Shown here: positions 1 to 64,000 of the stretch, piece after piece | Numbering within the stretch: the stretch's first letter is position 1 | Layout of the letters: each line of letters starts with the position of its first letter | Virus record (IMG/VR): IMGVR_UViG_3300011113_000649 | Coordinates: 1 to 64,000 of that record | Source of the DNA: a virus | DNA: 64,000 nucleotides | Reading direction: 5' to 3' (one strand) | The notes under the pieces: model-generated | What the model saw: the letters and a program-made list of their open reading frames with translations, nothing else | The model's database searches: none | What the model was told of the DNA's origin: nothing | Made by a program: the position numbers and the translations under genes

Positions 1-220
1 CAGGGTACTCAATGGTGGGTGGGGGGAACACTAATAGTGCTGGTGTAGGGCGCTCAATGGTGGGTGGGGGGGCCGCTAATAGTGCTGGTGGATTCAGCTC
101 AACAGTGGGTGGAGGATTCCTTAATAGTGCTGGTGGAGAGTACTCAATGGTGGGTGGGGGGAGCACTAATAGTGCTGGTGGAGATTACTCAGCGGTGGGT
201 GGAGGATTAAACAATATCGC
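1..220 (+). repeat. Tandem 42-nt (14-aa) repeats in the fibre gene
   Basis: About 5 copies of tcaatggtgggtgg..taatagtgctggt. Confidence 0.85.
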
Positions 221-1208
221 AGCTTCTGATCTTTCAACTATTCCGGGAGGCAAAGACGCCGTTACAAACTATACCAACGGAATAACTCATGCTGCTGGTG
301 AAATAGAAAATCCTGGAGATGCTCAAACCACAACACTAGTATTACGCAGAAGAATTCCATCGACCAATATTTTAGGTCAATATGCGCTTGCTCAATCATT
401 AGCGGATAATAGCGAGACATACGGAATAACAGTTCCTGCTAATTATATGGTTGGTGTGGATGCTACTCTGGTACTTCATACCAATACAACAACATTATCG
501 TGGAAAATTAATTTCTCTTTTATCTCCAAGTCTAATCCTATAAATTCCTATTTTATTGTTCCAAATGTAAGCGGATCTGTTGATAGCATTCTTGCTGGTT
601 CTTCTGCTATTGTTCCTATTGGTACCACCAGCACAACGCTATCGCCTGAAATTACCAGAACAAACAATACCTTAAATTTTCTTGTAAAAAATGTTATTAA
701 TAAAACCACTCAATATGTGGCCAGAATAGAATTGACAGAATCACTGTTATTTGAAGAGGATGATGAAGGATACTACTATTACTACTATGGTTCTTCGTCT
801 AATGATTCTCTATCTAGTAGTTCTCCATTCCTACTTACATTATCCCAGTCGGGCACTGGCGCGGGTAGTTGGTCAGGAGTCTGGTATTTTACCCACGGCA
901 CACTCTCGTCAAAGTTTACGCGCACGGTGGTCGGAAATGTATCTGCTCCAGGCTGGGTGTTGGATCCAATATTTACGGCCACGGCGGCTGGCACAGTTTA
1001 CATCACATTCACGTCGCAATCCCAAAGTGGAGATTGGAATCCAGATCTTGAAATCAAGAAAAACAATGTCGTGGTGCAAAATGTTTCTATTTTCAGCAAC
1101 AGCGTCACGCCAATAGCCGTAGTCGCAGGAGACACCATTCGGTTGTCGCCGCAGTTTGGTTCGGGTGATGGTCATCAACTGAATAATGTGTCGGTGTGGG
1201 CAGAATAA
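12..1208 (+). CDS. Fibre/adhesin-like virion protein (frame open to the window edge, likely 5'-truncated)
   Basis: 14-aa GGGxxNSAGxxxSxV repeats, a beta-rich middle domain, an EEDDEGYYYYYYG/Ser-rich linker, then a GC-richer beta-rich C-terminal domain. Confidence 0.6.
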   Translation: MVGGGNTNSAGVGRSMVGGGAANSAGGFSSTVGGGFLNSAGGEYSMVGGGSTNSAGGDYSAVGGGLNNIAASDLSTIPGGKDAVTNYTNGITHAAGEIENPGDAQTTTLVLRRRIPSTNILGQYALAQSLADNSETYGITVPANYMVGVDATLVLHTNTTTLSWKINFSFISKSNPINSYFIVPNVSGSVDSILAGSSAIVPIGTTSTTLSPEITRTNNTLNFLVKNVINKTTQYVARIELTESLLFEEDDEGYYYYYYGSSSNDSLSSSSPFLLTLSQSGTGAGSWSGVWYFTHGTLSSKFTRTVVGNVSAPGWVLDPIFTATAAGTVYITFTSQSQSGDWNPDLEIKKNNVVVQNVSIFSNSVTPIAVVAGDTIRLSPQFGSGDGHQLNNVSVWAE

Positions 1209-1230
1209 TTATTTTTAGGATATAAAAAAG

Positions 1231-2115
1231 ATGAACAATAAACCAAAAAACATATATGGCTTTTGGCATATCTCTGTTATGGGCAACAAATGGCAGGAGA
1301 TCGTCCAAGACCAGTACCAGACACTCTGTGACAGTGGACTCTTGACCGCCAGCAAAAAAGTCTATGTCTGTGTTGTTGGAGGCAACGGTACTGAGGATTT
1401 TTCGCATCTCAAGAATGTTACAATTCTAAGCAGGAATCCCAACTTAAAAGTAAGCGAGCTGTTTACTTTACGTTTTCTTAAGAAGTTCTGCAAGCATGCT
1501 AATTTAAGAACCATTATGGGTGCGTCAAGTTTGTTTTTTCATCCTGAACTACTGTCGTTCGCAGACTCTGACGATGATTCTTATGTGTGGTATATACATA
1601 CAAAAGGGGCGAGTCATGCTGGAAGTTCAAAATACCCCAATGTCTGGGATTGGAGGAAGTACATGGAATATTTTATTGTCGAGAGATGGAAAGACTGTGT
1701 AAAAGCGCTTGACGAAGGTTTCGACGTTTGTGGTGTGGAGTGGTCGTGGCACGATCTTGAGGGGAATGTCGTGAACGAGAACCCCAGTCCTCACCGCATG
1801 GGAACTGTGCCCAATGCTCATTTCTGTGGCAACTTCTGGTGGAGCACCAGCCATCACATCAATCGTTTGGACGATGATCTTGTGGCGCACGGAAACCGAT
1901 ATAACGCCGAGACATTCATAGGTGGAGGCTCAATCAGACACGGCCCGTATGGACACCTGCACATTGGCCACTACCAGCCGCCTGTCCAAAACAAACTCCC
2001 TGAATCCGGGATCAGAGTTAAAAACTTTCATTATTTTTTTAACGAAACCCCTTACCAACTCTACACAAAACCTCATCCTCGTAGTTACTACACCAGCGAC
2101 CCACCTTTAAAATGA
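1231..2115 (+). CDS. Putative glycosyltransferase (RgpF/rhamnan-synthesis-like)
   Basis: YIHTKG and HFCGNFWW motifs resemble RgpF-like and viral glycosyltransferase-like proteins; coupled to a sugar methyltransferase. Confidence 0.5.
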   Translation: MNNKPKNIYGFWHISVMGNKWQEIVQDQYQTLCDSGLLTASKKVYVCVVGGNGTEDFSHLKNVTILSRNPNLKVSELFTLRFLKKFCKHANLRTIMGASSLFFHPELLSFADSDDDSYVWYIHTKGASHAGSSKYPNVWDWRKYMEYFIVERWKDCVKALDEGFDVCGVEWSWHDLEGNVVNENPSPHRMGTVPNAHFCGNFWWSTSHHINRLDDDLVAHGNRYNAETFIGGGSIRHGPYGHLHIGHYQPPVQNKLPESGIRVKNFHYFFNETPYQLYTKPHPRSYYTSDPPLK

Positions 2116-2672
2116 GTTTATATATGGACACCCCAAGCCTATCGAGCCTATGCCTTCTACACAATACGGACAAAGTATCCTTGCACTCATACGTGGACAT
2201 TGTTTACACGCCTTTGTTTGAGCCCCGCCGTCATACACTCAAAAAACTGCTTGAAATAGGAATATGGCATGGCGCGAGTTTACGCGCGTGGCACGACTAC
2301 TTCCCTTCCGCGACCATCGTCGGTATAGACCGAGGGACTAGTCCTTTGTTTCAGAATGAGAGTCGCGTAGTAACATGTTGTGGAAACGCTTACTCTGCCG
2401 AGATGCTGGCGGCACTGCCAAATGATTTTGATATCATTATCGAGGATGGCTCGCACGAGCTGAAAGACTTGCTGTTTGTGGCAAAACACTATGTATCAAA
2501 ACTTGCTCCGGGAGGGCTGCTGATTCTGGAGGACATTGCGGAAGCCGCATGGGCAACCACGCTGCGAGAGAGCCTTGATCCGCAGTACACGGCAGAGGTG
2601 TACGATCTCCGCGAACAAAAGGGGAGATATGATGATATTTTAATGATTATTCGACAACATGGTGTCGCTTGA
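2112..2672 (+). CDS. Class I SAM-dependent (sugar O-)methyltransferase, MycE/TylE-like
   Basis: TDK..H.Y, LLEIGIWHGASLRAWHDYFP, FDIIIEDGSH, LAPGGLLILED. Confidence 0.8.
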   Translation: MSLYMDTPSLSSLCLLHNTDKVSLHSYVDIVYTPLFEPRRHTLKKLLEIGIWHGASLRAWHDYFPSATIVGIDRGTSPLFQNESRVVTCCGNAYSAEMLAALPNDFDIIIEDGSHELKDLLFVAKHYVSKLAPGGLLILEDIAEAAWATTLRESLDPQYTAEVYDLREQKGRYDDILMIIRQHGVA

Positions 2673-2720
2673 CAGCGAAAGATTGATATAGTTCTATCAG
2701 AAATTCTAATATTTAAATAT

Positions 2721-2731
2721 GGTGTATTTAT
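2721..2731 (+). promoter_or_regulatory. Putative phage late promoter motif GGTGTAT
   Basis: Intergenic GGTGTATTTAT; motif recurs at 3157, 6132, 9110 and 56724(-). Confidence 0.5.
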
Positions 2732-2755
2732 ACTTAAAATAAAGGAGAAATTGTT

Positions 2756-3133
2756 ATGAGCATATTAGACAATAATAGTCCTATTGAACAAATTTCACAA
2801 GCTCAATTAGCAGCAGATATGCTAATTGACCAAGCTAAAATTATATATCAACAAATTACTCGTGGTTTTAATAGTGGATCTAAAATATTTTGGAATAATG
2901 ATCATGGTATTAGTCCACAAGATATTGCTGATAAATTAGGAAATAATGCTAAAGAAGTATTTGAACTTCATTATAAATTAGGTCAATTTATTGGAAGTAT
3001 TAATCCAGAAGCTATAGCCGAAGGAGTTGCTGTTGTTGGTAATTTTACTATGAATGAAGATGGTACGGTAACCATTACAACACCAGAGCCAATTCAAGAA
3101 GAAGAAATAAACAATACGTCCGAAATTGAATAG
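2756..3133 (+). CDS. Hypothetical protein (virion module)
   Basis: AAGGAG RBS; 125-aa ORF. Confidence 0.7.
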   Translation: MSILDNNSPIEQISQAQLAADMLIDQAKIIYQQITRGFNSGSKIFWNNDHGISPQDIADKLGNNAKEVFELHYKLGQFIGSINPEAIAEGVAVVGNFTMNEDGTVTITTPEPIQEEEINNTSEIE

Positions 3134-3156
3134 TTTGGTTGGCCTTAATTATTTTG

Positions 3157-3167
3157 GGTGTATTATA
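3157..3167 (+). promoter_or_regulatory. Putative phage late promoter motif
   Basis: Intergenic GGTGTATTATA upstream of 3205. Confidence 0.5.
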
Positions 3168-3204
3168 ACTAATATCTAGTCTTTTGCTATAGAAATAAAA
3201 TATT

Positions 3205-3450
3205 ATGAGCTATATTAAAATTAGCCAATTACCCACAGCCACAGGAATCACTAATGATGATTATCTAGTTATTGTTGATGACCCCAGTGGTAGTCCTATA
3301 ACTAGAAAGGTGTTATTTGGAGATCTGGCAGATACAGTATTGGACGATTTAAGTACTACTCTTATAGGCGGGTCTGGCATTTTTATAACTCATAACGTAG
3401 CATCTGATACTTTTACTATTGATGCCTACATAGATGGTGGTAATATATAA
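3205..3450 (+). CDS. Small virion fibre-anchor-like protein
   Basis: N-terminal KISQLP..T.K and C-terminal IDGG motifs, both common in phage fibre proteins. Confidence 0.5.
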   Translation: MSYIKISQLPTATGITNDDYLVIVDDPSGSPITRKVLFGDLADTVLDDLSTTLIGGSGIFITHNVASDTFTIDAYIDGGNI

Positions 3451-3477
3451 TTAATTTTATTATTTAGAAAGTTTATA

Positions 3478-4011
3478 ATGAGCTACTGGCAAATAGAAGT
3501 TCCAATTATAGTGCGTAATCTTATTAATGACTTAGACGCTACTCCAACATATAGCGATGATCGAATTATACAACTAGCTACAGTAGCAGCAAGATATGTA
3601 ATTGGTGAGGCTAATTTTACTACAGAATATACAATAGATATTATTAATCAAACTATTAGTCCTGACCCTAGCGACCCAGCAAGCAGAGATGTTGATTTTG
3701 TTGGATTATTAGCATTAAAATCTGCATGCATACTAGATCAAAGTACTTTTAGAACTAAAGCAGCGCTTGAAGGCATTAGAACAGCATTAGGGTCGGCTAA
3801 TTTAGCTGTACAAGGTAATCTTGCTGGATATAAAACCATTCTAGATCAAGGGCCATGCGCGCTATACGAACAATTAACATTAGATCATAACATTGGTAAT
3901 GCCACAGCTGTTAGTGCTGTTCTTAGTCCGTTTGTTGGTAATAATTTTGATCCACGATATTTATTACGAGGTTCTTTTAGAAGCACAAACAGTAATGACT
4001 TTTACTCTTAA
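3478..4011 (+). CDS. Putative head-tail adaptor
   Basis: VRNLINDLD..YSDDRI N-terminus and position at the start of the neck/tail block. Confidence 0.5.
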   Translation: MSYWQIEVPIIVRNLINDLDATPTYSDDRIIQLATVAARYVIGEANFTTEYTIDIINQTISPDPSDPASRDVDFVGLLALKSACILDQSTFRTKAALEGIRTALGSANLAVQGNLAGYKTILDQGPCALYEQLTLDHNIGNATAVSAVLSPFVGNNFDPRYLLRGSFRSTNSNDFYS

Positions 4012-4019
4012 GGATTTTT

Positions 4020-4529
4020 ATGGTAAATTTTACTGGATTAAAAACTATATATAATAATCAAATGGATATGTTGCTTGCCAACACTGGGTTGAGCACAGAA
4101 GTGACATTCACATTCGGAGTTAGTAAAAAACAACTTTGTCCAAATTGTATTTTTGATCCTAATCTAAAAAAATCATCTAATAAATATAAAGCTGGTGGTC
4201 CCACAGCTTTTGATCTTGGCAAAATATGTCCATATTGCAATGGTATTGGTTACTATGGAGAAACCAACACAGAGACAGGATATCTTGCTATAATCTGGGA
4301 CTATAAAAAATGGATAAATCCTCCAACAAATATTGCGATATCAGATGGTATGATACAAACTATTTGTGATAAAACATACCTCCCATCTATAAGACAATGT
4401 AAAGATATTATAGTTTTATATCCTAGTAGTAGTAATAAAAAACATAAATTTCAGCTATATGGGGAGCCAACTCCTGCTGGTCTTGGGGATAACAACTATC
4501 TAATAACTATATGGAAAAAGGTTAATTAA
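4020..4529 (+). CDS. Putative head-closure/neck protein with Zn finger
   Basis: CPNC...CPYCNGIG; synteny. Confidence 0.5.
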   Translation: MVNFTGLKTIYNNQMDMLLANTGLSTEVTFTFGVSKKQLCPNCIFDPNLKKSSNKYKAGGPTAFDLGKICPYCNGIGYYGETNTETGYLAIIWDYKKWINPPTNIAISDGMIQTICDKTYLPSIRQCKDIIVLYPSSSNKKHKFQLYGEPTPAGLGDNNYLITIWKKVN

Positions 4530-4530
4530 G

Positions 4531-5166
4531 ATGAGATTTAGTATTAAATTATTAGACAGCACTAAAGATATTGAACAAAAAATATTGAGAGCTATGCTGC
4601 CAGAAGTTGTGGCGACTATGAATTCTGGTATGTCTAAACTTAAAAATAATCTACCAAATATTATTAGACAAGCCATTATTAACACACCAGAATACGAATC
4701 TTTAGCATTAGGAAAATTAAGATATGAATTTGGTATAGATAATATTGATAATAAACTAGCTAGTTTAGTTAGTGTATGGAGCACAAACATCAAGTATATC
4801 TATAGCTCTCCAACGATTGTAGCAAATAGAATAAAAGGATCTTTTTCTGCTAATATGATTAGAGCAGATTTCTCAGATGTTTTATACACAGATTTTGCTG
4901 CTGTGGTAGATACTGTTAGGGGATATACTTTGCCTTGGTTAGAGTGGTTATTGTTAGAGGGTAATAAAACTATCATTAAAAATTATGAAGTTATTTTAGG
5001 TCCAAATAGGGCGTCTAGAACTGGTTATGCTCTTATGAAACAATCTAGTAGATCGTGGAAAGTGCCATCAGAATTCTCAGGTACTGCTAATGATAATTGG
5101 ATAACCAGAGCAATAGACAGAGCAGAGCCTAATATACAACAATTGCTAGACGAGGCATTCTCATGA
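4531..5166 (+). CDS. Putative tail-completion/neck protein
   Basis: Synteny; C-terminal GT..DNWITRAI. Confidence 0.45.
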   Translation: MRFSIKLLDSTKDIEQKILRAMLPEVVATMNSGMSKLKNNLPNIIRQAIINTPEYESLALGKLRYEFGIDNIDNKLASLVSVWSTNIKYIYSSPTIVANRIKGSFSANMIRADFSDVLYTDFAAVVDTVRGYTLPWLEWLLLEGNKTIIKNYEVILGPNRASRTGYALMKQSSRSWKVPSEFSGTANDNWITRAIDRAEPNIQQLLDEAFS

Positions 5167-6119
5167 GCATATGTAATATCAATACAACATTTAAAAATAT
5201 AAATAATATTGGCGAAGATTTATTACTTAATATACTAGAGTCTAATTTTAAAACATATTTAGACTGGGCCTTTCTAGATATAGGCGGCTGGTTTGATGTT
5301 GCTGTAAGTGGTAGCGGAATATATGGCACCAACCAACACGCTAAATTATTACTTGTGGATGACCCAGCGTATAATGAAGGAGAGGTTTGGCAAGGCATAC
5401 GCAAAGACTGGGTTTGGGAAACTGGCGTGGCTTTTGGCAGTGGTTCTCCGATAAATGTTAGTGGTGTTTATATAGATAATGTATTTAATCCATATGCTAG
5501 TGGTGATTTTACAATTGATTATCCACTAGGGCGTATAATTTTTGATACGGCTGTTGATATCGATAGCAAAGTTGAACTAAACTATAGCTATAGATTTGTT
5601 CAAACATATAGAGCTAGTGATAGTCCGTGGTTCAATGTTCTACAATTTGCTAGCTATGAAACGAATAACCCCGATATAGTACGCACAGAAGATGGAGATT
5701 GGAGCATTGGTGGACAACACAGAATACAAATGCCAGCTATCGTTATAGAATCTTTAGCGAAAGCCAGATCAAGACCATATGAAATTGGCAACAATAATCT
5801 CATTATTGAACAAGATATTGCGTTCCATATTTTGGCCGAAAATAAAAATGATAGAAATAAATTATTAGATATTTTAAGATTACAACAAGATAGCGTTATT
5901 GTATTATATGATACTAATACCATAGCTCAAAATGACCTATATCCACTCGATTATAATGGTAATCGTAAAAATAATGCAATCATGTATCCTAATATGGTCA
6001 GCCAGTATGGATGGCGAAAGTGTTGGATAAAAAATGTCAATATTTTTGAAATAGAGTCAATTCATCCACTATTACATATGGCTATGGTAAGAGCAACCGT
6101 CGAGGTAATTTCAGAATAA
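5163..6119 (+). CDS. Putative tail terminator protein
   Basis: MPAIVIE motif; immediately upstream of the major tail gene. Confidence 0.45.
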   Translation: MSICNINTTFKNINNIGEDLLLNILESNFKTYLDWAFLDIGGWFDVAVSGSGIYGTNQHAKLLLVDDPAYNEGEVWQGIRKDWVWETGVAFGSGSPINVSGVYIDNVFNPYASGDFTIDYPLGRIIFDTAVDIDSKVELNYSYRFVQTYRASDSPWFNVLQFASYETNNPDIVRTEDGDWSIGGQHRIQMPAIVIESLAKARSRPYEIGNNNLIIEQDIAFHILAENKNDRNKLLDILRLQQDSVIVLYDTNTIAQNDLYPLDYNGNRKNNAIMYPNMVSQYGWRKCWIKNVNIFEIESIHPLLHMAMVRATVEVISE

Positions 6120-6131
6120 TTTCAAAAGTTA

Positions 6132-6142
6132 TGTGTATAATT
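6132..6142 (+). promoter_or_regulatory. Putative late promoter motif (TGTGTATAA)
   Basis: Intergenic variant of GGTGTAT upstream of the major tail protein. Confidence 0.45.
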
Positions 6143-6183
6143 AATATAGTCATTGCCTATCGTTTTATAAATGGAGATTTATT

Positions 6184-7314
6184 ATGCCCAATAATCGTAT
6201 TTATTACGCAATTCAACAAGTCACACTAGGAACTGGCAACGTTCCCGTACACGGTCTACAAAGTGTTGGCTTAACAACAAATTTCAATTTAGAACAAGTT
6301 TTCGAACTAGGTCAACTATCTATTTATCAGAATGTGGAAAACATTCCAGAAATTGAAGTTACTTTAAATAAAGTACTAGATGGTTATCCACTAGTTTATG
6401 TTTTAGCCACAGAAGCTGGAACTGCTATTAATACTTCTCTTAAAGCAACCAGTCCAGATCTTGCTGGTCGCCAAAACGCTCGCGCCGATATGAATCTATC
6501 AATATTTCCTGACACCTTAACCAGTGCAACTGGTACAAGTTTTGCAAGAGTTAGTTGCCCAGGTATGTATGTTAGTAGTGTAAGTTATACATTCCCAGTA
6601 GATGGTAATTTTACTGAAGATGTAACGCTGGTGGGCAATGACAAAATTTGGAGTACCAATGTTACTGGCCAATTTGGTAATGACGATGAGCCAGTTGCTA
6701 ATGAAGGTGTGAATCGTAGACAGCATCTACAAATGTCTGCTTGCAGATTTCCCTCACAAATTCCTGGTATTAACGCTAGTGGATTTAATACACAAATTGG
6801 TGGTGGTAGTGGTCATAATGTTCACTTTCAAAATATTACTGTTAGTACCGATCTTGGTCGTGAAAGCATTTTTGAACTAGGTACAATGGTTCCATATCAT
6901 CGCTATGTCACCTTCCCAGTAGAAGTAACAAGTGAATTTGAAGTTATTGCTACTAGTGGTGATGGTATCAATGCTACAGAAAGCGGATACTATACTGGAG
7001 ACTATAGTTTTGGTGGCACAGCAACTGTGGCTGGCACAGGCACCACTAACTGCGATGCTAGATTTAATCTATTAGACCAAAAGATTTATCTAGAAACTTG
7101 CGAAGGCACTAAGATTTATCTTGGCACCAAGAATAAACTATCCTCAGTAAATTATACTGGTGGTGATACTGGTGGCGGTAATGTAACAATCAGCTATAGT
7201 TATAGCAATTTTAACGACTTTGTTGTTGCTCACTCTGGCGGATTACTACCAGCCCCAACGCCCACAGGTAATTTCTGGGCCGGTCTATCCAACAGCGGAT
7301 ACATTGCTCCATAA
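6184..7314 (+). CDS. Major tail (tube) protein
   Basis: Beta-rich, Gly/Thr-rich; two FELG motifs suggest an internal duplication; GGAGA RBS; upstream of chaperones and tape measure. Confidence 0.65.
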   Translation: MPNNRIYYAIQQVTLGTGNVPVHGLQSVGLTTNFNLEQVFELGQLSIYQNVENIPEIEVTLNKVLDGYPLVYVLATEAGTAINTSLKATSPDLAGRQNARADMNLSIFPDTLTSATGTSFARVSCPGMYVSSVSYTFPVDGNFTEDVTLVGNDKIWSTNVTGQFGNDDEPVANEGVNRRQHLQMSACRFPSQIPGINASGFNTQIGGGSGHNVHFQNITVSTDLGRESIFELGTMVPYHRYVTFPVEVTSEFEVIATSGDGINATESGYYTGDYSFGGTATVAGTGTTNCDARFNLLDQKIYLETCEGTKIYLGTKNKLSSVNYTGGDTGGGNVTISYSYSNFNDFVVAHSGGLLPAPTPTGNFWAGLSNSGYIAP

Positions 7315-7358
7315 GCTAATAGTTAAATAAGTTAAGATACTGGATAATTGCAAGGACT

Positions 7359-8408
7359 ATGGATAATAGATTACTATCTTTATATCTTTCCAGAATTTTA
7401 TCTGGTGAGTTTATATTTGTGTTTGATAATATTAAATATAAATTAATATATCCCAATACTAATTTAAAATATCAAGCAGAAATTTATGCTCAAGAGCTAT
7501 ATGATAATAATAAATATTATGAGTGGTTAGATGATAACGATATTCTTTATTGGTTAGTAGATGTGGGATTATGGCCATCTAATGGAGACAATATTTTATC
7601 TCAATTAGAAAAACAAATAGAAGACTCTAAGGTCGATCTATATAATAATTATTTAAATCCAAATAAATTAAAGAATATACGTAAATCATTAAACGTTGCT
7701 AAGAATCGATACAATAAGCTATATAGCATTAGACACTCTTTGGACCATGTATCTTTACAAGGATATTGTAATATTTTAAAAAATGAATTTATAATTTTAA
7801 ATAGTCTATATAAATATGACTATCCTTTATATGATGATATTGAAAATTTAGATTATAATTTTATTTCCAATATATCTAATTTTATCAACGATAATATTAT
7901 AGATATTTCTACGTTTAGAATTTTAGCGAAAAATGAATTGTGGAGAAGTTACTGGAGCGCCAATAAAGATTTAGTATTTGATAAGGCCACAACCAATTGG
8001 ACAGACGAACAAAAAACTTTGGTGGTTATTAGTAAAATGTATGATAGCGCCTATGAGCATCCAGAATGTCCGCCAGATAATGTAATTGAGGACGATGATA
8101 TGTTTGATGGTTGGATGATAATACAAAAAAGAGAAAATGAAAAAAATAGAAAAAATAATCGCAATAATAAAATGTTAGAAGATAAAAAAATAGGTAATGC
8201 TAAAGAGGTATTTTTAGTTGCAAATAGTAAAGAAGAAGCACAAAATATTTATGATTTGAATGATGTTCAATCTAGACATATTATTAAAGAAAGGAATCAA
8301 GCAATATTTAGTTCTGATAAATCTGTTTCTGATACTCAATTACCAGATGTTCAGAGAGACCTAATAATGCAGAACAATCAAAAATTTATACAGAGTAGGA
8401 AAAAATAA
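7359..8408 (+). CDS. Hypothetical protein, possible tail assembly chaperone
   Basis: Between major tail and tape measure genes. Confidence 0.5.
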   Translation: MDNRLLSLYLSRILSGEFIFVFDNIKYKLIYPNTNLKYQAEIYAQELYDNNKYYEWLDDNDILYWLVDVGLWPSNGDNILSQLEKQIEDSKVDLYNNYLNPNKLKNIRKSLNVAKNRYNKLYSIRHSLDHVSLQGYCNILKNEFIILNSLYKYDYPLYDDIENLDYNFISNISNFINDNIIDISTFRILAKNELWRSYWSANKDLVFDKATTNWTDEQKTLVVISKMYDSAYEHPECPPDNVIEDDDMFDGWMIIQKRENEKNRKNNRNNKMLEDKKIGNAKEVFLVANSKEEAQNIYDLNDVQSRHIIKERNQAIFSSDKSVSDTQLPDVQRDLIMQNNQKFIQSRKK

Positions 8409-8689
8409 TGGATCATATTCAAAAAAATATCTTAACAAAAAGATTTCAAACCACAATGATTGGTTCTCTATTTGAATTTGAACAGAGTTTTGGCTATTTG
8501 TGGGGATTAGACAAGGATGACTCAGAACTTACAGAACAACAACGAAAATTTAGAGAATTATGGGAGGATACAAGGAATGAAATTTTAAATAATGGAAATA
8601 ATCAACTTAGAAAATGTTTATCTGATCTAGAAAAAACACAAACGAATAATATAAAATATAGTTATAATTTTAAGAAAGGAAATAGATAG
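8408..8689 (+). CDS. Hypothetical protein
   Basis: TAATG-coupled 93-aa ORF. Confidence 0.6.
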   Translation: MDHIQKNILTKRFQTTMIGSLFEFEQSFGYLWGLDKDDSELTEQQRKFRELWEDTRNEILNNGNNQLRKCLSDLEKTQTNNIKYSYNFKKGNR

Positions 8690-8690
8690 T

Positions 8691-9566
8691 ATGAAAACAA
8701 GAACTTTTACCCTAAAAATAGATAATCAAGATGTAGAATTTTTAGTGAGGTCACCATCTTTACAAGATCAAAGAGAAGCAACGAAGGTTTACAACCAAGC
8801 ATTTACAGAAGCCTTAAAATCTAAAGCTATTGTAAGAGCTAAATTAGACGATCTATTGGTTGATCAAGGTTTATGGGATAGTACAAAACAGACCAAATTT
8901 ACAGAACTTCAATCAAAAATTTTAGAAGGCGAAAAAAAATTGGCTAAGGGTGGTATAACACTATTCAAAGCTAAAGAAGAAGCCCTTAAAATGAGAAGCA
9001 GTCGCGAAGAGCTTAGAGAGCTAATTTCTGTCAAAACCAATTTGGATACTCATACAGCAGAAGGTCAAGCCGACAATGCTAGATTTAATTACTTAGTTTC
9101 TGTATGCACGGTGTATAAGCATAATACACAGCCCTATTTTAATAGTTATGAAGACTACAATAATAGGTCAACAGACAGCGTAGCAGTTCTTGGTGCTCAA
9201 AATTTAGCCGGTATGTTATATGGATTAGATAATGATTATGAAGAAAAACTACCTGAAAATAAATTTTTAAGACAATATAAATTTGTTGATGATAAACTTA
9301 GACTAATTAATAAAGATAGTAAATTAATAGACTCCGATGGTAGACTAATAGACGAAAATGGAAGATTTATTAATGAAAATGGTGAATTTGTTGACAAAAA
9401 TGGAAACTTAGTTGATAAAGAAGGGGATTACATTGTTGAATTTAAGCCATTTCTGGATGATGATGGGAATCCAGTAGTAATATCAACAGAAAATACGCAA
9501 AAGGATAATACTACTAATGAGCCTAAAGAAAACGAAGAAAAGTCTTCTGATCAACAATCAGAATAA
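8691..9566 (+). CDS. Putative tail assembly chaperone with 7-aa (L/F)(I/V)DxxG repeats
   Basis: Position before tape measure; LIDSDGRLIDENGRFINENGEFVDKNGNLVDKEG. Confidence 0.55.
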   Translation: MKTRTFTLKIDNQDVEFLVRSPSLQDQREATKVYNQAFTEALKSKAIVRAKLDDLLVDQGLWDSTKQTKFTELQSKILEGEKKLAKGGITLFKAKEEALKMRSSREELRELISVKTNLDTHTAEGQADNARFNYLVSVCTVYKHNTQPYFNSYEDYNNRSTDSVAVLGAQNLAGMLYGLDNDYEEKLPENKFLRQYKFVDDKLRLINKDSKLIDSDGRLIDENGRFINENGEFVDKNGNLVDKEGDYIVEFKPFLDDDGNPVVISTENTQKDNTTNEPKENEEKSSDQQSE

Positions 9567-9585
9567 TATATTAACTCATAAAACC

Positions 9586-9632
9586 ACAGTCCCCGTATCA
9601 TATAGCTCTATGGTATGGGGATTGTTTTATTT
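9586..9632 (+). terminator. Long stem-loop plus T tract just upstream of the tape measure gene
   Basis: ACAGTCCCCGTATCATA-tagctc-TATGGTATGGGGATTGT (17 bp including G:U pairs) followed by TTTATTT. Confidence 0.65.
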
Positions 9633-9645
9633 ATAGGAAAAATTA

Positions 9646-12600
9646 ATGGCTAATAAATTTAATCTAACAGCAGAACTAAATCTTCGTGGCCCAGCAAATA
9701 TCAAAACTGTTGTTGCTGGAATCAGAAGAGAATTAGGCACGGTCACAGCTGATGTAAAGCTTAAAATAGACCCTGCTGCTAGTCGTAATATTAGTACTAT
9801 TACTAGCAAATTAACAGCAATGAATAATGTCTTAGCTTCCGCTAAGAATAATACAGATAGTCTAAACATTGCTCTTAAAAATCTTAGTAGTTCTATTCAG
9901 TCTGTTAATGCCGTTAATACTAAAACGATATCCAGCACCTCCAAAGTATCTTCAACTATACAAGCAACAGCTCAAGCAGCCCAAATTGCTTCCTCTAAAT
10001 TTGAGGAATTTGGGAAACAATCCGCACTAGCGATTAAGAGATTTGCTGCATTTAGTGTTGTTACCACAGGTGTTTACGCATTAATTGGCGCGATTAATGA
10101 TGGCTTAAAATCTTTTATACTATTTGATAAACAATTAGTTAGACTACAACAAATCACCGGTCAAACAAAAACACAACTAGGATCTCTGGAACAAACAATT
10201 ACTCAATTAGCTACTAATTTTGGTGTTAGTAGTGAAAGTTTAATTGGCATAGCAGATACTTTAGCTCAGGCCGGTTTAAGTGCTGAAGAAACTAGAGTAG
10301 CACTAAAAGCACTAGCTATGACGGAGCTTGCGCCATCTTTCGATGATATTACTAGAACCACAGAAGGTGCAATTGCAGCTATGAGACAGTTTGGATTAGC
10401 TGCCACGGACCTTGAAGATGTATTAGGTTCTATCAATGCTGTAGCAGCTAGATTTGCAGTAGAATCTGGAGATATTATCGCCGCCATACAAAGAACCGGT
10501 GGTGTGTTTGCTAGTGCCAGTAAAGGCGTTTCCCAAGGTAAAGATGCCTTAAATGAATTTATTGCTGTATTTACTAGTGTTCGCGCAACTACTCGAGAAA
10601 GTGCTGAAACTATTGCTACTGGCTTGAGAACTATTTTTACTCGTATTCAAAGAGCAGGTACAATTAAACAATTGAGGGAATTTGGAGTAGAATTACAAGA
10701 TCTAGAAAATAAATTTGTTGGCCCCTTTGAAGCAGTGCGTAGACTTAGCGAAGCGCTCAATCAGTTGGACCCAAGAGATGTTAGATTTTCTACAATTATA
10801 GAAGAACTTGGTGGATTTAGACAGGTAGGCAAGGTTATTCCGTTAATCCAACAGTTCGCTACTGCACAAGAAGCCCTTAAAGTTGCACAAACTGGCCAGT
10901 CGAGTTTGTCAGGTGCTCAGGTCAAGTCTCAACAAGCTTTGGGTGTACAAATAGCAAAAGTAAGAGAAGAATTTTTAGCTCTAGTTAGAGATATCGGTAA
11001 AAGCTCTAGCTTTCAAGCTTTGGCCCAAATAATTCTTGGATTAGCCAGTACATTTATTAAATTAGTTGGTGCCTTCAAACCTATATTACCAATTTTAGCG
11101 GTTATTGGGGCTATTAAAGGCGCTGGTGCTATAACAAAATTCGCTGGTGGATTTCTTGGCGCATTTGGCCAAGGTGGTGGAGCAAAATCTGTCGGCTCTA
11201 ATGTTGGAGAAAAACTTACTGGAGCAGCAGAAAAAGAAAAAGCTCAAGTTACCGCTAGAGCCGCAGATGCAACCAGATCCAATACAGATGCTTTACATGG
11301 TCTTACATCAGCAATTAAGAGTTTAGAATCTGCCGTACGCAGTAAATCAACGACAGGACTCAGATCTGGTGGCAAGGTATTGGGATTTAATAAAGGAGGC
11401 ATTGTTCCTGGAAATGGTGGCGGAGACAAGGTGCCCGCATTTTTAGAGGGTGGAGAAGTAGTTATCAATAGAAAAGCCGCACAAAGATATGGAGCAGACA
11501 GATTATTAAAGCTAAATAATTATAAGGGTGGTTCATCCAGAGGTGTCAAAAACAAAACTGGAAGACGTAGTAGATTTAAACCTTTATCGGAGAAAGAAAT
11601 ATCTCGGCTCTCAACAAGAGAACTAATGGATTATGTTAATAGTAGAGAGCTAGAAGACTATATCTACAGTAGTGGCGCAGGAATGTCTATAGGCATGGAA
11701 TTTGTGACAGTTCCTAAAGATAAAATAATACCAGAAATTGAAAAAGATTTAGTGGTTGGGCCGAATGGAGATAAAGGTTTTTGGAGAGAAAAAATAGCTA
11801 CCTTCGGTAGGGAAACACAGGCATCTACAAAAAAAACAGAATCACAAAAACGACGAGAAGCTTTTTTTGATAAGTCTAGAGAATTGCTTATGGCAACTTC
11901 TCAGGGACTTTTAGATCCTCGTAGTGCATTATCTAAAGAAAGAAAAGAAGCATTTAAATCAATTGGCCCAAGCGTTGTGGGAGATTACGAAAAATCTCTA
12001 TTTGCTACGCCAAGAATTAAATCCGAAAATTTTTCATCAGCAGATGCTAGTAGTGTTAAGTCTAAATTCATAGCTTGGGGAAAAAATCCAGCTTCTGGAA
12101 TTTTTTCTAGTGTGATTGCCGGTTTTGAAGAACAAATTCGAAATCAACTTGATGAGCCAAACAAGAGTCGTTTCGATACTTTAATATCTTCTGGATCTCT
12201 GGATGCATACAAAGCTGCTGGTGGTAAAGATGGTCATATTCCACCACTTAAAAAAGCTATTTATGGAATAGTAGGACTTACCGAAAAAAAAATAGGCGGT
12301 TTGATTAGACAATACGGAAATGGGTCAGAGGGTGGTGTTGAAGCAATGGCCACTCAAAAAATATTAGATAAATTATTTTCTGGTTTTGTAGTATCTGGCG
12401 GCAGAGGTATAAGATCAATAACAACCACGTCAACTGAGAGTGGACCTAAACATAGTGAAATTAGCGTTAGACAGTTACTTAGTAAAAAAACTAATTTAGC
12501 TAAATTAGCAACAAGTTCTGGACATTCTCTAAAAAGTTTAGAAGACGCTAGACAAGAACTGACAAAACAAAAAACGTCAGAATCTGAACAAGCTCAATTA

Positions 12601-15600
12601 TCTAAACTTGAATCAGACGCTGAAAAGGAAACAGCTTTGAAAGCTGGAAAGGTTCTCAAATTTGGATTAGCTGGTTTGCGTTTCGGCACAACTGCTGGAA
12701 TAGGTAGCGATCCAATAGCTTTATCTGAAACTGTTATGCAGAAGGGCGCGGAGGTAAAAAGAAAATTTTCTGGAGATATGCCTGGTTCTTTTACTGGATA
12801 CGAAGCTATAAGACCAATTAAACAGGGTCCTCTAGTACAAATAATACCTGGGGCATTAAGTAAACAATTTAATAAAATTTGGGCTAAAAAAATAGAGGAC
12901 ACTTTATATTCTGATTTTAGTAAATCTGTTGTAAAAACAGCTCAAGAATTCGGTAATCAAATTGATGCGACAATAACCAATGATCAATCTGAAATTAGAC
13001 AAAGAATAGATAATGCCGGATTTTCTAATGTAATAGGTGCCGCTCTTGAAAGTTCTATAGGACTCCTTGGAGCCCCTTATATACAGAAAGAGGAAAAAAC
13101 CAAATCTATTGACTTCCCAACAGGCTTAGGTTCGTCTGCTAAATTATTTGGTATACCATCTAATATACCAACAGATATTACTAGAACTATTGGCGACCCT
13201 GGAAAAAGCGTGCCAGACTATATTGATCAAATACAGAGATTTTTAGAAAAAACTCCAAATGGACAAAAATATCTTAGCGAATTCTTACAAAGAAAAGCAA
13301 AAGGTGGTAGTGTCGCGATTAAAAAATTTGCTTTTGGAGGTCGTTCAGATGGTCCAGATTTTGACGAGATACGTCAACAAATAATAGATAAGTATCCAGA
13401 TATACAATTTAGAATCAGCAAACGAAAGAGTGGATTTGGATATAATTTAATGGGTGCCCTTAAATCAAAGGGAGGTTTATTTGGCAATAGTGAGTTAAGT
13501 TTTCAACAGCCCGGAAATCTCAAACAATTACAAGAGTATTCAGATAAATTAGCTGCTAAATTAATATCTTCGGAACAATTGGCGGCTGGTGGATTTGCTT
13601 CTGGCGGAAGTGTTCCCGCTATGGTTAGTAACGGAGAAGCTTTTGTTCCTCCAAAATTAGCTAAAAAAATTGGATATGCAAAATTAGATAAGATGAATCA
13701 GGCTGATCGTAATGGAATGAAAGGTTTTGCTGGTGGTGGGGTTAGCGTATTTAATGGGCCGGGTAGTGGAACTAGTGATAGTATTGGTCCGATTGGATTA
13801 CCACAAGGTAGTTATGTTATACGAGAAAAAGCCACCAAGGCTTTGGGACTAAACAAGGGTGGTAGTGTTGGTGTACAGCGTTTTGAAAACGGTGGTAGAT
13901 TAAACAAAGCAGAACGCAAAAGAATTAAAGAACAATATTTAGCAGAGCAACGAGGCGGCATAACTAGAGAAGAAGCACGAACAGTTGGTATGCCACGCCC
14001 AGATTATGGGGCTGGTGCTAGTCGTAGAAAGGACGTTACTGCTACTCCTCAGGGATTACAAAATATTAAAAATATTGAAGGTGAAGTTTTAAATAATTAT
14101 GGTAAATTATATGCCGAAGAGAAAAAAAGGATAGATCAATTATATGATAATTTAGAAAACAAAGCACGAGAGGAATTTTTTGAAGGTACCATAGACGCAG
14201 ACGAGCTGACAGACAGGATGATGACTTTATATGAAGCTAAAATATTATCCAAAAGCCAGACTAAGGCTAAATTAACAGCACAAGTTAAACCAGCACAATT
14301 AAAAGCTGTAGAAGATTATACCGCTGGCAAACAAACGAAACAAATAACTACTAGAAAAACGCAAGATAATAAAATATTCGAGCAGGGAATTGAGTCTAAA
14401 ATGGCCTCCGTGGCCGAAGAGGTAAAATCTAAATATCAAGACTTACTAAATCAAGAAGTTCAATCATTAAAAGCTTTCTATAAAGAGAGGGCTGCGAAAG
14501 TAAAAGCAGAGGGTGGTGATGTTGCTGCTGTAGTAGCAGAATATAAATCAGCCTTAAACGACGCTAAACAGTCTATGGAAAGTGGGATGAGAGCTGAGAC
14601 AAAGCAACAACAAGCAGCCGTTCCAGATAAAATTGTTGAATCTAAAAAACAAGAAGTACAAGCTTTACGAAGTGCGGCCGATCCGTTTTATGAAGCTAAA
14701 AAAGCTGCTGATGAATATGCGGTTACGGTAGGCGATGCCGCAGAAACCTCTAAACAAATGGCAGAAGAACAAAAAGCCTATATAGAATTTTTAGCTAGAC
14801 AAAAGGGTCTTAGTTCTAAAGGTTTAAAACTACAACTCGCTAAAGATTTAGGTAAAGAATCTTATGAAATTAAACAAAAATCAAGATTTGGACAAGAAGA
14901 AATTAAAGCGATGGCTGCTGGGAGTTCTAGAACCTTACAAGGAAAAGACGTTAAAGCACTATTAGAGCCTGGTGTAGACACTCAAGAATCTCGTCAAGTT
15001 CAAGATATAGTCAATAGTTTTGAAGCTAAAATTAAAGAGATCAATCCTACAATAGGAGGAGACAAAGCTAGAGACGCTGCTATTGCATTGGCCACAGGGT
15101 TAGCGGCTGGCGATCAGTCAGTTAAACAAATTATTCAATCACACGAAGGACTTCACAAAGCAATTGGCACCCAAATAAGCGATACCGATGCGGCTAACGA
15201 AGCTCTACGTAGAACTGCTGCTGCTGCCGGTATGAGTGAAGAAGCCTTGAGATCACTGGTTTCTAAAACTGATATTGATCGTCAAGAATTTGCACAATCT
15301 CCAGAAGGTAAGAGATATGGAGTTATTGCAGAAATGATGCCCGATTTTACTAAACAATTCTCTGAGAGCGGTTTGGGTAAAGGTCTTGGTAAAGTAGATG
15401 ATTTTTTTAGTGGTAAGGGAGGCAGATTAAGTAAACTTGCTGGTAAAGCTGGTGGTTTTACCGGATTGGCCACAGCAGCCACAGCAGCTATTCCATTTGC
15501 AGCAGAAAGCTTACTAACAAAAGAACAAAAGAAAGACCCAAATATAGCAGGAGGTATTTCTGCGGCAACTGGAGCCCTTTCTATGGGTGCGGCTGCATAT

Positions 15601-18600
15601 GAAATGACCGGGGGTGGAGTTACCGGCTTAATAGCTGCGGCTGGAGCAGCTTTGCTCGGAGGCATTAAGGGTTGGTTTGAGGGCAAAAATCAAGCAGTAT
15701 TTCAAAATGCTATAGATAGTTTAGCAAAAACAACAAATGGCTTAGAGCATGCCTTCCAAGAATTAGAAAAAGAAGCTACTCCTAAAAATATTAAACAATT
15801 TAATAAAGCTGCTGGCGACGCCTTTATGGCTCAGCAAGAAATAGGAAACATAGCTTTTTCTGAACAGAGAAATATGGTTGGTTCGGCTACTAGCGGAGAA
15901 TCATTAGGAGGAGCTGCCATAGGCGCGGCAATTGGCACAGCAATAGCACCAGGAATTGGAACGGCCATAGGAGCTGGTTTGGGTTATCTAGCTGGCGCTT
16001 TTAAAGACTATTATAGTAAATTTGATCCCACACAAATTGCAGAAGCAGGAGCAGCATATACTAATGCAAATGTTTCTTTTTATGAGGCGCAAGGACGTGC
16101 TGCTGAGATTAAAACAGAAAAACTTCCGATAGAACAAGTTGATTCTATGATGGAAGCACTCAATAACGGAGTTAGAACAGCTAATCCAATAATACAATCT
16201 TATGCTGCTAGTTTAAGAAGCACAGGGGAATTTACCGAAGATCAGATAGCTACAATGTCTGATGAACAGTCTGCAATTGCAGCTTTCTTACAACTTAAAA
16301 AGGCGCAGCTTGGTAGTGAAGAAGCAGCTGTTGAAGAATTAAAGAAAAATAAAAATAAAGCAATTGAAGTTGGTAGAGAATTGGTAGACGCACAAGGAAA
16401 AAGAATAGTTAAGGAAGATCAATTAAAAAACGCTATAAAAGAGGTGACAGTAGCCACAGCAAGTACGCTAGATATCTATCGTAGACTTGGAGCAAATATT
16501 CGTAGATACGAAGCTGAAATGGGAGATATAACGAATAACATTAAAGGATATATTGGTGATCTTACCGGCAGTAGTAGCGCTGTACAAGATGTAGATAGGG
16601 GTGATACAGAAAGGGTACTCGGGAATATCTCAGCATATAGTGCAGAACAGGTTAAGGCGGCCGCTGCTGGCGTATCTGGTATGTTGGGAAATACTCCAGA
16701 ATCCAAAGAATTAGCCGACACGGCATCAGCCTCTAAAATACTTCAAGATCAATTACCTGCGCTTCTTAGGTCCAACGAAGGAAACAGAGGTGCTGCTGTT
16801 GATCAACTAGAAAATCTATTAAAAGCTCAAGGTCTAGACAGTGGCGCAATTGATGCCGTGCTTAATGATATAAGAAAAACGGTTGCAGAAGGTGAAGAAA
16901 AAGGTACAGGAACTTTAATAGACGAAATAGATAGCGGTATTCTGTCCAAATTTTCTCAGACTGCCGAAGAAGGATCCAAAAAACTTCAAGAATTAACAGC
17001 TACCTATAATAATACTATTCAGGAATTTATTAATTTACAAAATCAACAAAGTCAAGCTATTTCAAAAGCTAACGAGTATTATAGACAAGCGGCTCAAATA
17101 AGACTAAACGCAGAGCTAGATCTTGCAAAAGCTCTTGGTAGAAATCTAAGTCTTGACGAACTCAACAAGCCCTTTGAAACTGAAATTAGTAGTTTAACAC
17201 AAGGTCTTTCAAATATAGGCGTTCTTGATGCTGGTCAAGCTATGGATCCAGCCGCCATTGCTGCTGGAATACAAGCTGCTGGTGCTAGAAATGTAGAGCT
17301 AGAGGCATCTAATAAACAACTTAAAGGAGAGTTTGGAGCAGCTACTGATGATAGTCAAAGACAAGCTTTAAATAATGCTCAACTAGATAATATAGAAGCA
17401 TTAGGACAAAATAAAAGAGCTATTGAGGAAGGTCAGGCAGCATTGCAGAAGTTAGCTACTGATGGGTCTCGTGCCGCTAATGCTTTGGCTAAAATACAAG
17501 AGGAACAAAAACGACTAGAAGCCTTTGGATCTTCTTTAGATAATGCATTAACAGCTAGTCCAGGAGAACTAGCAAAAATGAATTATAATACCGATGCTAT
17601 GAATCGCGTATTAGCTGGAGATACTAAAGGTCTTAAAACTAGTCAAGGTCGCAAAGCAGCTTTTGCCGGTTTACAACAAGACAAAGAACTTATAGGAGAA
17701 GCAGAATATAATAAACGACTAGCCGTTTTACGTAGGCAATCATTAATGGAAACACAAGGACAAGTAACACCAGAACAAGAAAAGATGATTCAAAGACTTG
17801 AAAAAGGTTTACCAGACGAGGAAGATCCTAATGTTAAAGCATACAGAGAAGCATCAGCAGCACATCAAGAGGCTAATATTAAGCTGGGTGATATGCAGAT
17901 GGCTGCTGCTGATAAGATTGGTGAGAAAATGGATGAATTGAGAACGTTTTTAGCTGATAAATTTCCCGGCTTGCTTACTCAGGCTGTGTTGGATGCTAAA
18001 ACGGCTTCAGCTACTGCTGGTGCTGCTGGTCAGACCACCCAGACAGCGCCAGACGTTAAAGCAGAACAAACAAGGCGTGAGGAGGCAGATAAAGAGGCCG
18101 CGGCCAGAAAAGATGAAATTCAACGAGCCGAACAAGCAGCTCAGACTAAGTCTGATAAAGCTGCCAGACTCGATAAAGAAATGACAGAAGAAGAAAAGTG
18201 GAGATCTAATCCTATAGGACGTGGTATAGCCAATAGAGCCGCAGAAGAAGCTGATGCAGCGAAAGCTAAAGTCGAAAGATTGAAAGCCGCAGATGTAGCG
18301 GCACAACAATCTGAAGATCAAAAACGCGAATCTTTTGATACTACTAGAAAACAACAGGAACAACAAGCCAAAGACGCCGCGGCTGCAGCAGATGCTAAAA
18401 AAGCAGCTGAAGATAGGGCCAGAACTCAACAAACAATTGATCAATCCAGAGGGGGGCCCAAACAGCCGGTGCTGTCAAACTGGCAGCGTGCCTGGCCGGC
18501 CAACCTGGCCTTGCCCATCCCTGCTCCACCAGCTCCTGGTACAACACAAGCATCATATTCTGGAACTAGAGCGGTTACAGCTCTAGCCCCATTAGGCCAA

Positions 18601-19380
18601 GCTAAAGCTAGTCAACAAGAAATAGCCTCACGACAACAAAGCCTAGATCGTTTATCTGGATCAAAAACTGCCAAAGAAGAGGAAATCGCGAAAAAAGAAA
18701 AGGCTCTTAAAGGAGCTCGAATAGCTGCTATTGGAGCCGGAACTTTAGAGACTAGTCCACACGTAGCTAAGGCACAAGAAGCTGTAGATATGGCTAAACA
18801 AGACTTAATCAGCATTAATGAGCAAATAGCAGCTGAGAAAAAAAGACTCGCAGCACTAGCAGCACTAGCTCAAATAGAAGCACAAAACCAACCAGGAGCA
18901 ACGCCAACACCCGCGCAGGCTCCATATACTGCAACAGCAAGGCCACAGTCTGGTGTGGTTAGCACCCCACTACCAACCCCTGTTCCAGTCTCTCAACAAT
19001 CTGCCACAGCCGTTAACACAAACGACGCAAGACAACGAACAGATAGACCACAAACCGGTGGTCCGTCTGGTGGTGTTGGCTATTCTTTAACGGTTGATGA
19101 TAAATCAATGGAATTTTTATCTAATTTAACAAAAGTATTTAATACTTTTGGTACATATGTTGATAAATTGGCTGGATTAGACCTTAAACTCGAGTTAACC
19201 GGAAATTATACAATAGATGTCAATATCACCGGTGCTGCTGGATTAGCTGCGATAGATAAAAGCATGAGAGAATTAGCTACAGGATTGGTAGAAGCAAAAA
19301 TTAGCGAACTTAGAGATGAGATTTCTACTGTTACAAGAGGTGCTGTAAAACCCAGCGCCTCTAAAGGAACTACAAAATGA
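9646..19380 (+). CDS. Giant tape measure protein (TP901-like core, GG-linker region, helical C-terminal half)
   Basis: Ala/Gln-rich helices; TP901-type core (LAQAG.., TGLRTIFTRIQ); hydrophobic segments; FxxGG.VPG..D.VPA..GE motifs; synteny. Confidence 0.85.
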   Translation: MANKFNLTAELNLRGPANIKTVVAGIRRELGTVTADVKLKIDPAASRNISTITSKLTAMNNVLASAKNNTDSLNIALKNLSSSIQSVNAVNTKTISSTSKVSSTIQATAQAAQIASSKFEEFGKQSALAIKRFAAFSVVTTGVYALIGAINDGLKSFILFDKQLVRLQQITGQTKTQLGSLEQTITQLATNFGVSSESLIGIADTLAQAGLSAEETRVALKALAMTELAPSFDDITRTTEGAIAAMRQFGLAATDLEDVLGSINAVAARFAVESGDIIAAIQRTGGVFASASKGVSQGKDALNEFIAVFTSVRATTRESAETIATGLRTIFTRIQRAGTIKQLREFGVELQDLENKFVGPFEAVRRLSEALNQLDPRDVRFSTIIEELGGFRQVGKVIPLIQQFATAQEALKVAQTGQSSLSGAQVKSQQALGVQIAKVREEFLALVRDIGKSSSFQALAQIILGLASTFIKLVGAFKPILPILAVIGAIKGAGAITKFAGGFLGAFGQGGGAKSVGSNVGEKLTGAAEKEKAQVTARAADATRSNTDALHGLTSAIKSLESAVRSKSTTGLRSGGKVLGFNKGGIVPGNGGGDKVPAFLEGGEVVINRKAAQRYGADRLLKLNNYKGGSSRGVKNKTGRRSRFKPLSEKEISRLSTRELMDYVNSRELEDYIYSSGAGMSIGMEFVTVPKDKIIPEIEKDLVVGPNGDKGFWREKIATFGRETQASTKKTESQKRREAFFDKSRELLMATSQGLLDPRSALSKERKEAFKSIGPSVVGDYEKSLFATPRIKSENFSSADASSVKSKFIAWGKNPASGIFSSVIAGFEEQIRNQLDEPNKSRFDTLISSGSLDAYKAAGGKDGHIPPLKKAIYGIVGLTEKKIGGLIRQYGNGSEGGVEAMATQKILDKLFSGFVVSGGRGIRSITTTSTESGPKHSEISVRQLLSKKTNLAKLATSSGHSLKSLEDARQELTKQKTSESEQAQLSKLESDAEKETALKAGKVLKFGLAGLRFGTTAGIGSDPIALSETVMQKGAEVKRKFSGDMPGSFTGYEAIRPIKQGPLVQIIPGALSKQFNKIWAKKIEDTLYSDFSKSVVKTAQEFGNQIDATITNDQSEIRQRIDNAGFSNVIGAALESSIGLLGAPYIQKEEKTKSIDFPTGLGSSAKLFGIPSNIPTDITRTIGDPGKSVPDYIDQIQRFLEKTPNGQKYLSEFLQRKAKGGSVAIKKFAFGGRSDGPDFDEIRQQIIDKYPDIQFRISKRKSGFGYNLMGALKSKGGLFGNSELSFQQPGNLKQLQEYSDKLAAKLISSEQLAAGGFASGGSVPAMVSNGEAFVPPKLAKKIGYAKLDKMNQADRNGMKGFAGGGVSVFNGPGSGTSDSIGPIGLPQGSYVIREKATKALGLNKGGSVGVQRFENGGRLNKAERKRIKEQYLAEQRGGITREEARTVGMPRPDYGAGASRRKDVTATPQGLQNIKNIEGEVLNNYGKLYAEEKKRIDQLYDNLENKAREEFFEGTIDADELTDRMMTLYEAKILSKSQTKAKLTAQVKPAQLKAVEDYTAGKQTKQITTRKTQDNKIFEQGIESKMASVAEEVKSKYQDLLNQEVQSLKAFYKERAAKVKAEGGDVAAVVAEYKSALNDAKQSMESGMRAETKQQQAAVPDKIVESKKQEVQALRSAADPFYEAKKAADEYAVTVGDAAETSKQMAEEQKAYIEFLARQKGLSSKGLKLQLAKDLGKESYEIKQKSRFGQEEIKAMAAGSSRTLQGKDVKALLEPGVDTQESRQVQDIVNSFEAKIKEINPTIGGDKARDAAIALATGLAAGDQSVKQIIQSHEGLHKAIGTQISDTDAANEALRRTAAAAGMSEEALRSLVSKTDIDRQEFAQSPEGKRYGVIAEMMPDFTKQFSESGLGKGLGKVDDFFSGKGGRLSKLAGKAGGFTGLATAATAAIPFAAESLLTKEQKKDPNIAGGISAATGALSMGAAAYEMTGGGVTGLIAAAGAALLGGIKGWFEGKNQAVFQNAIDSLAKTTNGLEHAFQELEKEATPKNIKQFNKAAGDAFMAQQEIGNIAFSEQRNMVGSATSGESLGGAAIGAAIGTAIAPGIGTAIGAGLGYLAGAFKDYYSKFDPTQIAEAGAAYTNANVSFYEAQGRAAEIKTEKLPIEQVDSMMEALNNGVRTANPIIQSYAASLRSTGEFTEDQIATMSDEQSAIAAFLQLKKAQLGSEEAAVEELKKNKNKAIEVGRELVDAQGKRIVKEDQLKNAIKEVTVATASTLDIYRRLGANIRRYEAEMGDITNNIKGYIGDLTGSSSAVQDVDRGDTERVLGNISAYSAEQVKAAAAGVSGMLGNTPESKELADTASASKILQDQLPALLRSNEGNRGAAVDQLENLLKAQGLDSGAIDAVLNDIRKTVAEGEEKGTGTLIDEIDSGILSKFSQTAEEGSKKLQELTATYNNTIQEFINLQNQQSQAISKANEYYRQAAQIRLNAELDLAKALGRNLSLDELNKPFETEISSLTQGLSNIGVLDAGQAMDPAAIAAGIQAAGARNVELEASNKQLKGEFGAATDDSQRQALNNAQLDNIEALGQNKRAIEEGQAALQKLATDGSRAANALAKIQEEQKRLEAFGSSLDNALTASPGELAKMNYNTDAMNRVLAGDTKGLKTSQGRKAAFAGLQQDKELIGEAEYNKRLAVLRRQSLMETQGQVTPEQEKMIQRLEKGLPDEEDPNVKAYREASAAHQEANIKLGDMQMAAADKIGEKMDELRTFLADKFPGLLTQAVLDAKTASATAGAAGQTTQTAPDVKAEQTRREEADKEAAARKDEIQRAEQAAQTKSDKAARLDKEMTEEEKWRSNPIGRGIANRAAEEADAAKAKVERLKAADVAAQQSEDQKRESFDTTRKQQEQQAKDAAAAADAKKAAEDRARTQQTIDQSRGGPKQPVLSNWQRAWPANLALPIPAPPAPGTTQASYSGTRAVTALAPLGQAKASQQEIASRQQSLDRLSGSKTAKEEEIAKKEKALKGARIAAIGAGTLETSPHVAKAQEAVDMAKQDLISINEQIAAEKKRLAALAALAQIEAQNQPGATPTPAQAPYTATARPQSGVVSTPLPTPVPVSQQSATAVNTNDARQRTDRPQTGGPSGGVGYSLTVDDKSMEFLSNLTKVFNTFGTYVDKLAGLDLKLELTGNYTIDVNITGAAGLAAIDKSMRELATGLVEAKISELRDEISTVTRGAVKPSASKGTTK

Positions 19381-21071
19381 CATATAATCCATCTACTAAA
19401 ATGTATTACTATCAAGTTGGTACTAGTCCTAGCGAAGCTAATAGGGTTGTTCCAGTTCCTCAAATAAGCATAACTCCAGAATACTATTATGCTAATGATA
19501 TTATTATTGGTTACACATATAATATTCAATTAGCTGGTTATGCTACATCTTTAGATTTAAGAGAAAATCAAGCAGAAGTATTAGGAATAGCAGATACTTT
19601 AGAGTCTATACAAACGCTTAAAAATATTTTTAATCGCAACAACGGTACTTTAGAAGTTACTGATTCAGATGGAACTATATTAAAAGCTTTTGGAGGCACT
19701 ATTCGTGGAATTCAATTTAATGAATCTGCAAATTCATGGATTAATTATTCTGAATATACTATTGATATAGAATTCAACGAAATACAACTTTCAGATTGTT
19801 CTGGATTAAAAGATGTAATAGCTAGTGGAGATATAGCTGCTGGTATTACAGATTCACCATTATTAATAGATATGAAACAATATAAGGTAAAATCTTTTAG
19901 TGATGGTTGGTCTTTTAGTATAGACGATAATGCTTATAATACTTACAGTCCTTTTTTAAATGAATATATTAATATTGGATATAATATTACTGCAAACGGT
20001 AGACATTATTTTGTTAATGACAAACTTATGCCAGCTTGGGAACAGGCTAAAAACTTTTGTCAATACCGACTTAAGGAACAAGTTGATAGATTAATAGATA
20101 ATGCTCTCCAGAGGACTGGATCAGATGACGGGTGTGAAACACTCGGTAATTTAGCATCAATATTTGGCAACGGACCCCCGGGTTTAATAGATGGATTATC
20201 TGACGCTAATTATGGTATATATAATGAAAAAATTACCTGCAATACTTCAGAGGCGGAAGGTTCTTTTGAAGCAAATTATTCTGCTATCTTAAAAAGAACT
20301 GAGTCAAGTCAATATTCTCATCCTCATAGCATACATACTTTTAGTGTAACCACGAACATTTCTGATGATGGTAAACAGAAAAATACTGAGGTATCTATTC
20401 AGGGCAATATACAAGGCTTAGTCCCAGGAGGATTAATTAAATCAGCTAATGTTATTTCGTTTCCCTCTAATGGATCAATCTTCGTTTCTGATACACCCAC
20501 TTCTAATAAATATGATAACGCATTAACTGCTTATAATATTATTGGTAATAATCAAAAACTCAATAATAATTTTTTAACATTAGTTGGAGTTACTAATAGT
20601 GCCGTTGGCGTTAGTGGCGAATGTGTTGATGAAAGCGGCGTTCCCCCAACTAATACTCTTAATATTGTGCATAATTATATTGAAGGTACTATTAATTATT
20701 CATCTAGTTTTGATACAGCAAATGCTTGTAAGGAGTCTGGTTCTAGCTATCAAAGCATCAGTGTTGACGTAGAAGAATCTACACCGGTAATTGCAGAATT
20801 TGTTGTGCCGGGACGTTCCGGCGGACCTATTATTCAAAGATTAAACGTAGACAAACCAAAAAGAATAACTATTAATATACAAGGATCCAAACCGCCAGAT
20901 GAGTGTTGTGCCACAACTGAAGAATTAGTAGATATTAATTGTACGATACCTGCTACTTTTAGTGGTGTTCCAGTTATTAATATCCCCAATTCTATTTTAA
21001 CACAAAGTCAATATACCAAAAGTACAGATGGGTCTTTTAGTATTATCAAATCGTATGTTTATTGCAACTAG
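19377..21071 (+). CDS. Distal tail/hub-like protein, paralog 1
   Basis: Directly after tape measure (ATGA overlap); collinear similarity to the next gene. Confidence 0.55.
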   Translation: MTYNPSTKMYYYQVGTSPSEANRVVPVPQISITPEYYYANDIIIGYTYNIQLAGYATSLDLRENQAEVLGIADTLESIQTLKNIFNRNNGTLEVTDSDGTILKAFGGTIRGIQFNESANSWINYSEYTIDIEFNEIQLSDCSGLKDVIASGDIAAGITDSPLLIDMKQYKVKSFSDGWSFSIDDNAYNTYSPFLNEYINIGYNITANGRHYFVNDKLMPAWEQAKNFCQYRLKEQVDRLIDNALQRTGSDDGCETLGNLASIFGNGPPGLIDGLSDANYGIYNEKITCNTSEAEGSFEANYSAILKRTESSQYSHPHSIHTFSVTTNISDDGKQKNTEVSIQGNIQGLVPGGLIKSANVISFPSNGSIFVSDTPTSNKYDNALTAYNIIGNNQKLNNNFLTLVGVTNSAVGVSGECVDESGVPPTNTLNIVHNYIEGTINYSSSFDTANACKESGSSYQSISVDVEESTPVIAEFVVPGRSGGPIIQRLNVDKPKRITINIQGSKPPDECCATTEELVDINCTIPATFSGVPVINIPNSILTQSQYTKSTDGSFSIIKSYVYCN

Positions 21072-21079
21072 GATTTAAA

Positions 21080-22900
21080 ATGATTAAATTTTATTATGGA
21101 CCAGAGGCCCAGGTACTTGAAATTTACAGAGTATCCCCTGCTCCCCAAATTAGTATTAGTACTGAATTTAATTATGCTAATGATACAATCATTGGTTATT
21201 CTTATGTAATCTCGATCAACGGCGTCGTGGCTACATTAAATGAAACATACATTGAAAGTTTAGAAAATGATGAAGTATACCAAGAAGAGTCGCCTGCTGA
21301 TGGTCTATTAATTACAGAAAATGAATTAATATTAATAGCTGAAAGTGAGACAATTTTATATGGAGATGATCCAAACTCAATAGACAGATTAAGAAGCATA
21401 CGAACCATACTTTCTGGTATAGAAAATATTCGTAAATTATTTAGTAGAAATGGTAGCGCTTTAACTATAAGGGATGATCAAAACAACAACTTATTAAGGG
21501 CAAAAGGCGGAATATTACAAAGCATAAGCTTCAATAATAGTCAAAATCAGTGGACATCAACATGCCCATATTCTATACAACTACAATTTAATGAACTAGA
21601 AATTTTAGATGAATCTATTTTATGTGCTGATAGTTTGATTCATCCTAGTTCTATAACATCAAATTTAGTTGATATTACTAAATACAAAATTAAAAACTTT
21701 AGTGATAGCTGGAGTTTTGCTGTTGATGAGCCAATTTATAACCATATAGGCGGAAATGCATTAGATGTAATTAATTCAGAAATTGCTATTTCTTATTCAC
21801 TATCTGCTACTGGCAAAAACTATTTTATAGAAGATCAGCTGTCTCCTGGTTGGATACAAGCTAAAAATTTTGTGCAAAAACGACTATATGATCAAGTGCG
21901 TAATTTGGCTACTGCATTGACTATGTCTAGCGATCATACCTTAGCCACATTACATGCGAACGATGGTGACGGATTAATTTCTGGTATTACCTCATCATAT
22001 GGAATATATAATGAAACACTTTCTTGTGATACTTCTGAGTCTGAAGGAACTTTTCAGATACAATACAACGCTATTTTAAAACGAAATTATGAAAGCAACT
22101 ATTGCGCCAGTAATGTTAAACACACTTTTAATAAAAATATAACAACATCTACAGATGGTGCTAAAAATAATATATCTATTAATATAGATGGAGAAGTTGA
22201 AGGTCTTTGTGAGGGTGGTTTATTACAAAGCTTTGGAGCTTTTTCTTTTCCTCAATATGGTACAATATTACAAGCTGGCTCTACATCGACCAAATATAAT
22301 AATGCAAACTCTTTTTTAAGTAAAATTATTAACACTAACTTGGACGATCTAGAAAGTTCTTATAAAACAGACCTAAATATTACTACTGCTTCTTTAGAAT
22401 TAGGTAGTGCTATTAGTCCTTGCGAAGAAGCTGATCTAGAAATTAAGCCGTCCAGTTTTAGTATTACAAGAAATTTTATGACTGGTTCTATATCATATAG
22501 CGCACAGTACTCCTCGGATAGGTCTTGTACAAAAACACAACCTGATGGGGAAACAATTTTTAAAACCAGCATTACTGTTGATGAACCAGTGCCGATTATT
22601 TCAGAATTTACTATCCCAAACGGTCAGTATATTATACAAGACATAGGAACTTTTACGGCTAAAAAAATAACAGTTACTTCTGAAGGTAAAAAAAATAGGG
22701 GTTGTTGTGATATACAAGAAGGTATGAATGCTTTTTTAGAAGATTTATTAAGCAGTGATATGGAAACATTATTTCCAGCTTTAGAATTTCCAGATGAGTC
22801 GTTATTTGTGTTGACAAATAAGAGCTTCTCATATAATATATTAGAAGGATCATATACTGTTAATTTAGCCTATATTTGTACATCAGGATGCTATATATGA
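21080..22900 (+). CDS. Distal tail/hub-like protein, paralog 2
   Basis: ATG at 21080 after AGGA; RVSPAPQISISTEFNYANDTIIGY vs RVVPVPQISITPEYYYANDIIIGY. Confidence 0.55.
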   Translation: MIKFYYGPEAQVLEIYRVSPAPQISISTEFNYANDTIIGYSYVISINGVVATLNETYIESLENDEVYQEESPADGLLITENELILIAESETILYGDDPNSIDRLRSIRTILSGIENIRKLFSRNGSALTIRDDQNNNLLRAKGGILQSISFNNSQNQWTSTCPYSIQLQFNELEILDESILCADSLIHPSSITSNLVDITKYKIKNFSDSWSFAVDEPIYNHIGGNALDVINSEIAISYSLSATGKNYFIEDQLSPGWIQAKNFVQKRLYDQVRNLATALTMSSDHTLATLHANDGDGLISGITSSYGIYNETLSCDTSESEGTFQIQYNAILKRNYESNYCASNVKHTFNKNITTSTDGAKNNISINIDGEVEGLCEGGLLQSFGAFSFPQYGTILQAGSTSTKYNNANSFLSKIINTNLDDLESSYKTDLNITTASLELGSAISPCEEADLEIKPSSFSITRNFMTGSISYSAQYSSDRSCTKTQPDGETIFKTSITVDEPVPIISEFTIPNGQYIIQDIGTFTAKKITVTSEGKKNRGCCDIQEGMNAFLEDLLSSDMETLFPALEFPDESLFVLTNKSFSYNILEGSYTVNLAYICTSGCYI

Positions 22901-24495
22901 CAATTTGCACAGGACCAATTTTATCTGAACCTATAAAGTTTTTAGGAGCTAGTGTTATATCTTTTAATAGTAACCTTGGTATAGGTTCCGCCAGCGAAAG
23001 TACTCTTACGGTTGATTTGATTGAAGATTGCGAAAATGAAGATATGTTTTTACCCGCAAATAATGCAATAGAAGTTGGTGCACCAGTATATTTTGATACA
23101 ACTCTTTATGGGGGAGGTTTTTCTTTTGGTGGCGTATTAACTAGCTGGAACCAAACTCAAGGCTCTTCTGGTAAAACATTTAATGTTACAGTTGCAGATC
23201 CTAGACAATTATTACAAAATGTTGGTGTTGTTGTAGACTCTTATGTTGGACCACCATCTTATGGCATTAATTATTTTAATGTTTATGCTCACTATGAAAA
23301 AGAAGTCTTAGATGGTAATTGTAGTGTTTTTGGAGATTCATTAAGTAATGAAAGAGGTATGCCATATCAGATGGTTATTAATGCTTTACAAGCTATGAAT
23401 CCAACTATATATTCTCCAACTGGCTATTCATATACTATTGATTGGGGATCCTTTCCTACAGGATTACCAGAACACTATAGGGTAACAGGCCCGCAGACTA
23501 TATTACAACTATTACAGGACGTGTGCGATGTTTTGGGTTTCGCTTTTTATACAAAATTAATTGTTGGAAATATTATTAGCGTTGGTTTGATTGACTTAAA
23601 ACAAATTCCTGGCAGTTTTAGTACCATAGTGGATTCGTTTGATGGTATTGCCACAGAATTAAGTTTTGGCGAAGAACTTAGAAACGAAATTACCAAAGCT
23701 ATATTATTTGGTGAACAACAACACTATCTTTCTTATGTTGATGAATTTAAATTTTATTTTGGAGAAGATGTGCAAGATGATATCTTAGTGCCAATTACAC
23801 CCACAAAATTTGATAATCAAAATCATACATTTTGGATATCTAAAAAAATTGATCATTTGAATGCTTCCTTATTAAATCCTTTCCCATCTAACGGCCCTTT
23901 TGAAATTAGTGAACTAGATATTCGTGCAGCAATGAGCTCGTATGAATTATGGTCCTTTAGAGTCTTTGATCCAGAAACCAAAGGAAGTTTCAACCAAGCT
24001 GTTAGAACGCTATACCCCGAAATAGTAGACGAATTAAGACAAAGACTTAATAAGATTGAACCTAAAAGAGCTATGGGCGATGTTATTTTAAATCCTAGAG
24101 CAGCTGTTGTTTTAAAATCAGAAGAAGATAGGTCAAATGAATTACAAAAAATACATGCCTTTATTAGTGATCTTGGTAATACATATTATGGTAAACAGTT
24201 TTTAGTGCCTCTTAATGAAACTATTTGTTATTATCAGGGCGAAAATTTTCAAGAAAAAATATTTTCTAGTATACCAACTAATGCTGGTGGATGGGTTGAT
24301 GGTAGCGTTACTCTTTTAGGCTTATCTGATCCTGAGCTTGGATTATTTAGATCTGATGACAACAGAATTACATCATTTGGCTTATTTACAACTGATGGCA
24401 CATCACCAGACGATGGTGGACCCGACAGTCCGTATGAACCAAGCAAACCGCCAGATTCTTTTGATTCTAGTGAACAGAGCCAAGCTGAAGGATGA
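22897..24495 (+). CDS. Tail tip/baseplate hub-like protein
   Basis: ATGA overlap start; beta-rich N-terminus, LQLLQDVCD helix; synteny. Confidence 0.5.
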   Translation: MTICTGPILSEPIKFLGASVISFNSNLGIGSASESTLTVDLIEDCENEDMFLPANNAIEVGAPVYFDTTLYGGGFSFGGVLTSWNQTQGSSGKTFNVTVADPRQLLQNVGVVVDSYVGPPSYGINYFNVYAHYEKEVLDGNCSVFGDSLSNERGMPYQMVINALQAMNPTIYSPTGYSYTIDWGSFPTGLPEHYRVTGPQTILQLLQDVCDVLGFAFYTKLIVGNIISVGLIDLKQIPGSFSTIVDSFDGIATELSFGEELRNEITKAILFGEQQHYLSYVDEFKFYFGEDVQDDILVPITPTKFDNQNHTFWISKKIDHLNASLLNPFPSNGPFEISELDIRAAMSSYELWSFRVFDPETKGSFNQAVRTLYPEIVDELRQRLNKIEPKRAMGDVILNPRAAVVLKSEEDRSNELQKIHAFISDLGNTYYGKQFLVPLNETICYYQGENFQEKIFSSIPTNAGGWVDGSVTLLGLSDPELGLFRSDDNRITSFGLFTTDGTSPDDGGPDSPYEPSKPPDSFDSSEQSQAEG

Positions 24496-24522
24496 TCACA
24501 AATTTAATAGGAGAACAACTAT

Positions 24523-27500
24523 ATGGCTGGTGTAGACTGCGGTAAATTTGACTTAGCAAATCTACCTCAAGACGAAATGGTAGCATTAGAACAAACTATT
24601 TGGCTTAAAGCTCAAGTAGAAGAACGAATTCTTATAGTCGATGACAAACCACATGTAATTATTATATTTCCAAATAAAGTGAACGCAGGAGTTTGTGAAG
24701 ATAATAAACAGCTAAATAAACAAGTTGCACATGCTACTAATTGTCTCACAAATAATAGCAACCCTTCCCCTTCTAGTAGTTCTGGATCTGAATCCACCCA
24801 CAAAGCACGATCCATATCTGATAAAGAAGAAGTTGTTTCAACAAGCACAAGCGCACAAACCAGTTTAGGAGCTTCAGATTTAAACGCTCTGGGTTATGAA
24901 CCAGCTCCGGTTATACCAACAGCAGCAATAGTTCCTATGAAAAGTAATGTAAAAACATATGGACCTTATACTTCTTCTAATTTTAATAGTAGTTTTGGTG
25001 GTACTAGCATAGAGACTAATCCAGAGTTGTGTCCTTGGGTATTTGGTTCTGTTAGTTTAATGAATTCTGCTGGATCTTCTTTGGTTGAATCTAAAGCTCT
25101 TGGCCTAGTTAAAGCAGAAACTGGATCTGTAACTATTCCAGGATTGCCTGTTTCTGGTTTGTCTACTCTTGGTGCTCAAGTGGCTGGTGCTGGACCAAAC
25201 TTAAGTGGTATGACTTTTACATTTGGTTCTAATGGCATTAGTACAGCTTATCAATTTAGTACTTATACTCCTAAATTTGGTAATTTAACAAGTAGTCAAA
25301 TAGATAAAATAAAAAGTATTGCTAGAAATAGACAAGAACAACTTAAGTTTTTACGCAGTCAAGCTATATTACAAAATAAGATAGGCAGACAGATTCAAAA
25401 AATAAATAATGGAGTTAGAGGTAACGATAAAGGCAATCTTAAATTACCTAAAGGAGATAAAAATAGCGTACAAAGATTATTAATGGGAGAGATTTATGGA
25501 GTAACGTCTACCAAAGAAGAGACAACTACAACCCAAAAGAAAACCGTTGTCGCACTTGGAACTCTGGAAAAAGGCTCTGTTGAAATGCTAAAAGAATATG
25601 AGAAAAAAGCATACATGAGCTTGGACGGCATCTTCGGTCCTGTATCCTTAAAAGGAGATGGCTCATTACCTAGATTTACCAAATATACACCGGAGTGTCA
25701 TAAAGCGTCCACCATACAACCACAGCCTCCTTTTTCGCTAAATGAAGAGCCAGAGTCTCTTGATGAATATAATCTCAAGATTGATCAAGACCATTCTAAT
25801 CCTTTAACGAATGATTTTGCTGCTGAAGGTCATCATCATTCCGGTGCTGGCAAAGGACACGTTATAGATATTGTTGGCAGAGAATCAACTGTTCCAAACG
25901 ATGGTTTAATGACAACCTTATATACAACAGAAGAACAGGCTAGATATAGTAGTGATTATAGATTTTTGGGGTTGCGTGGCCCCTTGGTTTTGCATGGTTG
26001 GGGTTACGATACTGATGGTAAACCAATACCAAACGCAGCTGATACATTATCTGGTACTCTTAGCGGGGTTTTTAAAGAAGAATATTTACAAGATAAGTTT
26101 TTGACCAATTGGTTGCAGCATCCAACGTCTTGGCCAGTTGGCCCTATTGATTTAAGATTCGATAGAAAGCGTGGTATGTGGGTAACTCCACAGGGATATA
26201 AAATAGTAATAGCAAAACTCAAAGAAAAGCTTGAAGCTTTTAAATCCGCTAATGCGAAACTTATCAACGAAAATACTGATAAGGATCAAAAATACGGCCC
26301 TGATCTATGGGATAAAGACGGCAATAAGGTAAAAGCAACAGACGATGATGATTCTGAGGCTTTTATTAAGATTGTTGATAGAATAGGTGTAGAGATTGAA
26401 GAAGATCAATTGGTTTATGCTTATTATGACGCTTATAAGTGCGAATATGTAGCCATCCCTAACGGTAAAAGTCAGTCTGTTGTGAAATTTGCTTTGGTGC
26501 AAGATAAGAATATGGCTGATCGCACAGTAGCTGCTATATTAGTAGATGAATATGGATATCCAACTAAAAAAGATGGAATAACTCCAGTTGCAGATCAAAA
26601 CGAATTTGATGCCAATATTATTTCTGTACGAGATCCGTATCTAAGTAATTTTGATTTACCACCACCCAGAGGCCCTGGCACAATTCCTGGAGAACTAAGC
26701 GCGTTTGGTCCTGCTCTTGGTTCTCCAAGTTTATTTGAACATAAAAATGGTATAGTATTAACTGATGGATATAATAATAATTATAAAACAGTAGGACCAT
26801 TTATTGGTTATGCTCTTAAAAAAGAAGGACAAACTACTACTTATACTCCGGGTATTGGCGAGATTGTAGGATCATCAGGAACAACCTACGATATTATAAC
26901 TTTAGAAAGTTTTGCTAAATATATTACTGGTAAAATTGGTACTAAAAGTGGTGTATTTAATGGTTCTTTTCTTGGCGCTAGAGTTGGACATAGACAGGGT
27001 GTAATTCCTGTTGGTAGAGGCCATGGAAATTTACCAAATAATCTTAATGCTATTGTTCGTAATAATATGTTTGGCTTTATTGGGGCTCATGGTTTTGTTC
27101 TTGGAGATATTGTTGACAATCCAGTTGGTAATGGCAATATCGTTAATGATGTTGATGGATGCAAATTCATAGCCGCATTAGATAATGAACTTTCTACTAC
27201 CACTCACTTAATATATGATATTATTGAGTGTGAAAGATCAGCTCTTATTTGTAGTTGGCATGTTAAGAATCAAAACTATGCCAATAGTTTAAACCTATCC
27301 AGTGTACAGTTTGATGATCCACAATATATAGAAGGTCAATTTGCTCAAGGGTTTATGTGGAATCCAGCAGTAAGCTTAACTAATTATCAACAGACATATT
27401 TACAAAATAACGGAACTCTAAAGAATAATCTTAAAACTGGAGAAATTATAAAAGGATCTAGAGGCGCAGCATTATTGACAGGAATTACAGGACAGGGTGA

Positions 27501-28134
27501 ACTAATTTATACGATCACACTTGTAACCGAAATAGCAAACGTTGCCCAAAGGTATATTACTAGTAATAATCCTGGTTTATTTGGTAGTTCTGATTTTAGT
27601 GGAAATCGTAAAATCGATCAGGATAGCGATTATTTTTGGGATGGCTTATCTCCAGACCAGATAGAAGATGATAAAAAACCAAAAATAGATATGATTAACG
27701 GTCAACAATGGATGACCTATCATTCTGGTATAGTTGTAGCTAGTTGGGACGAATATGGTACAAGATTGCCCGCATTTAATGGGCAAGTTGAAGATTGTAA
27801 ATATAAAATTATATATGCTCAAGAAGTTCCGGTTATTATGACGTGTATAGCACAAAGTAAATTCACCCCCGAAGATGACAAAGGGGTGGCTCTAGAGCAA
27901 GCCCTAGCTAATATTTTACCATCTTGTCAAGGTGCTGATCGTCAACCCATACCATCCATTTTAGCGGGTAATGTTTTTAATCCAATGGGTTGTGGAGCAG
28001 AGGTTGGGGATTTAGTAACTATACAAAGAGTATATGTTGGATCTGATATGGCTCAACAAGAGGCTGGTCATCCAGCGTGTAATTATAAGTATATTGTTAT
28101 ACAAACAGGAAAATTAGTTGCGGCAGCGTTATGA
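24523..28134 (+). CDS. Large tail tip/central fibre-like protein
   Basis: AGGAGA RBS; 1203 aa; end of the tail block. Confidence 0.5.
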   Translation: MAGVDCGKFDLANLPQDEMVALEQTIWLKAQVEERILIVDDKPHVIIIFPNKVNAGVCEDNKQLNKQVAHATNCLTNNSNPSPSSSSGSESTHKARSISDKEEVVSTSTSAQTSLGASDLNALGYEPAPVIPTAAIVPMKSNVKTYGPYTSSNFNSSFGGTSIETNPELCPWVFGSVSLMNSAGSSLVESKALGLVKAETGSVTIPGLPVSGLSTLGAQVAGAGPNLSGMTFTFGSNGISTAYQFSTYTPKFGNLTSSQIDKIKSIARNRQEQLKFLRSQAILQNKIGRQIQKINNGVRGNDKGNLKLPKGDKNSVQRLLMGEIYGVTSTKEETTTTQKKTVVALGTLEKGSVEMLKEYEKKAYMSLDGIFGPVSLKGDGSLPRFTKYTPECHKASTIQPQPPFSLNEEPESLDEYNLKIDQDHSNPLTNDFAAEGHHHSGAGKGHVIDIVGRESTVPNDGLMTTLYTTEEQARYSSDYRFLGLRGPLVLHGWGYDTDGKPIPNAADTLSGTLSGVFKEEYLQDKFLTNWLQHPTSWPVGPIDLRFDRKRGMWVTPQGYKIVIAKLKEKLEAFKSANAKLINENTDKDQKYGPDLWDKDGNKVKATDDDDSEAFIKIVDRIGVEIEEDQLVYAYYDAYKCEYVAIPNGKSQSVVKFALVQDKNMADRTVAAILVDEYGYPTKKDGITPVADQNEFDANIISVRDPYLSNFDLPPPRGPGTIPGELSAFGPALGSPSLFEHKNGIVLTDGYNNNYKTVGPFIGYALKKEGQTTTYTPGIGEIVGSSGTTYDIITLESFAKYITGKIGTKSGVFNGSFLGARVGHRQGVIPVGRGHGNLPNNLNAIVRNNMFGFIGAHGFVLGDIVDNPVGNGNIVNDVDGCKFIAALDNELSTTTHLIYDIIECERSALICSWHVKNQNYANSLNLSSVQFDDPQYIEGQFAQGFMWNPAVSLTNYQQTYLQNNGTLKNNLKTGEIIKGSRGAALLTGITGQGELIYTITLVTEIANVAQRYITSNNPGLFGSSDFSGNRKIDQDSDYFWDGLSPDQIEDDKKPKIDMINGQQWMTYHSGIVVASWDEYGTRLPAFNGQVEDCKYKIIYAQEVPVIMTCIAQSKFTPEDDKGVALEQALANILPSCQGADRQPIPSILAGNVFNPMGCGAEVGDLVTIQRVYVGSDMAQQEAGHPACNYKYIVIQTGKLVAAAL

Positions 28135-28164
28135 AAGCACTATAATAGTACATAGGAATCAAAT

Positions 28165-28494
28165 ATGTCATCACATTCAGGTTGTAATTATTCTCAGCTA
28201 ATACCCGATCCAACAGGGGCTATATATCGTTTTTTTAATCAGCCAATAGAACAGATACCAAAATGGGACGCTAACAAATTACAAATATTAGCCCATCCTT
28301 CAGGCGGCGGGCTTCATTGGTTAACAGCAGAAGCTTGTACCGGCGTTATTACATGCATTAGATTAGAAGAAAGCGGATTGGTATTTGATGTTGCCACTAT
28401 TTTTGCGTTAAAGATTATTGAATCTGACAGTGGTTGTCCTCCGATTCCAACAGTCAAATGTTCTGGTGATGACGAATATTATTATGGCCCTTAG
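28165..28494 (+). CDS. Small Cys-containing tail-tip protein ending in DDEYYYGP
   Basis: AGGA RBS; last + strand gene. Confidence 0.55.
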   Translation: MSSHSGCNYSQLIPDPTGAIYRFFNQPIEQIPKWDANKLQILAHPSGGGLHWLTAEACTGVITCIRLEESGLVFDVATIFALKIIESDSGCPPIPTVKCSGDDEYYYGP

Positions 28495-28502
28495 AAGATG
28501 GG

Positions 28503-29261
28503 TCAGCCTATGCCGAACTTGCGGCCCAGCTGATTGAGCTTGGCTGCTCTCTCTTTACAACCACATGGGCGACCAAGCGCTTTGCTGGCCCGCTCCTCGG
28601 TGATACCCACGGCCGATAGGCCAGCGGTCACCATATCTCCGAGACCCAGCCGTGGCTTTAATAACTCTGCCCCCATATGTGGTAGGCCGAGTCGGTCCAT
28701 ACACTCATTCCAGCACTTCTTTCTTCGCGGGCTGAGCCCCTCTACACTGCGATACCCAGCGCCACGCTGGTAGTGAAGGATGCCGTTCGACAACATGCGG
28801 AAGTGGCAGTCTGCGGCGCATGGTGGCCACGCCGGATCGTCAGTCGCTATCCAGTCCTGCTGAACCGTGTCGTACTGGCCCGTGAACGGGACGCCGAGGT
28901 CGCGTTTCAGGTAGTCGGCGGAGATGTCGATCCGCGACAACCACGAAATAAACGACGGATAGAGAACGTAGTTCCAACTCGCAGGCTCGCGATTGACCGA
29001 GTTGCCCGGCACGAGCGGACGGGTGAGCACCATATCCCACTCTAGTACCACCGAGGGCTCGTCAGGCAGTTCGTGAATGATGGATCCCAGGATCATTGGC
29101 GACAGGCCCGCCCCGGTCGTAATCGTCGTAAACTCGTGGAAGTGGTCAATCGTTCCCATGGGTCGCAGGATCACAATGCGGTCGGCTGGGTGGTGCCTCC
29201 GTATCGACGCTACCTGCGCTGCCAGAAACTCACGACTATGTACCATTAGATAGATATTCAT
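28503..29261 (-). CDS. GT-A-like putative glycosyltransferase with C-terminal GLGD..RPCGC module (GC-rich)
   Basis: Start MNIYLMV in ATGA overlap with the upstream gene; VVLEWDMVL DxD-like motif; ILHY. Confidence 0.5.
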   Translation of the reverse strand: MNIYLMVHSREFLAAQVASIRRHHPADRIVILRPMGTIDHFHEFTTITTGAGLSPMILGSIIHELPDEPSVVLEWDMVLTRPLVPGNSVNREPASWNYVLYPSFISWLSRIDISADYLKRDLGVPFTGQYDTVQQDWIATDDPAWPPCAADCHFRMLSNGILHYQRGAGYRSVEGLSPRRKKCWNECMDRLGLPHMGAELLKPRLGLGDMVTAGLSAVGITEERASKALGRPCGCKERAAKLNQLGRKFGIG

Positions 29262-29779
29262 GGGCGGTCTATAAATAGTTGCGGCATCCGGTTGCAGCCT
29301 TGGCCGATACAGTTTGGCATCTGATACAGGGCTACTGGCCCGGCGACCGGATAGCAGTCCTCCGCAGTTGTCGCGACTCCACGCCAGTAGCCAGCTCCGT
29401 CGCCGCCTACCATCGGGCCGCATACGGTCACTATTAACATCCACTTGCCAGAGCAGGAGTCGTACTGACCACTGGCTGTCCACAAAGACGGAAACGGAGC
29501 AGGTAGTGGTTCTATGGGCTCGGGCACACCCTCCAGCCGCAGCGACACCGGCTGCTCGACAGGTGCGAGGCCAGGTCGATAGATGTTGGCGGATGAAGGA
29601 GAGCAGACTTGCGTGATCTTCATGCACCGGGTATCTTGGTCAGCCGCCACCACCCCGCAACAACAGCCCGGCCGACACGGGCACGGGCCATCGCACGAGT
29701 CACAACAACAATTCTTACTAGCTGCTAATTTACCATCAACAACTAAAATTTTCCCATCAGATGTAAAAAGAGGACTCAT
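29258..29779 (-). CDS. Cys-rich protein, chimeric (AT-rich 5' end, GC-rich remainder)
   Basis: ILVVDGKLAASKNCCCDSCDGPCPCRPGCCC; TAATG coupling to upstream gene. Confidence 0.6.
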   Translation of the reverse strand: MSPLFTSDGKILVVDGKLAASKNCCCDSCDGPCPCRPGCCCGVVAADQDTRCMKITQVCSPSSANIYRPGLAPVEQPVSLRLEGVPEPIEPLPAPFPSLWTASGQYDSCSGKWMLIVTVCGPMVGGDGAGYWRGVATTAEDCYPVAGPVALYQMPNCIGQGCNRMPQLFIDRP

Positions 29780-30099
29780 TATTTATCCTTAGTCCACTTG
29801 TGCCATCCTTTATTTGGTAAATAATTGCCTTCGTCATCTTTGCGTTTTGGAAATAGAGTTCCACCTTTTTTATGTTGACCAAATGCTAATATAGCACCAC
29901 AATCAGCACAACGAAGCTCATAGTAATCATTACCTTCTACGCTACGAACCACAAATCTAAGATTAGTGCTACCGCACAGACCACATTTTTCTTCACCAAA
30001 AATTTCTTGAATGATAGCAAGTTCTTTAAAAACTTCTTTTTGTCCAGAACCTTCTAATTCAAACTCTAGTTTATCACTAACTTTATATTTGAGCTTCAT
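29779..30099 (-). CDS. Zn-ribbon hypothetical protein
   Basis: CGLC...CADC. Confidence 0.7.
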   Translation of the reverse strand: MKLKYKVSDKLEFELEGSGQKEVFKELAIIQEIFGEEKCGLCGSTNLRFVVRSVEGNDYYELRCADCGAILAFGQHKKGGTLFPKRKDDEGNYLPNKGWHKWTKDK

Positions 30100-30108
30100 A
30101 ATTCACAC

Positions 30109-30831
30109 CTATTTCCAGTTTGATTCATACCCCAATATATCTTCGGATACATTGTTCTGCTGCTGATATTCGGTCAAATGTTTAATTATATTAACAGCAT
30201 TTTCATGTGATATATTATAGATATTGTCGCTAGATATTGCAAGATTGCTCAATAATTTATTAATATTTATATTCATTCGTTTAGCTAAAACATCCATAAA
30301 ATTTAACTGATTATTAGTAATTTTGGTTACAGTATCATGGTCTGGATGATCTTCAATATCTTTAGCCAATTCCTCAGCCGCCACAACTTTTCGTAGCTTA
30401 AGACCACGCCTTAAAGCCCGTCCCTCTGCTCTGGTTTCGGCCACGGCCACAGGATGATTACGATAAATTTTGTCACAATTACCCCAGTAAACGTCTGCTG
30501 CGCCACTTACTGACCTAACATTTAAATGATTGTATACATTACCTTCAGTTTTTAAAACAAAGGTCAGAGAATGAACCACAGTAGCTCTTTTTTCGTTCTC
30601 TGGACTAGGGCTTTGTACCACATTAGAAGAAGAATTTGTGATCACACAATCTAAAGCTATTTCAAATATTCTTCTTAAACCATCTGTTGTAGGATTACCA
30701 GCTATTTTCTCATCGTCTGTAAGTAGGCTTAATACATGGTCCGTCCACTCCACATCGTTGGGTGTAGGAATGTTCTTCACGACTTGAACATTATCAACGG
30801 ATTCTGTTTCGCTTTTCTTGGGACGTCCCAT
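30109..30831 (-). CDS. Putative ssDNA-annealing protein (Rad52/Erf-like)
   Basis: VAVAETRAEGRALRR motif; C-terminal ITNNQLNFM helical domain. Confidence 0.45.
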   Translation of the reverse strand: MGRPKKSETESVDNVQVVKNIPTPNDVEWTDHVLSLLTDDEKIAGNPTTDGLRRIFEIALDCVITNSSSNVVQSPSPENEKRATVVHSLTFVLKTEGNVYNHLNVRSVSGAADVYWGNCDKIYRNHPVAVAETRAEGRALRRGLKLRKVVAAEELAKDIEDHPDHDTVTKITNNQLNFMDVLAKRMNININKLLSNLAISSDNIYNISHENAVNIIKHLTEYQQQNNVSEDILGYESNWK

Positions 30832-30835
30832 ATAA

Positions 30836-31624
30836 TCAGTCTCCTATATAAATTACTTTGGTGTTTATTAAATTATGTTCTTCAATTTGTTTTAATTTTT
30901 CTACTAGTTTATTAAATATTAATAATGCTCTAGCCTGTGAGAAGTCTTTTGTTTGTTTGATTCTAATCAAAAATAAACCCTTACCAATAATCAGTCCCGT
31001 TTTTTTATCATCATACTTTTGATTACGACTAAGTACGTCATCACCCCACACAGGAGAGAAGTGTGATGGGCCATCAACCTCTATGGCTGTATTTAATTTA
31101 GATACAAATAGGTCGATTTGCAACTTTGTATTTAGTATACTCTGTTCTTTATGGAACTCTACCGCATATCCACAAGTTAATAATTCTTTAAACAAATATT
31201 TCTCTAGTTTTGATCCCGTTTTTCCCGCTTCTCTAACAGCGATATTAGCTTGTTTAAGTATGTATTGTTTCTCATCATCTGTTTTATTGTTCCAATTGAT
31301 TTTGGCTTTTTGTTTTCTTTCCTCTAGTTGTTTGGTGTCTAAATTTGTCCACGATTCTAAAACAGATAATCCTATTTTTTCTTTAACCTTGGATGATCTT
31401 TTTTTACCCTTGGTTGGATGTTGTGTTTTTCCATTATTAAGAGCATTTTTTTGTGCTTCGCTTTTATCTCTTATTGTTATATTTAGCTTGATCGCGTCTC
31501 TACGAATTTTATTAGCATATGTACCAGTTTCTTTAGCTATATCCGCAAAACTTTTTTGGCCTATCTCATAATGTTGTTTTAGAAATTGTTTTTTTTGTTT
31601 ATCGTTAAGATTTTTATAATTCAT
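30836..31624 (-). CDS. Vsr/DUF559-like endonuclease with N-terminal HTH and NUMOD3-like repeat (homing-endonuclease-like)
   Basis: QIDLFV..AIEVDGPSH..YD; GKKRSSKVKEKIG. Confidence 0.65.
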   Translation of the reverse strand: MNYKNLNDKQKKQFLKQHYEIGQKSFADIAKETGTYANKIRRDAIKLNITIRDKSEAQKNALNNGKTQHPTKGKKRSSKVKEKIGLSVLESWTNLDTKQLEERKQKAKINWNNKTDDEKQYILKQANIAVREAGKTGSKLEKYLFKELLTCGYAVEFHKEQSILNTKLQIDLFVSKLNTAIEVDGPSHFSPVWGDDVLSRNQKYDDKKTGLIIGKGLFLIRIKQTKDFSQARALLIFNKLVEKLKQIEEHNLINTKVIYIGD

Positions 31625-31947
31625 AGTTCAACAACCTTAATATCTTTAAAAAAAGTTCTATCTAATTTGGAAGTAACGATATCAGAAGGATCACAGAATA
31701 GAGAAATGTTTTTGGATCTAATGTGGTTTTTATTAGCTACTAAATCTTGTAAATTTAAAAATGCTATTTCTATATTTTGAAAAGTAATATAATAAGATGG
31801 AATAACGGCATATTTTGACTGCAGCGACGGAATATCTGAAATTAAAAATATATCATCCAGATTATTATATTCTGAAAGAATATTGTCTATGTAAGATATT
31901 TGATCTTGCTTAGAAACCCATATTCCTAATCTAGTGTATGTATGCAT
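31621..31947 (-). CDS. Hypothetical protein
   Basis: Coupled ORF in operon. Confidence 0.55.
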   Translation of the reverse strand: MHTYTRLGIWVSKQDQISYIDNILSEYNNLDDIFLISDIPSLQSKYAVIPSYYITFQNIEIAFLNLQDLVANKNHIRSKNISLFCDPSDIVTSKLDRTFFKDIKVVEL

Positions 31948-32572
31948 AATATTCTTTTTGGTTAGGTGTTTTACAAAAAATCGGTTTTACTATACATCCG
32001 GCATCAATTAATTTATTTATTAACTCAAATAAAAAATAATTTCTATATTGTGAATCAGATATTATATTTTGTAATATTTTTGCATCAGCGGTTGATAGAT
32101 AATAAATATCATCAATATAATTAGGCAAATCAAAACTAATATTATCAATCTGGTTACGATTTATAATACATCCTATATGTTTTTTATTATTTGGGGTTAT
32201 TACAATTTGAGTACCTAGACTAGTATCAAATCTATTAAATAATTTTTGATCAAATATAGTATAGCCAAAAACTATTAAGGTATCAGTTGTTAAATAATTT
32301 TTAGTCAAGTATATACTGTGTCCGTCGCTAGTAGATTCATAGTCTGTATTATTTATATACGATACATCTTTGTAATTTTTCTTTATAAATGTCTCAATTT
32401 TTTTAGATTCAAACCCGCCAACATAAACAACCTCAGCGTTTGGATAATATCTTTTAATAGTATCGTATTGATGTTGAAATATAGTATAATTTTTTTTTAA
32501 CTTGATTAATCCGGCACATCCTTTAGACTTCATGCCTTTGTGATATTTATCGCCTAAAATAAGAAAATTCAT
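31931..32572 (-). CDS. NTP-transferase (LicC/MobA-like) fold protein with degenerate signature
   Basis: VVYVGGFE, INNTDYEST, LIVFG; canonical LAAGxGxR replaced by LGDKYHKG. Confidence 0.55.
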   Translation of the reverse strand: MNFLILGDKYHKGMKSKGCAGLIKLKKNYTIFQHQYDTIKRYYPNAEVVYVGGFESKKIETFIKKNYKDVSYINNTDYESTSDGHSIYLTKNYLTTDTLIVFGYTIFDQKLFNRFDTSLGTQIVITPNNKKHIGCIINRNQIDNISFDLPNYIDDIYYLSTADAKILQNIISDSQYRNYFLFELINKLIDAGCIVKPIFCKTPNQKEYYAYIH

Positions 32573-33321
32573 ATAATTATATGTGTAGAATTGTCTTGTA
32601 AAATATCTGTTTTTTCTATAAGCAGGGAGTGCCTATAGTTTGGAGCACTAAATAGTATCGCTGATTTGTCGGAGTTTCTTATCGCTATAAATCTATCCAT
32701 TTCTTCGTACACAATTGAATTAGCATGATTAACAATATTATTTATATCATTATTAATGGAGGTTGTAGACAAAATAAATCTATATTTTTTGTTCAGATTC
32801 ACGACCTCGTGTAAAATATCTTCATATTTTTTGTCGAACAACATAGTTTGGACACGCCATTTACATTTAAGACCAGCGTTTTCTATTATTTCTTTAATCA
32901 GATTATATGGTAATTTTTTATCGTCTTGCTGATATCTGATAAAAATAATTTTACTAGGTTTTATGGTTAGGTTATGTAATATTGTAGTTAATTCTTTTAC
33001 ATCGTTGTCTGTAATTTTTTTGAGATCAATCACAAGCAAGTAATGCAAATAGTTGCTTTCTTTGTATTTATTAATTTTTTCTTCTATTGATAGATGATTT
33101 AATTGTTTTTTTTCAAACCAACTATTTTCCCTGTATCCTATACATTTCTTATTATTTATAATATAGAATTCTTTATCATCATCATATGCTTCAAGTATTT
33201 CTATATTTTTTGTCTTATATAAAGAAATGTAATCTAAATGACAATCTATTTGAGTAATATCCTCATATTTTGCAAAAACACAATTTTTACATGTTGTGTG
33301 AATTGGATTTATTGTTGACAT
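32569..33321 (-). CDS. Hypothetical protein with N-terminal Cys cluster
   Basis: HTTCKNC..C..C. Confidence 0.6.
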   Translation of the reverse strand: MSTINPIHTTCKNCVFAKYEDITQIDCHLDYISLYKTKNIEILEAYDDDKEFYIINNKKCIGYRENSWFEKKQLNHLSIEEKINKYKESNYLHYLLVIDLKKITDNDVKELTTILHNLTIKPSKIIFIRYQQDDKKLPYNLIKEIIENAGLKCKWRVQTMLFDKKYEDILHEVVNLNKKYRFILSTTSINNDINNIVNHANSIVYEEMDRFIAIRNSDKSAILFSAPNYRHSLLIEKTDILQDNSTHIII

Positions 33322-34955
33322 CTTAGAAAGTCCTCTATTTCTAGTTTTTCTTCATTAAATCTCATGCTTTCGGCAGCCACTTTATTATTTAGATATTGCT
33401 CTAGCGCCTGTACGGCATCTTTAAACAAAAAGGTTTTTATAGTGCCATTTCTAGCAATCAGTTTAGTAGATAGATCTCTGATAATCTGTTGAACATGGGA
33501 AGTATTTATTAAATATGGTTCATTAATAATATTATTGCAAATATATTCCACAAACTCTCTAGGGTTTAAATTTCCAGGAACCGTCATATTTTCGTGTTTG
33601 GTAGTAAATTTTTCTCTTGCATTCCAGGGTACTTTATTTGTAATACTTAATTGATCAAAACATTCATCCCAGGTGTTATATACATTGTCCCATGTGTATA
33701 TGGATAAGCATTTTTCTCTGATCTTTTTAGAATTAGATATTTTTATATCATCAGACATTTCGTTAAAATATTTATATAAAAGATCTGTAGTGAAATCGTT
33801 ATCAGGATACACTCTATCAGCATTGGTTTCTAGTTCTCTAAACATTCTTTTTACCGGAATTTTTATTCCATTTAAATTTTCTACAATTTCTGTCATAGCA
33901 CTATAATCAACCGAAGCTATTTGTATGCCACACGCAGCGGCTTCTACTTGAGGCATACCAAACCCCTCGCATATAGCATATTGAATGAAGATATCAAACA
34001 AATTATATATTTCATTCAGTTCTGTGGTTGATACACTATTTGCAACACTGGCAAAACACGCAGTATTATCTACATTACAATGCTTGCATCTTATTAAGGC
34101 ATTATTAAATTTTGAAGGAAAACATTTGTGACAATTTCTGCATGTGTATGTGAAATATGTTTTATCTAATAACCCAAACTCTAATAATAGACTAGGTAAA
34201 TCCCATCCATTTTCTTCGGGATATGATGTATGTAAATATAGATATGTCTTATTGTATTTATCGGTATTTTTAATTTTATGCAAATAGTTCTTAAAAGTTA
34301 AAAGAATGTCAGGTATTAGTTTGCGCTTTTGATTCCTCATTACCAATCCAACTATATCATAGTCATCTTCAAAATATTTTCTTTTGTGAGCTTTTTTATT
34401 CTCAATCGGATAAAACTCATTAGGATTAATACCAGCATTGGCTATCTTGGGAAATATATTCAGTTTATTTCCACCACCAATTCTTAGTGTTGTTTTTGCC
34501 CACTCAGTATATGGAACAACTACATCCGCGTTTGCAAAAGTATAATACCAGTCAGTTTTTTGGGGGGCAGAATCTACTGTTGGCATTAAGACCCAGTGAA
34601 AGTGTCTACGAAATGGACTGGTTTCTTGATAAGCACTCATCCAGTAGTCTCTTACATCGAAAACTATATCCGGCTTAAAATCGAAGATGGCCCGATTAAA
34701 TCTCCACGACCCAAACTGATGTGCAGGATTACTTCTATATGAGTCAAACCTTTTATCGTCAGGGCCGACAGCATTAGGATAAAATTTCCAAGGAATTGTT
34801 CTGATCTCTGGTCTGCTACAGTCGGCATAACACCCAAGCTCTGCTACTTCATATTTGCCAGAGTTGTGAAGTCTAGTAAGAAGTTCTTTACCATATACCC
34901 CATAACCACTAGCAATAAAACTAGAATCATTAGCAATAAATACTCTTTTTTTCAT
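33309..34955 (-). CDS. GT-B (GT4-like) glycosyltransferase with inserted Zn ribbon
   Basis: RNQKRK, EGFGMPQVEAAACG; CRNC...CKHC insertion. Confidence 0.8.
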   Translation of the reverse strand: MKKRVFIANDSSFIASGYGVYGKELLTRLHNSGKYEVAELGCYADCSRPEIRTIPWKFYPNAVGPDDKRFDSYRSNPAHQFGSWRFNRAIFDFKPDIVFDVRDYWMSAYQETSPFRRHFHWVLMPTVDSAPQKTDWYYTFANADVVVPYTEWAKTTLRIGGGNKLNIFPKIANAGINPNEFYPIENKKAHKRKYFEDDYDIVGLVMRNQKRKLIPDILLTFKNYLHKIKNTDKYNKTYLYLHTSYPEENGWDLPSLLLEFGLLDKTYFTYTCRNCHKCFPSKFNNALIRCKHCNVDNTACFASVANSVSTTELNEIYNLFDIFIQYAICEGFGMPQVEAAACGIQIASVDYSAMTEIVENLNGIKIPVKRMFRELETNADRVYPDNDFTTDLLYKYFNEMSDDIKISNSKKIREKCLSIYTWDNVYNTWDECFDQLSITNKVPWNAREKFTTKHENMTVPGNLNPREFVEYICNNIINEPYLINTSHVQQIIRDLSTKLIARNGTIKTFLFKDAVQALEQYLNNKVAAESMRFNEEKLEIEDFLRCQQ

Positions 34956-34969
34956 ATTATAGTTTCCTA

Positions 34970-35006
34970 GATGATGAGAACCCCTATTTCTAGGGGTCTC
35001 ACCACC
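34970..35006 (-). terminator. Stem-loop downstream of ssb
   Basis: TGAGACCCCTA-GAAA-TAGGGGTTCTCA on the - strand; weak U tract. Confidence 0.5.
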
Positions 35007-35020
35007 ATTAGTTATTTGAA

Positions 35021-35392
35021 TCAGAAAGCCACCGGTTCAGCTTCTTGAGCGGTTTTAGTCCTCTTGGTCTTAACAATCTGACCAAAATTATTAACTCTAA
35101 CCTTGATGGTACTATGCTTTACGCCATCTTTTTCCCAGCTATCATTCCTAAGACTGCCCTCAACCATTACTAAATCACCCTTCTTAAAAGACGACGCAAT
35201 GGCTTCGGCACCACTATCCCATGCTTCGCATTGAATAAAAGATGTTACCTTGTCTTGTGAGCCATTAGCCTTAGTAAACTCACGAGAAGTGGCGACCGTA
35301 AAGTTGACAACAGACGTTTGCTTGTCGCCAATATTGACGGTTCTTAGTTCAGGATCTCGTGCAAGATTACCACGTATCATAACAATATTCAT
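35021..35392 (-). CDS. ssb: Single-stranded DNA-binding protein
   Basis: GNLARDPELR, FIQCEAW, KKGDLVMVEGSL; AAGGAG RBS before ATG 35392. Confidence 0.95.
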   Translation of the reverse strand: MNIVMIRGNLARDPELRTVNIGDKQTSVVNFTVATSREFTKANGSQDKVTSFIQCEAWDSGAEAIASSFKKGDLVMVEGSLRNDSWEKDGVKHSTIKVRVNNFGQIVKTKRTKTAQEAEPVAF

Positions 35393-35433
35393 ATATAAGC
35401 TCCTTAAAAAATAAAAAGTAACCAACTGACAAT

Positions 35434-35462
35434 ATTATAACGTTCCCGTGGTGTGGCGTCAA
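35434..35462 (-). promoter_or_regulatory. Sigma70-type promoter for ssb
   Basis: TTGACG-17 nt-TATAAT; -35 overlaps the upstream TGA. Confidence 0.8.
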
Positions 35463-37078
35463 GTTCGTGCGACGTATGCTTTTTCTACCACAAAACTATC
35501 TTTGGTCCTCGACCTAGTTCCACACACAATAATAACATTTCCTGAGAACAATATAGATTTATATTTTTTATAAACCTCTGGAAAGAATATGACAGAATCC
35601 ACGGACCCTGTACCATCAGACATTGTGACAAAGCTCATTTCCTCGCCAGGAGTTTTTCCATTTTTTGTTTTAATTGCATTTATAAAGTCTATTTCACCAC
35701 CCATTATTAAGTTATTTGTATTAATACCATTCTTAAAATCTCTACAAGTAGTATTGGTCATGCTAATATCATACATATCAACTTTAGAACAAGTGATTGA
35801 ACATCCTAAATTAGAGTCCTCTACATCCGCAATCCACTCTGGATTATCATCCAAAGAATATGGAGGATTTTGTAACATAGTTATTGCATCGCTAATAATT
35901 TTTTTTCTGTTTTTATTACTTTTACCATTTATAAATAAATCATCTAAAGCTGTCTTAAGTGATGTATAGTTTTGAATATTCTCTATAATATATGCTGATT
36001 CTTTTTTTGTCAACATTGATATTATTTCATATTCAAATAACATACAAGTTCTGGTTTTATGTACAAAAGATACCGCACCACTTTCTATTAATGCTTTAGC
36101 TGCAGTTGAATTAATATTAATTAAAATCTTAAATAATATTTCTAACCACGATAATTCTAAAAGAGATTGATTTAATTCTAAAACAATTTTTTGCAGTTTA
36201 GTAAAAACAGAAGAGCCTACTCCCTTAATGTCTGTTAATCCGAAATAAATATCGTTATTTTTTAAAATAAAAAATTCATTCATTATTCTCAGATCTGGAG
36301 TTTTGATATTAACATCCATTTCGTTGGCGTTTTGCACCAAGGCTTTAATCTCTTCATGAGGATCAATTTTATCTTTTGCAAATCTTAGATATGAAGCAAA
36401 AAATACTTTGGGGAAGTGAGCCTTAGCATATGCCGATAAGTAAGCATTAATAGCATAGCTTACACTATGAGACTTATTAAATGAATATCTTTGGCTCTTC
36501 TCAATCCAGCCGAAAATTTGTTCGGCCTCGGACTGATTAACAATTTGTGTTTTTGTTACGCCTTCTAAAAATTTAGTCCTGATTTTTGCCATTTCTTCTG
36601 GTTTTTTCTTACCAATAGCCTTACGCAACATATCGGCTTCTTGTAAATTGAACCCAGCTATGTTCTTAGCAATTTCCATTGCTTGTTCTTGATATATCAT
36701 TTCACCATATGTGGTTTTTAGAATAGGTTCTAAGGCTGGATGAAAATAGTCTAAAGATTCTTCCCCATTCTTTTTATCTATATAATGATTTGTAACGCTT
36801 TTTCCATTACGAATCGCCTCTAGCGTACCCGGCCTTAGAATAGCAATCAGAGCGGACAACTGCTCTATATTTTCTGGTTTAAGTTTTTTAGCTATTGATC
36901 TACCTAGTCTAGATTCTAGCTGAAATATTCCTTTAGTATTACCATCACCAATAAGATTCCAGGTTCTAGAACAATCTAGATTTATTTTTTCTATAGATGG
37001 ATCAAAGCTAATACTCTTACCGTGATCGTCTACCAAATCAAAACAACAACCACAACTATAACTAAATTTTTTACTCAT
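35459..37078 (-). CDS. dnaE: DNA polymerase III alpha, C-terminal part (fingers, HhH, OB)
   Basis: GIFQLES, LRPG, IYQEQ, RKAIGKK, YSFNKSH, GLTDIKGVG; ATG 37078 overlaps the dnaQ stop. Confidence 0.92.
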   Translation of the reverse strand: MSKKFSYSCGCCFDLVDDHGKSISFDPSIEKINLDCSRTWNLIGDGNTKGIFQLESRLGRSIAKKLKPENIEQLSALIAILRPGTLEAIRNGKSVTNHYIDKKNGEESLDYFHPALEPILKTTYGEMIYQEQAMEIAKNIAGFNLQEADMLRKAIGKKKPEEMAKIRTKFLEGVTKTQIVNQSEAEQIFGWIEKSQRYSFNKSHSVSYAINAYLSAYAKAHFPKVFFASYLRFAKDKIDPHEEIKALVQNANEMDVNIKTPDLRIMNEFFILKNNDIYFGLTDIKGVGSSVFTKLQKIVLELNQSLLELSWLEILFKILININSTAAKALIESGAVSFVHKTRTCMLFEYEIISMLTKKESAYIIENIQNYTSLKTALDDLFINGKSNKNRKKIISDAITMLQNPPYSLDDNPEWIADVEDSNLGCSITCSKVDMYDISMTNTTCRDFKNGINTNNLIMGGEIDFINAIKTKNGKTPGEEMSFVTMSDGTGSVDSVIFFPEVYKKYKSILFSGNVIIVCGTRSRTKDSFVVEKAYVART

Positions 37079-37760
37079 TAAACGAATTCTTAAACTTAAC
37101 CTTTGAAGCAATATTTCTATGTAGTTTCATAAACCTGATCATAATTTCTGCGGTATCTTTGACGTCTTTAATAGCGTCATGAGCACCCTTTTTATCTATG
37201 CCAAAATATTCTCGTAAAGAATCCAGAGTATAACTTTTCAAGTCGGGATTGTGCTCAAACCAATAAAAAATTATATTCATTACGTCTATAACATCTCTAG
37301 GATAAAAAATATCAGATGTATTTTCTTTATTAGTATTACCATATTTTTGACTTAATCTATCTATAATTTTAAGATCAAATCTATTAATATTATATCCAGC
37401 AGCTATTGGTGCGCTAAATTGACTCTTCTTGGAAGATCTTGAATGATATTTATCTAGATAATTAATAAACATATTCCAAGACTGTTGCTGCTTGGGGTAG
37501 TTTTTCCATTCATTCAAAACATCGTCTTTAGAACAGCCTTTGACCTTTGAATGAAAATCTAAAATATCTGTAGTATATACATAATCATTATTTTGTTCCA
37601 AAACTTCTGGCTTAAAATTAATATTAAACTCTGAATTCGGTATAATTTCTAGTTTAATTGGATCAATAATTACGGCCGCAATTTGTACAGGACTACAGGC
37701 TTTAGGATCCGAGCCATCGGTTTCAAAATCAAAAACACAAATTTTGTTATAATTAATCAT
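37071..37760 (-). CDS. dnaQ: DEDDh 3'-5' exonuclease (DnaQ/epsilon-like)
   Basis: VFDFETDG, GYNINRFD, HDAIKD. Confidence 0.88.
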   Translation of the reverse strand: MINYNKICVFDFETDGSDPKACSPVQIAAVIIDPIKLEIIPNSEFNINFKPEVLEQNNDYVYTTDILDFHSKVKGCSKDDVLNEWKNYPKQQQSWNMFINYLDKYHSRSSKKSQFSAPIAAGYNINRFDLKIIDRLSQKYGNTNKENTSDIFYPRDVIDVMNIIFYWFEHNPDLKSYTLDSLREYFGIDKKGAHDAIKDVKDTAEIMIRFMKLHRNIASKVKFKNSFNE

Positions 37761-37935
37761 TAACTTGTACTACCGTGAGTGGCTTTACTTGAATAGCTTC
37801 TGTAGACTGCGAAGCGTTCACCGCGTTTAAAACTTTGCAGCAACTAATTCTTTTATCTTGAATCTTAATATATTCTGTTCCATTTAAAGTAAATTTATCG
37901 TTTACCTTTAATTCTTTAAATTCAATTTCTTTCAT
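37753..37935 (-). CDS. 60-aa hypothetical protein
   Basis: AGGAG RBS; FKELKVNDKF; tightly packed in the polymerase cluster. Confidence 0.65.
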   Translation of the reverse strand: MKEIEFKELKVNDKFTLNGTEYIKIQDKRISCCKVLNAVNASQSTEAIQVKPLTVVQVND

Positions 37936-37936
37936 A

Positions 37937-39805
37937 CTAGACTCCTTGTTGTAATAAAAATCTAATGGTCATAATTTTATCTAACATCGCAACACCTAAA
38001 ATATCAAACTTAATAATTCCTATGCTTTCTAGATCTTGCATTTCCATGCCAGCAATCAGTTGTTTATTTTTGCTATCGTAAACCATAGGACAAATTTCGT
38101 TTAATGGTTCAGAACTTATAGCGATTCCAGCCGCGTGTTTTGATTGATTTGATTTAGTTCCCTCTAGCCGTATCGCTTGTTCAAATCTTTTTGCTAGTGG
38201 TCCTTGTAGTTCTCCACTTTCATCAATATAGCACCACTCTTTGAGTTTGTCAACATTGTTTTCTAGTGACCAGCGAATGATAGAAGATTCGCCAGTTTCT
38301 TCTTTCATTTCTTGAAGTTCATCGGCTATTTTAGCTTCGTCAGGTATGTTTTTAGTAATTCTATTCATTTCCTCAAAGCTAACATTACCATATACTCTTA
38401 AAACGTCTTTTAGCGCCCCGCGTCCCTTAATGGTATTAAAAGTAATCATTTGAGAAACTTTATCATACCCATACTTATTTTTAATATATTCAATGATAAC
38501 TTCTCTCTTATCTATGGGAACGTCAACATCAATATCTGGCATACTAATATGATCTTCTGAATTACGTCCAGCATTATAAAATCTATCGAACAATAAATTA
38601 TATCTTATTGGATCAATACTAGTAATCCCAATTAAGTAAGAAACCAGACAACCAGCAGCAGAGCCTCGACCGGGTCCAGGTAACCAATTATTTTTTCTTA
38701 CAAAGTTCACTATGTCTTGTACAATTAGAAAATAACTCGACAGTCCAGCACCCTGTAAAACATCTAGTTCATATTTAATTCTATCTAAATATTCTTGTTG
38801 ATTATTTTTATCTATTACTGGATTAATTTTATCTCTCCAGCCTATTCTGCATAGTTCCCTGAGATATTCATCTGGATTCATATTTTTAGGACATTGAAAC
38901 GGTGGCAATTTAGGCTTATTTAGAATATTATAGTGTTCCACCAAATCCGCCACATAATTTGTATTTTCAATTTCTTGTGATGTATGAATTTCTTTCATTT
39001 CCTCTTGAGAAGGAATATGATAATTTTCTGAAGTAAAAAAGCAAGACAACGGCGTTTCTTCGTCATTACTAATTTTTCTACTAATTTCTGGAAATGTTGT
39101 TTTTAGGTTATTGCAAAGCAAAATCCTTTGATCTATTGCGTCCTCTTTTTTACAATAGTGAGCATCTGGAGTGCAAATAACTTTTGTATTAGTTTCTTGA
39201 GCTATTTTTCTGACAGCATTTGTTAAAAGTTCTTGAACTGGTAAATTTTGTTTATCTATCAGTTGAGCCTCTAAAAATACTTTGTCTTGAAAAATTTGCT
39301 TCAAATATTCAATATGTTTTTTACCAGATTCTAACCAGTTCTCTTTTAACTGATATGATTCTAAGATTTGGTCGGATAGAGTAGAGCCTAGATGTCCAGT
39401 AATAGCAATCAAATTTCCGCTATTTATTTTGGCTATAGCTTCTAGATTAAGTCTAGGTTTATGATAATAATGCTCTGGTTTGTTAGATTCAGAAACTATC
39501 TTAATAAGATCAAGCCAACCAGCATGATTTTGTGCAAGAATGATAAAATGAGCTAACGACCTATTATCTTTATCTTGAATGGCTGGGTCTTTTTCGCAAA
39601 TATATAATTCACAACCCAGGATCGGTTTAATACCAGCCTCTTTCATAGCGCTATAGAATTTAACAGATCCGGCAATATTGCCATGATCTGTCAATGCGCA
39701 TGATGATGCCCCTATCTCTTTGCATCTGGCGGCAATTTGTTCTGGTTGACTTAATCCGTCCAATAACGAAAAATGTGAATGTACATGCAGAGGAATATAG
39801 TTCAT
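37937..39805 (-). CDS. dnaE: DNA polymerase III alpha, N-terminal part (PHP, palm, thumb)
   Basis: HVHSHFSLLDG, TDHGN, GPGRGSAAG, MPDIDVD, HAAG, KFDILG. Confidence 0.95.
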   Translation of the reverse strand: MNYIPLHVHSHFSLLDGLSQPEQIAARCKEIGASSCALTDHGNIAGSVKFYSAMKEAGIKPILGCELYICEKDPAIQDKDNRSLAHFIILAQNHAGWLDLIKIVSESNKPEHYYHKPRLNLEAIAKINSGNLIAITGHLGSTLSDQILESYQLKENWLESGKKHIEYLKQIFQDKVFLEAQLIDKQNLPVQELLTNAVRKIAQETNTKVICTPDAHYCKKEDAIDQRILLCNNLKTTFPEISRKISNDEETPLSCFFTSENYHIPSQEEMKEIHTSQEIENTNYVADLVEHYNILNKPKLPPFQCPKNMNPDEYLRELCRIGWRDKINPVIDKNNQQEYLDRIKYELDVLQGAGLSSYFLIVQDIVNFVRKNNWLPGPGRGSAAGCLVSYLIGITSIDPIRYNLLFDRFYNAGRNSEDHISMPDIDVDVPIDKREVIIEYIKNKYGYDKVSQMITFNTIKGRGALKDVLRVYGNVSFEEMNRITKNIPDEAKIADELQEMKEETGESSIIRWSLENNVDKLKEWCYIDESGELQGPLAKRFEQAIRLEGTKSNQSKHAAGIAISSEPLNEICPMVYDSKNKQLIAGMEMQDLESIGIIKFDILGVAMLDKIMTIRFLLQQGV

Positions 39806-40848
39806 TCTGTGCTTCCGGGTGCTTTGTATTTACCAACACTATAGCCGTTGACAGTATAGTTGTCAACAACGTTTTTTATGCCGTTTAATTCGATTTCATG
39901 TTTTAGCTGTTCACACATAGTCATACAGCTTCCTTTTGCACAAACCTGATTATCTCTATATTCTATTATAGGTAATATACTATTATGGTTCTCAAACGTA
40001 TTTTTCCCAAAATAGCACAACTTAGTACATTTCCACGTTTTACTAAGCCGAGGATTTTGGCAGCGTTTAATTTCTTCAAATTTTTTACGTATTAAATTTT
40101 CTGTCGATGTTAAATCAGATTTGTCAAAACACATACTAAATGCTCCACCATCATTAATAAAGTTAATAGACATTATAATATGATCATATTCAGGATATAA
40201 TTTACTGAGAGCATAATGATATATTTTTAATTGTGGGTCTTTATATAATTTTTCTAATGTTTTTTGTTGCCCCGTCGCCCAATCTAGTCGCTTACCGGTT
40301 TTCCAATCTATTACTTCTAGTGTAGAATCATTGGCTTTTGTTATTAAGTCAATAGTTCCCTTAATAGCCAGCTTGCCTTCAATCACACCGTCTTTAGTTT
40401 CATACTTATATTCAGCCCAAGGCTTATCTATTACTATATCAAAATGTTGCTCTGGCTGAACCACGAATCTCGACCTAGGATCAAAGATGCCGTTGTGGTC
40501 TGTGAGAGCTTTATGAACCCATAGATGGGTATCTTTTAAGTCTTTTGTTGACCACTCATGGTGTTTAAACTGAGACGTGTAGTAGTCGTATACGCGTTCT
40601 GTAATATGGTCTAAATTATACTCATCAACAAATATATCACCCAAGATATCATCTACATAAGTATTTAGCTTATTTTGCTGACTTAGTTTGATACCGGCTA
40701 AAATTTCTAGAACTTTATGGACTATAGTACCCTTATCAGCCTTTTTATTTGATGGACTTCTATAGCCTAAACTATACTCTAGAAAATATTGCATTTCACA
40801 AAAGGAGTGGGTTCCATAAGAACTACTACGCAAATATGTGATTATTAT
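39802..40848 (-). CDS. Cas4/AddB-like PD-(D/E)XK exonuclease (possible ATA start)
   Basis: GTIVHKVLE, KGTIDL, VIDWKTG, QLKIY; N- and C-terminal Cys. Confidence 0.8.
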   Translation of the reverse strand: MIITYLRSSSYGTHSFCEMQYFLEYSLGYRSPSNKKADKGTIVHKVLEILAGIKLSQQNKLNTYVDDILGDIFVDEYNLDHITERVYDYYTSQFKHHEWSTKDLKDTHLWVHKALTDHNGIFDPRSRFVVQPEQHFDIVIDKPWAEYKYETKDGVIEGKLAIKGTIDLITKANDSTLEVIDWKTGKRLDWATGQQKTLEKLYKDPQLKIYHYALSKLYPEYDHIIMSINFINDGGAFSMCFDKSDLTSTENLIRKKFEEIKRCQNPRLSKTWKCTKLCYFGKNTFENHNSILPIIEYRDNQVCAKGSCMTMCEQLKHEIELNGIKNVVDNYTVNGYSVGKYKAPGSTE

Positions 40849-41438
40849 GACAGCACCTTTTTCTTTTTTAGAAAATTTAATACCACCTCGTTTTGTTGAG
40901 GAATACTTAGATTCTCGTTGTAAATTACTAAATCAAAATTACTATTTGAATAATGATTAGCGTCTAAAGCAATTTCGCTAGCATGATCAGAATTGTGTGG
41001 ATTTCTAGTCAGTTTTATCACCAAACCTCCAGCATCCCTGATTGCGTCAACTTCATTAGGAAATCTACAATCTGCTATAATAGCTATTTGTGGTTTGTCT
41101 TTTTTAATTTTATTGATTGTGGCACTAGACCAAACATCATTTTTCATTTTTCTAAAAAGATCTGTTCCGACAAATTGCATGACTTCTCTTGCGGTTAGTT
41201 TTGTATTTCTCCACACTATGTCTGTTAATTCATTTTTTTTATTGTCATCACCATAACATTGATCATATGTTAAACCTAAAATATTTATACAAATATCTTT
41301 TTTGAGAGGATCAGCAAAATTATAAATTTTAGCTCCATTATATGGTTCTATAGCGCCATTAAAATATTTCGCCACAAACTCAGAGCATGTGGTTTTTCCA
41401 GACTGTTTTCTACCAGCAAAAGCTATTATATTAGTCAT
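40845..41438 (-). CDS. Deoxynucleoside monophosphate kinase
   Basis: GRKQSGKTT, FADPLK, REVMQFVGTD, DCRFPNE, HASE. Confidence 0.88.
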   Translation of the reverse strand: MTNIIAFAGRKQSGKTTCSEFVAKYFNGAIEPYNGAKIYNFADPLKKDICINILGLTYDQCYGDDNKKNELTDIVWRNTKLTAREVMQFVGTDLFRKMKNDVWSSATINKIKKDKPQIAIIADCRFPNEVDAIRDAGGLVIKLTRNPHNSDHASEIALDANHYSNSNFDLVIYNENLSIPQQNEVVLNFLKKKKVLS

Positions 41439-42598
41439 ATTATCCTCTGAATATACTCTTTAATTTGATCGTTAATTTCTTGTGTACTCATTTCGCCAAC
41501 GTCGTTTTTAGAAATGGTTGGTATAAAAACTCTATATGTATTCTGACACTTATTTTTAATTTGTTCGGCTGCTTTTTTACCTGCTTCATCATTATCTGTT
41601 AAAACTATTAAAGTCATCGCACCAGAAGAGTCTAATAAAATTTTTTGTCTGTCACTAAGCGATGAACCAAAAATAGCTACACTATTGTGAATACCATTTT
41701 CTTCTAGTCTCCACACATTTCCCGGACTCTCAACAATGATTGCTATTCCGGTGTCATATATATGATCTTTAGCAAACCAGAAATTGTAAAGATAGTTTTG
41801 ACTTTTAAAGTCGGCACTATGCTTCCATTTTGGATATCCCCATTTTTTATCATCAGATGGACACAAATTAGATGTGTCGTGATAAGATGAGCACTTTGTA
41901 CATTTTTCAAAAATGCTGCGACCGGTACATCCTACCATATATTCATAATTACTATCATAAATAGGAACAACCACTCTTTGATACATTGGCTTAGACGGGT
42001 TGGCACACAGTCCTACATCATATCTCTGTAGTGTACTATCTTTATAGTTTCTATCTATATAATATTGCGCTGGAATATTTATAGCTTTTATTATTTGATT
42101 TCTAGTAATTCTACTGTCAGACTTTTCTGCTTTAGCGTTTATATAGTTGATAATATTAGTAAAATTATTTTTCTCTTTTTCTGTTTTAGATATTTTGATA
42201 CTACTTAGATCTTTATTTAAAAAAGCTTGAACATACTCTAGGGCTTCATTAAAGGAACAACTAGCATCTCCTGGTTCAGACCAATGATATTTTTGATGAG
42301 ATATGATACCTCTTACAAAACCAATAATTGAAGACTTGAATTCTTGCTCACAATTATGTGTGCGACACTTCCAATTGCCCCTATACCTGTCTCCGTCTGG
42401 ATATATATTGAGCGCCGATGGATTATCTCCACCGTGTATGGGGCAACTCATTGAAATCATCTTGGAATTATTTTTAAACTCTAATCCAAATGTATCTAAT
42501 AGAGTTTCTATATTATCACACAAATCATCGCATAAAACTTTGAGTTTTGATTGATCAATTGAAGGGTATTTCTTCTTCATCATAGTCTGCTTGTTCAT
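41435..42598 (-). CDS. dnaG: DNA primase (CHC2 Zn finger plus Toprim)
   Basis: CPIH..C..C, IIVES, DNDEAG, DVGE. Confidence 0.85.
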   Translation of the reverse strand: MNKQTMMKKKYPSIDQSKLKVLCDDLCDNIETLLDTFGLEFKNNSKMISMSCPIHGGDNPSALNIYPDGDRYRGNWKCRTHNCEQEFKSSIIGFVRGIISHQKYHWSEPGDASCSFNEALEYVQAFLNKDLSSIKISKTEKEKNNFTNIINYINAKAEKSDSRITRNQIIKAINIPAQYYIDRNYKDSTLQRYDVGLCANPSKPMYQRVVVPIYDSNYEYMVGCTGRSIFEKCTKCSSYHDTSNLCPSDDKKWGYPKWKHSADFKSQNYLYNFWFAKDHIYDTGIAIIVESPGNVWRLEENGIHNSVAIFGSSLSDRQKILLDSSGAMTLIVLTDNDEAGKKAAEQIKNKCQNTYRVFIPTISKNDVGEMSTQEINDQIKEYIQRII

Positions 42599-44021
42599 CT
42601 ACAACAAATCCTTCGTCTTCGTTTTTAGTGTTGTTTAATAATTCTAATCTTGTTTTGCCTTCTGTAATTTTGGCACACCAACCCTTCATATGACAATTAA
42701 TATAATCATTATCATCAAGTCCACCGCCGTGACGGCTCACTAATGGTAGTAGTTTTCTGTTTCCGTTTGTTGGTCCATCTTCAGCTATTTCTTCATCGCT
42801 TTTGCGTTTAAAAATACTAAAATTACTACACAGCCAAATAATTCTATCAGAACCACTAGCAGTATCTGTACTTTCTTTCGTAATACCATCCCGGTTCAAC
42901 TGTATAAATGCAACAATCGGTATTTGATATCTTACAGCAAAATTATGTAAACTGGTCATCATAAACCCTAAGACCTGATACTCTTTTAGATCTTGATTCA
43001 TTCCTTGACTATCCATAAGTTTCAAATAATCATAGAAAATCACACATTGTTTAGCTGTTCCATCGTCATTTAATCCAACTTCTTTTAAGATCCATCTACG
43101 CATAATTGCTAATTGTTCTTCAAATGGCTTGCCGGCGATACTCTTATAGAAGAGTCTAGTAGATTTAAGTTCTTCAGCTGCTTTTAATATTTTAGTTTTA
43201 GTATCAGCAGATTCTGCAAATCTTCCTGTTTCTATAGCATTAATTTCTACTTCTGTCATCATACCAAGAACTCTATTAATATGGTCTACTGTATTCATTT
43301 CTGTATCCATATTTAAAACAGGAATATTATGTTTATGTGCTATATGAAAACCTATATTATCAGACAACAAGGTTTTGCCTGTTTTTGGTCTAGCCGCAAT
43401 AACGTTTACAGTTCCTTTTCTTAATCCTCCGCCGATTGCCTGATCATAAACCGGAAAACCGGTAGGTATTCCTATTTGATCGACTTTGTTTTCTTCAAGA
43501 CTTTTAATGTACTGATCAATATCTTTACCGATACTTATCGGATTATTGTCTGTATCATTTAGCAAAGAAGAAAAATTAAAAACGGCGTCCTCCGCAACAC
43601 CTAATATAGATGCTATCGGCTCATTACCATTAACTTCTAATAGTTTATCTCCAGCCTGTTCAAGCTGTTTTCTTAACAGCCTAGCTATTTCTAACTTGCG
43701 TATTTTAGCAGCAAATTTGCGAACATTTTCTAGACTAACAGGAAAATCTATAATAGCTTTAAGGTGTTGTGCTTCTTCTTTTTTGGTAAAAATATTAGAA
43801 ACACCAATGTCTTGGGCGGCAGAGTATATAGAAGCCACATCAATTGATGGCTTTTGTTCGTTTTCGCACAGGTATTTTAAGCATTGATATATAATGCTAT
43901 TGCTGTCAATAGTAAACGATGACGCTTGAACTATATCTGCAACATCTAAATACGCATCTTCTCCATACCTGCAAATACCCGCCAATACCGCTCTTTCAGA
44001 TGCTGGATCACACAATATCAT
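42555..44021 (-). CDS. dnaB: Replicative DNA helicase
   Basis: SERAVLA, AARPKTGKT, DTEM, YDYLKL, QLNR, SRHG. Confidence 0.9.
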   Translation of the reverse strand: MILCDPASERAVLAGICRYGEDAYLDVADIVQASSFTIDSNSIIYQCLKYLCENEQKPSIDVASIYSAAQDIGVSNIFTKKEEAQHLKAIIDFPVSLENVRKFAAKIRKLEIARLLRKQLEQAGDKLLEVNGNEPIASILGVAEDAVFNFSSLLNDTDNNPISIGKDIDQYIKSLEENKVDQIGIPTGFPVYDQAIGGGLRKGTVNVIAARPKTGKTLLSDNIGFHIAHKHNIPVLNMDTEMNTVDHINRVLGMMTEVEINAIETGRFAESADTKTKILKAAEELKSTRLFYKSIAGKPFEEQLAIMRRWILKEVGLNDDGTAKQCVIFYDYLKLMDSQGMNQDLKEYQVLGFMMTSLHNFAVRYQIPIVAFIQLNRDGITKESTDTASGSDRIIWLCSNFSIFKRKSDEEIAEDGPTNGNRKLLPLVSRHGGGLDDNDYINCHMKGWCAKITEGKTRLELLNNTKNEDEGFVVDEQADYDEEEIPFN

Positions 44022-44025
44022 TTTT

Positions 44026-44385
44026 TCACCCTGCTGAAGTTGAACACTTATTGCACTTATATCTTTCTACCGATTCTATCAAAGATGGATTAGTTTGTTC
44101 TTCTTTTCCACATACTCTGCATTTAACCTTCGCTGGTTTGTAATTTCGAGATCTTTGCGTTGGGGGTAGTTTTCTTAGTTTCTTGTCTATCTCAACATCG
44201 TCTTTATGCATACCTGATTCGGACATTGTATCAAACTTATTTTTAGTTTTTTTGGCTTTATTTTTCTTAGTATTGGTATTTTGGGCTGGTTTAGATGATT
44301 GCTCTTCTACAGAGTCGCTATCGTCCGACAACCCTCTTTGCAAAATAGCTATTAGTTGTTTAATATCGTCTTGATCAAGACCCAT
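44026..44385 (-). CDS. Hypothetical protein, C-terminal Zn ribbon
   Basis: CRVC...CNKC. Confidence 0.65.
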   Translation of the reverse strand: MGLDQDDIKQLIAILQRGLSDDSDSVEEQSSKPAQNTNTKKNKAKKTKNKFDTMSESGMHKDDVEIDKKLRKLPPTQRSRNYKPAKVKCRVCGKEEQTNPSLIESVERYKCNKCSTSAG

Positions 44386-44863
44386 TTTTCACCTTATTTC
44401 TTTGTATTGATAATAAAATATCTGATAAATTTTTGATACCATTGGCTAAATACGAAAGCCTATCTGATCTTTGTTTAGCAAATTTTTTAATATTATTTAA
44501 TGCTTGTGCTCTATCGTTATGTTTGATAGCCTGCCCACTTTTTTCTAGATATCCATACCCTTTATAATTATTGATTTCATCAGAAATAGTTTCCTTAATA
44601 GTCTCATCTGCCCAATTGTATCTAGCCAACTCTCTATTAATAGTGCGTTGAATATGAAATGAAAATTGGCCAAGACGATATGATATTTGAGCACAGTCTT
44701 CCGGATTAAGTTTTTCTAAAGTGTCTCTATTCATTGTCAAGTATTCGTTCAGTTCGCTTTCTTGCAACAGATCATTCTTATATGTCGGTAGACCTACAGA
44801 CTGTTCATATTCATCAAGAATATCATCCCAGTATTTTATCTCTTCCTTGGTAGATTTATGCAT
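44375..44863 (-). CDS. Helical hypothetical protein (UvsY-like position)
   Basis: Coiled-coil character; near the RecA-like gene. Confidence 0.5.
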   Translation of the reverse strand: MHKSTKEEIKYWDDILDEYEQSVGLPTYKNDLLQESELNEYLTMNRDTLEKLNPEDCAQISYRLGQFSFHIQRTINRELARYNWADETIKETISDEINNYKGYGYLEKSGQAIKHNDRAQALNNIKKFAKQRSDRLSYLANGIKNLSDILLSIQRNKVKNGS

Positions 44864-45263
44864 TGTTTAATTTCTCTTCCCATTGTGATTCATTTTCATA
44901 GTGAGGTAAAACAATATATTTGATGTCGTTTATATCACACCACTCTTCTTTTTCTCTGTCTCTTTTTTGAGATTTTAAGAAGGCCAACATATTATTATGA
45001 TAGAATCCAACAAAGTTATAGTGCTGTTCTCCATGTACTTCTACACATAGCCTTTTAAGAGGTAAATAAAAATCCAAATATAATGTTTCACTGCGTCTAA
45101 GCGGAATCGGCACTTCTTCTAAAATTTGTAAAGTCGGAAAATGATTGGTAATTAATTCTCTGGCTTTTAAATGAAAACTAGAACGATTATTGATTTTACC
45201 ATGTGCCATGTTCCCTGTCAACTGCCAACTATGAGCTATGCCATCTAAATCTTTTACTTGCAT
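44856..45263 (-). CDS. DUF559/Vsr-like endonuclease
   Basis: LDFYLP..VEVHGEQH..RD..K..WC. Confidence 0.7.
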   Translation of the reverse strand: MQVKDLDGIAHSWQLTGNMAHGKINNRSSFHLKARELITNHFPTLQILEEVPIPLRRSETLYLDFYLPLKRLCVEVHGEQHYNFVGFYHNNMLAFLKSQKRDREKEEWCDINDIKYIVLPHYENESQWEEKLNNA

Positions 45264-46270
45264 TTAATTCCCATTGTCTCTTTTAGAGATGACACCAAAC
45301 CTTCATATGCTTTAGCATTTTCTAACAAGAAATTTCTAACTTTTTCTGTGCCTTGAAACTTAGGTTTATCTTCAATAGTAGTCAGAGTATACCACGCTCC
45401 ACCCTTGTGTATCAAACCCATATCTGAAGCTAAGCATATAGCTTCCATATATTTATCGATACCTTGTCCGTATCTTATATAACTAGTAATTTGACCACCA
45501 GGAGGTCCAAGAGCAGAACACGCCACTTGCCACTCAATCTCTTGTCCTATTTGACTACTATCGGCACTTAATACCCAAGGCTTGAAAGTTTTTGCTCGAA
45601 TTTTAATATCTGTTTGATATGCTATCGCCTGACCGCTTTTCTCTTTAAATTCAGCACCATAACCTGTTGGATTACCCATTAAATGAGTAATACCAATTAC
45701 AATGTTTTTATTCACAGGTATAACATTCGCAACTTTACGACAAAATTTAGCTAAAAGTTTTGCACCATCTGCTCTTTGCATTTTATCCATTTCGCTAGTA
45801 ATTTCTGCTTCTGTACATAGCGCAGAATATGAGTCTATTATAACTATAGACCCAGGTATTTCATTAATAATTTTCTCTGCTATTTGGAGATATTCTTCGG
45901 CGTGTAATATCTTACCCTGTTGACTCCCTATGACATGGAATCTAGATAAGTCTAAACCCGGTATTCCTTCTAGGTCTCTTTTTTTGAGTCTGCCTTCTAT
46001 ATTTAGATAGTATACTTCCCTAGGTGTTTTTAAATCACCATTATATTCTGGTCTCTGTGCCGTAGCGGCAAAATCTAAAGAGGTTGTGGTTTTACCACAT
46101 TTGGGTTGTCCTGTAAATACAACAAAACTTCCTTCTGGTATTCCACCATTAAGAACTATATCTAAAGAAGGACTAACGGGTATAATTACTAATTTCTTAT
46201 CAACAACCGCATTGCCACTTAGAATAATATCTTCGCCAAATATTTTAGTTACGTCTTCTTTAACACTCAT
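45254..46270 (-). CDS. recA: RecA/UvsX-like recombinase
   Basis: SLDIVLNGGIPEG, GQPKCGKTT, IIDS, KGGAWY. Confidence 0.85.
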   Translation of the reverse strand: MSVKEDVTKIFGEDIILSGNAVVDKKLVIIPVSPSLDIVLNGGIPEGSFVVFTGQPKCGKTTTSLDFAATAQRPEYNGDLKTPREVYYLNIEGRLKKRDLEGIPGLDLSRFHVIGSQQGKILHAEEYLQIAEKIINEIPGSIVIIDSYSALCTEAEITSEMDKMQRADGAKLLAKFCRKVANVIPVNKNIVIGITHLMGNPTGYGAEFKEKSGQAIAYQTDIKIRAKTFKPWVLSADSSQIGQEIEWQVACSALGPPGGQITSYIRYGQGIDKYMEAICLASDMGLIHKGGAWYTLTTIEDKPKFQGTEKVRNFLLENAKAYEGLVSSLKETMGIKCK

Positions 46271-46688
46271 TATCTATATCCTTTAATTTAGAAAATATGT
46301 TCTTGGTATTTTTACTATTGATAGGGCCAAACTTTACGCTTTCCACCCTATTCAAATTGAGAGTTAGATTTGTATTTTCTGCATCTAGTTTTTTCTGTTC
46401 TGTTTCTATCATAGGAACAAGATGTGGTGCTCGCAGAGAATAAATTTTTGCGGCTTTTGGATCTTTTAATGCTCTTACAATAGCAATATCGTTGTACTTT
46501 TTAACTAGTTTATACGCAGACGATATTTGATTTTTATAATAAGATGCCCATTCTTTATTAAGCCAGAACCTATAATGCAAGTCTAGCTTATCTTTTTTCG
46601 CCTTATTCTCACAAATTAGTTCGGTTATATATTGTGCCGCACTAACTTCTTTGTCGTTAGAATATTTCGATATGTATTTTTTAGCCAT
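46260..46688 (-). CDS. Hypothetical protein
   Basis: Coupled ORF. Confidence 0.65.
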   Translation of the reverse strand: MAKKYISKYSNDKEVSAAQYITELICENKAKKDKLDLHYRFWLNKEWASYYKNQISSAYKLVKKYNDIAIVRALKDPKAAKIYSLRAPHLVPMIETEQKKLDAENTNLTLNLNRVESVKFGPINSKNTKNIFSKLKDIDNEC

Positions 46689-47013
46689 TGGGTCTAAAGA
46701 TAGCGTTTTTGCTTGTTCTAGAAGTTGCTGATCTAAAATTTTTAACTAGTTCGTCATTAAGTTGAGAAGCGCCTTCTGTCATAACGCTAACATTATTAGT
46801 TTTTTTAGCAGCGGTGTGTCTGGTCATTAGGTTTTGACTTTTGCTAATTTTGCGAGGTTTGTCTTGTTTAGGTTCATCGAGTATACCATCCACGATAGCT
46901 TCTGCAATACCTAGTTCTAAAGCGATATCTTTGGATTTAAGCTTTAGTGTGTCATGCAAATATTTTACTGCATATTCAGTTTGTTTGTTTCTGGTTTTAT
47001 TGTTTTTAGTCAT
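46681..47013 (-). CDS. HTH-containing hypothetical protein
   Basis: SKDIALELGIAEAIV. Confidence 0.6.
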   Translation of the reverse strand: MTKNNKTRNKQTEYAVKYLHDTLKLKSKDIALELGIAEAIVDGILDEPKQDKPRKISKSQNLMTRHTAAKKTNNVSVMTEGASQLNDELVKNFRSATSRTSKNAIFRPNG

Positions 47014-47408
47014 TATGCCATCTCTCTTTCTGCATTATTGAGCCATGCTATGTTTTTTGTTGACAAAAAGTTTAAATATAAATCAAAAATTTTAGGGTTT
47101 ACTTCTTTGAATTCAAATTCTTTACGGCCAATTTTAGCTATAAACTTTTGACTTTTACCTTCGCTAAACAAACCCATTGGATTAAAAATTTTGCCATATG
47201 TACCAACTTTAATATATAATTTATGTATACCATTTTTGTTAATAGACTTAGCAACAACATTTTTTGATTCTTCTTTAGCTTGTGGTCTATTATTAGAGTC
47301 TATAAAATCGTGATCTCCTAAAATCGTGAAGTACTGAATATCTGACTCATTAGCTACTTTGGTTTTACTATTTTGATTGGGCGTAAAAATACAATTTTCT
47401 GTTTTCAT
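47013..47408 (-). CDS. Hypothetical protein
   Basis: Coupled ORF. Confidence 0.65.
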   Translation of the reverse strand: MKTENCIFTPNQNSKTKVANESDIQYFTILGDHDFIDSNNRPQAKEESKNVVAKSINKNGIHKLYIKVGTYGKIFNPMGLFSEGKSQKFIAKIGRKEFEFKEVNPKIFDLYLNFLSTKNIAWLNNAEREMA

Positions 47409-47788
47409 TTTTTTCGGCTCCGTTTATTTTTAATATTATTTGTTCCAGGCCACAATGTTTTTTGTGATTTCTTTAGTCTGCTCATACCAGATGGCAATGG
47501 CTTAGCTTCTTCTTTATTATCTCTATAGTCATTATGTTTTTGATAAAGCTCTATTTTTTGATCTTCGCTCATGCGTTCTGTATTTCTTAAGGCCAAATCC
47601 CCTATAGTTTTTAGTTCGCTATTAGACTTTTTAACAGATGCTGACTGGGTTAATACGTCGTTTACATAAAGTCTATTGGAGCGTTTATTACATTGAGGAC
47701 ATTTAGCGTGAGGATCATAGTCTTTGATATAAAAGAAAAGCTCAAATACTTGATCGCATTTATCGCAGTTATATGTGTAGTTAGGCAT
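47405..47788 (-). CDS. FmdB-family Zn-ribbon protein
   Basis: MPNYTYNCDKC...CPQC. Confidence 0.8.
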   Translation of the reverse strand: MPNYTYNCDKCDQVFELFFYIKDYDPHAKCPQCNKRSNRLYVNDVLTQSASVKKSNSELKTIGDLALRNTERMSEDQKIELYQKHNDYRDNKEEAKPLPSGMSRLKKSQKTLWPGTNNIKNKRSRKK

Positions 47789-48365
47789 AGTATGCTTCTG
47801 GCAAATAAGTTTTCCATTCCTTGGGGATATCTGTTTTTATTTTATGAAGATGGTGGCTAATAGGCAAGTATTTTTGGCTTTTAGTGGGTTTTATAGGAAT
47901 ATTTATTAGCGGCATATTTGCTTGTTTGGGTGTTTTGTTTCCTTTTTTCCTATTACATGGAACACAAGCTGTTACTATATTTGTCCAACAAGTTGGAGAA
48001 GCTTGACTATGTGACCAAACAGATTTTGGAATAACATGATCATACGTCAAATAACCAGCTTCATACTGATTTCCACAATATTGACAGGTATAATTATCTC
48101 TTAAAAAGATATTTTTACGAGAAAATATTAGCGTTTGATTAGTTTGTCTGAAAAATCTTTTAGTCCTAGCCACCGCGGGTATAGGGTATTTTTTATTATT
48201 GACCCCATTAATATGGTCGTTTTTAAAAAAATCAATAATATCAATACCGTATCGAGGATTATCCTCATACTTCATGTGCCAGACAACCGCTTTTTTCCAA
48301 TGAATTATAGATAACGGAGTAAAATCTGCATTAAGCAATAAGCACTTACTATTTTGTTGTCTCAT
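47781..48365 (-). CDS. HNH endonuclease (McrA-like)
   Basis: LLLNADFTPL, RDNYTCQYC, DHVIP, CVPCNRKKG. Confidence 0.9.
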   Translation of the reverse strand: MRQQNSKCLLLNADFTPLSIIHWKKAVVWHMKYEDNPRYGIDIIDFFKNDHINGVNNKKYPIPAVARTKRFFRQTNQTLIFSRKNIFLRDNYTCQYCGNQYEAGYLTYDHVIPKSVWSHSQASPTCWTNIVTACVPCNRKKGNKTPKQANMPLINIPIKPTKSQKYLPISHHLHKIKTDIPKEWKTYLPEAYYA

Positions 48366-49071
48366 TTTCTACAGTTTCTAGTCTAGCTAAAATTTTGCCA
48401 ATAATAGGATTACGAATAATATCAGCATTATTCAATTGAGACACACCGATACCTTCTATGTCTTGTAAGTTAGATATTAATTGTAAAAATCCACCCCTGA
48501 GATATCTTTGCAAATCCGATTGGCTTATATCTCCAGTTAATACCATTTTACTCTCATTGCCAATACGAGTCAATAACATTTTTAATTGATCGTACGAAGC
48601 ATTTTGACACTCATCAGCGACAATAAAACAATTATGAAAGTTACGACCTCTCATCAATCCAAGAGGTACAATTTCTATTTTGTTTTGTGTTTTTAAACTA
48701 ACATATTGACTTATTGGTATAAAGTGTACAATTTCATCTAAAATAGGTAAAAGATATGGGTGAAGTTTTTCTTCTGCTGTTCCAGGCAAAAATCCTAATT
48801 TTTCACCAGATTCTACAACGGGTCTTGTGATAACTATTTTATTAACTTTATTTTCTAGTAAATACTCAATTGCCATACCAACAGCAATATGTGTTTTACC
48901 ACTACCAGCAACACCCTGGCAAAAGGTTATAGTATTTTCTGCAATTGTTCTTACAAATTCATGCTGATTAATAGTTTTTGGTTTAAGTCTATTTTTATAA
49001 GCAAAGCCAGAACTATTTTGTACTAATGAATTTGTAGCATCTATAGTCTTTTTCTTTTTTTGTTTTCTCAA
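48349..49071 (-). CDS. phoH: PhoH-family ATPase
   Basis: GVAGSGKT, RPVVE, LGFLPG, MRGR, DECQN, GDISQ. Confidence 0.93.
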   Translation of the reverse strand: MRKQKKKKTIDATNSLVQNSSGFAYKNRLKPKTINQHEFVRTIAENTITFCQGVAGSGKTHIAVGMAIEYLLENKVNKIVITRPVVESGEKLGFLPGTAEEKLHPYLLPILDEIVHFIPISQYVSLKTQNKIEIVPLGLMRGRNFHNCFIVADECQNASYDQLKMLLTRIGNESKMVLTGDISQSDLQRYLRGGFLQLISNLQDIEGIGVSQLNNADIIRNPIIGKILARLETVENETTK

Positions 49072-49093
49072 GTTATACCTTTCGAAATATGGG

Positions 49094-51286
49094 TTAAATT
49101 AGACATGCGCCGCCAGCACAACTAACCTCTTCTATTCCGGCAGTATTATCCTCTGTTTCTACTAGTTGTGTATAATCAACCTTTTTAAAACTACTAAAAA
49201 GATCACAATAGAGTTTCCAGTTATAAACATCTTTCATACAATATGTCAAACGTCTTATATCTCCACCAAAATATTTACCAGCAAAGTTTTTCATTTTCGT
49301 GACAAATAAAAGTTTTTCTTTAGGGTCTTGTTCTTTAGCCTGATTCATACTGACATAATCACAAGCAGCCCATAGATTATTATTAAAGGCGTTTAAGCCT
49401 AGCTCTATTAATCCAGAGCACCATAACGCAGCGTCACCATACTCTTTGACTATTTCTCTGCTTGTGTAAACAGTAGTAAAGGGAGCCTGTGGATAGTCTT
49501 TGTCTCCACTTTGGGGGATTAAACTAATACCAGCAAAATATTTACGATTATTATAAATATATTTGGTTACCTCGCCCCACTCGTCTGGCTTAACAGTTAC
49601 AGTATTGCTAACATTATGGCTAAGATATTCTTTTGTGCATAATGACTTATTTTTACCAGAATTCACCCAATTCTTTTGTGTTTCTTTAACTACGGCCAAC
49701 ATATCTACTGCTGGTAATTGATTTTTAAGTTTAGCTCCGTCTGGAACCTCAATAGGAAATTTAATAACCTCGTCAGTATTATTGGCTGACCATGAAGATT
49801 TTTCACAGGCTTGTGGGTTATAATTCTTAAAGTGTTGGAATGGTGCTTCTAAAATATTGGCCTGTACATGCCTTATATATCGCTTAGCATGATGAGGATG
49901 AATACCAGAAGACGTACCAAGCATACTACTACTAGTGCCTTCTGGCTTTAAACAGGTTACTCTAGCGGCTTGATTTATGTCGATTTTATCCGCTATAATT
50001 TTATTTGTTTCGACCGCAATCTTAGCGCCTTGTTTTAAAACCTTTTCGGACAATACCAGATCGTGTTTTTCCATGATACCAGTTAGAGAAACACCTAATA
50101 AAGCTTCTCTTTGGAATATCTTGCAGCTTATTTCGCCTAAGTAATCTAATTTAGTAAAGCCAGCTTGTAATGTTCCAATAATTGCTGCTGCTTTACATCT
50201 TTCATAAAAGTCTTCTTCGTCTGTGACACTAGAGCAATTGATCGTAGAAAGATTACATCCCTGCCATCCACTTTCTCCAGTTGTTTCATCAACGGGCCAC
50301 ATGCCAATTTCTACACATGGATTAAAAATCATTTCTGTAGATTCGCTCCAAATAAATCCTGGTTCTCCAAACTCTTTAACGCTTTCCATCAGCGTTTCAA
50401 ATTCTTCAAGCGTGGTTTCGTTTTTAAGCAATAAGGCCGAGTTGTTACTTCTTGCTCTTTGGGGATTGTCTATATACCAATTACCAGTTTTAGCTTTTGC
50501 CATTTCTTCATCGTTTGCACTAAATAATGCTAAACTAGCAGATCTCCTTACTCCACCACTTAACACAGCGTCACTACTATGCATAACAATATCATAAGCA
50601 TCAATTGGTCTAAGCTTTTTTTGTCCATTAGCAATACAACGATCTAATAGCGTTCTGACTTTTTCTAGTCCTTTGGCCAATGGTTCAAATCCAGGCGCTT
50701 TACCAACACCAGAACTTAGGTCGGATCCTTGTGGCCTAATATTACTATAATCAAATAGTATATGACAATTTTTATATTGTTTAAATTCTTCAACAGGTTT
50801 GCTAAAATATGAACTTAGTAAAACACCCAAAGCATCAGCCCAACCCTCGATACTATCTTCTATAAGATAGACAGTGCCTTGATCTTTAGGCGGATTGTGT
50901 TCAAGTGTTGGTAGTTTAGCAACATGGTGTTTTTGTACGCTAAAACCAGTACCACTGCCACAAAGCAATAGCCAAAAACATTCCTGAAAAAATCTTAATC
51001 TATCACAATAAGAACTTGTGCAGTTGTATATCTTGGCATGTCTTTTTAGAATGGGGTCGCCACCAAACTGTAGCCCTCTTTGACTCCCCAAAATCTTTTT
51101 TTTGTACATAATGTCATATGCCCAATCAATCTCGTCTGAGATATTTTTGTCGGCATACATTGTATGCATCATGTTTTTAACTCTTTCAACGGCCTCTTTC
51201 CATGTCTCTCTTCTTTTTTTATCTTCTAGCCAACGAGCATATTTACTAACAAATGTATAATTTTGCAATTCTTGAAGAGCGGACAT
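49094..51286 (-). CDS. nrdJ: Class II (adenosylcobalamin-dependent) ribonucleotide reductase
   Basis: YNC, GGVRRSA, NPCVEI, GCNL, KPEGT, C-terminal CAGGAC; no small subunit adjacent. Confidence 0.88.
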   Translation of the reverse strand: MSALQELQNYTFVSKYARWLEDKKRRETWKEAVERVKNMMHTMYADKNISDEIDWAYDIMYKKKILGSQRGLQFGGDPILKRHAKIYNCTSSYCDRLRFFQECFWLLLCGSGTGFSVQKHHVAKLPTLEHNPPKDQGTVYLIEDSIEGWADALGVLLSSYFSKPVEEFKQYKNCHILFDYSNIRPQGSDLSSGVGKAPGFEPLAKGLEKVRTLLDRCIANGQKKLRPIDAYDIVMHSSDAVLSGGVRRSASLALFSANDEEMAKAKTGNWYIDNPQRARSNNSALLLKNETTLEEFETLMESVKEFGEPGFIWSESTEMIFNPCVEIGMWPVDETTGESGWQGCNLSTINCSSVTDEEDFYERCKAAAIIGTLQAGFTKLDYLGEISCKIFQREALLGVSLTGIMEKHDLVLSEKVLKQGAKIAVETNKIIADKIDINQAARVTCLKPEGTSSSMLGTSSGIHPHHAKRYIRHVQANILEAPFQHFKNYNPQACEKSSWSANNTDEVIKFPIEVPDGAKLKNQLPAVDMLAVVKETQKNWVNSGKNKSLCTKEYLSHNVSNTVTVKPDEWGEVTKYIYNNRKYFAGISLIPQSGDKDYPQAPFTTVYTSREIVKEYGDAALWCSGLIELGLNAFNNNLWAACDYVSMNQAKEQDPKEKLLFVTKMKNFAGKYFGGDIRRLTYCMKDVYNWKLYCDLFSSFKKVDYTQLVETEDNTAGIEEVSCAGGACLI

Positions 51287-51287
51287 A

Positions 51288-51425
51288 CTATCTCCTATTA
51301 ATTAGTGTTAAAAGACCTAATATTACCAATCCTTTAAAAGATTTTTCTATCATTAGAGTATCAGAGGTAATATTGAAATATAAATAAAAAAATAACATTA
51401 TAAAAAAACAAATCTTATACATCAT
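51288..51425 (-). CDS. 45-aa hydrophobic protein (not in ORF track)
   Basis: MMYKICFFIMLFFYLYFNITSDTLMIEKSFKGLVILGLLTLINRR; ATGA overlap; fills the gap. Confidence 0.55.
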   Translation of the reverse strand: MMYKICFFIMLFFYLYFNITSDTLMIEKSFKGLVILGLLTLINRR

Positions 51426-51892
51426 ATTACACCACACAAATGTTTCAGCCACGAAAGATTTGGTTCTATATATATAATATTAATGCCACTCATTTGTACA
51501 AAAGTTGTAAATCTTTTTTCAGCATCAGCATCAAATAAATGTGTACCATGATCTTTTGTCATGACTATAGTACGAATACCTTCTTGCCACAAAGCCATAA
51601 CACAATCATTACAACATTGTCCTGTAACATACGCGATACCATTTTCTGGTCGTATAATACAATTAGATAATGCATTACGTTCAGCATGAATCATCCAAGA
51701 ATATTTTTCCGGTCGTGTTTTGGGCAATAGACCATCGTCTAAGCCTCGAGCAAATCCATTATATCCTATTCCTAGTATACGGTGATTATTGTCAGTAATC
51801 ACGCACCCATGCTGAGTTTGTAGGTCATGACTACGTTGAGAAACAACTTTAGCCAAGCCTAAAAAATAATCTATCCAGTTTGGTCGTTCCAT
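51422..51892 (-). CDS. dCMP deaminase
   Basis: GYNG, HAERNA, CNDC. Confidence 0.88.
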   Translation of the reverse strand: MERPNWIDYFLGLAKVVSQRSHDLQTQHGCVITDNNHRILGIGYNGFARGLDDGLLPKTRPEKYSWMIHAERNALSNCIIRPENGIAYVTGQCCNDCVMALWQEGIRTIVMTKDHGTHLFDADAEKRFTTFVQMSGINIIYIEPNLSWLKHLCGVI

Positions 51893-51899
51893 AATAAAT

Positions 51900-51927
51900 A
51901 TTATAGCACGACGAGTCGTTTGGTCAA
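51900..51927 (-). promoter_or_regulatory. Sigma70-type promoter, probably leaderless transcript
   Basis: TTGACC-16 nt-TATAAT with TGn extension, 7 nt before the ATG; no RBS. Confidence 0.7.
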
Positions 51928-52175
51928 GATGTCTTTGTAAGCTTATTATAGAGAATTAGTGTTAAAACGCCGCCAGCAATACCCATAAAAATACCAGATG
52001 GACTTAGGCTGTTATATGTTCCTAAAAGATATAAAACAGCACCACCCATGTATGAGCCAGCAACACCAACCGCTACGGTTTGAAAAAAACCCATACGCTC
52101 TTCACCAGGAACGAGAGATTTCGCAATACTGCCTACGAACAAACCATATACACACCAGACTAATAAATTAAACAT
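51924..52175 (-). CDS. GlsB/YeaQ/YmgE (transglycosylase-associated) membrane protein
   Basis: GLFVGSIAKSLVPG..GVAGSYMGG; three hydrophobic helices. Confidence 0.85.
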   Translation of the reverse strand: MFNLLVWCVYGLFVGSIAKSLVPGEERMGFFQTVAVGVAGSYMGGAVLYLLGTYNSLSPSGIFMGIAGGVLTLILYNKLTKTS

Positions 52176-52557
52176 TTGCAGCCTCCACTAGAGTAATTAC
52201 TTCATCATCCCTGAGGTTTTCTCCTACATCTAAAATAGAACTAAGCAACGAGGTTCCATATTTTTTATACTGATCATTAGACATTTGTTTACGAATAACT
52301 TTTTTAATTCTCAACTTGGTAAACCAACCTCTTTTGATAGAATATGACTTAATTTCATCCCCGTATAAGTTGTATTTGTCTTGTGCTGATGACAGACTGA
52401 GATTTTTATTTTTGTTGCATTCTTGCAGAATTCTTATAAGGGTCAATGTTATACTAATAATCATTAATATCGCCATAACACTGCCAAAGTTTTCTTCTTC
52501 TGGTATGTGTGATTCTTTTCTAATTTTCTCGGCTATGTTTTTTAAATTGTCGTTCAT
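52168..52557 (-). CDS. Single-TM membrane protein
   Basis: FGSVMAILMIISITLTLIRILQEC. Confidence 0.65.
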   Translation of the reverse strand: MNDNLKNIAEKIRKESHIPEEENFGSVMAILMIISITLTLIRILQECNKNKNLSLSSAQDKYNLYGDEIKSYSIKRGWFTKLRIKKVIRKQMSNDQYKKYGTSLLSSILDVGENLRDDEVITLVEAANV

Positions 52558-52865
52558 TTTTGATGTACTCTGGTTTTACATTCTGGTTTTAATATTACTG
52601 GTGGATGAATTACCTCAGAATCTTTGGTTTCTGGTTCACAATATCCACAATCAACCATTTTGATGCCGTCTCCGCTTAAATATTTACCAGCACCCTTACA
52701 AACAGGACAGTTTTTTCTAGGATATTTTTTTTCTGTATCTATGTGTTTGCTTTTTATAATAGATCCAGCTAAAGTTACTGCTGCGGTTGTTGTGCCATTA
52801 TAACCATAATCACTATGTGCAATAACAATAGAAGATATTAATATTAAACCAAGAATTTTATTCAT
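52554..52865 (-). CDS. Exported protein with DnaJ-like Zn finger
   Basis: Signal-like N-terminus; CPVCKGAG...CGYC. Confidence 0.65.
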   Translation of the reverse strand: MNKILGLILISSIVIAHSDYGYNGTTTAAVTLAGSIIKSKHIDTEKKYPRKNCPVCKGAGKYLSGDGIKMVDCGYCEPETKDSEVIHPPVILKPECKTRVHQK

Positions 52866-53019
52866 CTTGTTTTCTCCATCTTGGACGCCGTTTTTTATCT
52901 GGTTTGGGAAAATCTATTTCTTCTACGCTTTTTGGTGACAAGATTTTTATTAAACTTAATATAAAACTAGAAATAATACTTAATAGTCTATTCAGAACGA
53001 TCTTATCAATTATTTTCAT
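52858..53019 (-). CDS. 53-aa amphipathic/basic protein (not in ORF track)
   Basis: MKIIDKIVLNRLLSIISSFILSLIKILSPK...KKRRPRWRKQDE; overlaps both neighbours. Confidence 0.65.
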   Translation of the reverse strand: MKIIDKIVLNRLLSIISSFILSLIKILSPKSVEEIDFPKPDKKRRPRWRKQDE

Positions 53020-53942
53020 AAATAATCCTCAAAACCATAAGAGGGAAGTTTTTGAACAGGAAACCCATCAAAGTTGCTAAACGCATAAGCGCCATTTTGT
53101 TTAAGCATCCCTGCTGCTGTATCTGAATCAATTAAAAACGAACCATCTGGTATTTTACCCCACGCTGGATGACCACCATCATTCCATTTACCCCAACTGT
53201 TTTGAATTAGAAATGCTAGTTCGCCATTAGTATCATCACAAGCTATCCAGGCCATAGCATGGGCCCAACTTCCACTGACTTTTGCGAAACCCTTACTATC
53301 TCTTTTGTTACTAAATCCATAACTAGAACATACGGATAAGCCATATCCATTAGCTAAAGCATCTCTAGCTTCTTCTATAGTCGTAACCAAACTAACAGTT
53401 TTAATTTGATGGTCATTAGCTAAGTCTATAACCTTGTCAGGCAATCCTCTAGCACCCCAACCTGCACCAAGATTTCCATTATATTTAGTAAAGTCAGCAA
53501 CACCCCTATAGTCTTTTCTAACTAGAACCCCACCACTCTGGCTAACGAATGTAGCAGCTCTAGAGCAGCTCATGCCTTGTCCTCCGTGACCACGAGCGCC
53601 ATAAATTCCTTCGGTTGCTCCTCGCGCTACCCAACTCTCTTTGTCTCTATGTACATCAATTTCTACGGCTCTACTCACGTCTAAAGCATTTCGTGTTGCA
53701 TGAGACACACAATCTCCAGTAGTTTGTCTTTCATTATAAGGGTTTTTATCAAACTTTAAAACACTTTTATATGGGATGCTGAGTTTGCCTTTACCACTAT
53801 TTTTTATTTTTTTAGCGCCGTCAGCAAAATATGCATATTTAGAACTCTCCATAAGTTCATCAAACATGTGTTGCTCCCACAAGCAACCCTGAAATCCTTT
53901 TTTATAATTTAGATAAAGATCATTTGGAGAAAATTTAGACAT
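53016..53942 (-). CDS. Papain-like (C1) cysteine protease
   Basis: QTTGDCVSHA (Gln/Cys), AHAMAW (His), QNSWG (Asn). Confidence 0.88.
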   Translation of the reverse strand: MSKFSPNDLYLNYKKGFQGCLWEQHMFDELMESSKYAYFADGAKKIKNSGKGKLSIPYKSVLKFDKNPYNERQTTGDCVSHATRNALDVSRAVEIDVHRDKESWVARGATEGIYGARGHGGQGMSCSRAATFVSQSGGVLVRKDYRGVADFTKYNGNLGAGWGARGLPDKVIDLANDHQIKTVSLVTTIEEARDALANGYGLSVCSSYGFSNKRDSKGFAKVSGSWAHAMAWIACDDTNGELAFLIQNSWGKWNDGGHPAWGKIPDGSFLIDSDTAAGMLKQNGAYAFSNFDGFPVQKLPSYGFEDYL

Positions 53943-54436
53943 TATTTGCTACCCTCATAAACGGCCCAGGCCAAAGCTCTAAACGCTTCAACAGCTTTTT
54001 TTCTTAATTCAGCATCTAGTGGGACTATATCATCACCAATTTGACTACCTATAATAACCTGAGAAGCATCAGATAGTCCTGGATATTTATTTTTTATATT
54101 CATTCTCAACATTAAACCACCCAAAGAATTAGCTTGTCTAATTTCTTCTGTTGTTTTCACCACTTCGTTTTCACCATCAAGTTCTATAAGAGTAGCCAAA
54201 TCCATATACAAATCAGATAGTCTTTGAGCATCTTGTGTTTTTTCTTTTAATGAGATATTTTTAAGAATATCAATTATTAATTTACATTTTGCCCTGAGAT
54301 CAGAATTTTCTGGAGGAGTTATAATAACTATATTATCTACAACAACAGGTTTATTAATTGGTAGATTAAAATTAGGTTTAGTAATTCCAATTAGTATTAA
54401 TACAGCGGCTAAAATCCATAAAAAGTTTTTATTCAT
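53942..54436 (-). CDS. Membrane-anchored/exported helical protein
   Basis: MNKNFLWILAAVLILIG N-terminal hydrophobic segment. Confidence 0.65.
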   Translation of the reverse strand: MNKNFLWILAAVLILIGITKPNFNLPINKPVVVDNIVIITPPENSDLRAKCKLIIDILKNISLKEKTQDAQRLSDLYMDLATLIELDGENEVVKTTEEIRQANSLGGLMLRMNIKNKYPGLSDASQVIIGSQIGDDIVPLDAELRKKAVEAFRALAWAVYEGSK

Positions 54437-54842
54437 TGTTTTTCTTTCCACATACATTAGGACTTAAATAAGGAAACATCTCATCAGCAACTTCCACCGC
54501 TTTATTACAGCCACACCTTAATGCTAGGTCTCTCGTTTCTTTCCATGAAACAATGAGCTTAAAAAAAGAATTGTCAGGTTCTTCTTGGCTATTTTCTGCG
54601 ATAGTTGTAGCCAAAACTAACGGAGCATTTGTTGAAACGGTAACGGCTGGGACTACGGGCTTTGTTTCTTTTTTAGTCAAAATTCCTTTCACAGATTCTG
54701 CCAATAGGTTTATAGCGCCCTGAACTGGGCTTAGCTTGTCTTTAAAAAGAACCCATATTACAATGCCTATGCCAGCATAAAGCATCAAATCAGTTGAGCT
54801 TAAGCCTTTGCTAAATTCTTCAAAACTCTGAGTAAAATTCAT
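54429..54842 (-). CDS. Single-TM membrane protein
   Basis: LMLYAGIGIVIWVLF. Confidence 0.65.
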   Translation of the reverse strand: MNFTQSFEEFSKGLSSTDLMLYAGIGIVIWVLFKDKLSPVQGAINLLAESVKGILTKKETKPVVPAVTVSTNAPLVLATTIAENSQEEPDNSFFKLIVSWKETRDLALRCGCNKAVEVADEMFPYLSPNVCGKKNNE

Positions 54843-54843
54843 A

Positions 54844-55260
54844 TCAAGCCTCTTTATTCATTTTTTTAAGAAAAACACCAGTATTTCTGAAAGTTGTCAC
54901 TAGCGCATCTATTGTTGCGCCAACAAGTATCATCAAAAATGCTTTGACATACTTATGTATAATAGGCTCTAAAACATTAGGAACAACAGGAATATCCACA
55001 ACAACAAACACGCTATCGTAGAACCTATTTAATAAATCCATAGCCAAAGCTTTTTTGTCTGAACTACTAATATCATGTCCTAATTTCTCTATTATTTGTA
55101 TAACACTAGCTGTGGCTAATTGTAAAATCTTCCAAGCTTCACTTATCGCTAATCTTTTTACTTCTGCTAGGCTGTTTTTTACGTTTAGTATTAGTTTGTC
55201 TACTTCTGCTCTTATTAGGTCTTGGCTCAATAGTGGTGTTACTGTTTTGATGTCGCTCAT
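54844..55260 (-). CDS. Helical hypothetical protein
   Basis: DKKALAM..DIPVVP.LE; 5' end overlapped by the upstream gene. Confidence 0.65.
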   Translation of the reverse strand: MSDIKTVTPLLSQDLIRAEVDKLILNVKNSLAEVKRLAISEAWKILQLATASVIQIIEKLGHDISSSDKKALAMDLLNRFYDSVFVVVDIPVVPNVLEPIIHKYVKAFLMILVGATIDALVTTFRNTGVFLKKMNKEA

Positions 55261-55501
55261 CTTCTGTTTCCTTTTCTTTGAACTGTTGTTTGATTTTTGT
55301 TCTACCGTTCACATATTTATATAAAATAATAAGTTGTCCACCTATTAATATACACGATTCTACACCATGAGATATGGTTGTGATAAGTTCTTCTTTTTGG
55401 CCATTATCTGTAATAAGACCAGTTAAATATAGTCCGCTAAATATAAAACTTACTAAAGTAAACCAAAATTCACTAGTTCTATATCCTGGCTTAGGTTTCA
55501 T
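55139..55501 (-). CDS. Holin-like 2-TM protein with basic tail
   Basis: KPGYRTSEFW start, two hydrophobic segments, highly basic C-terminus. Confidence 0.5.
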   Translation of the reverse strand: MKPKPGYRTSEFWFTLVSFIFSGLYLTGLITDNGQKEELITTISHGVESCILIGGQLIILYKYVNGRTKIKQQFKEKETEDERHQNSNTTIEPRPNKSRSRQTNTKRKKQPSRSKKISDK

Positions 55502-55695
55502 GCAGGGGAGTCTCCTGAATAGTATCTTGTGTCATCAAATCTAGCGTCATATTTATTTTGTATATCTGCGATAGTTGGTTGATTTGATACTGCTGTGTTC
55601 AAAGCGGAATATTCTCCAGTCCACGAACAAGTAACAACGGCTGTCCCGTTTTTTACTACCACACCACTAATTGCTGCCTGAATATCATTTGCCAT
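55498..55695 (-). CDS. Hypothetical protein
   Basis: AGGAG RBS; 65 aa. Confidence 0.6.
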   Translation of the reverse strand: MANDIQAAISGVVVKNGTAVVTCSWTGEYSALNTAVSNQPTIADIQNKYDARFDDTRYYSGDSPA

Positions 55696-55697
55696 AA

Positions 55698-56018
55698 TTA
55701 ACTCCTATCTATTCTTTCTTCTAGAGCTTCTAGTGTTTTGCCTAAAGTAGCAATTTGTATTTTTAGTTCATTCATAACCTCTATAACCTTTTGTAGAGTT
55801 ATAGATAGAGCTGTTTGGGTTTCTTTGTTTATGGCTAATCTTTCCATAATAAATTCACGATCTTTACAATATGGACTCTCGTGCTGAACCATATTACTAA
55901 TCTCTTCTTTAGTAAGAATTTTTCTACCAACTCCAACCCAAAAGCCAACCAAAGTAACAATTATGCCAATACTAGCCGAAGCCACAGACTGCCAAAAATG
56001 TAGCATTGATTCATTCAT
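55698..56018 (-). CDS. Single-TM plus coiled-coil protein (holin/antiholin-like)
   Basis: SASIGIIVTLVGFWV followed by a heptad coil. Confidence 0.5.
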   Translation of the reverse strand: MNESMLHFWQSVASASIGIIVTLVGFWVGVGRKILTKEEISNMVQHESPYCKDREFIMERLAINKETQTALSITLQKVIEVMNELKIQIATLGKTLEALEERIDRS

Positions 56019-56039
56019 TTAAATTATTCCTTTATAAGT

Positions 56040-56075
56040 AAAAAGCCAAAAGATACTAATTGCATCCTTGGCTTA
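56040..56075 (-). terminator. Rho-independent terminator
   Basis: AAGCCAAGGATGC-loop-GTATCTTTTGGCTT followed by Ts on the - strand. Confidence 0.6.
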
Positions 56076-56104
56076 ATACTAGATTAAATTATATACAAAT
56101 ATAA

Positions 56105-56674
56105 TCAGTTGGTTTTGGCCTTATAATCATCAAGTTTTGGAATTGGACTACCTTGTAGATATACCAATTCGCCAGGAACAGATTTTGTTGGAGCAGCAGC
56201 TTGGTCTGTTGAAGTGGCGGAAGTAGCACCAGTGGAAATATTCCAAAATGCGTCTACAGCACCACTTGGAAAACCAGCTTCCCATTCTCCGCTATATTCA
56301 TTCCACTTATTATTTCTAATAGCCGTTGTTGTTCTACGAGTTCTAACAACTTCTAGTTTATTAATACTTTTTGCGTTTGTGGTATCATTAGCACCACTAC
56401 GTAAAAAGTTATTAGTAACGCCAGCTAAAGATGTTGTGACCTTAGGAGCTGTTGGAGTGGCATTGTTGTAAGCAAAAGTACCGGCAGATAAAGCCTTGTC
56501 AGCATCGGCATTATCAACTACTACGTTTGCATAAACACCGACCTGAGCGGCGGCTGTGGCTTGACTTCTAACAACGTTGGAAGATACGGTGCCATTAGCG
56601 GTCATAACGCCGCCATTATTAACTGTTGATGTTGCTGTTACAGCAGACGAACCATTTTTTTGTACTGTGGCCAT
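56105..56674 (-). CDS. Ala/Thr/Asn-rich probable virion structural protein
   Basis: GGAG RBS, late motif upstream, terminator downstream, structural-type composition. Confidence 0.55.
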   Translation of the reverse strand: MATVQKNGSSAVTATSTVNNGGVMTANGTVSSNVVRSQATAAAQVGVYANVVVDNADADKALSAGTFAYNNATPTAPKVTTSLAGVTNNFLRSGANDTTNAKSINKLEVVRTRRTTTAIRNNKWNEYSGEWEAGFPSGAVDAFWNISTGATSATSTDQAAAPTKSVPGELVYLQGSPIPKLDDYKAKTN

Positions 56675-56715
56675 TTGTTACTCCGTATTGAATTGCTAAA
56701 ATCATGAATAACTTT

Positions 56716-56724
56716 TTATACACC
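56716..56724 (-). promoter_or_regulatory. Putative late promoter GGTGTATAA
   Basis: Intergenic; same motif as in the + strand structural module. Confidence 0.55.
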
Positions 56725-56725
56725 A

Positions 56726-57394
56726 CTATTCTTTTTGTTGAGTTAAATTGAATCTAAGAAAATTTTCTAATGCATGTAACGAGGTTGTTCTAAAGCCAAA
56801 TAGGCCGGATTTTATGATAGTTTCAAAATGCTTATTCTGCCAAAAATTACCAGTGCAAATTATCTTTAGGTCTTTTGAGTTAGTATACAAAAATACAGAC
56901 GCAAGTATATTATCTGCTAAATTATCTATAAAATAGCAGCTAGAAGGAAAAACATATTTTATGCCCATTTCTTCAAAAATTTCACAAGTTTTTTTTAAGC
57001 AAAAATGGTCAAATTTTCTATATTCTAGTATATATCTTACTGTAGCATTATGCGACTTAGAAATATCTACTATATTTTTGATATCATCTCTAATTTTATC
57101 GTATTTTCTATTTGCGGCCAAGACTTGAGGCATGCTAATATCTAGGGTATTAAATCCTGCTTTTAATGCTTGATCGACCGCCGAACATCTGGTTTTAGCA
57201 TCAGACACCCCCAAAGGATAATCTATCAAACAAGAAAAGTCATATCCTTCATTGATAAAAGGCTTAATAAGTTTAAAAAAATAATATGGCAGAGTGATGC
57301 TATTAACTAGATTATTCGATATAATATGTTTTAATAAGTCTCGAGCCTTAGACTCGTTAATATCCGTATCAATAATAGCAAAATCAATATACAT
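56726..57394 (-). CDS. DeoC (deoxyribose-phosphate aldolase)-like TIM barrel lacking catalytic lysines
   Basis: IDYPLG, G.NTLD, RYILE; KTSTG replaced by FPSSC. Confidence 0.65.
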   Translation of the reverse strand: MYIDFAIIDTDINESKARDLLKHIISNNLVNSITLPYYFFKLIKPFINEGYDFSCLIDYPLGVSDAKTRCSAVDQALKAGFNTLDISMPQVLAANRKYDKIRDDIKNIVDISKSHNATVRYILEYRKFDHFCLKKTCEIFEEMGIKYVFPSSCYFIDNLADNILASVFLYTNSKDLKIICTGNFWQNKHFETIIKSGLFGFRTTSLHALENFLRFNLTQQKE

Positions 57395-58062
57395 TATATT
57401 TTTTTGATGTAGTTTTTGATGTAGTCTATGTTCGGAAATTTTTTACTACCAAGAATACCATCCGCAAAGCCATAATCAACAGCTTCTTCTGCTGTTAAGA
57501 TCCAATCTCTTTTTGTTGCCAATTGTGTTACGATATGTTTTTTGGTCATCATTTTTTTCCAATTTTTTTCTTTACATATCCTACTAGACATACACCTTTC
57601 AGTAAATATATCTATCATCTTTTCGCTTTCTTTTTCACTCCAATGTATCATGCTCAATGCCGCTTTATGTTCATTATCTACGCTGATAGATCCATAATGG
57701 ATTAAAAAATTTGCATTAGGACTAAGAATTCTTAAATCTGCTGCTTGTAATAAAACTGTACTACTAGATTCTACTTTTGCATATGCTACTATACACACAG
57801 GACTTTTGCTATTTTTAATATTATCATATATGCCGAGACAGTCTTGCCAATCTCCTCCAGGTAAATGCATGTGTACTAGTATTGGATCTAATGAAAGAGT
57901 ATTAAGATATCTCAAATTTTTTTCAAAAGTTATAGCCGATCTGTAGTCTACACCGGCTTCATTCTCTCCATCAAAATAAGAATGTAAGTATATTTCTCTA
58001 TTATCTATGTCTATACTATGATTATGTATGTCGTAAAGAATATTGTTGTTTACAGTTTCCAC
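57394..58062 (-). CDS. clpP: ClpP-like serine protease
   Basis: REIYL, PGGD, VESSS (Ser), LIHYG (His), RDWILTAEEAVDYGFAD (Asp). Confidence 0.85.
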   Translation of the reverse strand: METVNNNILYDIHNHSIDIDNREIYLHSYFDGENEAGVDYRSAITFEKNLRYLNTLSLDPILVHMHLPGGDWQDCLGIYDNIKNSKSPVCIVAYAKVESSSTVLLQAADLRILSPNANFLIHYGSISVDNEHKAALSMIHWSEKESEKMIDIFTERCMSSRICKEKNWKKMMTKKHIVTQLATKRDWILTAEEAVDYGFADGILGSKKFPNIDYIKNYIKKI

Positions 58063-58066
58063 ATTA

Positions 58067-58483
58067 TCACTTTTTTGTTAAATAATAGACAACATTATCA
58101 GTAATAGATCTCATAATTTCATTATCTACAAAACACTTACCTATACCAATTCTGAATCTATATCTAGTAAACACATCCAACAGTTCAACGCCATCACATT
58201 TTTCTATTATGTTTACTATTGGTTTAGATATGTTGAAATTTGTGTGACCCACCCAAAAATTAAAAATTTTACTAGATGCAGTGTGTTCGTTATAGGGTAT
58301 TAGCCCTAGTGGAGATGATATAACTTTTATTGGCTTACTATTAGCTTTTATCATCTCTTCTTCTAAGATCTCTTGGTCTTCGTCTAGCTCTAAATCATCA
58401 TCATATTTATGCCACTTTAATTCGTCTGAATTTTCTCCAAACGGATCGTTCCATTTTTCCCAAATAATTTTATGGTTTGTCAT
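58067..58483 (-). CDS. Hypothetical protein
   Basis: Likely start MTNHKIIWEKW. Confidence 0.6.
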   Translation of the reverse strand: MTNHKIIWEKWNDPFGENSDELKWHKYDDDLELDEDQEILEEEMIKANSKPIKVISSPLGLIPYNEHTASSKIFNFWVGHTNFNISKPIVNIIEKCDGVELLDVFTRYRFRIGIGKCFVDNEIMRSITDNVVYYLTKK

Positions 58484-58859
58484 TATGTTTGATACCATTA
58501 CTAAAGGCTGTTGGTTTAATATATGGTTCGGTTGTGTCTCCATATGATGTATTATCATCTACTAGGTCTTGCCAAGCGACCATTACCTCTTTTACATAAT
58601 GTTTGATTTTTGGATCTTGTTTGGATATGTCTATAAGAATATTTAATAAAGAAGTCATGTACTCACCAGAATTAATACCGAACAACATTTCTGCTAAACT
58701 GTCTATCGACTCGGGATCTGTATCAACAATATAAATTTTTGCATATGATTGGTTTGCTTCTACCCAAAAGGTTACTGTGTTGTGTTTGGGCAAAGATTCT
58801 TCTATATTATTTTTTTTCTTTTGATATTGACATAATTTGTTTAAAATAGATTTGATCAT
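58470..58859 (-). CDS. Hypothetical protein
   Basis: Coupled ORF. Confidence 0.6.
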   Translation of the reverse strand: MIKSILNKLCQYQKKKNNIEESLPKHNTVTFWVEANQSYAKIYIVDTDPESIDSLAEMLFGINSGEYMTSLLNILIDISKQDPKIKHYVKEVMVAWQDLVDDNTSYGDTTEPYIKPTAFSNGIKHNDKP

Positions 58860-59245
58860 TTCAATCTTTGGGTAACCTCAAATAGTATATTGCTATATGG
58901 ATTTGGTTCTTGATAAATAAATTCAAACCAACATGCCCCATTTCCTATGCTATTTGTTTTGCTAGTTATAAAACCATAGATCATATTTAATGTATCTTCA
59001 TTGTCTGAGATATATTTAGTATCTATATTAATAAGTTGAGGCAATAATTCTATATCATTAACATATATGTATTTTTTTAAATAATCAACAAGATATGTCT
59101 CAGTGTTTTTTAAAAAGTCACTATTACATACAAAGTTGGGAAACTGTATTTGATCTTGAGATAAAGACAAGACAAACTGTTTATTGTTTGGAATATCTGT
59201 AGATAAGACAACGCATTGGATATTTACTGTATATTTATTGTGCAT
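58856..59245 (-). CDS. Hypothetical protein, possibly a degenerate Nudix fold
   Basis: VNIQCVVLS...FVLSL N-terminus; no Nudix box. Confidence 0.45.
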   Translation of the reverse strand: MHNKYTVNIQCVVLSTDIPNNKQFVLSLSQDQIQFPNFVCNSDFLKNTETYLVDYLKKYIYVNDIELLPQLINIDTKYISDNEDTLNMIYGFITSKTNSIGNGACWFEFIYQEPNPYSNILFEVTQRLK

Positions 59246-59891
59246 TTTTTAAACCTCTGATTAAATCTAGGGCTTTATTTAAGCCTTGCCTAACAGCCTC
59301 TCTAGTAATACCGTACTTTTTACCAATTTTTTCAAATGTGTAATTCTCAAAATAGTATAGTCGTATATAATCCTTTTGTCTATCTGAAAGATAGTCTATT
59401 GATAGTATATTATCAATTAATCCAGCTAATGAATCGGATTGTTCTTTTTCTATCAGTTGTTCGTCTGGAGTTTTTGTATTGTGGTCTTTAATTAGTTCAT
59501 AATTAGATAGTTCCATATCTTCGTTTTTAAAGTCTAGAGAATAAACATTTTTTATATTTTTGGGCTTTTGATAAATTTTGCTAACATAAGTTTGGATAGC
59601 CCATAAAGCACATTGATTTCTATATGAATATTTAGTTTTTTTAGTTCCTTGTTTATTTGTATAGTTTTCATCCCATCTCCAATCAGCCATCATAATAGCA
59701 TTAGCCACAGAAGATACTGCATCTTCATCTTTTAGCATCTTTTGAGATAGGCCATTAAATATTGCATTAGCAAATTTAGAAATTGCTTTTTTGGCAAGTA
59801 ACAAGTATACATCCAGGGTATCAAATTCTATTTCTGAATGATTCTTATAGGCGATTTTTTGATTTCCAATTCCGTTGATCTGTAGCAACAT
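59235..59891 (-). CDS. Phage RNA polymerase sigma factor (sigma70 regions 2 and 4)
   Basis: LSDRQKDYIRLYY..YTFEKIGKKYGITREAVRQ; region-2-like WD..GTK..SY. Confidence 0.85.
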   Translation of the reverse strand: MLLQINGIGNQKIAYKNHSEIEFDTLDVYLLLAKKAISKFANAIFNGLSQKMLKDEDAVSSVANAIMMADWRWDENYTNKQGTKKTKYSYRNQCALWAIQTYVSKIYQKPKNIKNVYSLDFKNEDMELSNYELIKDHNTKTPDEQLIEKEQSDSLAGLIDNILSIDYLSDRQKDYIRLYYFENYTFEKIGKKYGITREAVRQGLNKALDLIRGLKNAQ

Positions 59892-60173
59892 TATTTAAGG
59901 TTCCTTGGGTATTTAAATTAATAACATCTTCGATTAAATTACGCGTATATTCTCAGCATCGATCTGGGGTTATCATCGTAGCCTATGATAATATTACCAG
60001 AATCTATTTTATCTATTTGTTTAGATAATATAAAGTCTATAGTTTGAATAAGTCTAATAATCGCCATGTCACCTACACAATAATAATGTAGATGAAGTAA
60101 TCTCTGGACAAGCCAGTGTAAAAAATTTATATCCTCATCCACAAAACTATTCCTATTTATCCAAATCTTATCT

Positions 60174-60875
60174 TTATTTAGTTAATCTTTGCCACTGTTC
60201 TGTTTGTGGTCTGTCTTTATCTCCAGGTTGTGCTGGGCGATATTTTTTTCCTTCTCGTTCTCTTTTCTTGCGAATATTTTCCCATAATCCTGGTCTAGTA
60301 TTTTGTCCCATTGTTGTTGTAACGCCAGGATATTTTTTGTATTGATATTCATAATGAGGCAAGTCTGATATTTTTACTTTTTTACGTTTTTTTGTTGTGT
60401 CGTTTTCTGGATTCACAACCGATTCTGTTTCTTCATAGTCATCGTCATCTGTCTCGACGAACATGACAAAATCATGGATACTTCTCAAATGATCCTCTGC
60501 AACCGCAATCATACCTTGAAGATGTGGTGCTGTCAAATTTTCTTTTACCATAGGACTATCTAAGTAATCCAGTATATCTTTGGCATGACTCATTATTGCT
60601 CTTAATGAGCCAACACTCATATCATAATAACTTTTTTTGTATTCTGATTCTTCTTCTTTTTCTTCATCTTCTTCTGGCATATCATTAGATAGCAAGCTTA
60701 ATCTATCGTCTTCATATTCATTTTCGGGATATACATCATCTTCTTGTTCATAATCACAACCACAACTATCTGCTTTAGTGGTTTTTAATTCTGTTTTTTC
60801 TTGGGTGTCGTGTGTTTTGTGAGTAGCATTTACTGCGTCTTTAATACCGTTGAGTATATCATTAAATCTGGTCAT
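60174..60875 (-). CDS. Acidic hypothetical protein with C-terminal GLWENIRKKR motif
   Basis: Short motif recalled from large-phage modular proteins. Confidence 0.6.
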   Translation of the reverse strand: MTRFNDILNGIKDAVNATHKTHDTQEKTELKTTKADSCGCDYEQEDDVYPENEYEDDRLSLLSNDMPEEDEEKEEESEYKKSYYDMSVGSLRAIMSHAKDILDYLDSPMVKENLTAPHLQGMIAVAEDHLRSIHDFVMFVETDDDDYEETESVVNPENDTTKKRKKVKISDLPHYEYQYKKYPGVTTTMGQNTRPGLWENIRKKREREGKKYRPAQPGDKDRPQTEQWQRLTK

Positions 60876-60916
60876 TATAGTATTTCCCTAATATGTTTGT
60901 AGTTAATTAAATTATA

Positions 60917-61585
60917 TTACCAAGCTTTACAAGACCAATATCTTGCTTTCCATTTGGGGCCTGGATTGTCACAATTGTGTCTGGCTCTGAAACTTTTGCG
61001 ACGTTCTGGAATGTTTTTTTTAATTTTCATGTTTGGATCACCAAATCTGACTATCACAATGTTGCCACTCTCATTCTTTGTATAAACTGCAAATTTTTTA
61101 GGTCCGCTAGGAGTCCTAAAAGGTTTATTTAAGGTTACTTTACGACCCTGATATTCTGCTGCTTTTGCTTCTCCATCAAATCGAAGATATCTATTATTTT
61201 TTCTATAGTTACCCTTTTTTTCAAAATAAAACAACTCGTTAGTAACCGGATCTAAATATTGATATTTTGCAATTGATGATACGTCTAAAATTTCCGTTTC
61301 TTCACCCATATCCTCATAGTCTATATCATTTGGAACAATGAGATTATTAGCAGACAGTAATTCTGCTTCGGTTTCACAGTTATCACACTCATAGGACATT
61401 GAGAAACCCAGTATATCTAATACATAGTCCAATAATCCAGCTTTGTTCTTTTTGCGTGTCTGTCCCAAACAAATAGCTACTCGTTGTTGAGTATTAGGAT
61501 AGTCTTTTTTCATGGTTTCGTTGCTCATACAACGACCAATGAATTTTTGTCTATCTTCGTTTGGTTTTTTTTCTGGGATTGGCAT
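60917..61585 (-). CDS. Modular basic phage protein
   Basis: FIGRCM..QRVAIC N-terminal module; AEYQGRKV..RFGDPNM..SFRARHNC..ARYWSC C-terminal module. Confidence 0.7.
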   Translation of the reverse strand: MPIPEKKPNEDRQKFIGRCMSNETMKKDYPNTQQRVAICLGQTRKKNKAGLLDYVLDILGFSMSYECDNCETEAELLSANNLIVPNDIDYEDMGEETEILDVSSIAKYQYLDPVTNELFYFEKKGNYRKNNRYLRFDGEAKAAEYQGRKVTLNKPFRTPSGPKKFAVYTKNESGNIVIVRFGDPNMKIKKNIPERRKSFRARHNCDNPGPKWKARYWSCKAW

Positions 61586-62672
61586 GATAACTATTATTCC
61601 TTGTGATTGTTTGGTCTATAATTGAAGCCGTATTATTCCACGTAAAATGCTTGGCTGTTAATAGGCCATTAGGATTACTACGTACATTATTACTATACAC
61701 AAATCTCATAAGATCTACCGTTTGGTCTAATTGTGGTTGTCCTAATTTAGCCCAGCTGCCTTCTCCATGAAACCATTTTTTATCATTTGCAATTTCTGTT
61801 TCGGTAATATTTACTAAATATGCATTATCTTTAGTACAATATTCTGTATGTGCTGAATAATTAGTAGCTATTATTGGCTTATTTAAAGCCATGCTTTCTA
61901 ATATAGAATTATTCCACCCTTCTGCTCTGGACAGATAAATTCCACAATCCCCATGAAAGATATATTCTGCTAAATGATATTGTGTTGGTAGTCTGCCAAA
62001 TATTTTTATCTTATTAGCAAGTTTAGAATTTTTTGCCATACTGATCCAAAATTGTTCTTCTTCTGGTTTTAAGAACATATTATGTGGTAACAACCATAGT
62101 TCAACGTCATCATTTTCGTCGAACGCGGCATTAAATGCTTGAATTAAAAAATCGTGACCTTTTCTGTGTTCCCATTTACCTATGTGAAAAAACCTGTAAG
62201 TATTTTCTACTTTAATTTTAATTGGTAATTTAAAAATTTCTAAGTCCACAGCTAGCGGTGCAACATACACAGGCTTAGTGATATTATTTTCTTGTAAAAT
62301 TTGTTTGCCCCATTTAGAAGCAACAAAAATTCCATCGCAAGAATTTAGATGAACTTTTTCAATAGGCTTAAGTTTATCTACCTCAAAAAATGGAAATGAG
62401 TAATAGTGTCCACTGCCTATTCTAGAAGCCAAATCAAATTGATGCCAAATTTTAAGACACGGAGCTTTATAGTCAAAATTTTGAGCATTACTGACTACTT
62501 TTTGTAGAAGCCCCTTTTCTGTTTCAGAATTTATTTCTATTTGGTCCCCACCCATAGGGAATAGGCTGACATCTATATTAAGATCAACTAATTTTTTTAA
62601 TATATTCAGAGACGTAATACCATAACCAGTTTTGCCTATGGCACAACTTAGATTTAATTTTTTAGATATCAT
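61551..62672 (-). CDS. GT-B (GT4-like) glycosyltransferase
   Basis: GKWEHRKG, SRAEGWNNSILESMA, PIIATNYS. Confidence 0.85.
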   Translation of the reverse strand: MISKKLNLSCAIGKTGYGITSLNILKKLVDLNIDVSLFPMGGDQIEINSETEKGLLQKVVSNAQNFDYKAPCLKIWHQFDLASRIGSGHYYSFPFFEVDKLKPIEKVHLNSCDGIFVASKWGKQILQENNITKPVYVAPLAVDLEIFKLPIKIKVENTYRFFHIGKWEHRKGHDFLIQAFNAAFDENDDVELWLLPHNMFLKPEEEQFWISMAKNSKLANKIKIFGRLPTQYHLAEYIFHGDCGIYLSRAEGWNNSILESMALNKPIIATNYSAHTEYCTKDNAYLVNITETEIANDKKWFHGEGSWAKLGQPQLDQTVDLMRFVYSNNVRSNPNGLLTAKHFTWNNTASIIDQTITRNNSYHANPRKKTKRR

Positions 62673-63781
62673 TTTTCGTAAACTTTATTGTGTGTGTTAT
62701 TCACTTGTATAAATGTTGTTTTTTTACCAAAATCTTTAATTTTGTTAGCTCCTATATATGTACAGGAGCTTCTTAATCCGCCATAAATATCTTGTATTAC
62801 TTCTTCTGCCATGCCTTTATATGGGACAATAACGCATTTGCCTTCGGCTGTTCTATATTTTGCAACTCCGTTGTGGTGTTTATTCATAGCATCTTTGCTA
62901 CTCATACCATAATATTTTAGTGATACTTTTCTTTTTTTATGGTCTAATCCGCCGGGATCAAACGGTTGCCATCCTCCACTACGCATTGCATATTCGTATT
63001 TCCATTCTCCTTCACATTCGTCGCATCCTGCAAACATACTGCCAAGCATTACAAAATCACTATTACCACCAAAAGCTTTACAAACATCTCCAACTACTTT
63101 GCATCCGCCATCGCTACAAATGTGACCACCAAGACCATGAGCGGCATCTGCACATTCCATTACAGCACTCAGTTGGGGGTATCCGACGCCAGTTTTTAAA
63201 CGGGTGGTACACACACTACCTGACCCTATACCAACCTTGACTATATCAACTTTGCCATGAATAATAAGTTCCTCGACCATTTCTTGAGTTACCACATTTC
63301 CGGCCATAAGAATAATTTCTGGAAATAATTTTCTTATATGTGTGGCTGTTTTTACGAACTGTTCAGTATAACCATTTGCTACATCCAAACATACGTTGGG
63401 AATATAAAATCCACTAGCTTTAATAGTATTTAGTACTATTTCTAGTTTATCTATATCTTTTTTAGACGTACCGGTAGAATAGAATATTAAATTTTTATTA
63501 CTACCATGATCGCAGTAAAAATTGATTAAATCGTCGTGATCATAATGTTTATGTAAACAAGTAATTGCGTTGTGATCGCTTAGAGATTTGGCCATATATA
63601 GAGTACCCACCGTATCCATATTTGCTACCATGATAGGAACACAAGACAATTCTCTGGGGCTATGTACGAATTTAAATGCTCTAATCAAATCCACCTCGGA
63701 CCTACTATTGAGGGTGGACCTTTTTGGTCTGATTAATACATCGTCGAAATCTAACTTTGTTTCATTAATGATTTTTTGCAT
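62669..63781 (-). CDS. guaC: GMP reductase
   Basis: LDFDDVLIRPKRS, ANMDTVG, DVANGY, GIGSGSVCTTR, SDGG, YGMSS. Confidence 0.93.
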   Translation of the reverse strand: MQKIINETKLDFDDVLIRPKRSTLNSRSEVDLIRAFKFVHSPRELSCVPIMVANMDTVGTLYMAKSLSDHNAITCLHKHYDHDDLINFYCDHGSNKNLIFYSTGTSKKDIDKLEIVLNTIKASGFYIPNVCLDVANGYTEQFVKTATHIRKLFPEIILMAGNVVTQEMVEELIIHGKVDIVKVGIGSGSVCTTRLKTGVGYPQLSAVMECADAAHGLGGHICSDGGCKVVGDVCKAFGGNSDFVMLGSMFAGCDECEGEWKYEYAMRSGGWQPFDPGGLDHKKRKVSLKYYGMSSKDAMNKHHNGVAKYRTAEGKCVIVPYKGMAEEVIQDIYGGLRSSCTYIGANKIKDFGKKTTFIQVNNTHNKVYEK

Positions 63782-63823
63782 TTGTTTTTTTGCCTAAAGA
63801 TAATCTATTAAAATCAAATAAGT

Positions 63824-64000
63824 TTATAAGGTAAAAAATCTCCACCTGTTATAATATTCTATTTCTGCGTCTGTGTGTATATGCTGTAGATAGTTTTTAA
63901 CCTCTAGCCAAGTAGAAAATATCATTTGGTGTGGGATAGTACCAAACAACCAATCTGGAGTTTGACTTTTTCCCTGCTCCATATGAACAATAATTGGTTT
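63824..64000 (-). CDS. Partial gene (3' end), possibly nucleoside 2-deoxyribosyltransferase-like
   Basis: Open frame KPIIVHMEQGKSQTPDWLFG...RWRFFTL* running off the window. Confidence 0.45.
   Translation of the reverse strand, partial: KPIIVHMEQGKSQTPDWLFGTIPHQMIFSTWLEVKNYLQHIHTDAEIEYYNRWRFFTL

Follow-up and report, generated by a model that had tools for sequence, protein, structure and literature searches.

A GC-rich two-gene cassette behind a constant 26-residue tag in an uncultured GC-poor phage

The G segment of phage Mu, the C segment of P1 and the short N-terminal anchor peptides of Klebsiella/SP6-like tailspikes share a layout in which a constant N-terminus precedes a variable C-terminus and a cognate gene lies downstream. 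In cassettes of the Mu/P1 type the constant N-terminus stays in place and the variable C-terminus moves together with all or part of the gene that follows. The gp38-type adhesins of T2/T6-like phages are small proteins encoded beside the tail-fibre genes that combine a constant N-terminal attachment part with a variable C-terminal specificity part, the latter consisting of hypervariable segments on one glycine-rich scaffold, and their exchange between related phages occurs by recombination (Trojet et al. 2011, PMC3157838). Polymorphic toxin systems (Zhang et al. 2012, PMC3482391) likewise join a conserved N-part to a diverse C-part, recombine at a short boundary motif and carry a next gene that co-varies. 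Phage proteins can also be glycosylated: in mycobacteriophages the C-termini of capsid and tail-tube proteins are glycosylation targets (Freeman et al. 2023, as cited in PMC12619734), and cytoplasmic glycosyltransferases encoded by the phage lie beside the structural genes whose products they decorate. Here we describe a locus with features of each of these systems in an uncultured GC-poor phage, within a window of 64,000 nucleotides (positions 1 to 64,000 of IMG/VR record IMGVR_UViG_3300011113_000649, which spans 105,553 bp, 105.5 kb).

A GC-rich island in a GC-poor genome

Outside the island the phage has a GC content of 33.7%, against 59.5% across the 1.2 kb between 28503 and 29704. The island is the top 1200-bp window of the whole genome, about 5.7 SD over the mean (mean 0.339, SD 0.045). 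When measured in 200-bp windows from 28500 to 29699 its GC varies between 0.56 and 0.65, both flanks lying at 0.28-0.41, and the maximum-likelihood change points are at 28486 and 29704. DNA and protein searches returned no match among cultured phages.

Table 1. Coordinates of the features at the locus (positions in the window)
Feature	Position	Strand	Basis
GC-rich island, imported cassette: gene A body and whole gene B	28503..29704	-	GC, change points, GC3
Gene A tag: 26 constant N-terminal codons of low GC, the last three Cys-Cys-Cys	29702..29779	-	GC3 0.12; family-wide recurrence
Gene A body, variable: 147 aa, rich in Cys and in GC, stop codon included	29258..29701	-	two homologues; no family
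Gene B residues 1-202, predicted GT-A fold (GT8-like) domain	28656..29261	-	AF2, VIA-align, Foldseek
Gene B residues 205-252 and stop, three-helix G-L-G-D...C-G-C module (48 residues)	28503..28649	-	homologues, AF2
Zn-ribbon gene, conserved 5' flank; its stop overlaps the gene A start (TAATG)	29779..30099	-	215 IMG/VR relatives
Convergent 109-aa gene, closes the tail module and bounds the island	28165..28494	+	stop 8 nt from gene B stop
1203-aa distal tail-module protein, C-terminal half variable among relatives	24523..28134	+	residue-range matches

The second change point falls inside gene A (29258-29779, minus strand), where the GC step comes directly past codon 26, the third of three consecutive Cys codons (29702-29710). 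An earlier note on this DNA, made from the letters alone, had placed a sharp composition break at this point, and both the break and the in-frame completion of a Cys-rich protein by the GC-rich part are real. GC3 is 0.12 in codons 1-26, 0.65 in the remaining codons of gene A, 0.69 in gene B (28503-29261, minus strand) and between 0.19 and 0.29 in four neighbouring genes. The jump from 0.12 to 0.65 identifies the segment of genes A and B as foreign DNA; an amino-acid effect is ruled out as the cause of the GC rise because the signal sits in GC3. The start of gene B overlaps the stop of gene A (ATGA), and the island ends where the two transcription directions converge, as had been claimed; no convincing terminator was found between the convergent genes. 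We take the GC-rich block to be a genuine two-gene import whose junction lies exactly behind a 26-residue N-terminal tag.

Its two ends have no repeat longer than 6 nt in common. Insertion driven by a homing endonuclease was rejected, since the 262-aa HNH-like gene is core in 79 of 80 relatives and flanking repeats are absent. A suggested late-promoter motif, GGTGTATAA, occurs at chance frequency and was likewise discarded.

The tagged protein family and its loci

The locus comparison was based on the Zn-ribbon gene, for which IMG/VR holds 215 relatives; the best 80 of these 215 are 83-95% identical, and the 240-aa neighbouring protein is merely 54-75% identical in relatives. In 25 of these best 80 loci the gene after the Zn-ribbon gene is headed by the tag (consensus M-S-P-L-Y-L-Y-N-G-K-L-L ... 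K-L-A ... C-C-C), followed by bodies of 51-1281 aa. All 25 tagged genes lie downstream of the Zn-ribbon gene on the same strand, 24 of them immediately after it and the one in L024 about 1.1 kb further downstream. DNA identity among relatives drops away directly after TGTTGTTGT, and the bodies of 17 distinct tagged proteins from these loci are mutually unrelated by BLASTP with the exception of one pair. A profile of the tag found 804 protein clusters at E<=1e-3, nearly all matching over residues 1-30; among the top matches with an N-terminal Cys run (n=149) there are exactly three Cys in 145 and the run ends at residue 26 in 128, and the bodies of at least 30 aa (n=144) form 84 unlinked groups. 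One further candidate with tag-like repeats, P0152, proved to be an unrelated repeat protein. Judged by sequence, gene A is a member of a very large, undescribed phage family in which a constant tag is combined with an exchangeable body.

The proteins of this family have a median length of about 200 aa (202), the longest reaching 1281 aa. Their bodies are acidic and rich in Cys (5.4%), with little Lys (2.1%) or Arg (2.0%), and some have a linker of Pro/Thr or Ser behind the triple Cys; together these traits give them an extracellular-type look. No Pfam domain was found in the bodies of gene A or of 20 long members. HtrL-like and PF11397 GlcNAc-transferase genes come after the tagged gene in no fewer than 11 of these 25 loci, which represent 9 distinct gene types; the corresponding neighbour in the window, gene B, is GT8-like.

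The body of gene A itself has only two homologues among 5.8 billion proteins, P0061 (59% by BLASTP), which bears the tag, and P0062 (59%). It has no family in Pfam (E<=0.1) or PHROG (E<=0.01), the protein atlas gave no usable lead, and longer, fused versions of the body were not found, which is weak evidence. AF2 modelled gene A with low confidence (pLDDT 42.5), too low for a fold search, and placed beta strands from about residue 79 onwards. P0061 is in form the full-length collinear homologue, at the protein level, that the earlier note had named as speaking against an exchange; since P0061 carries the same universal tag, the idea is not refuted by it. Relatives are incongruent across the junction, the tag of gene A being nearest to that of the GC-poor L026 (21/26 residues identical, counted on the alignment) and the body matching P0061 and P0062 only, which counts for cassette exchange. 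P0062 and P0001, the best homologue of gene B (73% identical), are both from a 24,120-bp contig, which argues for co-transfer of A-like and B-like genes.

The low-to-high GC step at the triple Cys recurs in GC-poor relatives with at least three further types of body: in L032, L104 and L106-L109/L124 the GC3 is 0.08-0.27 in the tag and 0.59-0.66 in the body. One GC-rich body behind a GC-poor tag was assembled in four different metagenomes, and junctions of this kind also occur in a complete 159-kb genome. Comparison of these loci shows that independent imports at the same tag/body boundary are recurrent. The imported DNA of these relatives terminates inside the next gene, as in cassettes of the Mu/P1 type; unlike those the tagged locus has no invertase or inverted repeats, and its exchange would be a lateral transfer between phages of different GC and not an inversion. 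The tag is also found in 55%-GC phages, which on their sequences form a plausible donor pool; the donor itself did not turn up in the searches, the nearest gene B homologue being 73% identical. An origin in higher-GC phages or the host had been proposed, and the first is plausible while the second found no backing, as a scan of 185,579 species genomes with gene B gave no match. In L002, a 68%-GC contig, a small Cys-rich ORF before a B-like gene begins in a tag-like manner, although the match is not significant.

The 55%-GC phages G006 and G007 carry the tagged gene 6 nt after two collagen-like tail-fibre genes (PHROG tail fibre, E 1e-134), and in the window gene A borders the far end of the tail module, though it is read from the other strand; both placements speak for a link of the tagged gene to the tail. 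Of the 1203-aa tail protein, residues 1-645 occur in many relatives and residues 649-1203 only in L028, L033/L034 and L058, and homologues of the 109-aa gene adjoin its homologue in L058, L028 and L033. Gene A thereby has the constant N-terminus, variable C-terminus and tail-fibre or distal-tail neighbourhood of the gp38-type adhesins, apart from its opposite strand in the window. It differs from them in several ways. There is no sequence similarity between gp38 and the tagged family, the constant part is 26 residues with an invariant triple Cys at its end, and the bodies appear as entirely unrelated folds where gp38 varies one scaffold. For the tagged proteins, attachment to a fibre is putative. 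Neither gp38 homology nor a known fibre or receptor-binding domain was detected by Pfam/PHROG in gene A and 20 long family members. The likeness to polymorphic toxins includes the constant N-part, the diverse C-part, the exchange at a boundary motif and the co-varying gene. In contrast to them the tagged genes lie in lytic-looking phage genomes beside tail and glycosyltransferase genes; a search of the 20 long members revealed neither toxin nor immunity domains, and what follows the tagged genes codes for glycosyltransferases or module proteins.

Gene B and its C-terminal module

Gene B has no Pfam family (E<=0.1) and no PHROG family (E<=0.01). Its AF2 model (pLDDT 87.7) matches by VIA-align the Skp1 glycan alpha-galactosyltransferase 6mw5 (Z 11.1, rmsd 4.0, 172 residues), followed by glycogenin, GlyE and LgtC at Z of about 10 and dozens of GT8 and GT6 chains at Z 9-10, and the Foldseek search gave a probability of 1.00 (E 1.6e-4). 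From this model we are confident that residues 1-202 are predicted correctly as a GT-A/GT8-like fold, in line with the GT-A-like gene that the earlier note had read from the sequence. The retaining GT8 enzymes (glycogenin, LgtC, GlyE, 6mw5) share with gene B the GT-A fold at Z 9.5-11.1 over 172-179 residues. For the D-x-D metal/nucleotide-sugar motif behind the fourth strand, gene B has a candidate counterpart, an acidic x-D placed where the strand should end. This candidate, E-W-D (residues 74-76), lies behind strand 70-74 and is matched in the alignment by the L-D-L-D of proteins with PF04488; all 16 aligned sequences have D76, and the first acidic residue of the candidate is Glu. Gene B differs from GT8 enzymes in its low identity to them (8-14%), the lack of a Pfam match, the E-x-D in place of D-x-D and an extra C-terminal three-helix module that GT8 enzymes do not have.

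The helices of this module span residues 207-217, 222-229 and 235-249 in the AF2 model. The GLGD..GIT..RPCGC..R..LN end quoted in the earlier note is present and is a conserved module of many other proteins: it is 70-85% identical in about 50 proteins with differing N-terminal domains, some of them PF04488/PF05704, and it also exists as stand-alone phage proteins of 55-82 aa at 29-65% GC. In homologues of gene B bearing PF04488/PF05704 the similarity is confined to the module. The protein atlas returned only unnamed viral mini-proteins for it, and a metagenome scan with gene B recovered module-bearing genes only and no close homologues. That the module in the 148-aa proteins is homologous to it has weak support (hhalign, E 0.0017 at a probability of 16%). 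This small G-x-G...C-x-C helical module, widespread both as a phage mini-protein and as a glycosyltransferase tail, is a second unexplained element of the locus.

The earlier note had further tied the island to a "cassette 1" (842-2672), the two forming a swappable system of virion domain and glycosyltransferase at both ends of the tail module. This tie is tentative: only a methyltransferase domain was confirmed in cassette 1, and no Pfam glycosyltransferase was found there.

Explanations of the cassette exchange

We consider it rather probable that the imported cassette behind the constant tag belongs to a tail-associated, possibly glycosylated, variable protein. The GC-poor phage would have kept its own tag and ribosome-binding region, while everything downstream of the tag would have given way to a unit of two genes drawn from phages with a gene pool near 60% GC, consisting of a Cys-rich body and a GT8-like glycosyltransferase fused to the small helical module. 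Recombination would have joined tag and body precisely where one ends and the other begins, with the unit extending to the end of the operon. The tag may dock or oligomerise the protein on the tail, the body may form an exposed, disulfide-rich, host-facing domain, and the neighbouring glycosyltransferases may modify the body or other virion proteins. By analogy the locus would work in the manner of those adhesin and fibre cassettes in other phages that pair a constant N-terminus with a variable C-terminus, and its glycosyltransferase neighbours would putatively parallel those of the mycobacteriophages. The triple-Cys break point, taken in the earlier note as a recombination point, could equally be a mechanistic hot spot or a domain boundary kept by selection. 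Little nucleotide identity is expected between the tag DNA of GC-rich and GC-poor phages, so the crossover may have been homologous, or illegitimate and followed by selection. A bolder version, which we regard as doubtful though possible, takes the triple-Cys peptide as the universal tail-mounting tag of a phage display system not seen before, perhaps stapled between chains by its Cys, on which hundreds of mutually unrelated disulfide-rich domains, glycosylated by co-transferred enzymes, would be traded across GC and probably across hosts.

The internal proteins of T4 are polymorphic and carry a capsid-targeting sequence, and by analogy the tagged proteins could be packaged, ejected or intracellular counter-defence effectors, the tag being a targeting or processing signal and the glycosyltransferases modifying DNA in an anti-restriction island whose diversity an arms race would drive. 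We find this unlikely. The extreme diversity of bodies behind a short constant peptide would fit such effectors, and so would the accessory nature of the gene: the tag is missing from two complete relatives of 152 and 244 kb, which indicates that the tagged protein is dispensable for this phage family. In this family the tagged gene also stands at the end of the replication-side operon, next to the region of DNA polymerase and ribonucleotide reductase. Both this position, on the strand opposite to the tail genes, and the dispensability also weigh against the tail-associated reading. A weak PHROG match (E 0.005) relates the HtrL-like gene to a beta-glucosyl-HMC alpha-glucosyltransferase, and hypermodification of DNA by glycosyltransferases of phages has been described (Pyle 2024, as cited in PMC12619734). 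However, the composition and linkers of the bodies are ill-suited to a DNA-associated or cytoplasmic effector, the tagged gene comes immediately after tail-fibre genes in 55%-GC phages, the structures that gene B matches best belong to GT8 enzymes acting on proteins or glycans, and PF11397 is a protein GlcNAc-transferase family.

It is highly improbable that the island is an assembly chimera in which 1.2 kb of a GC-rich genome was stitched into a GC-poor phage contig. The record does come from one metagenome assembly and gene A in its present form is on a single contig only (P0060), but a chimera needs two crossovers within 1.2 kb at ends that offer no common repeat longer than 6 nt, one of them in frame and exactly at the family-wide tag/body boundary and the other leaving two intact convergent stops. 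In addition the homologous body of P0061 naturally bears the same tag, and like junctions were assembled independently, as with the body recovered from four metagenomes. Least probable of all is a leader-peptide role for the tag, with the body as a ribosomally made, glycosylated product (glycocin- or RiPP-like) secreted during infection and tailored by the glycosyltransferases, since the conserved, leader-like N-terminus, hypervariable Cys-rich C-terminus, adjacent glycosyltransferases and family members of just 38-80 aa stand against bodies of up to 840-1281 aa (median about 200 aa), a tag alignment with no double-Gly or other cleavage motif behind the tag, and loci with no transporter, peptidase or cyclase genes.

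If the tail-associated reading is correct, the family bears on how phages change host, which runs through proteins with a constant anchor and a variable tip. With more than 800 distinct bodies behind one 26-residue tag it would rank among the largest such systems, wholly in uncultured phages and outside any Pfam or PHROG model. The tag is a simple sequence handle for hundreds of unknown, probably surface-exposed, Cys-rich domains, and for tracing gene flow between phage lineages of differing GC. The steady pairing with glycosyltransferases of the PF11397 protein GlcNAc-transferase family and of the GT8-like type makes virion and protein glycosylation in aquatic phages directly testable.

The GC-rich island and its borders

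The source record of the window, an IMG/VR phage of 105,553 bp with an estimated completeness of 76%, has a GC content of 59.5% at positions 28503-29705 and of 33.7% in the remaining genome. In 200-bp windows the GC fraction is 0.56-0.65 over 28500-29699 versus 0.28-0.41 on either side, and the island ranks first for GC among all 1200-bp windows of the record, about 5.7 SD over the mean. Likelihood puts the change points at 28486 and 29704. On the left, the composition breaks where gene B has its stop codon, which is separated by 8 nt from that of the 109-aa gene that converges on it and closes the tail module. The right-hand break lies within gene A, immediately past codons 24-26, which are three Cys codons (29702-29710). 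Third-position GC (GC3) is 0.12 in codons 1-26 of gene A and 0.65 in the remainder, 0.69 in gene B and 0.19-0.29 in four neighbouring genes, so the break stems from foreign codon usage rather than amino-acid composition. GC windows, change points and the GC3 step all bear out the composition break that an earlier note on this DNA had placed at the Cys run. The layout described there is also present in every part: the coupled start of gene B, the C-terminal motif within it and an island ending at converging stops.

Positions of the features discussed, in the window
Feature	Position	Strand	Description
Methyltransferase domain	2112-2672	+	PF13578; in the left-end block of moderately raised GC (cassette 1)
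Tail protein	24523-28134	+	1203 aa
109-aa gene	28165-28494	+	convergent with gene B
Gene B	28503-29261	-	252 aa; own ATG overlaps gene A stop (ATGA)
Gene A	29258-29779	-	173 aa; minus-strand gene of the island
Zn-ribbon gene	29779-30099	-	106 aa
262-aa gene	30836-31624	-	PHROGs: HNH or homing endonuclease
Glycosyltransferase	33309-34955	-	548 aa; GT1/GT4-type (phrog_2170, E 4e-27)
DNA polymerase ORF	35459-37111	-	
229-aa ORF	37071-37760		between the polymerase ORFs
DNA polymerase ORF	37937-39805	-	

Among the other genes of the window, the 262-aa gene keeps its place in 79 of 80 relatives, the behaviour of a core gene rather than of a mobile endonuclease. The two separate polymerase ORFs cover adjoining stretches of a single PHROG profile (positions 42-611 and 613-1055), perhaps because the gene is split or because a mobile element intervenes. 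At the left end, in the block that the earlier note would join with this locus into one system (cassette 1), a methyltransferase domain is all that was confirmed; the 294-aa gene beside it, previously read as RgpF-like, has no Pfam match.

A constant N-terminal tag with variable bodies

The Zn-ribbon gene has 215 IMG/VR relatives, the best 80 of which are 83-95% identical to it, while identity among relatives is 54-75% for the adjoining 240-aa protein and ~30-67% for tail proteins. Its product is far more conserved than its neighbours, and the gene lies just upstream of the tagged gene (one that starts with a counterpart of the first 26 codons of gene A, the tag) wherever the latter occurs; it may provide an arm for recombination or act as partner to the tag. 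By local profile search, 25 of the 80 loci retrieved carry the tagged gene, in all 25 on the same strand as and downstream of the Zn-ribbon gene, directly after it in 24 and ~1.1 kb further downstream in the other (L024). Behind the tag, bodies range from 51 to 1281 aa in these 25 loci, and those of the 17 distinct tagged proteins have no BLASTP relation to one another, save one pair. At the DNA level, identity is good from the 3' end of the Zn-ribbon gene through the ribosome-binding site to the tag, and breaks off abruptly past TGTTGTTGT.

A profile built from the 17 tags and searched against 1.84 billion representative proteins matches 804 clusters (E<=1e-3), nearly all at protein residues 1-30. 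Among the 150 listed matches of these 804, a Cys run is found near the N-terminus in 149, with exactly three Cys in 145 of the 149, and ends at residue 26 in 128 of the 150; median protein length is 202 aa, and the 144 bodies of at least 30 aa form 84 groups without a BLAST link. Acidic, rich in Cys (5.4%) and poor in Lys (2.1%) and Arg (2.0%), the bodies of the listed matches often start with a linker (Pro/Thr or Ser) or a stretch rich in Cys. No Pfam domain was found in 20 long members of the family. Each tag-bearing genome examined holds one copy of the tagged gene, and the tag is absent from two complete relatives (152 and 244 kb). Relatives with the same N-terminus but different C-termini thus exist in number, and the comparative data support, and extend well beyond the window, the proposal of the earlier note that a conserved N-terminal peptide marks the joining point of modules from GC-richer phages.

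Gene products, neighbourhood and likely role

Genes A and B have no match in Pfam, PHROGs or any cultured phage. The AlphaFold2 model of gene B is confident (pLDDT 87.7) and predicts a GT-A fold for residues 1-202, with the Skp1-glycan alpha-galactosyltransferase 6mw5 as top structural match (Z 11.1, 172 residues) followed by glycogenin, GlyE, LgtC and other GT8 and GT6 enzymes (Z 9-10). Its E-W-D (residues 74-76) lines up with the D-x-D of PF04488-bearing proteins, D76 being invariant. Residues 205-252 are three helices that bear the C-terminal motif; this module recurs at 70-85% identity in ~50 proteins whose N-terminal domains are unlike that of gene B, and on its own in 55-82-aa proteins from viral contigs of 34-64% GC. 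Pfam has no family for it, and PHROGs offers just a weak match, of unknown function (phrog_32048). Stand-alone examples from viral and metagenome contigs are L007:1320-1538, L098-L100, L005:9983-10231 and L003:9785-10210, and the pattern G-L-G-D...G-I...C-G-C-K-E-R...L-N is also seen at the C-terminus of PF04488-type glycosyltransferases.

Few proteins are related to gene B over its full length (P0001, P0002 and P0003, with 73%, 60% and 54% identity). For gene A, 5.8 billion proteins yield just two relatives: P0061 (168 aa, 59% by BLASTP), which is collinear over the full length and bears the same N-terminal peptide, and P0062 (151 aa). The contigs listed for P0062 and P0001 have the same length, 24,120 bp, which suggests that genes A and B travel together. 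AlphaFold2 models gene A poorly (pLDDT 42.5), placing beta strands from about residue 79 onward. A two-gene layout like that of the window, but in a GC-rich phage, is seen on a viral contig of 68% GC (L002:8384-9567), where a Cys-rich 154-aa ORF overlaps the start of a B-like gene with glycosyltransferase-like domain and module. The pair sits shortly downstream of a tape-measure-like gene and two more ORFs; the match of the tag-like start of the 154-aa ORF lacks statistical support.

In the window's family the tagged gene comes last in the replication-side operon, with the distal end of the tail module facing it. In G006 and G007, two phage contigs, it begins 6 nt past a 757-aa collagen-like tail-fibre gene preceded by a second fibre gene (689 aa), both matching PHROG tail-fibre families (E 1e-134 and 1e-121). 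After the tagged gene, at least 11 of the 25 loci, representing 9 distinct gene types, have a gene like HtrL_YibB (PF09612) and one for a GlcNAc-transferase of PF11397. Most of these loci also have a 150-aa module protein and several a 337-aa gene; the closest tail relative (L058) carries GT1 and GT2 genes at this position without a tagged gene. Many relatives possess the N-terminal half of the 1203-aa tail protein. Its residues 649-1203, found in only 4 of 80 loci, form a second variable, probably host-facing part beside the cassette.

Given the tail-side position, linkers, extracellular-type composition, extreme diversity and glycosyltransferase neighbours, the reading that fits best is that of a putatively tail-associated, exposed and possibly glycosylated protein, which the short constant N-terminus would dock or oligomerise. 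Fibre cassettes with constant N- and variable C-termini follow the logic proposed here, and by analogy so do gp38 adhesins (PMC3157838). Virion glycosylation is phage-encoded in mycobacteriophages, according to Freeman 2023 as cited in PMC12619734. It is clearly less likely that the tag is a targeting signal on counter-defence effectors and that the glycosyltransferases modify DNA, following T4 internal-protein logic. Body diversity and the dispensability of the tagged gene suit this reading; body composition, tail-fibre adjacency and the protein-directed relatives of the glycosyltransferases suit it less well.

Recurrent imports at the tag boundary

Most bodies in GC-poor relatives have a native GC3 of 0.16-0.27, which three other body types exceed: those of L032 (368 aa, GC3 0.62), L104 (340 aa, 0.59) and L106-L109 (164 aa, 0.66), the last found on four contigs from four metagenomes and in a complete 159-kb genome (G010). 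The tags of all three types have a GC3 of 0.08-0.27, so that their GC jump and that of the window share one boundary, and, judging by codon composition, the same kind of import has happened repeatedly. The islands of these relatives end inside the next gene, encoding the ~150-aa protein, about 25 to 75 codons in (GC3 in 15-codon blocks), no further than a G-x-G-T-E-L-K-K...C-S-C-N motif; in L043, a mosaic, the break falls within the body. The relatives' cassette is therefore bounded by the tag and the conserved C-terminal half of the next gene, and donors must have had homologues of both. A pool of tagged genes richer in GC is shown to exist by phages of ~55% GC that also carry the tag (G006 and G007, contigs of 112 and 123 kb). 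The island in the window is the extreme case, with all of the downstream part GC-rich including the module, and reaches the operon end; the next-gene motif aligns weakly with the gene B module (hhalign E 0.0017, probability 16%). An identical stretch of ~70 residues, covering the end of the GC-rich N-terminal part of the 150-aa protein and the module after it, is seen in L124:7722-8186, L104:2854-3366 and L043:7605-8090 beside differing bodies, which suggests one segment that spread recently and recombined with different bodies.

An assembly chimera is a very unlikely source of the island, as it would require two crossovers, both precise and one falling in frame at the natural boundary of the family, and the same type of junction was assembled independently in other contigs. 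That the tag is a RiPP or glycocin leader peptide is likewise very unlikely, with bodies of up to 1281 aa and neither cleavage motifs nor export genes. The architecture belongs to a known kind, the constant-anchor, variable-body phage proteins. The tagged family stands out by its size, its invariant triple-Cys boundary and its repeated imports over a large GC gap.

Follow-up and report, generated by a model that had tools for sequence, protein, structure and literature searches.

The holin-endolysin(-spanin) cassettes of phages, such as lambda S-R-Rz/Rz1 and T4 t/e, couple small membrane proteins to a signal-less hydrolase and share their promoter class with structural genes. Both features recur in a gene block in the DNA analyzed here, a window of 64,000 nucleotides (positions 1 to 64,000 of IMG/VR virus record IMGVR_UViG_3300011113_000649; Table 1). 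The block differs from canonical cassettes in that its enzyme has a papain fold and is not a muramidase, amidase, M15/M23 or CHAP enzyme. It contains neither a holin of a curated family nor a lipoprotein o-spanin, and has 11 genes, whereas canonical cassettes have three to four. We consider the chance about even that this operon is the late lysis module of a phage lineage, with the protease as its effector. A papain-type protease would then be the means by which these phages burst their host.

Baculovirus V-CATH is a viral C1A papain-family proenzyme that is made late and degrades host structures for progeny escape. It resembles the 308-residue peptidase of the block as a virus-encoded papain-family enzyme, a likeness at the family level only; V-CATH comes from a eukaryotic virus, stays in the endoplasmic reticulum together with a chitinase, and acts on tissue once the cells have died. 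The closest fold is that of a bacterial enzyme, the C1 cysteine protease xylellain of Xylella fastidiosa (PDB 3OIS), which however shares only 17–18% sequence identity, does not come from a phage, and is encoded outside any membrane-gene operon. The CHAP and NlpC/P60 endolysin domains (LysK CHAP, D29 LysA N4) belong to phage lytic enzymes and have a Cys-His nucleophile on a papain-like core, but they fall into a separate structural cluster within the papain superfamily (PMC10318531). The 308-residue peptidase matches neither HMM and carries the Gln-Cys-His-Asn-Ser-Trp signature of the papain/cathepsin cluster.

Two small proteins of the block also have described counterparts. The 'disruptin' gp28 of phage phiKT is hydrophilic and amphipathic, with a net charge of +7 and no hydrophobic helix (bioRxiv 10.1101/515445). 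The 53-residue peptide is likewise small, cationic and helical, and is encoded beside a candidate lytic enzyme in a spanin-less cassette; unlike gp28, it has a hydrophobic helix that could span the membrane, and the two share no sequence similarity. The 83-residue protein resembles the putative Transglycosylase-associated holin family (TCDB 1.E.43, GlsB/YeaQ/YmgE) in its three hydrophobic segments and its match to Pfam Transgly_assoc (PF04226, E = 2.6e-5). Its score of 24.8 bits lies just below the cut-off of 25.3, and the GlsB/YeaQ assignment made in an earlier sequence-only reading holds with this reservation. Holin function is unproven for the family itself (PMC7593918).

Table 1 Features of the peptidase-encoding block and its borders
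Feature	Position	Strand	Description
Sigma-70-type promoter, class A	51900..51927	-	TTGACC-16-TGcTATAAT; starts the dCMP deaminase / ribonucleotide reductase unit
83-aa protein	51924..52175	-	GlsB/YeaQ/YmgE-type membrane protein; three hydrophobic segments
129-aa protein	52168..52557	-	Single-pass membrane protein
103-aa protein	52554..52865	-	Exported; signal peptide, no lipobox
53-aa peptide	52858..53019	-	Hydrophobic, partly amphipathic helix (residues 7–24); basic tail KKRRPRWRK; net charge +6
308-aa peptidase	53016..53942	-	Divergent papain-family (C1-like) cysteine peptidase; no signal peptide
171-aa protein	53942..54457	-	Signal-anchored; candidate membrane partner of the protease
137-aa protein	54429..54842	-	N-terminal TM anchor; conserved Cys-containing C-terminal domain
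138-aa protein	54844..55260	-	Two C-terminal hydrophobic segments
120-aa protein	55139..55501	-	Holin-like; one strong and one weak TM segment; overlaps next gene by 122 nt
65-aa protein	55498..55695	-	Soluble
106-aa protein	55698..56018	-	N-terminal TM segment, then conserved coiled-coil-like region
Terminator-like hairpin	56037..56080	-	Followed by a U-run; between 189-aa gene and operon
Degenerate motif copy			TTGTATATAAT; directly upstream of the hairpin
189-aa protein	56105..56674	-	Thr/Ser/Ala/Asn-rich; no TM segment
Promoter-like motif, class B	56716..56724	-	GGTGTATAA, core GGTGTAT; 42 nt upstream of 189-aa gene

All 12 minus-strand open reading frames that the sequence-only reading had joined into one operon were recovered with identical coordinates. 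Between 56018 and 51924, eleven of them form a coupled series in which neighboring genes overlap by 1–8 nt or lie 1–2 nt apart, with the single exception of the 120-aa and 138-aa genes, whose out-of-frame overlap is kept in relatives. The twelfth, the 189-aa gene, forms a separate transcription unit, with its own upstream motif and a terminator-like hairpin after it (−22.6 kcal/mol, z = −3.73; matched in stability by 0 of 200 shuffled sequences). Equivalent hairpins are present in relatives, and the 189-aa homologue adjoins the cassette even in distant ones; the AlphaFold model of this protein is unusable (pLDDT 41.6). Hydrophobic segments occur in nine of the 11 operon proteins, compared with 12 of 143 other open reading frames of the genome (Fisher p = 1e-7). 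These are transmembrane or signal segments, and the earlier observation of an operon of membrane proteins holds.

Upstream, the block is preceded by a phage-specific motif. Its exact form GGTGTATAA is found just two times in the window, without enrichment. Its core GGTGTAT is a real signal that also heads the structural operon: seven of 13 copies are intergenic, where intergenic DNA makes up 4% of the genome (p = 2e-7). The intergenic copies lie 26–50 nt upstream of gene starts, including those of the first structural-operon genes (2720, 3156), and a GTGTATAA variant at 6133 precedes a 376-aa structural gene. In relatives, the motif is kept upstream of the 189-aa homologue and is also found directly upstream of the 106-aa or 120-aa gene. 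The downstream sigma-70 promoter is present as described, matching 11 of 12 consensus positions and having an extended −10 element. The block belongs to the promoter class of the structural operon, which differs from that of the sigma-70-driven nucleotide-metabolism genes downstream. Judging by the motifs alone, the operon is probably expressed late.

The 308-residue peptidase, as a single sequence, has no match in Pfam, and no curated family model covers it. Its membership of the papain family is based on the predicted fold (AlphaFold, pLDDT 94) and on a match to caricain (7.7e-7) when PDB sequences were searched with a profile. Xylellain is the top structural match by both Foldseek (E = 1e-9) and VIA (Z 21.3, 233 residues, 3.0 Å). 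The xylellain alignment begins at model residue 14, upstream of where that of mature papain starts, and the first ~48 residues of the model occupy the position of a zymogen pro-segment. Residues Gln73, Cys78, His228, Asn248, Ser249 and Trp250 are invariant or nearly so in 48 diverse homologues, and no N-terminal hydrophobic segment was found, in agreement with the earlier description of an intact Gln-Cys-His-Asn protease without an evident signal peptide. Inteins in homologues are inserted exactly at Cys78, His228 and Asn248/Ser249; since they target precisely the catalytic residues, the peptidase activity is under strong selection. The peptidase has no wall-binding domain, and the longer homologues are all intein-bearing forms, none of them fusions. 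It is present as one copy in every genome tested, with an additional intein-bearing paralogue in one, and has a median identity of 81%, compared with 50–58% for its neighbors.

Such high conservation and so many inteins are seen more often in core enzymes of metabolism or replication than in endolysins, and argue against a lytic role. Instead, the protease might process or degrade proteins inside the cell or at a membrane, for host takeover, to recycle host proteins to amino acids, or to eliminate a defence or regulatory protein. The membrane proteins of the block would then place or regulate it, and lysis would be carried out by an enzyme not yet recognisable. We regard this as a real possibility, although a somewhat unlikely one. 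It would agree with the missing signal peptide, with a pro-segment-like N-terminus that suggests controlled activation, with the position of the block between ClpP and nucleotide-metabolism genes, and with the further proteases of the genome, ClpP and an exported trypsin under a GGTGTAT motif. In high-GC relatives, moreover, a ligase-SNF2 helicase gene lies beside the peptidase gene. However, it does not account for the linkage to membrane proteins kept over deep divergence or the promoter class shared with structural genes, and it leaves lysis unexplained, as recognisable muralytic enzymes are missing from 13 of 13 peptidase-bearing genomes tested.

The stop codon of the 171-aa gene and the start of the protease gene overlap by one base in nearly all relatives; ESM Atlas was uninformative for the 171-aa protein. 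The topology of the 106-residue protein, which has no family match, resembles that of an i-spanin or antiholin. The 120-residue protein has a conserved N-terminal stretch of 65 residues (KPGYRTSEFW...) and a variable, very basic tail (net +11); its nearest named ESM Atlas cluster, Phage_holin_1 at 0.81, is a lead only. The first ~30 residues of the 138-residue protein, within the gene overlap, are unconserved. The two proteins called holin-like in the sequence-only reading are so by topology; no membrane protein of the operon matches holin models of Pfam, PHROG or NCBIfam or any curated spanin family, and no spanin-type lipoprotein is present in the cassette. The 103-residue protein contains a conserved zinc-finger-like motif, CPVCKGAGK...CGYC, and matches phrog_12574 (4e-6), a PHROG of unknown function. 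This exported CxxCxGxG protein and the Cys-containing domain of the 137-residue protein have no analogue in known lysis systems, and 11 genes far exceed a minimal lysis cassette. The cassette could therefore serve another envelope function, such as superinfection exclusion, control of lysis timing or membrane remodelling, with a regulatory protease. We consider this very unlikely, as it does not explain lysis, and the strict catalytic conservation and one-base coupling to the 171-residue anchor suggest that the enzyme is central rather than accessory.

For the operon as a lysis module, we propose the following mechanism. Transcription would start late from the GGTGTAT-type promoter, perhaps partly by read-through past the hairpin after the highly expressed 189-aa gene. 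The peptidase would accumulate in the cytoplasm, possibly kept inactive by its pro-segment-like N-terminal stretch, while the signal-anchored 171-residue protein would be produced in a fixed ratio to it, together with several small membrane proteins. At least one of the candidates, the basic-tailed 120-residue, GlsB-type and 138-residue proteins, would permeabilise the inner membrane. The peptidase would then reach the envelope and cleave a load-bearing peptide bond, possibly in peptidoglycan stem peptides or cross-links, or in proteins that tether or form the envelope. Because there is no spanin-type lipoprotein, the 53-residue cationic peptide and other exported proteins may handle the outer layer. 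We know of no papain-cluster (C1) enzyme that cuts peptidoglycan, which counts against lysis by this route. The cysteine peptidases that act on cell walls fall into the NlpC/P60-CHAP cluster (PMC10318531).

To look for a conventional endolysin, six-frame HMM searches covered the entire 105-kb contig together with four relatives whose completeness is rated at 100%, including one that has terminal repeats. All 12 peptidoglycan-hydrolase families (Phage_lysozyme, Amidase_2, Amidase_3, SLT, M23, M15_4, VanY, CHAP, NlpC/P60, GH25, and GH19 and GH108, the last two without a positive control) and the wall-binding family PG_binding_1 were absent. In eight more distant peptidase-bearing phage contigs, two of them complete, none of seven of these 13 families scored above threshold. 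The lack of a recognisable muramidase, amidase or CHAP endolysin, reported before for the window, now extends to the contig and its complete relatives, and no canonical holin-endolysin cassette was found elsewhere in the four complete relatives or the eight distant contigs. A conventional endolysin of strongly diverged sequence could have escaped these searches, because the structural proteins of the lineage also have no match in Pfam or PHROG.

The sequence-only reading had proposed that a holin releases the protease to digest a proteinaceous envelope, an S-layer or a Planctomycete-like wall, in a host without a conventional sacculus. The absence of peptidoglycan-directed domains from the complete relatives, tail proteins and PG_binding_1 included, and the presence of two proteases that look late-expressed, C1 and the exported trypsin, would be compatible with such a host. 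Nothing supports the wall itself, and we find the proposal improbable: consensus sigma-70 promoters, Shine-Dalgarno use (40% of genes versus 6% background) and the bacterial type of its DnaB and ClpP speak for an ordinary bacterium as the host. The peptidase family covers phages of 32–65% GC, which implies many different hosts. The MAG labels of related contigs conflict (Alphaproteobacteria, Flavobacteriales, Promethearchaeota) and, being mutually inconsistent, probably reflect mis-binning. Of the earlier reading, the module, the C1 peptidase, the promoter class and the missing endolysin are supported; the unusual wall, the membership of the 189-aa gene in the operon and the holins beyond their topology are not.

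None of the GenBank phages has this peptidase, and metagenomes contain ~1,450 clusters of it at 50% identity. Of 80 IMG/VR loci, 72–79 keep the gene order ClpP, DeoC-like, 189 aa, membrane genes, C1, membrane genes, GlsB, dCMP deaminase, as do relatives whose peptidases are only 51–57% identical. By these sequence comparisons, the cassette is conserved in a large group of uncultured water-dwelling phages. Among 19 non-redundant diverged loci (C1 identity 32–73%, GC 0.32–0.65), 20 of 29 C1-adjacent genes encode a transmembrane segment, compared with 38 of 251 distant genes (p = 3e-9), in support of a conserved, tightly coupled membrane-protein module with an intact C1-type peptidase at its center.

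Relatives carry insertions of fibre-like genes (Mtd_N, fn3) within the block, and in one of them, L099, the peptidase and transmembrane cluster abuts tail genes; both observations count in favor of the lysis reading. These insertions and the adjacent 189-aa gene look late or structural, and the protease might mature virion proteins, such as head proteins or the 3244-residue tape-measure protein. Searches of the five genomes detected no S78 or S77 prohead protease, only the nearby ClpP, although the S77 search had no positive control. We nevertheless judge this role unlikely, as the peptidase gene here lies outside any head or tail module and has translational coupling to membrane-protein genes on either side. 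Among tailed phages, the known prohead proteases are of the serine or assemblin-like type and not C1. Their role is commonly filled by ClpP-type enzymes, one of which is encoded here. In favor of the lysis reading, phage proteins with the names 'peptidoglycan binding-like' and 'N-acetylmuramidase (fragment)' are among the BFVD fold matches aligning to the C1-like model, and these names suggest that wall-lytic architectures may include a C1-like domain.

The membrane-protein operon of the source virus comprises 11 genes, which, like all genes under study, lie on the minus strand. Adjacent genes overlap by 1–8 nt at their start and stop codons or are separated by gaps of 1–2 nt. The exception is the pair of genes for the 120-aa and 138-aa proteins (genes are named here by product length), which overlap by 122 nt out of frame. 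Most relatives, though not the related locus L046, keep this overlap, within which both proteins show poor conservation. Transmembrane (TM) or signal segments are present in nine of the 11 products, compared with 12 of the 143 other ORFs of the genome (p = 1e-7), which bears out the sequence-only reading of a membrane-protein operon around a protease. The soluble products are a 65-aa protein and a 308-aa papain-family peptidase, here called C1. The 189-aa gene directly upstream had been counted as a member of the operon, from which it is set apart by its own motif (GGTGTATAA), a GGAG ribosome-binding site, and a 3′ hairpin with a U-run, whose fold is much more stable than those of shuffled sequence (z = -3.7). 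Equivalents of the hairpin follow the gene in relatives. AlphaFold gave no usable model for the 189-aa protein (pLDDT 41.6). The gene for ClpP is coupled to a DeoC-like gene. Five related genomes contain no other gene of the ClpP family, and its position is always three genes upstream of the membrane cassette. On the other side of the cassette, the dCMP deaminase gene is overlapped at its end by a 54-aa ORF that has two hydrophobic segments and recurs in 34 related loci with a median identity of 47%.

Positions of the operon, its surroundings and related features (G000 positions lie beyond the window)
Feature	Position	Strand	Remarks
Large structural and tail proteins, including the 3244-aa tape-measure-like protein	1-28500		
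Promoter motif	2720, 3156, 6133 (variant), 56716		phage-specific form GGTGTAT(T/A)
Promoter motif	G000 85692, 86491, 90985, 97341		phage-specific form GGTGTAT(T/A)
54-aa ORF	51288-51452		
Class A promoter of dCMP deaminase	51927-51900	-	11/12 match, extended -10
Operon of 11 genes	56018-51924	-	
C1 peptidase (308 aa)	53016-53942	-	
Overlap of 120-aa and 138-aa genes	55139-55260	-	
189-aa gene	56105-56674	-	
ClpP and DeoC-like genes	56726-58062		
Exported trypsin-family protease	G000 90176-90943; L174:6176-6943		
Second C1 paralogue (579 aa)	L046:13263-15002; G001 25.6-26.9 kb		one open frame

The intergenic regions hold two types of promoter. Class A, with the consensus CTTGAC-N16/17-TATAAT, precedes the dCMP deaminase gene and several other metabolic genes; the copy before dCMP deaminase is the sigma-70 promoter that had been noticed downstream of the block, and it is indeed present. 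The core of class B is GGTGTAT. Intergenic DNA, which makes up 4% of the genome, holds seven of the 13 copies of this core (p = 2e-7), and the seven lie 26–50 nt upstream of gene starts. Class B stands before the opening genes of the 25-kb structural operon (at 2720 and 3156), the 189-aa gene, the gene for an exported trypsin, and homing-endonuclease-like genes, and its variant GTGTATAA stands at 6133 before a 376-aa structural gene. An upstream motif shared with the structural genes had been claimed as the exact 9-mer GGTGTATAA, which is not enriched; the enrichment is limited to the shorter core. Relatives keep class B upstream of the 189-aa homologue, and in those with inserted genes it stands immediately before the 106-aa or 120-aa gene. 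Since the sole operon-proximal motif in the source genome is a degenerate copy, TTGTATATAAT, ahead of the hairpin, the operon may be transcribed by read-through. Because class B is common to the structural genes, late expression of the operon can reasonably be inferred.

The AlphaFold model of the C1 peptidase (pLDDT 94, pTM 0.93) has 257 Foldseek matches in the PDB at E ≤ 0.001, and all of the matches listed belong to the papain family. In VIA-align, xylellain is the best match (Z 21.3 over 233 residues, 3.0 Å), and papain and cathepsins score 17–19. The papain signature Gln-Cys-His-Asn-Ser-Trp is present with the catalytic residues in the family order; Gln73, Cys78, His228, and Trp250 do not vary in an alignment of 48 diverse homologues, in which the conservation of Asn248 and Ser249 is 90% or more. 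The intact Gln-Cys-His-Asn set noticed at first sight is thereby confirmed, as is the lack of an N-terminal signal peptide. Searched as a single sequence, the protease has no match in Pfam (including PF00112, even at E ≤ 10), PHROG, or NCBIfam and nothing meaningful among PDB sequences, yet a profile of 48 family members reaches caricain (7.7e-7) and also cathepsins, which points to a divergent, unmodelled branch. The same profile aligns to xylellain over positions 57–277 of 297. Pfam Peptidase_C1 matches six of the 48 relatives weakly (best 3.6e-4), and Peptidase_C39_2 matches three. We conclude that the 308-aa protein, whose activity is predicted from profile and model, represents a divergent branch of the papain/cathepsin cluster (C1, clan CA) and not of the NlpC/P60–CHAP cluster, to which the known wall-active cysteine peptidases belong (PMC10318531). 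In structure alignments, mature enzymes start from residue ~49–51 of the model and proenzymes from residue 5–7, so the N-terminal ~48 residues occupy the position of a zymogen pro-segment; by analogy with it, they may inhibit the peptidase.

In a collection clustered at 90%, the peptidase has over 2,000 close homologues, most of those listed being 79–92% identical, and at 50% identity the family falls into 1,449 clusters. Inteins are present in all of the 120 long homologues listed, by which fusions of C1 to wall-binding domains were rejected as candidates, and no Pfam domains were found in ten longer representatives. Mapping of 175 long homologues revealed about 134 insertions at three hot spots, which coincide with the catalytic residues. 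About 105 inteins are inserted directly before Cys78, with the catalytic cysteine as the +1 nucleophile, about 19 directly after His228, and about ten at Asn248/Ser249 or after Gly251. This distribution indicates that the gene is under strong selection and that none of its parts is as constrained as the active site. The inteins invading the family (proteins P0139–P0400) carry homing endonucleases. One complete relative has, ~5 kb downstream of its main copy, another C1 paralogue, which is far more divergent.

Single-sequence searches of Pfam, PHROG, NCBIfam, and PDB sequences with the small cassette proteins gave nothing meaningful. Holins are small proteins whose genes lie close to that of the lytic enzyme; they have one or more TM segments and a C-terminal tail that is charged. 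The 120-aa protein has this topology, with a TM segment at 13–31, a weaker hydrophobic stretch at 45–63, and a net charge of +11 located mostly in the tail, and its gene lies three genes upstream of C1. It matches no described holin family in Pfam, PHROG, or NCBIfam, so that the earlier designation as holin-like holds for topology and not for family membership. Of the named clusters in the ESM Atlas, Phage_holin_1 comes closest to it at 0.81, a value within the chance range, and the search with the 171-aa protein was uninformative. The 83-aa protein, putatively of GlsB/YeaQ/YmgE type, aligns to PF04226 (Transgly_assoc; TCDB 1.E.43) with E = 2.6e-5 and 24.8 bits, just under the cut-off of 25.3, and contains three hydrophobic segments, compared with the three to four TM segments of the family. 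No lipobox of an outer-membrane spanin lipoprotein was found in the 11 products or embedded ORFs; the signal peptide of the 103-aa protein ends in ...IAHS/DY, without a cysteine. The 53-aa peptide has a net charge of +6 and a maximum hydrophobic moment of 0.56. Disruptins of the type of gp28 of phage phiKT are small, cationic, amphipathic peptides that act against the outer membrane; gp28 lacks the hydrophobic helix of the 53-aa peptide.

The cassette is conserved in related phages. In tblastn searches of 80 related loci with the window proteins, the block from the 120-aa gene to GlsB is present in 72–79, with the recurring order ClpP, DeoC-like, 189 aa, 106, 65, 120, 138, 137, 171, C1, 53, 103, 129, GlsB, dCMP deaminase. 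The order is retained even on contigs whose C1 is only 51–57% identical. Median identity is 81% for the protease, 50–58% for its cassette neighbours, 88% for ribonucleotide reductase, and 66% for ClpP. In nearly all relatives, the stop codon for the 171-aa signal-anchored protein and the start codon of the protease share one base. Genes inserted into the block of relatives encode fibre-like proteins (Mtd_N, fn3), a trypsin-like protease, and glycosyltransferases. In 19 non-redundant diverged loci (C1 identity 32–73%, GC 0.32–0.65), 20 of 29 C1-adjacent genes encode a TM segment, compared with 38 of 251 genes more than three positions away (p = 3e-9), which indicates that the link between the protease and membrane proteins is old and general. 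That the cassette serves some envelope function other than lysis we regard as very unlikely. The exported trypsin-family protease has a signal peptide and intact His/Asp/Ser (GDSGGG) and lies behind a GTGTAT-type motif, and relative L021 has a different trypsin-like gene within the cassette; the exported trypsin is not constant across relatives and was dismissed as a regular cassette member. A lysis position after the tape-measure gene in high-GC relatives received no support, as the large neighbour there is a ligase-SNF2 helicase.

Lysis by tailed phages, as known from textbooks, requires a peptidoglycan hydrolase. Six-frame HMM searches of the source genome and four complete relatives for Phage_lysozyme, Amidase_2, SLT, Amidase_3, M23, M15_4, CHAP, NlpC/P60, GH25, GH19, GH108, VanY, and PG_binding_1 found none of these 13 families at E ≤ 0.01. 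Positive controls worked for all families except GH19 and GH108, and the approach detected ClpP and C1 in all five genomes, which shows that it works on these records. In eight more distant C1-bearing contigs (two rated 100% complete and two 86–89%), none of seven of the families exceeded the threshold, the single match overall being a sub-threshold M23. The initial observation that no muralytic enzyme is recognisable thus extends to these genomes and contigs, where no canonical holin–endolysin pair was found. The protease itself has the C1 fold, which is not the domain of a known muralytic family (CHAP and NlpC/P60 HMMs were negative). It carries no wall-binding Pfam domain, and PG_binding_1 is absent from the five genomes; such domains are frequent in phage endolysins and not obligatory. 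The lineage is so divergent that a conventional endolysin fold could escape the HMMs. It is conceivable, if unlikely, that the peptidase is intracellular or regulatory and that an unrecognised endolysin is encoded elsewhere. S78 and S77 prohead proteases were not found in the five genomes, ClpP being the only recognised candidate, which leaves room for a role of C1 in maturing virion proteins; we consider this role improbable.

We propose, with moderate confidence, that the operon is a late lysis module with the C1 peptidase as its effector. The parts of the module and their conservation are established, and from them we infer an order of events. The peptidase would build up in the cytoplasm until the 120-aa protein, the GlsB-type protein, or another partner permeabilises the membrane. 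It would then be released, or activated together with the 171-aa partner, and cut an envelope peptide bond, and the 53-aa cationic peptide could act on the outer layer. If the substrate were peptidoglycan peptides, the enzyme would be the first endolysin of the C1 cluster; if it were envelope proteins, this would be a proteolytic lysis system. The sequence-only version, proteolysis of an S-layer or Planctomycete-type envelope, has in our judgement a slim chance of being correct. A bolder reading, which we regard as unlikely, is that the tailed phages of this large uncultured lineage, spread across hosts of very different GC, lyse by proteolysis. C1, freed and activated via membrane partners, would cut envelope proteins or an unusual wall peptide bond, fully replacing the muralytic endolysin as a new class of lysis effector. 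An abundant and diverse lineage has no recognisable muralytic enzyme in any complete genome tested; what these genomes have instead is a papain-type protease, intact and strongly conserved, that is encoded among membrane proteins. Should this protease be the lytic effector, it would widen the range of endolysin chemistries and point to a new family of lytic enzymes. Otherwise, the phages have an endolysin that escapes recognition, and use C1 for something essential enough to draw inteins at all three catalytic positions.

The source is a single 105.5-kb viral contig without a terminal repeat, rated 76% complete by CheckV, of which the window is the first 64 kb. Related IMG/VR contigs reach 159–233 kb, and four of them are rated 100% complete, one with direct terminal repeats. 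Contigs with the protease family are 100–240 kb long and originate from freshwater and sediment metagenomes. No PHROG matches were found for ten large structural proteins and no Pfam matches for eight, five of which are among the ten; the tape-measure-like and tail proteins are likewise without a Pfam domain or PHROG match. Searches of 50,697 GenBank phage records by blastn and tblastn found no relative of the cassette, the protease, or two distant family members. The 376-aa structural protein also has no relative among these records, and the nearest phage homologues of DnaB, from Bacillus phages, are only 28% identical. Judged by such comparisons, this phage lineage is very isolated and without cultured relatives. 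The published 'moraphage' lineage is T4-like and was rejected as the identity of the group. Five related contigs (L081–L085) are binned in metagenome-assembled genomes labelled Alphaproteobacteria, Flavobacteriales, and Promethearchaeota, two of them in one Asgard bin. These labels are mutually inconsistent and probably reflect mis-binned phage DNA, and bin membership gave no usable host prediction. Shine-Dalgarno cores precede 40% of the genes, compared with a background of 6%. Combined with the presence of sigma-70 promoters, DnaB, and ClpP, this frequency speaks for an ordinary bacterium as host, and for one unlike Bacteroidota.
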